IMG/VR virus record: IMGVR_UViG_2061766007_002278 | DNA from: an uncultured virus (IMG/VR IMGVR_UViG_2061766007_002278) | Taxonomy: Duplodnaviria > Heunggongvirae > Uroviricota > Caudoviricetes | Strand: one strand, 5' to 3' | Length of the DNA: 20,000 nt | Part shown: positions 1 through 20,000 of the stretch, one piece after another | How the letters are laid out: every line of letters starts with the position of its first letter | How positions within the stretch are numbered: position 1 is the first letter of the stretch | The notes under the pieces: model-generated | What the model was told of the DNA's origin: nothing | What the model saw: the letters and a program-made list of their open reading frames with translations, nothing else | Databases searched by the model: none | Program-made: the position numbers and the translations under genes

Positions 1-2
1 AT

Positions 3-476
3 TTGCCTATTGGCTGTTACTATTCACAATGGTTCTCCAATTTCTATCTTTGCAGTCTCGACCATTATATAAAAGAAAGAATAAACTGTCCTTTCTATAT
101 TCGTTATGTAGACGACATGATATTTGGTGCAAATAATAAAAAGGTTTTGCGTAAGGCTTATTATGAAGCCAAAAGATACATCTTTAATTTAGGTTTAGAA
201 TTTAAATATAGACCTACATTTCGCGAGTTTGTAAATTTTCTGGGTTTCGTTTATCGCCGATGTTTGATAAAATTAAGACATTCAATATTCTATCGCTTAA
301 AACAAACGATAGTTAAAGTGCGCCGACATTTATGTTTCTCGTTAGCGCAGCGACTAATTTCATACTTTTCATGGCTAAAGAATCTGAAAAGCGGATATTG
401 GTTTTATAAAAGACAAATATACCCGACTGTTAAATTGGGGAAATTAAAAACTATAATGTCAAACGGAGGTATCTAA
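3..476 (+). CDS. Reverse transcriptase, DGR-type (5'-truncated by window edge)
   Basis: LPIGCYYSQWFSNFYL..LDHYIKE (motif with the DGR-typical SQ), catalytic YIRYVDD, then NFLGF and a short basic thumb ending SYFSWLK. No maturase-X/endonuclease extension. Confidence 0.9.
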   Translation: MPIGCYYSQWFSNFYLCSLDHYIKERINCPFYIRYVDDMIFGANNKKVLRKAYYEAKRYIFNLGLEFKYRPTFREFVNFLGFVYRRCLIKLRHSIFYRLKQTIVKVRRHLCFSLAQRLISYFSWLKNLKSGYWFYKRQIYPTVKLGKLKTIMSNGGI

Positions 477-477
477 T

Positions 478-684
478 ATGGCTAAAAAGACATTAACATT
501 AGTAAGAGAGCATCCTGCATTAGTTGCCGGAGAAACCAGAGATGATTTAGAAAGGGTTTATGCTGAAGACGAAAATCACAAACGCTATCCTATTAAAGAA
601 AAAGGAACAGAAGAAGTAGTCAGCGAAACATTAATCGCTTATCCTAATGAAGCAGAATTTGAAATCGTAGAAACTAACGAATAA
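478..684 (+). CDS. Small acidic phage protein (68 aa), resembles small proteins that follow tail-fibre genes
   Basis: GGAGGT RBS at 466-471 inside the RT 3' end, clean ORF, followed by a terminator. Family resemblance is from memory only. Confidence 0.75.
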   Translation: MAKKTLTLVREHPALVAGETRDDLERVYAEDENHKRYPIKEKGTEEVVSETLIAYPNEAEFEIVETNE

Positions 685-706
685 TAAAACTCTATAAAAT
701 ACCTAC

Positions 707-737
707 AAAATCCGCTCGTGTTGGGCGGTTTTCTTTT
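707..737 (+). terminator. Rho-independent terminator
   Basis: CCGCTC-gtgtt-GGGCGG stem followed by TTTTCTTTT. Confidence 0.8.
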
Positions 738-915
738 GTCTCGGCTATTTATACCTTTTTGAAAGTTTGGAGCCACATNNNNNNNNNNNNNNNNNNNNNN
801 NNNNNTATAAAAGTATGTTAAGATTATATTTAGTTAATAGGGCTGAAACTATAAAGCGGAAGTCTACCATAAAATTAACGAACCACAAATTTTACAAAAG
901 GAGAAAAGTAAGTCA

Positions 916-1530
916 ATGAAATTTACTGACGAGCAACTAACTAAAATTCGTGAGTCATTATCCGCCAGCGGCATCCCTGAAGATGTAGTGGAATTCACAA
1001 TTAGCGATATTACTGCTGAAGAAGAATCCAAAAAACCTGAAGAGGAAAATAGTCAAGGAGACCCAACCGATAAACCGGAAGAAGGAAACCCTGATGACCA
1101 AAGTGCAGAAAATGGCAATCCAGAAGGAACACCTGCGGAAGAAGGCAACGGCGAACCCGCTCCAGCGGTCGAGCCTGTCGTAGAAGAACTCCCACCTGTC
1201 CCTGAAGGCGCATTACCTCCTCAACCAGAAGAAGTGCCACCAGCCCCAGAAGCCGCTCCTGCTCCTGAAGCAACACCACAAGGCTACGACGACAGCGAAT
1301 TGCGCGGTCTAGTCCAAGAGTTAACTTCACAAGTAGACGAATATAAAAAGGCAAATGACGGCTTGATAGCGCGCATCGACTCTTTAGAAGAGGCATTAAA
1401 AAAGGGTGGTTATCTTGATGATTCCGGCACCACACCAGTTGGCGACGAAACACCAAAGGCTCCGGCCCAAGTTCCAGTTGATGAACCAATCGATGATATT
1501 TTGGCTCAAATCAACTCACACAAATACTAA
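916..1530 (+). CDS. Putative capsid scaffolding protein
   Basis: Very acidic, Pro/Glu-rich low-complexity middle plus coiled coil (ELRGLVQELTSQVDEYKK...). AAGGAG RBS. Directly upstream of the capsid gene. Confidence 0.65.
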   Translation: MKFTDEQLTKIRESLSASGIPEDVVEFTISDITAEEESKKPEEENSQGDPTDKPEEGNPDDQSAENGNPEGTPAEEGNGEPAPAVEPVVEELPPVPEGALPPQPEEVPPAPEAAPAPEATPQGYDDSELRGLVQELTSQVDEYKKANDGLIARIDSLEEALKKGGYLDDSGTTPVGDETPKAPAQVPVDEPIDDILAQINSHKY

Positions 1531-1550
1531 AAAGAAAGAAGGATTAAATC

Positions 1551-3026
1551 ATGGCATTACAAACCATTAGTCAAGTTTTAGCACCAAACAACGCTCCATA
1601 TATTAATGGTGTCGCCGCTCGTGCTAGATGGTCAGCCGCTGTCCTCGTTAATTTATATCAAGAATTAGTCGAAAAAGACGGCAAAGGTATCGACGACAAC
1701 TTCGTTTCTCCAAGCGAAGCAGAAGATAGCGTTCAAATCTTCGTCCACCGTGTGTTACCAAACAACATCCAACCTCGTGAAATCGGTGCTTCTAAAAACG
1801 GCGCTGCCTATTCACAAAACCAACACTACTCCCAAACAGAGACCGTTGGTATCGAAATCTTAACACTTATTGATGACCCAATCCTCATCCCACGTGTTAC
1901 CCAAGATCACATTCCAGTTGATTTATTAAGTCAACATACAAAAATCTTCTCTGGCCGTTTAGCGACAATCTTAAACGGTGCCACCTTTGCTTCAAAGGTC
2001 ATCGCTACATACATCGCTAAATCCAAAGGCGAAGAAATCAATGAAACCGTCATTAGCGCTTCTGACATTTCTAATAATAAAATTTTAAATAAGTATGTCT
2101 ATGCCAACGCTAAATTAGACGAAGGCGATGATGCCCACGGCATTGATATCTTCCCAAGAGATACAAGAATCTGCGTTGTCAAGACATCCTTTGGTCCAAT
2201 CCTTAAAACCGATGGTGTCCTCAAACTTGGTGGCGCAAATGAAGCCTATGCTATCTTAAAAGCGGCTGGTGTTTCTAACGACACAGTCCGTTTAGAAAAC
2301 GATGGTTATATCGGCACAATCGATGGCGTTGAGGTTAGAGAAATCTCCAACCAATCCTTACAACACGCATCCTTATTCCTCGGCTTCCCAGCAGCCGACC
2401 TCAAGAACTCCAACCTCTATGGTTACATCGCATCTTCCTACGCGAATGCTCGTGGTGTCTCCACAGATAAGAGAACCAAAGTGGTCGACGAAGTTAACGG
2501 CCAAGGTATCAGACTCTTACCTTATGTCAAATTCGGTGTTGTGTCTTGGTATCAAAAAGGTAACTCATTCTTAACCGCCGGCGAATACGACCCATTCACA
2601 GGTCTTAAATTATTATTCTCCAGCGTTGCGAGCGACCTTACCTTCAAACTCAAAGCCGCGGGTTCCCGTTTATTCCCAGTCTTCGCTGCTACCGGCATCG
2701 CATTAACAAGCAACACTGCCTTCACATTAGCAGGCACACACGCTTATAATGACTTCAATGTCGAAAATTTAAAAGGCGGCTACTATGTCGTTACAGATGA
2801 TGCAGTCAAGACTGTTGATGAATTCATCCGTGCTTGCACCAAGAGAAACGCTACAACCGGTGCTTTGGAAATTGACTCCAGCACCAATGAAAACGGCTCT
2901 TATGACATCGTTACAGGTGGTTCAAAATCATTTACAACTGCCTTAACAAGCGGTCAATGGGTCAACGTTCTCGCTATCGCAAGCGACGGTTCTTGCTCCT
3001 TAATCAGCAAGCAATATGTCGCCTAA
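1551..3026 (+). CDS. Putative major capsid protein with C-terminal beta-rich extension
   Basis: 491 aa, positioned after the scaffold and followed by a terminator. Highly-expressed-type codon bias (AAC, ATC, TTC, GGT). GYIGTIDGVEV segment resembles the HK97-fold 'G.I.G..V' motif. Confidence 0.75.
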   Translation: MALQTISQVLAPNNAPYINGVAARARWSAAVLVNLYQELVEKDGKGIDDNFVSPSEAEDSVQIFVHRVLPNNIQPREIGASKNGAAYSQNQHYSQTETVGIEILTLIDDPILIPRVTQDHIPVDLLSQHTKIFSGRLATILNGATFASKVIATYIAKSKGEEINETVISASDISNNKILNKYVYANAKLDEGDDAHGIDIFPRDTRICVVKTSFGPILKTDGVLKLGGANEAYAILKAAGVSNDTVRLENDGYIGTIDGVEVREISNQSLQHASLFLGFPAADLKNSNLYGYIASSYANARGVSTDKRTKVVDEVNGQGIRLLPYVKFGVVSWYQKGNSFLTAGEYDPFTGLKLLFSSVASDLTFKLKAAGSRLFPVFAATGIALTSNTAFTLAGTHAYNDFNVENLKGGYYVVTDDAVKTVDEFIRACTKRNATTGALEIDSSTNENGSYDIVTGGSKSFTTALTSGQWVNVLAIASDGSCSLISKQYVA

Positions 3027-3048
3027 TAAGCGAAACTAAACAAAACAC

Positions 3049-3080
3049 AAGGCCACTCTTGAAAAATGGTGGTCTTTTTT
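3049..3080 (+). terminator. Rho-independent terminator after capsid gene
   Basis: AAGGCCAC...GTGGTCTT stem followed by a T run. Confidence 0.75.
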
Positions 3081-3094
3081 AATACAATAAGGTT

Positions 3095-3598
3095 ATGAGT
3101 AAAACATTAGACCTGATTTCAAAACCCTATGACGATGATTCATTAGTATTTAATGAAACCACCGGTCGTTATGAACTAACGATTCAATATTTAAAAAACG
3201 AGTTTGATACCGGCTACAGAACCGATGGAGAGGCGAAAAGGAGGATTAAACTAAACAGTCAAGTTGTTTATTATTATATAAATTTGCATACTGCCTCTTA
3301 TAATCGCCAAGTCGTTAATTTCCTACTCCACAAAACAAAACAAGGCCGCGAATTTTTAAAGGAAATATTGTCTGCACAAATCTACGCTGATTTGCAGAGC
3401 GGCTATAATGACCTTATTTTTAATCCCGCGGTATCTTTCACTGGCCAAGATAAAGATAGAAATGAAATCCGCCGTAATAGTTTATGCGTTGCGGCTGAGG
3501 ATATCTTTACATCTTCAGAGGCCTACTTTGGCATCAATATTGGTTATCTTGGTTATTTCCCTGCAATCTTCTATACTTGGGCGGCACAAAATGTATGA
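3095..3598 (+). CDS. Putative head-tail adaptor/connector protein
   Basis: 167-aa mostly helical protein, first gene after the capsid. Called by synteny. Confidence 0.55.
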   Translation: MSKTLDLISKPYDDDSLVFNETTGRYELTIQYLKNEFDTGYRTDGEAKRRIKLNSQVVYYYINLHTASYNRQVVNFLLHKTKQGREFLKEILSAQIYADLQSGYNDLIFNPAVSFTGQDKDRNEIRRNSLCVAAEDIFTSSEAYFGINIGYLGYFPAIFYTWAAQNV

Positions 3599-3951
3599 TT
3601 CCAACAAACGATGAAAAATACGAATTAAAATTATACAAGCGCCTTAAAAACTCGGATTACCAATGGGAGTCGGCACCAAGCCTTATTTTCAAAGGCAGGC
3701 CAGCAAGCCAAGTGGAAGTCAAAAAATACCGAGTGCAAAAAGGTGTTAACGGAAACACCGACTCTGTATTTGTAAAATCCACAAACCTACCAAAGGATGT
3801 CAGCGTAGGCGACAAGGTTGAGTTTATTGGCAAAATATGGTCGGTCCAGAGTATAGGCTATTATTTCGAGGAAGGCCGCTTTATAAATCCGTCGGTATTT
3901 GATGAAGAGCGCCTTATGGATAGATGTCCAAAAGGAATCAACCTCCAATAA
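3595..3951 (+). CDS. Putative head-closure (stopper) protein
   Basis: ATG overlaps the upstream TGA (ATGA). 118 aa, beta-rich, with VSVGDKVEFIGKIWSVQSI typical of head-closure proteins. Confidence 0.6.
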   Translation: MIPTNDEKYELKLYKRLKNSDYQWESAPSLIFKGRPASQVEVKKYRVQKGVNGNTDSVFVKSTNLPKDVSVGDKVEFIGKIWSVQSIGYYFEEGRFINPSVFDEERLMDRCPKGINLQ

Positions 3952-4028
3952 TAAAGGCCAAAAAAACACTTATTTTTCAAAACCGTGCAAAAAATCTGCA
4001 CAAAACTTAAAAATACAAGGAGAAAACA

Positions 4029-4400
4029 ATGTTAGATTTCAATATAGAGCAAGTGGGCATCGAAGTAACAAATCTTATCAAACGCGCTTCTTGGTTTCCT
4101 TACAAAACTGGGAATTTAAAATTTAACGCTACACAAGGCGCTATGTATGATGAGACTACTTTTAGAATCCACTTTGACTCTAGCGTTGCTCCTTACTTGG
4201 AATATTTGGAAGAAGGCACAGACCCACATAACATTCCTCGTGCGTTTGGCAGACCGCTTCCTTTTGGCACTTATGGCCGATTTAACGGCAAATTTCATCC
4301 CGGTAGTAAAAAGCATCAAGGCTTTATAAAAGACAAGGCTGTGGGCGCTATTATCGATTATATTGTTACAAAATACGAAGGGCAGGTCGAACCACTATGA
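4029..4400 (+). CDS. HK97 gp10-like neck/tail-completion protein
   Basis: PYKTGNLK and APYLEYLEEGT motifs match the P..TG.L / A.Y.EYGT pattern. AAGGAG RBS. Confidence 0.75.
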   Translation: MLDFNIEQVGIEVTNLIKRASWFPYKTGNLKFNATQGAMYDETTFRIHFDSSVAPYLEYLEEGTDPHNIPRAFGRPLPFGTYGRFNGKFHPGSKKHQGFIKDKAVGAIIDYIVTKYEGQVEPL

Positions 4401-5497
4401 TTATATTAAGTGAAGTCGCTCAAAAACTAGAGAAAATATTAAACGGTCAAGACGGCGAAGTAACCGCTACAAATCCAACCGNNNNNNNNNNCGAGGGTTT
4501 TCATATTGACCATATTGAAAAAGCCGACAAGAGCGGCAATTTTATCCCTGTCTTTATTTCTTCTTTAGGTGGCCAATTTAACCCGGTAAAAGGGCTTAAA
4601 CAGGGGTCTTATTCCTTCCCAGTCATTTTCTACTTCCCTGTGCGCTTTAAAGAGGCTTTCTTTGCGCTTGGCGATTTTTTAGTTGATGCCTTTGTCGGCA
4701 CGATTCTAAATTATGGCGATATCAGCGGAAAGGCCGTCTCAAATATTAGCGTGCCACAATTTGGCGAAATCCAAGATTTAGATTTGGGCCAATTTGGAAA
4801 GTGGGTCGAGTCTCAATATAAAAAGCCAATCGAAGTCATGGAGCCTTACCTTACTATGCAGGTCACTTTGTTTTTATCAAACGCGGCTCCGGGCCTTGTC
4901 TACGGCAACGATGTCAAAGTTGATTTATCGTTTACCTACGGTGAGAACACCTATTCAATAGATGATATTAATTGGGACGGTGCGAGTATCCAAAGCAACT
5001 CTCAAAGCCAAAGTGAGCAAGAAGAAGAAACCAACGAAGCGGACGGCCTACCTTTTGGCACCGCTTATGGCTCATCATTCAAAATCTATCCAAACTTGGA
5101 AACTAAAGCAAACGAGGCCACTTATGAACTAGAATCTGGAATCTATGACCCAGATGCGATTTATTATAGAAAAAATGGTGACAATTATGTATATGTCGGC
5201 CACTTAACCGAGAGCCAATATGGTGGTTATCATGGTGCCGGTGTCCTTTTATATGTTAGTGTCCCGATTTACTTCTATAAAGAATTATTAAAAATATGGC
5301 TTGCTGGCAATATCCAAGAAGTTGAATGCAACTTAACCTTTACTATTGCCAATGATGACGACCTAAAATATACGAGAAAATGCTATGTCCAGTCAGTAAT
5401 GGCTCCGATTGAAAAAGGCCAACTTTTCTCGCTAACGCTGTCATTTGCGAAAAAGACCGAATTTGAAGATGAAACCGAGGAAGTAAACAATGGCTGA
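4397..5497 (+). CDS. Tail structural protein, possibly tail terminator fused to a tail-tube-like domain
   Basis: 366 aa at the position where terminator and major tail genes are expected. The C-terminal half has tube-like beta strands ending in GQLFSLTLSFAK. One small N gap. Confidence 0.55.
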   Translation: MIILSEVAQKLEKILNGQDGEVTATNPTXXXXEGFHIDHIEKADKSGNFIPVFISSLGGQFNPVKGLKQGSYSFPVIFYFPVRFKEAFFALGDFLVDAFVGTILNYGDISGKAVSNISVPQFGEIQDLDLGQFGKWVESQYKKPIEVMEPYLTMQVTLFLSNAAPGLVYGNDVKVDLSFTYGENTYSIDDINWDGASIQSNSQSQSEQEEETNEADGLPFGTAYGSSFKIYPNLETKANEATYELESGIYDPDAIYYRKNGDNYVYVGHLTESQYGGYHGAGVLLYVSVPIYFYKELLKIWLAGNIQEVECNLTFTIANDDDLKYTRKCYVQSVMAPIEKGQLFSLTLSFAKKTEFEDETEEVNNG

Positions 5498-6010
5498 TTA
5501 TAATATTTACATTCACGCGATTGGAACAGGCGGCGCTACCAATCAAAGCCCTACTACTCCGTGGTCTCAAAAAAGTGAAGGAGAAAGTGGTGGCGCTTTT
5601 TCACAAACTCAATCACAAACAAGTGGTAATATTGGTGGTGGTGGTTTTAATGCTGTAAAAGCCATTACTAAAGCGGCGAGCGTGGCTCAAAATCCAGATT
5701 CAGTTATATCGGCAGCATTCGTTGCGGCCGCANNNNNNNNNNNNNNNNNNNNNNNGCTTGTGTCAGATTAGGAGTGGCCATTGCAGATAACGTTTTAGAA
5801 TTTCAAGCGTTAGAAACAGGATATTATGGAAATCAAATTAAATGGCAAGATTGGAAACAAGGAGTAAGAAACATTTTTCATCCTTTTTCTTCAGGGATTA
5901 ATGCTTTAAAAACTCAACGTCAATGGGCAATCGAAAATCAGAAACTGACTCAACAACGTGACCTTTTAGGAGATAGTGTAATCAATAGTTACACGGGACG
6001 AGGCGTATAA
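5490..6010 (+). CDS. Short tape-measure/ejection-like protein (~173 aa; single gene split by an N gap)
   Basis: ORF 5490 runs into the gap at 5733-5755. After the gap the frame ACVRLGVAIADNV... stays open to TAA 6010. Gly/Ser-rich N-terminus, Ala-rich hydrophobic middle, helical C-terminus. Confidence 0.55.
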
Positions 6011-6011
6011 C

Positions 6012-8952
6012 ATGAAAATTTATATAAATAATCAATTAGCAAAAGCCGAGATTTTGCCGGTCGATACACCGACACTAGACGAGACGTTGGAGACATTTTC
6101 TTTTGCTTTGATTTCAAATACAAACCCGATTCCTTTAGCGCCTATGCAAAAAGTCAAAGTTGATTTTTTAGGCGATGAATCGGATGTTGCCTATTTTTAT
6201 ATTGTAAGCGATAGCGTGGAGACCTATTCATTAAATCCTCTTCGCTATAAGCACAACTTATCTTGCATCCAAAACACCCGCGCTCTTTCAAAACACCTTG
6301 TTAGAAACTCCTCATTTACACAGCCGGGCTATTTGGCAAAATCCGCATTTAACGCAGAATCGGCATCGCCGAGAAATATCGGTGTCCAAGAAGGAGAAAG
6401 TGTCGACTGGCAACCAAACGGCCAACCGAGTCTTAACTGGGCGAGCGAAAAACTGGCCCTTACAAAAAACGAAAAAATAAAAAGCGCAAAGTTTAATATT
6501 TCTTTTCAATGGTATAGAGAACAAGTCGGTGGAGTCGCATCAAGAAAAGACCTTTATTCTGATGCCCATACTGTTGCCGATATTACGGCCCATGCGGACT
6601 GCTATGACCAATTTGTTTTTAATGATACATTTACTTTGTATTACGAAGATGCGAATGGCACCGGCCACACCGAATCCGTAACAGCNNNNNNNNNNNNNCT
6701 TAATTCTTCTTACGAATTCCCGCGCATTGTCGAATTGGCAAAGCAAGGATGTAACAACTTTGAAATTCGATTTGATAGCACTTCCGTTTTCTCCGCTATA
6801 TATGCTCAAAACCCGGTGGAATATTATCCGGTCCAATATTGGCAGATGCAATTAGAAATCGTGGCCGAGGTATATTGGTGGAATTGCTATGAAATATTGC
6901 AATTATTATTAGAAAGACAAACCAAAAGCGCCAATTATCATTATTATGAACCAAAATTGTTTAAATTACCTGAAACCGGCGAATTGCACGATTTGTTAGT
7001 AAATACAGTTGCTCCTAATTTTACTTTTACCCAATTAACAATGTATGAATGTGTGGCAGATGTCTTCCGCGTATTTGATGCCATATTTACTATGGACGAG
7101 GATGGCTACCTCGGCATCGAGTTTTTTAATAACCTAGACACCGAATTTATCACTGATTCAAATATAAAATTAACAGGCCGCAATTTATCACTTGGTGAGG
7201 ATAAATATACAAACGGACTCGTGACCTACTACCAAGATGCAAGAACGGAGGAAGCCTACCCAAAAGACGGCAGTTTCGCTCCTTTAAGAAGCAGCGAGTT
7301 TGGTGTTCCGGCGCGTAGTGACCACCACTTTATCGTTCCGCACGCCATTGATTCCGTTATTAAATGCGAGGCTATACTTCCTGCTATTAGATATGATACT
7401 AATGTTTATTGCTATGGCGATATTGTTATCGATATTACTCGATTTGTATTAGAACAGAATGTATTTTCAATGCTTAACAAAGGAAACATTACTTCCTCCG
7501 ATTATGAGGGCAGGGTTGTCAAACAAAGCAACTCCGTTTTCTATGTCAAAAACGATAATAAAATACAAGTTGCGTTCTCTTATAAAAACGAATGGAATCT
7601 TACCCATTACTCATTATATAACGCACTAGCGATGGCGCTTGTTAGAATGAGCGGCTACCAAACCGGTGGTTGGCAACCTTTAAGTGAATACGAATCCGAA
7701 GATTGGAGCCTTTTCAAATTGCGCCTCACCTATATAACATCCGTAGACGGAAAAATGAAAATCCACTCATTAACTGAAAAGTATCCGGGCGAAACGTTGG
7801 TCGACCAAAGTAACGGCGCAGTAGACCTTAACAAACTCGGTCTTAATATGCTCGGCCTTTCTTTAAAATTAGGAAACCCAACCTTAAACGCTACTCATAG
7901 AATTACAAGTTGGAATAGAAGAATCAAGCAAGGCCAAATCTATGAATGGACCGTTAATAATGAAAAAACTTTATGGGTCGCAAACGTGGTCAATTACACG
8001 TTCTTTAAAGGTGCGATTCAAGGAAAGATATCATTCGTGCAAAATTTCAATCAACTCGCACTAAGAACCCAACTATTACGCGAAAAGCGCATGACTAACA
8101 TTTCAAAAGAATTAGTTTTGAAAAGCGAAGAAATATTAACTGATTATGTTTACTTTTCTTCTGAGGAATTTGAGGAGATTATTAGTTCGTCCACGTTTTT
8201 TGATAACGAGCAACTCCGTTATTTTATAAGAGATAGTTTTAATATTGTCGGGCCACGTTCAAAAGTGGATGATTTCTATTTATATGATGAAGACGAAATC
8301 GACCAAATTACAGGCGAAGTAAAAGCCGTTTATATTCCATCAGTTAAATACGGCGCGGGTAATACGGTCAACTTTGAAATGTCGTTTGACGAACCAATGA
8401 ATGCCGGAAACCAAACAAAAAAAAGGGCCTCTTCTTGGGCAGGCACAAACAAAATTGTTACTTATCATATTATTTACACCGAAGATACTGATGGCAAAAT
8501 GGTTATTTATGGCGATGAGAATGCCGCAAAAATTAGTTATGGATTCTTGGATAAAGTGAGCATTGTCGCTCCTGTTAATGCGGACCCATATACTGACGAC
8601 TTCCCAATCGCTAACATCCAACTTGGAAGCCCAACACGTCAAGAATATATATCTATTAGAGAATTTGAAGTTTACAAACAACCAAATGAGATATTTGCGC
8701 TCAATTACCAGTTGGCTTTCTTACCAATTCCGGGCCGCGAAAATATCGACTTTATCGGTAATGAATTTATAAATAATAACTGCTTTGTAAAAACAATCAC
8801 GGAGAACAAACTGAAGCGCTCCATTGTGTTTTTTGATACAAAATGCAGCAACCTCGACATTAAGGCTACTAACTATTTTTTGAAAAAAGAAATCACATCC
8901 GTTGATTTGGATTATTATAGTTACTTTTGGTTAGATTTTAGTTTTGCAGCCT
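6012..8952 (+). CDS. Large tail-tip/baseplate hub protein (3' end hidden in gap 8953-9472)
   Basis: ORF of about 980 aa or more, beta/aromatic rich, at the tail-tip position. Confidence 0.7.
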
Positions 8953-9472
8953 NNNNNNNNNNNNNNNNNNNNNNNNNNNNNNNNNNNNNNNNNNNNNNNN
9001 NNNNNNNNNNNNNNNNNNNNNNNNNNNNNNNNNNNNNNNNNNNNNNNNNNNNNNNNNNNNNNNNNNNNNNNNNNNNNNNNNNNNNNNNNNNNNNNNNNNN
9101 NNNNNNNNNNNNNNNNNNNNNNNNNNNNNNNNNNNNNNNNNNNNNNNNNNNNNNNNNNNNNNNNNNNNNNNNNNNNNNNNNNNNNNNNNNNNNNNNNNNN
9201 NNNNNNNNNNNNNNNNNNNNNNNNNNNNNNNNNNNNNNNNNNNNNNNNNNNNNNNNNNNNNNNNNNNNNNNNNNNNNNNNNNNNNNNNNNNNNNNNNNNN
9301 NNNNNNNNNNNNNNNNNNNNNNNNNNNNNNNNNNNNNNNNNNNNNNNNNNNNNNNNNNNNNNNNNNNNNNNNNNNNNNNNNNNNNNNNNNNNNNNNNNNN
9401 NNNNNNNNNNNNNNNNNNNNNNNNNNNNNNNNNNNNNNNNNNNNNNNNNNNNNNNNNNNNNNNNNNNNNNNN

Positions 9473-10217
9473 TAAGTCAATCCGAAACTGCGCTTGCTGG
9501 TATTGTTTATTTAACTATTCAAATTAAAGAAAGTGGCTCACAAAACGTTTTATATAGTTATCGCGTGCCTTTAACTATTAACGAAACCGCAGCGCTTGCC
9601 ACTTATGTAAATATTACTCTTGCTCAATATAATAATATTTTAGATTACATTGATTCATTAACCTTTGATTCTTATGTTCCTTACACCGGTGCAACTGACG
9701 ATTTGGATTTAGGTAATCATAGTTTAATTTCTAATGATGTTTTTGCTAGTTCAAACGTAAATGTTGGTATTGGTGACACATACGTCAGCATTCAAGATAC
9801 TTATATTATTTGTCTAAATGATGGAAATGAAACCGACTTCTTATTCCCAGATACAGGCGAAGTTGAGACTTTTGCTGTTAAGTCGCAATTGCCAAAACAA
9901 GGTGTGTGTGCGTCTTTTAATACAGGAAGTTTTGAATTACAAGCAGGCGGAAATTATGCCGTTTCAAACATTCCGGTTTCTAATTTCATCGCAGGCTCTA
10001 ATATGCTAATTATTACGTGGGGTAATTGTTTCGCATTATGTCCGATTCCTTTAGATGGTAACCCGGGCCGTGTTGCTGCCGCTATGTNNNNNNNNNNNNN
10101 NNCAGATATCAATTAAAAGACAACAACACCAAACTTGATATTAGTTTACAAGGCGGATTTACTCCACCTAGTAATTACACGGTTTACGTCCAATGCATCA
10201 AATTATTTATTGAATAG
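9473..10217 (+). CDS. BppU-like baseplate/tail fibre protein (start hidden in gap)
   Basis: TALAGIVYLTIQIKE...VLYSYRVPLTINE resembles the end of a BppU N-domain, and YVPYTGATDDLDLG is a fibre-type motif. After the small gap the frame RYQLKDNN...CIKLFIE ends at TAG 10215-10217. Confidence 0.65.
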
Positions 10218-10234
10218 CAAGGAGAATCTGGCTT

Positions 10235-10429
10235 ATGAATAAAAAATATATACAAATCGAAATCGAAAAAACACCGGTCGTAATCGCTGAAGTAAAAGAA
10301 TGCGACCCAGTCGAATTTTTGAAAAAGAAAAAAGCGGCCGCTGAAACTCTAGAACGAATCATTGGTTCCCTTTTAGGTCGAATTGAAAAACTAGAAAAAG
10401 AAGTCTGCATTTTGAAAGGGGAGGATTAA
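10235..10429 (+). CDS. Small coiled-coil phage protein
   Basis: AAGGAG RBS, 64 aa, C-terminal heptads LLGRIEKLEKEVCILKG. Confidence 0.7.
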   Translation: MNKKYIQIEIEKTPVVIAEVKECDPVEFLKKKKAAAETLERIIGSLLGRIEKLEKEVCILKGED

Positions 10430-10432
10430 TCT

Positions 10433-11095
10433 ATGAATTGGGAGCAAATCACAAATGCTATCAGCGCGTTTTTTGATAAACCGGTAGTGGTTACACTTTC
10501 CGGTATTTTCTCTGGTGCGTTGATACTTTTCACAATATTCGCAAAGACTAGTTTTGGTCGCAAAGCCATTAATAAATTAACAGCGCTTTACAATTTAGGC
10601 GCAAGAACCGCCACACAAACGCTCAAAAAAGTCGAGGACGTAGAAAAACTCGCCACAGAAAAAATCAGCGAACTAGAGGCGGAAAACAGCCAAAAAATCG
10701 AAGAATTAAAGCAAGAATACGAAAAGAAAGTGTCCGTTCTTGTTTCTTTGTTTAATTTTTATATCGATGCGCTATTTGAAACGTTGGCCACTATTCCAAA
10801 CGTAAAATTACAAGCCAAGGTTCAAGAATTAAAAGAAAAGTATGAAGATAAAAAGGCTGCAATTACCCAAGTGGTCGGACTGGTATATCAAGATTTTACA
10901 TCCGCTCTAGAAAAGAGCCGTGAAGAAATCCGCAAAGAATACGATGAAAAACTCGAATTCGTAACAAACCAATTAAATCAACTAAAACTATTTATTAGTG
11001 AAATCAAGGAGGAGAATATAAATGGCGAAGAAAGAGAACAAAGCGAATCAAGCGCAGACTCCGACCGAATTGAAGAAGAAATACAAGAGGATTAG
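10433..11095 (+). CDS. Membrane-anchored coiled-coil protein (lysis-module position)
   Basis: GGAGG RBS, N-terminal hydrophobic segment VVVTLSGIFSGALILFTIFA, long charged helical remainder. Confidence 0.8.
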   Translation: MNWEQITNAISAFFDKPVVVTLSGIFSGALILFTIFAKTSFGRKAINKLTALYNLGARTATQTLKKVEDVEKLATEKISELEAENSQKIEELKQEYEKKVSVLVSLFNFYIDALFETLATIPNVKLQAKVQELKEKYEDKKAAITQVVGLVYQDFTSALEKSREEIRKEYDEKLEFVTNQLNQLKLFISEIKEENINGEEREQSESSADSDRIEEEIQED

Positions 11096-11372
11096 TAACT
11101 GGTGTTTTGCTGGCCAATTTGCAAGTGTCGCCACTCCTTTTATAACTATCGGAATCGTTAATTTTAACGAGTATTTTGTAGAATACGATGGCAGAAAAAN
11201 NNNNNNNNNNNNNNNNNNNNNNNNNNNNNNNNNNNNNNNNNNNNNNNNNNNAAAAAGAAATTTACAAACACGTATATTTCTTTAATTGTCGGATGGGCCG
11301 CTGTAACTGCGATTTTCTTCCTTATGGGGCAAATCATCAATGACATCGCTTATATTATGCTGTTCGGGCTTA
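11022..11372 (+). CDS. Multi-pass membrane protein, holin-like (interrupted by gaps, 3' end hidden)
   Basis: GGAGGAG RBS, basic N-terminus, hydrophobic segments WCFAGQFASVATPFITIGIV and, after the gap, YISLIVGWAAVTAIFFLMGQIINDIAYIMLFGL. Confidence 0.6.
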
Positions 11373-11806
11373 NNNNNNNNNNNNNNNNNNNNNNNNNNNN
11401 NNNNNNNNNNNNNNNNNNNNNNNNNNNNNNNNNNNNNNNNNNNNNNNNNNNNNNNNNNNNNNNNNNNNNNNNNNNNNNNNNNNNNNNNNNNNNNNNNNNN
11501 NNNNNNNNNNNNNNNNNNNNNNNNNNNNNNNNNNNNNNNNNNNNNNNNNNNNNNNNNNNNNNNNNNNNNNNNNNNNNNNNNNNNNNNNNNNNNNNNNNNN
11601 NNNNNNNNNNNNNNNNNNNNNNNNNNNNNNNNNNNNNNNNNNNNNNNNNNNNNNNNNNNNNNNNNNNNNNNNNNNNNNNNNNNNNNNNNNNNNNNNNNNN
11701 NNNNNNNNNNNNNNNNNNNNNNNNNNNNNNNNNNNNNNNNNNNNNNNNNNNNNNNNNNNNNNNNNNNNNNNNNNNNNNNNNNNNNNNNNNNNNNNNNNNN
11801 NNNNNN

Positions 11807-12815
11807 AATCGCTCGACTGGTTTGCAGGCCTTGTCTCGTCAAAACGAGAATTTTTAATTAAACAAGTCGCTAACTCGGTTTTATTATTTATTATATTATT
11901 AGTGTTTGGTTGTTTGGATTTTGCCACACTAACCTTTCACGGAGAGTATTTAATAACCGCATNNNNNNNNNNNNNNNNNNNNNNNNNNNNNNNNNNNNNN
12001 NNNNNNNNNNNNNNNNNNNNNNNNNNNNNNNNNNNNNAAGCCAAGAATTACAGCGCAATAAAACCGAATACGAGAAACTTATAAAACTAAAGGACACCGA
12101 TTTTGAGTATTTCGTGGTCCGTGTTTTTAATCCAAGAATGAAAATTGAGGCTTATAAAAATTATATAAACCGCAAAATCTATCTGCTTAATAAATTCTCT
12201 AGAAGGCGCGACCGCTTGCTTTATTCTTCTACTTTGGAAGAGAATCAAGAAAAGAAATTAAAAAACCGCTATTGTATAAAGCGCAGCGAACTCGAAGAAT
12301 TAAAAAGCGATGAATACATACAAAAGAACATCGATAATATCATCGTTAGATATAAGGAAGTCGACCCAGCGATTTTTGAATTAGAAATCAACGGCGCTCA
12401 AAAATCCGCAGATATCAAAGTCACCGGCAATATCACGACCGGCCGTATAAAAGAATCAACCACGATTGTATTTTCTATGTTGGCAATTTCAATGCTAACC
12501 ACATCCTTTGGCCTTGATGCTAGTAAAGAGGAATTTGCAAACAATATGATTGCGTTCTGGCATTACTTCTTAAAAGCATTAGAAGACACCGCTATCGTTT
12601 TATGGCAATTTGTAAACGGCACGTTAAGAGCGCGTTCTATTGTTTCCGGCCAATTAACCAAACCTTACGCAAACCGAAACAAGGTGCTTAAAGAATACAT
12701 AAACTGGCGCGAAGAAACAAAAGCCGAAGAGTCTGCTGTTTATAAAGAACTAAATGACGATGACTATATAGAGGTTGATGAAGAGCAGGCTAAAGCGCTC
12801 GGATTAACTAAATAA
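11807..12815 (+). CDS. Multi-pass membrane protein with large soluble loop (start hidden in gap)
   Basis: Frame SLDWFAGLVSSKREFLIKQVANSVLLFIILLVFGCLDF... before the gap at ~11963-12038, continuing as QELQRNK... to TAA 12815. Further hydrophobic segment IVFSMLAISMLTTSFGL. Confidence 0.7.
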
Positions 12816-12845
12816 AAGGCCCGCTGTGGGGTCTTTTTTCTTTTC
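12814..12845. terminator. Probable bidirectional terminator at the convergence of the two modules
   Basis: AAAAGGCCC-gctgtg-GGGTCTTTT flanked by A and T runs. Confidence 0.75.
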
Positions 12846-12861
12846 TTGGGTTTTCTATCGA

Positions 12862-13119
12862 CTACAATTCGTGCGCGTATCTGTGGCCGTATATCATAGC
12901 GCATTCTGGGCATAAAACATCGTCGTTAGTTCCGGCGACTAGTGCGCCGCATCCACAGAGGTGGAAGCCATCNNNNNNNNNNNNNNNGCACTTGCTCCAT
13001 TTCGCTTTTGGGCTTTCTTTTTGCGCCGCTGCAAGGACAGCGTTTGGGTTGTATTGTTTGTTATATATGGCGACCATTTCGAGGTCGTTTTCGTTTCGTA
13101 GTAAGTAAGCGTATCTCAT
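12862..13119 (-). CDS. Small hypothetical protein with possible Zn-binding Cys motifs
   Basis: GGAGG RBS. CGCG...LCPEC. Confidence 0.7.
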   Translation of the reverse strand: MRYAYLLRNENDLEMVAIYNKQYNPNAVLAAAQKESPKAKWSKCXXXXXDGFHLCGCGALVAGTNDDVLCPECAMIYGHRYAHEL

Positions 13120-13363
13120 TTATTTGTCCTCCTTTGGTAATGGTCTATTTTCTAAACTTTTTAATGCTGCGGCTTTGGCTTCTTTAAGGGTTTTGAATGG
13201 GCNNNNNNNNNNTTAATCCGTCTGGTCTTTCGTAATTCCACCAGCCGTCTATTTTTGAAAAGTTAATGCCGTTTATTTCCCAGAGCGCGCTGTCAGTGGT
13301 GTAAGCGCCGTGCTTATCTTTGCTTGTTTCTTTATGGGTTGTTTTGTCGATTATCTTTTTCAT
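13120..13363 (-). CDS. Small hypothetical phage protein
   Basis: AGGAG RBS before ATG 13363 (MKKIIDK...). After the N gap the frame PFKTLKEAKAAALK...PKEDK* ends adjacent to the next ATG. Confidence 0.65.
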
Positions 13364-13400
13364 GGTTTTTTCTCCTAACCCCATCGGGCAAGTATATGTT

Positions 13401-13427
13401 CGCTCTTTTGGTTGCATAACGCAAGCG
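13401..13427 (-). promoter_or_regulatory. Repeated promoter/operator motif, copy 1
   Basis: CGCTCTTTTGGTTGCATAACGCAAGCG, 25/27 identical to 18387-18413. Lies between a terminator and an operon start. Confidence 0.7.
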
Positions 13428-13450
13428 AATAATACAAAAAAGATGCAAAA

Positions 13451-13477
13451 TAAAAAGGCCCCGATTTGGAGCCTTGT
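13451..13477 (-). terminator. Rho-independent terminator after metK
   Basis: Minus strand AAGGCTCC-aaatc-GGGGCCTT followed by TTTATTTT. Confidence 0.75.
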
Positions 13478-13480
13478 TTT

Positions 13481-14303
13481 TTATTTAATCAGGTCGAAGA
13501 ATTGCGCTGGGTCAGGACCACCTACTAAACCCCACTCGGCGAACTTTTCAAATCCGCCGCATTGCTTTATATACGCTCGAGCANNNNNNNNNNNNNNNNG
13601 GTTTGTCGTCTATAAACTCGTCGCCTATAGCGCAGCAAAGGGTCACAGGCTTTTTGTATTTTTGCGCTTTAAGGAACGCGTAGATGTTAACACTAACATC
13701 GGCCTTGGAGAGGTCTTTGCCGTGTAAGCCGCCGCCTGTTACGGATTGGGCCATATCGGAGCCAAGTTTGCGGTTTGTCGCACCGCTATCTACATCGCTG
13801 CCACCGGTCCATTCTCCAAGCGGATTTATTTCTGCGTTTTCATATAAAGTATGTAAAATTAAACTTGGAGCATTGCTTTGACAAATAATAAAGCGGTTTG
13901 GATTCTCCGATAAAATATACTTGCCGTCTGTTGGATATCTTTTATAAATATCCTTCGCAATAATAGAAAGGCCAAGTTCCTCAGTCGTAATTGGCACACC
14001 TTTGAATATACCATTATCGCCGCAGCGGAAGTGGCCTGCTTGGTTTCCGGCCAAGTGTGGGTCCTGTGGCACGCAGATATATTTTATCTTATCGATTCCG
14101 GCTAATCGCCAGACGATTCCTTTTACGATTGGCTTTGAAATATGGTAAGACGACTCAACAATCACAGTCGCAAAGCCGTGGCCTATTAAAACCTCAACGG
14201 CAATTTTAGGATTTGAAACGCAAGCGTAGGCATGGTCTACAATAGCGCCAGCGATTCTATCTGCCACCTTGTCTGGGTGGCTTGGGTTTACACATTCATA
14301 CAT
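13481..14303 (-). CDS. metK: S-adenosylmethionine synthetase (compact phage-type MetK, ~273 aa)
   Basis: ECVNPSHPDKVADRI, GDNG, DGK, GGSDVDSGATNRKL, GGGLHGKDLSKADVS motifs. True C-terminus after the gap is ARAYIKQCGGFEKFAEWGL...LIK* (TAA 13481-13483). Confidence 0.92.
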
Positions 14304-14332
14304 ATTAGTATTACTCCTTTTAAATTAATATT

Positions 14333-14341
14333 AGTATATCA
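14333..14341 (-). promoter_or_regulatory. Possible extended -10 promoter for metK
   Basis: TG-A-TATACT upstream of the AAGGAG RBS. Confidence 0.35.
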
Positions 14342-14346
14342 CTTTA

Positions 14347-14582
14347 TTAAATACCCGGGATGATTTTTATTTTATAATCAACGATGGAATTTTTGGTCAC
14401 TAGTTTGCCAGANNNNNNNNNNNNNNNNNNNNNNNNNNNNNNGGGTCTAAATACGAGAAAACCTCGCCGCTTGTTTTTTTGATTAATACCTCTATTAATT
14501 CCTCATCGGTAATAGTGCCGAGCGGATTTTGCTCCAGCAATTCTTTTATTGCTCCAAACAGCCGTCTTTCTTTTAATTCCAT
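14347..14582 (-). CDS. Small hypothetical protein
   Basis: AAGGAGG RBS before MELKERRLFGAIK. After the gap the frame SGKLVTKNSIVDYKIKIIPGI* is open. Confidence 0.6.
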
Positions 14583-14592
14583 AAAGCCCTCC

Positions 14593-14802
14593 TTATAAGT
14601 ATGTATAACCGCCTTTTTCAAAACGGTCTAATACAGCACTTGTAATTTTCTTTTTGCCGGCTAACACTTGCTCGATGTATTGGCGCGAACAGCCGCAGAG
14701 CGGCGCGAACTTGTTAACTGTCAAGTTCTGCTCTACGAGCCATTTTTTAAAGCGTAATTTTGCCTGTTTTGTAATGTAATATCCTTCTTTTCTAATTGGC
14801 AT
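14593..14802 (-). CDS. XRE/Cro-like helix-turn-helix regulator
   Basis: WLVEQNLTVNKFAPLCGCSRQYIEQVLAGKK matches the HTH_3 pattern. Confidence 0.8.
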   Translation of the reverse strand: MPIRKEGYYITKQAKLRFKKWLVEQNLTVNKFAPLCGCSRQYIEQVLAGKKKITSAVLDRFEKGGYTYL

Positions 14803-14805
14803 ATT

Positions 14806-15330
14806 TTAGTCCTCCTGTATTTGGTTACAATAGCACCACGATTGCGGCGCGTAATTTTTTACTGATAAAAACGAGCGTTTAATTCCGATAAAGTCATCAA
14901 GCGGCCTTGGCTCTGCAAAATGAATCACTCGTTCAATGTGCCAAGAATAGCACACCCTTTTGCCTTTGGTGTAGGCACTAAATTCATTAAAGTCTAACTC
15001 GGCTCCACCCATTAGTAGAGCGAAACGGTAATCGTCGTGTGGTGGTTCCGCATCAAGCCAAACCCAACCATCGCCTTGTTTATGCCATTCGCGTATTTTG
15101 CCAAGCGTGAATTTTAGGCCAACCTTTCCAACAAACCTTTTAAAGAACTCGCGCTCGCGTTCCGGTATTTTAGCAAGGTCCTCTTTCCATTTGGTTTTGC
15201 TTACATACCCATAAACATCGCCGTGAAAATCTCGCGGGCAGGTTTTGCGTATTTCATCGGTTTTCTTACCTTTATAAATTAGGTAGAACCACCAGAGCCT
15301 TAATGTTAATAAAATGGCTTTATTTTTCAT
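14806..15330 (-). CDS. ASCH (PUA-like) domain protein
   Basis: ILLTLR..W..LIYKGKKTDEIRK (GxKxxExR signature) and C-terminal APQSWCY. Confidence 0.8.
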   Translation of the reverse strand: MKNKAILLTLRLWWFYLIYKGKKTDEIRKTCPRDFHGDVYGYVSKTKWKEDLAKIPEREREFFKRFVGKVGLKFTLGKIREWHKQGDGWVWLDAEPPHDDYRFALLMGGAELDFNEFSAYTKGKRVCYSWHIERVIHFAEPRPLDDFIGIKRSFLSVKNYAPQSWCYCNQIQED

Positions 15331-15482
15331 AAATCTATCTCCTTATCTTCCTGTTTTTTTACAAATAAATATTGCGGCGGTTGTTGGCAGAGCGGTTCAA
15401 AAGGGCATGAAATACAATCCCTTTGTGAGCGGCATAGTTCAGCCAGTTCCTTTAGAGTAATATCTTTTAATTTCTTTTTCAT
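15327..15482 (-). CDS. Small Cys-rich protein (51 aa, not in ORF track)
   Basis: MKKKLKDITLKELAELCRSQRDCISCPFEPLCQQPPQYLFVKKQEDKEIDL*, with ATGA overlaps at both ends. Confidence 0.7.
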   Translation of the reverse strand: MKKKLKDITLKELAELCRSQRDCISCPFEPLCQQPPQYLFVKKQEDKEIDL

Positions 15483-15731
15483 AGTAATACCTCTTTTAAT
15501 AATTCAAATTGCTCTTTATCAACCTTAATTGCGCCAAACAAATCATTATTTACAATAATATAATNNNNNNNNNNNNNNNNNNNNNNNNNNNNNNNNNNNN
15601 NNNNNNNNNNNNNNNNNNNNNNNNNNNNNNNNNNNNNNNTCTATGGTGTCAAAATCTTCTAAAATATCAATGCAAACTCTATCGTTGTAATGACTTTTAA
15701 TTCTCTCTAATGCCTCTAAACCTTCACTCAT
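15479..15731 (-). CDS. Hypothetical phage protein
   Basis: MSEGLEALERIK..., and after the gap YIIVNNDLFGAIKVDKEQFELLKEVLL* overlapping the next ATG. Confidence 0.7.
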
Positions 15732-15997
15732 AATAACACCTCCTTTATCTTTAAGAACTCATCTATAACTTCTTGTGGGTTTCTAGCGATGGCGATATAA
15801 ACAATTTTGCGAGTTTTACTATCTTCAATGTGATAAACTTGTTCTTCATCATAATACCAATAAAATCTTCCATCTATGTTATAGTGTGGAAAACCATCAC
15901 CATAACAGAATTGCCTTTTGACTTTTAAGTTTCTTCCCCAACCACTTTGAACCACGGTGTTGTCTATTCCGTTTGGGTAAATGCCAATAGTTTTCAT
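15728..15997 (-). CDS. Hypothetical phage protein
   Basis: 89-aa ORF, translationally coupled on both sides. Confidence 0.75.
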   Translation of the reverse strand: MKTIGIYPNGIDNTVVQSGWGRNLKVKRQFCYGDGFPHYNIDGRFYWYYDEEQVYHIEDSKTRKIVYIAIARNPQEVIDEFLKIKEVLL

Positions 15998-16374
15998 AAC
16001 AATTCGACCTCTCCTTCATTATTTATCTGTGCCACATATATAAGGCCTTTATCTGTCCAGATTGCGCCTTTAATGACTGTTTTATCGTTCCATTCGCTTA
16101 TAGGAATATATCTGGTGGTTTCGCTAGTAGATATCCACCATAGAGCCTTTTTGCTTTTATCGTATCCATCAAATCGCCAGCCATCCGCTATTCCTTTTAA
16201 ACCAGTTGTATCTACGAATAAATCGCACAATTCTTCAATATTGTCGGCTTGTTTGATTGGTGCATATTCACCTTGATAATTAACGAATTGAGATAAATAT
16301 TTAATTAAATCTAAATCTTTTGTTTTTGGTTCAAACCCAATTATTCTTCCATCTTTCGTTCTAATGTATTTCAT
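15994..16374 (-). CDS. Hypothetical phage protein (MKYIRTKDG... type)
   Basis: GGAGG RBS before ATG 16374, which overlaps the upstream TGA. Confidence 0.75.
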   Translation of the reverse strand: MKYIRTKDGRIIGFEPKTKDLDLIKYLSQFVNYQGEYAPIKQADNIEELCDLFVDTTGLKGIADGWRFDGYDKSKKALWWISTSETTRYIPISEWNDKTVIKGAIWTDKGLIYVAQINNEGEVELL

Positions 16375-16577
16375 AGCAGTTCCTCCTTCGTATCTGCAAA
16401 TTTTATGATTCTGCGCCATGTTGTAATGTAGGTGCTGTGAGCAAATACTCCGATGTTAATATACCAGCCATCTTTTTCTTTTTTAAGAGGCCGCGGTATA
16501 TCGCTCAAGTTGCCTGTTCGGTCTAGATAATAGCAAGGCTCGATTTGGCCGTTTTCTAATAGGCAGTATTTTTTCAT
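16371..16577 (-). CDS. Hypothetical phage protein
   Basis: AAGGAG RBS, 68 aa, coupled to the next gene. Confidence 0.7.
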   Translation of the reverse strand: MKKYCLLENGQIEPCYYLDRTGNLSDIPRPLKKEKDGWYINIGVFAHSTYITTWRRIIKFADTKEELL

Positions 16578-16588
16578 CGGCTGCTCCT

Positions 16589-16855
16589 TTAGATTGTCAG
16601 GNNNNNNNNNNATTTCCCATATTTTTTAGCAAAAGCCTCGATGCTATTTTTTAGTGAGGTGGTATCGCTTGAGCGGGACTTTTTACACAAAGGCATTTTA
16701 TTTATCTCAAAGTGTTTAATAATCCTTTCTANNNNNNNNNNAAGACCCATTAGTTTAGCGGCTATTTCTACGCTCTCAAAAGTGTTATCTTCATTAACGT
16801 CCTTGATTACAACGGTCACTAGTTTACCGTTTTGCCAAAATGTAATCTTCTCCAT
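16589..16855 (-). CDS. Hypothetical phage protein (two N gaps, end uncertain)
   Basis: ORF in operon position, ATG immediately after the upstream stop. Confidence 0.6.
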   Translation of the reverse strand: MEKITFWQNGKLVTVVIKDVNEDNTFESVEIAAKLMGLXXXXERIIKHFEINKMPLCKKSRSSDTTSLKNSIEAFAKKYGKXXXXLTI

Positions 16856-16856
16856 A

Positions 16857-17228
16857 TTAATTCCCGAGTCCTTTCTTTAGTTCTTCGATTTGCCTTTCTA
16901 ATTTGGCAATCTTGGCTTTATCTCTGTCCTCTTTGGTTTCTATTTCAAATTCTATAATTCCGTCGTTTAGTAATCGAGCGAATAAATAAGCAATTTCTAC
17001 AGAGAAAGAAGGGTTCGGATATTCGCTTACAATATAACCAATGTTGTGAGCGGCTTTATAACGGGTGTATCTTTGAACCTTCTCCATATCGCACCAGAAC
17101 ACGCGACCGAGTTCCGTTTTATATTCGTAGTAGTGTGGATGTTTATATTCTTTAAAGCCATATTGAGGGAGCGCTTCCGGTTTTAAGACTTTAATTTTGT
17201 ATTTTTTCTTGGCCATCTGGACGTTCAT
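16857..17228 (-). CDS. Hypothetical phage protein with C-terminal coiled coil
   Basis: 123-aa ORF coupled to the upstream gene. Confidence 0.75.
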   Translation of the reverse strand: MNVQMAKKKYKIKVLKPEALPQYGFKEYKHPHYYEYKTELGRVFWCDMEKVQRYTRYKAAHNIGYIVSEYPNPSFSVEIAYLFARLLNDGIIEFEIETKEDRDKAKIAKLERQIEELKKGLGN

Positions 17229-17704
17229 AGTGTGAACCTCCTTTTCTCTGGTTTCGGTTCTTCCCTTTTTAGTTCAGGAGCGACGGCTTTCGGGTTTACG
17301 AAATAGGAGTGCATGGTTTGGCTGCAGCAGTTCCAAGTATCCCAAACAACCCCGTTTACAATCAAGGTTACATGGTGGGAGCCTGCTTTAGCAATGATGA
17401 CCCCTTTGTCGTTTCCGCGGCGGCAGACAAACTGGCCGACCTTAATCTTTTTGTTTTCGTGGTCACGCGGTTCGGACATTTTGGTCCAGCCTTTTGCTTT
17501 TAAGTAAATGTCGATTAGTTTATCTTCATTGAATGCGTAACCGCGCTCGATGCCAAGTTCAGTCATTTGGCGGATTGTATCTTCCCACGATTGACCCAAC
17601 GCTACGCAGATGGCTCTAGCAACGCAGTCGTTTGCGTTCTTGCCTTTAGGGTTCGCGTTGTGAAAATGGAATGTTGGTGTTTCCTTGTATTTACATATCA
17701 TCAT
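17225..17704 (-). CDS. Putative papain-like (C39-like) cysteine hydrolase fold protein
   Basis: NP.....NDCVARAI ... SHHVTLIVNGVVWDTWNC gives a Cys...His...Asp arrangement. GGAGG RBS before ATG 17704. Confidence 0.55.
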   Translation of the reverse strand: MMICKYKETPTFHFHNANPKGKNANDCVARAICVALGQSWEDTIRQMTELGIERGYAFNEDKLIDIYLKAKGWTKMSEPRDHENKKIKVGQFVCRRGNDKGVIIAKAGSHHVTLIVNGVVWDTWNCCSQTMHSYFVNPKAVAPELKREEPKPEKRRFTL

Positions 17705-17706
17705 AT

Positions 17707-17883
17707 TTAGTCCTCCCAATATTTCCTTTTGAATGTAAAATTGTCGGCTATTTCTTGGTCGGTAATTCTTGGGATATCGTTTGCGCCTGTATCGTCGTCA
17801 TGGCAATATAGCGCGTGGTCATTACCAAACCTGACAAAGGTCAAGCCATCGCTTTTGCGGGTGTATTCTCTGGTTAGTTCCAT
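17707..17883 (-). CDS. Small hypothetical protein (58 aa, not in ORF track)
   Basis: MELTREYTRKSDGLTFVRFGNDHALYC...KRKYWED* fills the operon gap exactly. Confidence 0.7.
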   Translation of the reverse strand: MELTREYTRKSDGLTFVRFGNDHALYCHDDDTGANDIPRITDQEIADNFTFKRKYWED

Positions 17884-17884
17884 A

Positions 17885-18052
17885 CTATCTGCACACCTTC
17901 CTTTCCGCTTTTTCGATGATGTCGCTTGGAATTTCGTCCAAGACTCTCTTGATTATTTCTTCGAGGTTGTCATTGCGCCAATCGGCGAGCGTATGAATTG
18001 CGCCATACAAGCCATCCTCTTTGATTAATTGCTTCGCTTCTTTCTTGGTCAT
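17885..18052 (-). CDS. Small hypothetical protein (55 aa, not in ORF track)
   Basis: AAGGAGG RBS, MTKKEAKQLIKEDGLYGAIHTLADW...KVCR*. Confidence 0.75.
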   Translation of the reverse strand: MTKKEAKQLIKEDGLYGAIHTLADWRNDNLEEIIKRVLDEIPSDIIEKAERKVCR

Positions 18053-18066
18053 GTTATATCCTCCTT

Positions 18067-18357
18067 TTATTCCATGAATTTGAAGCCAACAAAGTCGGTG
18101 TAATATTTGCGGCCGTCCAAAACTATGATGTCGGAAACGCTCAAGGAGTGTCCTTTGAAGTCTTCTGGTCGGTCAAGATTGAATTTCTCATATAATACGT
18201 GACAAGCGGTCATATAACTATATTCGTCGGTAATTTCTCCTTCGTAGACCTTTTCGTAATGTTCAATGTTTAATCCGTGTTTTACGGCCCAACCATAACT
18301 GTTGAATCCGTAATCTCCGATGTGCTTTCTTTTCAATTGTAAGATTTCATATTTCAT
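18067..18357 (-). CDS. YodL-like domain protein (stand-alone)
   Basis: YEILQLK...YEKVYEG...LYEKFNLDRPEDFKGHSLSVSDIIVL...YYTDFVGF matches the YodL signature. GGAGG RBS. Confidence 0.88.
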   Translation of the reverse strand: MKYEILQLKRKHIGDYGFNSYGWAVKHGLNIEHYEKVYEGEITDEYSYMTACHVLYEKFNLDRPEDFKGHSLSVSDIIVLDGRKYYTDFVGFKFME

Positions 18358-18386
18358 GTGCCATATCCTCCCGGCATATATATTAA

Positions 18387-18413
18387 CGCTCTTTCGGTTG
18401 CATAAAGCAAGCG
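18387..18413 (-). promoter_or_regulatory. Repeated promoter/operator motif, copy 2
   Basis: CGCTCTTTCGGTTGCATAAAGCAAGCG. On minus it reads TTGCTT-17 nt-GTTAAT, with an AT-rich upstream tract. Confidence 0.7.
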
Positions 18414-18430
18414 CTATATTTAAATAAAAT

Positions 18431-18458
18431 AAAAAAAGACTCGTTAACGGTCGAGTCT
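18431..18458 (-). terminator. Rho-independent terminator
   Basis: Perfect AGACTCG/CGAGTCT stem followed by a T run on minus. Confidence 0.85.
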
Positions 18459-18620
18459 ATTTTGATTAAGCAAACCTTTATTAGCATCAACAGCGTGGCA
18501 AGGGGAAGCCTTAATCTGGGTAATCACTATCACGCACATTAACTGAATATTAATTATGTGACACCATCTGGAGGATTTTGGCACGCGCGTTTTGGCGATA
18601 TCGATTCCGTTCTTTCTACC
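18431..18620 (-). ncRNA. Candidate ~190-nt small RNA
   Basis: Bounded by its own promoter and terminator, with no RBS-led ORF on minus. Internal stems GCGTG.CAA/TTG.CACGC and CACAT/ATGTG, and C-rich tracts ATCCTCC and TTCCCCTT. Confidence 0.55.
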
Positions 18621-18624
18621 TATA

Positions 18625-18653
18625 AATATATATGTAAACGATTAGGATATCAA
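18625..18653 (-). promoter_or_regulatory. Sigma70/SigA-type promoter
   Basis: TTGATA (18653-18648), 17-nt spacer, TATATT (18630-18625). Confidence 0.65.
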
Positions 18654-19888
18654 TCAAGAACTGATAAAAATTCCTGTGGGATTTCTTGCTTTTCGCCATC
18701 GCGGATTAAATAGCAGCCGTCTTTGGTTCCCTTCCATTTTAGATAACGCTTGACTATGACATCAGCATATCTTGGGTCGATTTCCGCCGTATAGCAGGCT
18801 CTGCCGGCTTCTTCGCAGGCGATTAAAGTAGAACCCGACCCACCAAACAAATCAACGCACAAATCGCCTTTTTTGCTGCCTTCTTGGATTAGGTAACCCA
18901 AAAGGTCGAGCGGCTTCATGGTTGGATGTTCTAAAGAGCGGGTTGGTCTGTCGTAATTAAGAACAGTAGAAAGGTCGCGGCGGCCGGTAGTATAGTGGGC
19001 AGCGCCTTCTTTCCATCCGACCCAGATTGGTTCGTTTTGGTAATGCGCCCAGCCGTGGCCAAGAACAATTGAATTTTTAATCCACTGCCATGTTTGATGC
19101 CATTTAGCACCGGCTTTTTCTAAAGCAAGACGGAAATTGGTCTCTTGGCTATCGCTATGGAACACAAACACATTTGCTCCGGGTTTTGCGTTTTCGAGCG
19201 AGTTGTGAAAAGCCTTAAATAAAAAGTCTTTAAAATCATCGTCGCTCTTCTTGTCGTTTTGAATTTTTAAAGCATCTGCTGTTTTGCCTACATAGTCGAC
19301 ATTATATGGTGGGTCAGTAAGAACGAAGTCGGCCTGCTCGCCATTCATTAAAAGGTCCACATTTTCTCTTTTGGTAGAATCGCCGCAAATCAAACGGTGG
19401 TTTCCTAATATATAAAGGTCGCCAAGTTTAGATTCAGGTGTTTCCGTTAGAAATACATCTTCATCAAAGTCGTCGTCAGTAACCTCGGGTTCATCTTCAG
19501 GGAGTAATTCCGTGAAGCCTAAAGCATCAAGGTCAAATTCATCTTCTAACGCTTTTAGTTCTTCATCTAAAATATCAAAATCCCATGCAGATAGTTCCGC
19601 ACTTCTATTATGGGTCAAAGCGTAGGCCTTGCGTTGCTCATCGGTAAGGTGGTCCAAGCGGATGCAAGGCACCTCTGTATAACCGAGTTCCTTTAAGGCC
19701 AATAGACGGCCGTGTCCCTCAACGATTATATTTTTATCGCCCCAGATACCAATGGGGTCACACATTCCAAATTCCTCGATTGACTTTTTGATTACGGCTA
19801 CATCGACGGCCTTGTGTTGGCGCGCGTTCTTTTCGTAGGGTGTAAGTGAGTCAATTGGAAGATTCACAATTGTAAGATTAGTTTCCAT
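18650..19888 (-). CDS. ParB/Srx N-terminal domain fused to N6-adenine/N4-cytosine DNA methyltransferase (beta order)
   Basis: N-terminal LTPYEKNAR...IIVEGHGRLLALKELG. Catalytic TDPPY precedes HPTMKP and SAM-binding DLFGGSGST. Confidence 0.93.
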   Translation of the reverse strand: METNLTIVNLPIDSLTPYEKNARQHKAVDVAVIKKSIEEFGMCDPIGIWGDKNIIVEGHGRLLALKELGYTEVPCIRLDHLTDEQRKAYALTHNRSAELSAWDFDILDEELKALEDEFDLDALGFTELLPEDEPEVTDDDFDEDVFLTETPESKLGDLYILGNHRLICGDSTKRENVDLLMNGEQADFVLTDPPYNVDYVGKTADALKIQNDKKSDDDFKDFLFKAFHNSLENAKPGANVFVFHSDSQETNFRLALEKAGAKWHQTWQWIKNSIVLGHGWAHYQNEPIWVGWKEGAAHYTTGRRDLSTVLNYDRPTRSLEHPTMKPLDLLGYLIQEGSKKGDLCVDLFGGSGSTLIACEEAGRACYTAEIDPRYADVIVKRYLKWKGTKDGCYLIRDGEKQEIPQEFLSVLD

Positions 19889-19923
19889 TTAAATATTTAC
19901 TCCTTCGCTCTATATTAAAACAT

Positions 19924-19948
19924 AAAAAAAAGGGCTTTGCACCCTTTT
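19924..19948 (-). terminator. Rho-independent terminator
   Basis: Minus strand AAAAGGGT-gcaaa-GCCCTTTT followed by more Ts. Confidence 0.7.
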
Positions 19949-19950
19949 AG

Positions 19951-20000
19951 TTATTTCGCTAATTCTTTTATTTGTGATAGCAGTATGGTCAAAGCGTAGT
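19951..20000 (-). CDS. 3' end of an upstream gene (partial)
   Basis: Open frame ...LRFDHTAITNKELAK* ending just before the terminator. Confidence 0.4.
   Translation of the reverse strand, partial: YALTILLSQIKELAK

What the first reader, a model, noticed from the sequence alone, without database searches (positions are those of the whole stretch)
18355..18653. Candidate phage sRNA complementary to the RBS/start of the adjacent YodL-like gene
Seen: a minus-strand unit with its own promoter (TTGATA-17-TATATT), ~190 non-coding nt and a strong terminator. It contains GTGCCAAAATCCTCC (18584-18570). The next gene's mRNA reads GGAGGATATGGCAC-ATG (18371-18358), so 13 bp can form around a small internal loop. 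The pairing covers the SD and the gene-specific spacer, not only the generic SD. The yodL-like gene has its own promoter after the terminator, so pairing would be in trans. Known: B. subtilis YodL perturbs MreB-dependent cell shape when misexpressed. Inference: an RNA-silenced early/toxic gene switch, akin to a type I antitoxin or an RNA-based timing or immunity control.
Basis: partly seen in the sequence, partly recalled or inferred. Interest (0 to 1): 0.78.

Follow-up and report, generated by a model that had tools for sequence, protein, structure and literature searches.

The report
Conserved phage small RNA with anti-ribosome-site loop
The stretch between a DNA methylase gene and a YodL-like gene of this rumen phage encodes a folded non-coding RNA that recurs in at least three phage lineages; one of its loops can cover the ribosome-binding site of the neighbouring gene, but that this gene is its real target is not proven.

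Summary

New here: the unit belongs to a conserved structured RNA family that Rfam 15 does not match. I found a 96%-identical relative (L098), a truncated one (L100) and two distant ones (L179, L195). Three helices are supported by compensatory changes: 7 of 22 pairs changed on both sides and 95.5% of cells paired, against 27-48% when the partners are slid. A CU-rich, anti-Shine-Dalgarno-like motif (AUYCUC) is conserved inside an otherwise variable apical region.

Evidence for pairing with the yodL-like start site. It ranks 1 of 36 start regions in the window. With the anti-SD motif held fixed, 4 of 1000 flank shuffles reach its score. L098 carries a change that adds a pair.

Evidence against. 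If the target is not fixed beforehand, 13 of 100 shuffles do as well. In L179 and L195 the downstream gene is different and is not matched. The RNA accompanies only 2 of 177 YodL loci. No RNA reads cover it.

In L195 the same loop is a perfect 12-nt complement of the 5' UTR and SD of a cI-like repressor. Verdict: a real, new RNA family; an anti-RBS role is plausible (about 0.4) but unproven.

The parts
18650..19888 (-). Upstream gene: ParB-like domain fused to an N6/N4 DNA methyltransferase (412 aa). Its last codons overlap the -35 box of the RNA promoter.
   Evidence: Pfam PF01555, E 1.8e-23. phrog_498, E 1.3e-145, and ParB-like phrogs.
18625..18653 (-). Sigma-A-type promoter-like site TTGATA-17-TATATT. 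The inferred start is about 18618-18617.
   Evidence: Matches 10 of 12 consensus positions. Identical in L098. L179 has TTGATA-18-TG-TATACT at the matching place, the end of its methylase gene. L195 has none. The start position is inferred, not measured.
18460..18618 (-). Conserved structured RNA core. P1 is 18608-18604 with 18524-18519. P2 is 18602-18597 with 18531-18526. P3 is 18516-18510 with 18470-18464. P3b is 18503-18500 with 18478-18475.
   Evidence: Alignment A4. Pair counts: 95.5% of cells paired, 7 of 22 pairs changed on both sides, and 27-48% paired in slid controls. RNAalifold predicts nearly the same structure on its own, with 6 of 22 compensatory pairs. The covariance model R1 scores 157.8 bits here.
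18570..18584 (-). Proposed seed GUGCCAAAAUCCUCC, inside the variable apical region of the 5' domain. It contains the family-conserved motif AUCCUCC (18576-18570).
   Evidence: Sequence read. CUCC is unpaired with probability 0.97-0.99. The AUYCUC motif aligns in window, L098, L179 and L195. L098 has U at 18577, which gives 14 pairs and -22.2 kcal/mol.
18430..18458 (-). Intrinsic terminator: a 7-bp stem, an 8-nt loop and a U run.
   Evidence: L100 keeps the hairpin through a change on both strands (GACUCG/CGAGUC becomes GACCCG/CGGGUC). L179 has a 9-pair terminator at the same place.
18387..18413 (-). Conserved motif after the terminator: CGCTTGC-N3-ATGCAACC-N-AAAGAGCG, followed 10 nt later by TGCC. 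A candidate phage-specific promoter or operator of the yodL-like gene cluster.
   Evidence: Two copies in the window, 18413..18389 and 13427..13403, each just after a terminator; 0 of 200 shuffles gave two matches. Also present in L098, L100 and L179. A -10-like box is not conserved in L179. The function is inferred.
18358..18371 (-). Proposed target GGAGGAUAUGGCAC: the SD plus the whole spacer of the yodL-like gene.
   Evidence: Ranks 1 of 36 start regions. A wider duplex of 21 pairs including G-U pairs reaches -26.7 kcal/mol.
18067..18357 (-). YodL-like gene (96 aa).
   Evidence: Pfam PF14191, E 2.8e-19, 70.4 bits against a cut-off of 24.

Best explanation
What is shown. The region 18618..18430 (minus strand) is a conserved, folded, non-coding RNA of a family that Rfam 15 does not match. 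It has a closed 5' domain (helices P1 and P2) whose tip varies between phages but always carries a CU-rich, anti-Shine-Dalgarno-like motif. A second hairpin (P3, P3b) has conserved internal-loop bases.

What is inferred from sequence. In this phage the RNA has its own sigma-A-type promoter and an intrinsic terminator, which would give an RNA of about 185-190 nt.

Proposed mechanism, not shown. The apical loop and its 5' flank (GUGCCAAAAUCCUCC) pair with the SD and spacer of the next gene, the YodL-like gene. YodL in B. subtilis interacts genetically with MreB. The pairing would block ribosome binding. It could act in trans, from the terminated RNA on transcripts that start after the terminator. 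It could also act in cis, on any transcript that reads through the terminator. The effect would be to keep a cell-shape-perturbing early protein off until the RNA is outnumbered or displaced.
For: Conserved RNA.
- Homologues are L098 (IGR 94.7% identical over 304 nt), L100 (partial), L179 and L195.
- The structure is supported by compensatory changes.
- R1 hits have E values of 5e-23 to 3e-33.
- Two lineages have a promoter and three have a terminator.

Pairing with the yodL-like start site.
- Core duplex -19.9 kcal/mol, with low opening costs and an exposed CUCC loop.
- Rank 1 of 36 start regions, score 36.5 against 26.0 for the next.
- With the anti-SD motif fixed, 4 of 1000 flank shuffles reach the score; for L098, 1 of 1000.
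- None of the 16 window-versus-L098 differences in the IGR falls on a paired seed base, and the one inside the internal loop adds a pair.
- The read-through RNA folds with this helix in both the MFE and the centroid structure.

Support from another family member. The L195 loop CUCUUUUUUGCC is a perfect 12-nt complement of the start of the cI-like repressor mRNA. Shuffles reach it 0 of 1000 times with the target fixed and 0 of 100 times as best of 62.

YodL background. The YodL-MreB link comes from passages in PMC5512222 and PMC6965359.
Against: - The target was chosen after the match was seen. With any of 36 start regions allowed, 13 of 100 flank shuffles, 6 of 100 full shuffles and 57 of 100 RNAduplex shuffles do as well.
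- Neighbour targeting is not a family trait. In L179 the neighbour ranks 9-16 of 62 and 197 of 1000 shuffles do as well. In L195 it ranks 54-60 of 62 and 532 of 1000 shuffles do as well.
- The RNA is absent from 175 of 177 YodL loci.
- One DNA haplotype (run X4) changes the base before the ATG from C to G, which breaks the end pair. Its partner base lies at the contig end and was not seen.
- The L100 spacer differs, and its RNA 5' half is missing because the contig ends there.
- The seed's GUGCCA is also used in a local hairpin of the RNA itself.
- Predicted folding is no more stable than that of shuffled sequence (z -1.35 to +0.42).
- There is no transcript evidence. The one metatranscriptome laid has contigs on the yodL-like gene only.
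Confidence: 0.4

Rival explanations
1. A cis-acting leader rather than a base-pairing repressor. The folded RNA would be a riboswitch-like sensor, or an antitermination element of the put type, that decides whether RNA polymerase passes the terminator into the downstream early genes. The match to the yodL-like start site would then be coincidental.
For: - The layout promoter, structured RNA of about 160 nt with conserved junction and internal-loop bases, intrinsic terminator, then genes recurs in window, L098, L100 and L179.
- The downstream genes differ while the scaffold is conserved.
- In L195 the RNA lies inside the cro-side early operon with no promoter of its own.
- No canonical promoter for the yodL-like gene was listed.
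- The 5' strand of the terminator is conserved between window and L179 while the 3' strand differs.
Against: - By eye I saw no alternative antiterminator pairing. This was not tested systematically.
- L195 has no terminator after the RNA.
- A conserved motif after the terminator, also present at a second terminator that has no RNA, looks more like a separate start signal.
- This reading does not explain the conserved CU-rich motif or the 12-nt match to the repressor mRNA in L195.
- No Rfam riboswitch or leader model matches.
- The resemblance to HK022 put is recalled from memory, not tested.
Confidence: 0.25
2. A trans-acting small RNA whose real targets lie elsewhere. These could be host mRNAs, other phage genes, or SD sequences in general (an anti-SD mimic or sponge). 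The yodL-like match would be a by-product of carrying an anti-SD motif.
For: - The conserved part of the seed is only AUYCUC, which is anti-SD-like.
- The window RNA pairs nearly as well with other start regions under RNAduplex, tying with the gene at 10433.
- The best-of-all controls are not significant for the window.
- The strongest specific match in the family is to a non-adjacent gene, the cI-like gene in L195.
- The conserved single-stranded 5' end GAAAGAAC could be a second seed.
Against: - Under the loop-restricted score the yodL-like start region stands clearly apart from the other 35 (36.5 against 26.0).
- L098 variation spares the seed and strengthens it.
- No complement of the conserved 5' end exists in the window, G004 or G005 other than the RNA gene itself.
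- The host genome is unknown, so host targets could not be searched.
Confidence: 0.2
3. No dedicated RNA function. The stretch would be the 3' untranslated end of the methylase operon plus a module boundary, and the complementarity would be chance.
For: - Promoter-like and terminator-like sites in this region are not more frequent than in shuffles (7 against 5.9, and 6 against 3.1).
- Assemblies from several metagenomes break at about 18585-18615, and differences from L098 cluster there, as expected at a mosaic junction.
- Folding energies are ordinary.
Against: - Blocks of sequence and three helices with compensatory changes are conserved between phages whose methylases are only 66% identical, and in a phage with a different gene context.
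- Slid controls fall to 27-48% paired.
Confidence: 0.07

Closest known systems
c4 antisense RNA of phages P1/P7 (immI operon c4-icd-ant)
   Same: A small RNA encoded upstream of its target, on the same strand and in the same transcription direction. It represses the following genes by base pairing, and the first of those genes (icd) is a host cell-cycle inhibitor. Source: passages of PMC8198154 and the abstract of PMC11897509 in the search listing. The window has the same layout, and its downstream gene also acts on the cytoskeleton.
   Different: - No match to any Rfam family, at the gathering score over the whole window or near it in this region. That Rfam holds a C4 model is recalled, not checked.
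- The host group differs: Firmicutes-type rumen phages.
- The window RNA has its own terminator between RNA and target.
- The scaffold is about 160 nt with two domains.
- Processing of c4 from the operon transcript is recalled and was not tested here.
sar RNA of P22, OOP and aQ RNAs of lambda
   Same: Phage RNAs that repress one phage regulatory gene by pairing; sar does so at the translation start. Source: review PMC12197685, section 2 of the paper, read in full.
   Different: Those are cis-antisense RNAs transcribed from the opposite strand of their target. Here the RNA and the candidate target are on the same strand, 200 nt apart, with only 13-14 pairs.
C-rich-loop small RNAs of Firmicutes (RsaE/RoxS type)
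   Same: Pyrimidine-rich motifs exposed in loops that pair with SD sequences. The window RNA has CUCC in a loop and a second motif, CUUCCCCUU, in P3.
   Different: The comparison is recalled from memory. No Rfam family, this one included if Rfam holds it, reached the gathering score. The motifs here are CU-rich rather than runs of C. The RNA is phage-borne.
DicF of the Qin prophage
   Same: A prophage small RNA tied to host cell division and shape control. Source: review PMC12197685, section 3 of the paper.
   Different: DicF represses a host gene (ftsZ). Here the candidate target is the phage's own shape-modifying gene.

Membership tests
Any Rfam 15 family | Covariance-model score at or above the family's gathering score. 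| tested here: not met
   There were 0 matches in the whole window. The best weak match in 18300-18720 scores 16 bits against a gathering score of 100. L179 and L195 gave only one chance-level match, to a microRNA model.
P1/P7 c4-type same-strand antisense RNA | RNA gene upstream of its target and on the same strand, with complementarity over the RBS of the first downstream gene. | tested here: inconclusive
   Met in the window and L098. Not met for the first downstream gene in L179 (197 of 1000) or L195 (532 of 1000).
P1/P7 c4-type same-strand antisense RNA | Sequence and structure homology to c4. | tested here: not met
   No Rfam family at all reached its gathering score. That Rfam holds a C4 model is recalled, not checked.
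Type I toxin-antitoxin | The toxin is a very small hydrophobic, membrane-active peptide, and the antitoxin RNA overlaps it or is divergently encoded. | tested here: not met
   The protein has 96 aa, is rich in charged residues and belongs to Pfam YodL. The RNA is tandem on the same strand. No transmembrane prediction was run; hydrophobicity was judged from the printed sequence.
Type I toxin-antitoxin | The protein is toxic and the RNA neutralises it. | not testable with these tools
   Only literature on B. subtilis YodL and MreB is available.
Riboswitch or attenuator leader | A conserved aptamer-like fold followed by a terminator, with a mutually exclusive antiterminator. | tested here: inconclusive
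   A fold plus terminator is present in window, L100 and L179. No antiterminator was seen by eye. L195 lacks a terminator.
YodL-like protein (PF14191), for the downstream gene | Pfam score above the gathering score over the full domain. | tested here: met
   70.4 bits against 24, covering residues 2-93 of 96.
Trans-acting small RNA (generic) | A discrete transcript with defined 5' and 3' ends. | not testable with these tools
   The one RNA run laid is kept as contigs. It covers 18040-18368 only, which says nothing about the RNA region.

The most novel reading that the evidence does not exclude
A re-targetable phage small-RNA platform. A conserved two-domain scaffold would display a short variable anti-RBS seed built around a fixed anti-SD core, and different phages would have re-aimed that seed at different key genes of their own. 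In this phage the target would be the MreB-directed YodL-like protein. In the L195 phage it would be the cI-like repressor, making the RNA an RNA anti-repressor in the lysis-lysogeny switch.
Probability: 0.25. Interest if true: 0.8.

Novelty: new variant of a known kind. Interest (0 to 1): 0.6.

Why it matters
Phage-encoded regulatory RNAs are known mostly from E. coli and Vibrio phages (review PMC12197685, the two sections read). This would add a structured RNA family from phages of uncultured rumen Firmicutes, supported by covariation.

If the seed idea holds, it would show how a phage times a cytoskeleton-perturbing early protein. In a relative, it would show how a phage silences its own repressor with an RNA. 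The conserved scaffold also suggests an unknown protein or ribosome partner.

The claim is directly testable with a reporter and compensatory mutations.

Tried and rejected
- Transcript evidence. The metatranscriptome run X20 has contigs over 18040-18368 only and none over the RNA. Run X18 (guessed to be RNA) covers only the flanks. These are contigs at low depth, so this is no evidence either way.
- Whole genome. None is held for the window.
- GenBank phages. No DNA match for the window region, the L195 RNA or the L179 RNA, apart from a 37-nt chance match to Bacillus phage W.Ph..
- Earlier notes of this scan. None exist.
- False leads from pattern scans. L178 lies inside an 886-aa ORF. L181-L193 are coding regions of unrelated contigs.
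- More family members. None among 151 genomes of one order with the covariance model. None among 401 genomes of one class with a conserved-block pattern. None in G001-G003. Only two IMG/VR contigs match. No relative of the L195 repressor other than itself. These were samples, so the family is not shown to be absent.
- Conserved 5' end as a seed. No complement in the window, G004 or G005 other than the RNA gene itself.
- G004 candidate targets. A 203-aa gene with an interrupted 18-pair match has no Pfam family and sits inside an operon. A 92-aa gene gave the best score. Neither was pursued further.
- Unrestricted RNAduplex. It allows very large loops and is a poor statistic. It gave a tie with the gene at 10433 and a non-significant best-of-all result for the window.
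- Small-ORF reading of the stretch. Rejected, because L098 has a frameshift.
- L099 and L101. Their YodL is 57-63% identical, but the upstream gene is divergent and there is no RNA homologue.

Full report
**1. What is in the window.**
On the minus strand a ParB-like/N6-N4 DNA methyltransferase gene (19888..18650) is followed by 292 non-coding bases and then a 96-aa gene. That gene is a clear member of Pfam YodL (PF14191, E 2.8e-19).

- The promoter-like site TTGATA-17-TATATT lies at 18653..18625 (10 of 12).
- A 7-bp terminator hairpin with a U run lies at 18458..18437.
- GTGCCAAAATCCTCC lies at 18584..18570.
- Its partner GGAGGATATGGCAC lies at 18371..18358, directly before the ATG.

The window holds no tRNA and reaches no Rfam gathering score. 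A permissive Rfam scan of the region gives only chance-level matches. The only ORF in the stretch (46 aa, GTG start, no SD) is frameshifted in the closest relative.

No whole genome is held for the window. The DNA occurs in ruminant gut metagenomes.

**2. The RNA is conserved and folded. This is the main new result.**
A metagenome contig, L098, is 95.9% identical over 1474 nt and carries the whole intergenic region at 94.7%. L100 (73% identical) begins inside the RNA. It keeps the terminator through a change on both strands.

Searching with the methylase found an IMG/VR phage, L179, whose methylase is 66% identical. It has a recognisable homologue of the RNA at the same place, with its own promoter-like site (TTGATA-18-TG-TATACT) and terminator. 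Its next gene is not yodL-like (no Pfam family above cut-off).

A pattern built from two conserved blocks found a fourth member, L195. There the RNA lies in a different context: after a divergent cI-like/cro-like HTH pair and a 78-aa ORF, and before a NUMOD4-HNH endonuclease gene. It has no promoter or terminator of its own.

The four sequences align with these invariant blocks:
- GAAAGAACGGAAU at the 5' end;
- UUACCCAG at a junction;
- GGYU.C.CC and AAGGUUUGC inside the second hairpin.

For a structure that I proposed, 95.5% of cells are paired and 7 of 22 pairs changed on both sides. Sliding the partners by 1-3 columns drops pairing to 27-48%. RNAalifold, run independently on the same alignment, returns nearly the same helices, with 6 of 22 compensatory pairs. 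The MFE fold of L195 alone also recovers P1, P2 and P3.

Caveats. There are only three independent lineages, I derived the structure from these same sequences, and single-sequence folding energies are not better than shuffles.

The family is rare in what I could search.
- Model R1 hits only these loci among 180 sources.
- It found nothing in 151 genomes of one order.
- A conserved-block pattern found nothing in 401 genomes of one class.
- Only two IMG/VR contigs match.
- GenBank phages gave nothing.

**3. The anti-SD motif.**
Inside the otherwise variable tip of the 5' domain one short motif aligns in all members: AUCCUCC (window, L098), AUUCUCC (L179) and AUUCUCU (L195). In the window the CUCC is in a hairpin loop, unpaired with probability 0.97-0.99. 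So a pyrimidine-rich, anti-SD-like loop is a family feature, while its flanks are free to vary.

**4. Does it pair with the yodL-like start site?**

For:
- The core duplex is -19.9 kcal/mol, with opening costs of 3.8 (RNA) and 1.9-5.4 (mRNA) kcal/mol.
- A wider duplex reaches 21 pairs and -26.7 kcal/mol.
- With a score that forbids large loops, the yodL-like start region ranks 1 of 36 candidates in the window, at 36.5 against 26.0 for the runner-up.
- With the anti-SD motif fixed and only the flanks shuffled, 4 of 1000 shuffles reach the score; for L098, 1 of 1000.
- The 16 differences between window and L098 in this region cluster in the RNA's 5' half. None falls on a paired seed base, and the single change in the internal loop (A to U at 18577) adds a pair (14 pairs, -22.2 kcal/mol). 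The same haplotype is seen in DNA run X7.

Against:
- The neighbour was picked after the match was seen. If any start region may be the target, 13 of 100 flank shuffles, 6 of 100 full shuffles and 57 of 100 RNAduplex shuffles do as well. Unrestricted RNAduplex gives a tie with another gene.
- The first downstream gene is not matched in L179 (rank 9-16 of 62; 197 of 1000) or in L195 (rank 54-60 of 62; 532 of 1000).
- Only 2 of 177 YodL loci (L098, L100) have the RNA.
- DNA run X4 has G instead of C just before the ATG, which removes the end pair unless its partner also changed. The contig ends one base past that partner.
- The L100 spacer differs, and its seed lies beyond the contig end.
- No RNA reads cover the region.

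**5. A parallel in L195.**
The L195 loop sequence CUCUUUUUUGCC (L195 1245-1256) is a perfect 12-nt complement of GGCAAAAAAGAG (L195 603-592, minus strand). That sequence is the first bases and the SD of the cI-like HTH_3 repressor mRNA, as predicted from a TTGCCA-16-TATAAT promoter.

Shuffles reach this match 0 of 1000 times with the target fixed, 0 of 100 times as best of 62 start regions, and 3 of 300 times for a 12-nt perfect match. For L179 the best-of-62 result is 7 of 100, with no obviously meaningful gene.

Taken together the three best-of-all results (13/100, 7/100, 0/100) hint that the variable tip is a pairing seed aimed at a phage start site. This is suggestive, not proof, and I tried several statistics.

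**6. Cis or trans.**
The region after the terminator carries a conserved motif: TTGC-N5-GCARCC-N-AAAGAGCG, then TGCC 10 nt later. It occurs twice in the window, each time right after a terminator (18413..18389 and 13427..13403). It also occurs in L098, L100 and L179 but not in G005.

It may be a phage-specific promoter or an operator. It is not a canonical sigma-A promoter, and its -10-like part is not conserved in L179.

If transcription instead reads through the terminator, the predicted MFE and centroid folds of the read-through RNA contain the seed-to-SD helix, so the same pairing would work in cis. The sequence cannot decide between the two.

**7. Comparison with known systems.**
The layout is closest to the P1/P7 immI operon. 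There the c4 antisense RNA is encoded in one operon with the genes it helps to repress, and the next gene, icd, blocks host cell division (PMC8198154 passages; PMC11897509 abstract in the listing). That c4 lies upstream on the same strand is recalled. It is not a member of that family, since no Rfam model matches.

It differs from cis-antisense phage RNAs such as sar, OOP and aQ (PMC12197685 section 2) and from DicF, which targets a host gene (same review, section 3).

It is not a type I toxin-antitoxin pair. The protein is a 96-aa soluble-looking YodL-family protein and the RNA is tandem rather than overlapping.

YodL's genetic link to MreB, and the spread of the YodL domain in mobile elements of Firmicutes, come from passages in PMC5512222 and PMC6965359. 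The primary paper (Duan et al. 2016) was not read. Resemblances to RsaE/RoxS and to HK022 put are recalled only.

I did not find this RNA described. That rests on Rfam 15 and on two sections of one 2025 review. No literature search can be made by sequence.

**8. Verdict.**
The unit is very likely a genuine, conserved, structured phage RNA of a new family (about 0.85). That it works by covering ribosome-binding sites is the best single mechanism, and the yodL-like gene is the best candidate target in this phage. I put that specific claim at about 0.4, because it fails to generalise to relatives and is only borderline after correction for choice of target.

Noticed in passing
window 13403-13427 (-) and 18389-18413 (-); also L098 288-311, L100 about 68-95, L179 2944-2967: A repeated motif of about 40 nt, TTGC-N5-GCARCC-N-AAAGAGCG then TGCC 10 nt later, lies directly after intrinsic terminators and before gene starts. 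It occurs twice in the window, and none of 200 shuffles gave two matches. It may be a phage-specific promoter or an operator.
   Followed up: partly
L195 1245-1256 (+) against L195 592-603 (-): The RNA loop of a distant family member is a perfect 12-nt complement of the 5' UTR and SD of that phage's cI-like HTH_3 repressor, which is divergent from a cro-like gene. This could be an RNA anti-repressor.
   Followed up: partly
window about 18585-18615: Contigs from several independent metagenome assemblies (runs X4 and X7) end here, and differences from L098 cluster in the RNA's 5' half. This suggests a strain-variable spot or a module junction.
   Followed up: no
window 18325-18360: The first about 36 nt of the yodL-like gene match high-depth contigs of otherwise unrelated sequence in three runs (records 5, 8 and 11). 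The N-terminal coding stretch is therefore shared with other elements at the DNA level.
   Followed up: no
window 13548-14303 (-): A 251-aa protein matches only the N-terminal domain of S-adenosylmethionine synthetase (PF00438, E 1e-08) and phrog_1569. It may be a phage SAM-related enzyme. The same early cluster also encodes a methylase.
   Followed up: no
L195 1347-1481: About 135 further non-coding nt with hairpin-like repeats lie between the RNA and a NUMOD4-HNH homing-endonuclease gene. No terminator is visible.
   Followed up: no
window, 16 runs of N (for example 8953-9472 and 11373-11806): 1335 bases of the window are masked as N. Gene calls in those parts are therefore incomplete.
   Followed up: no
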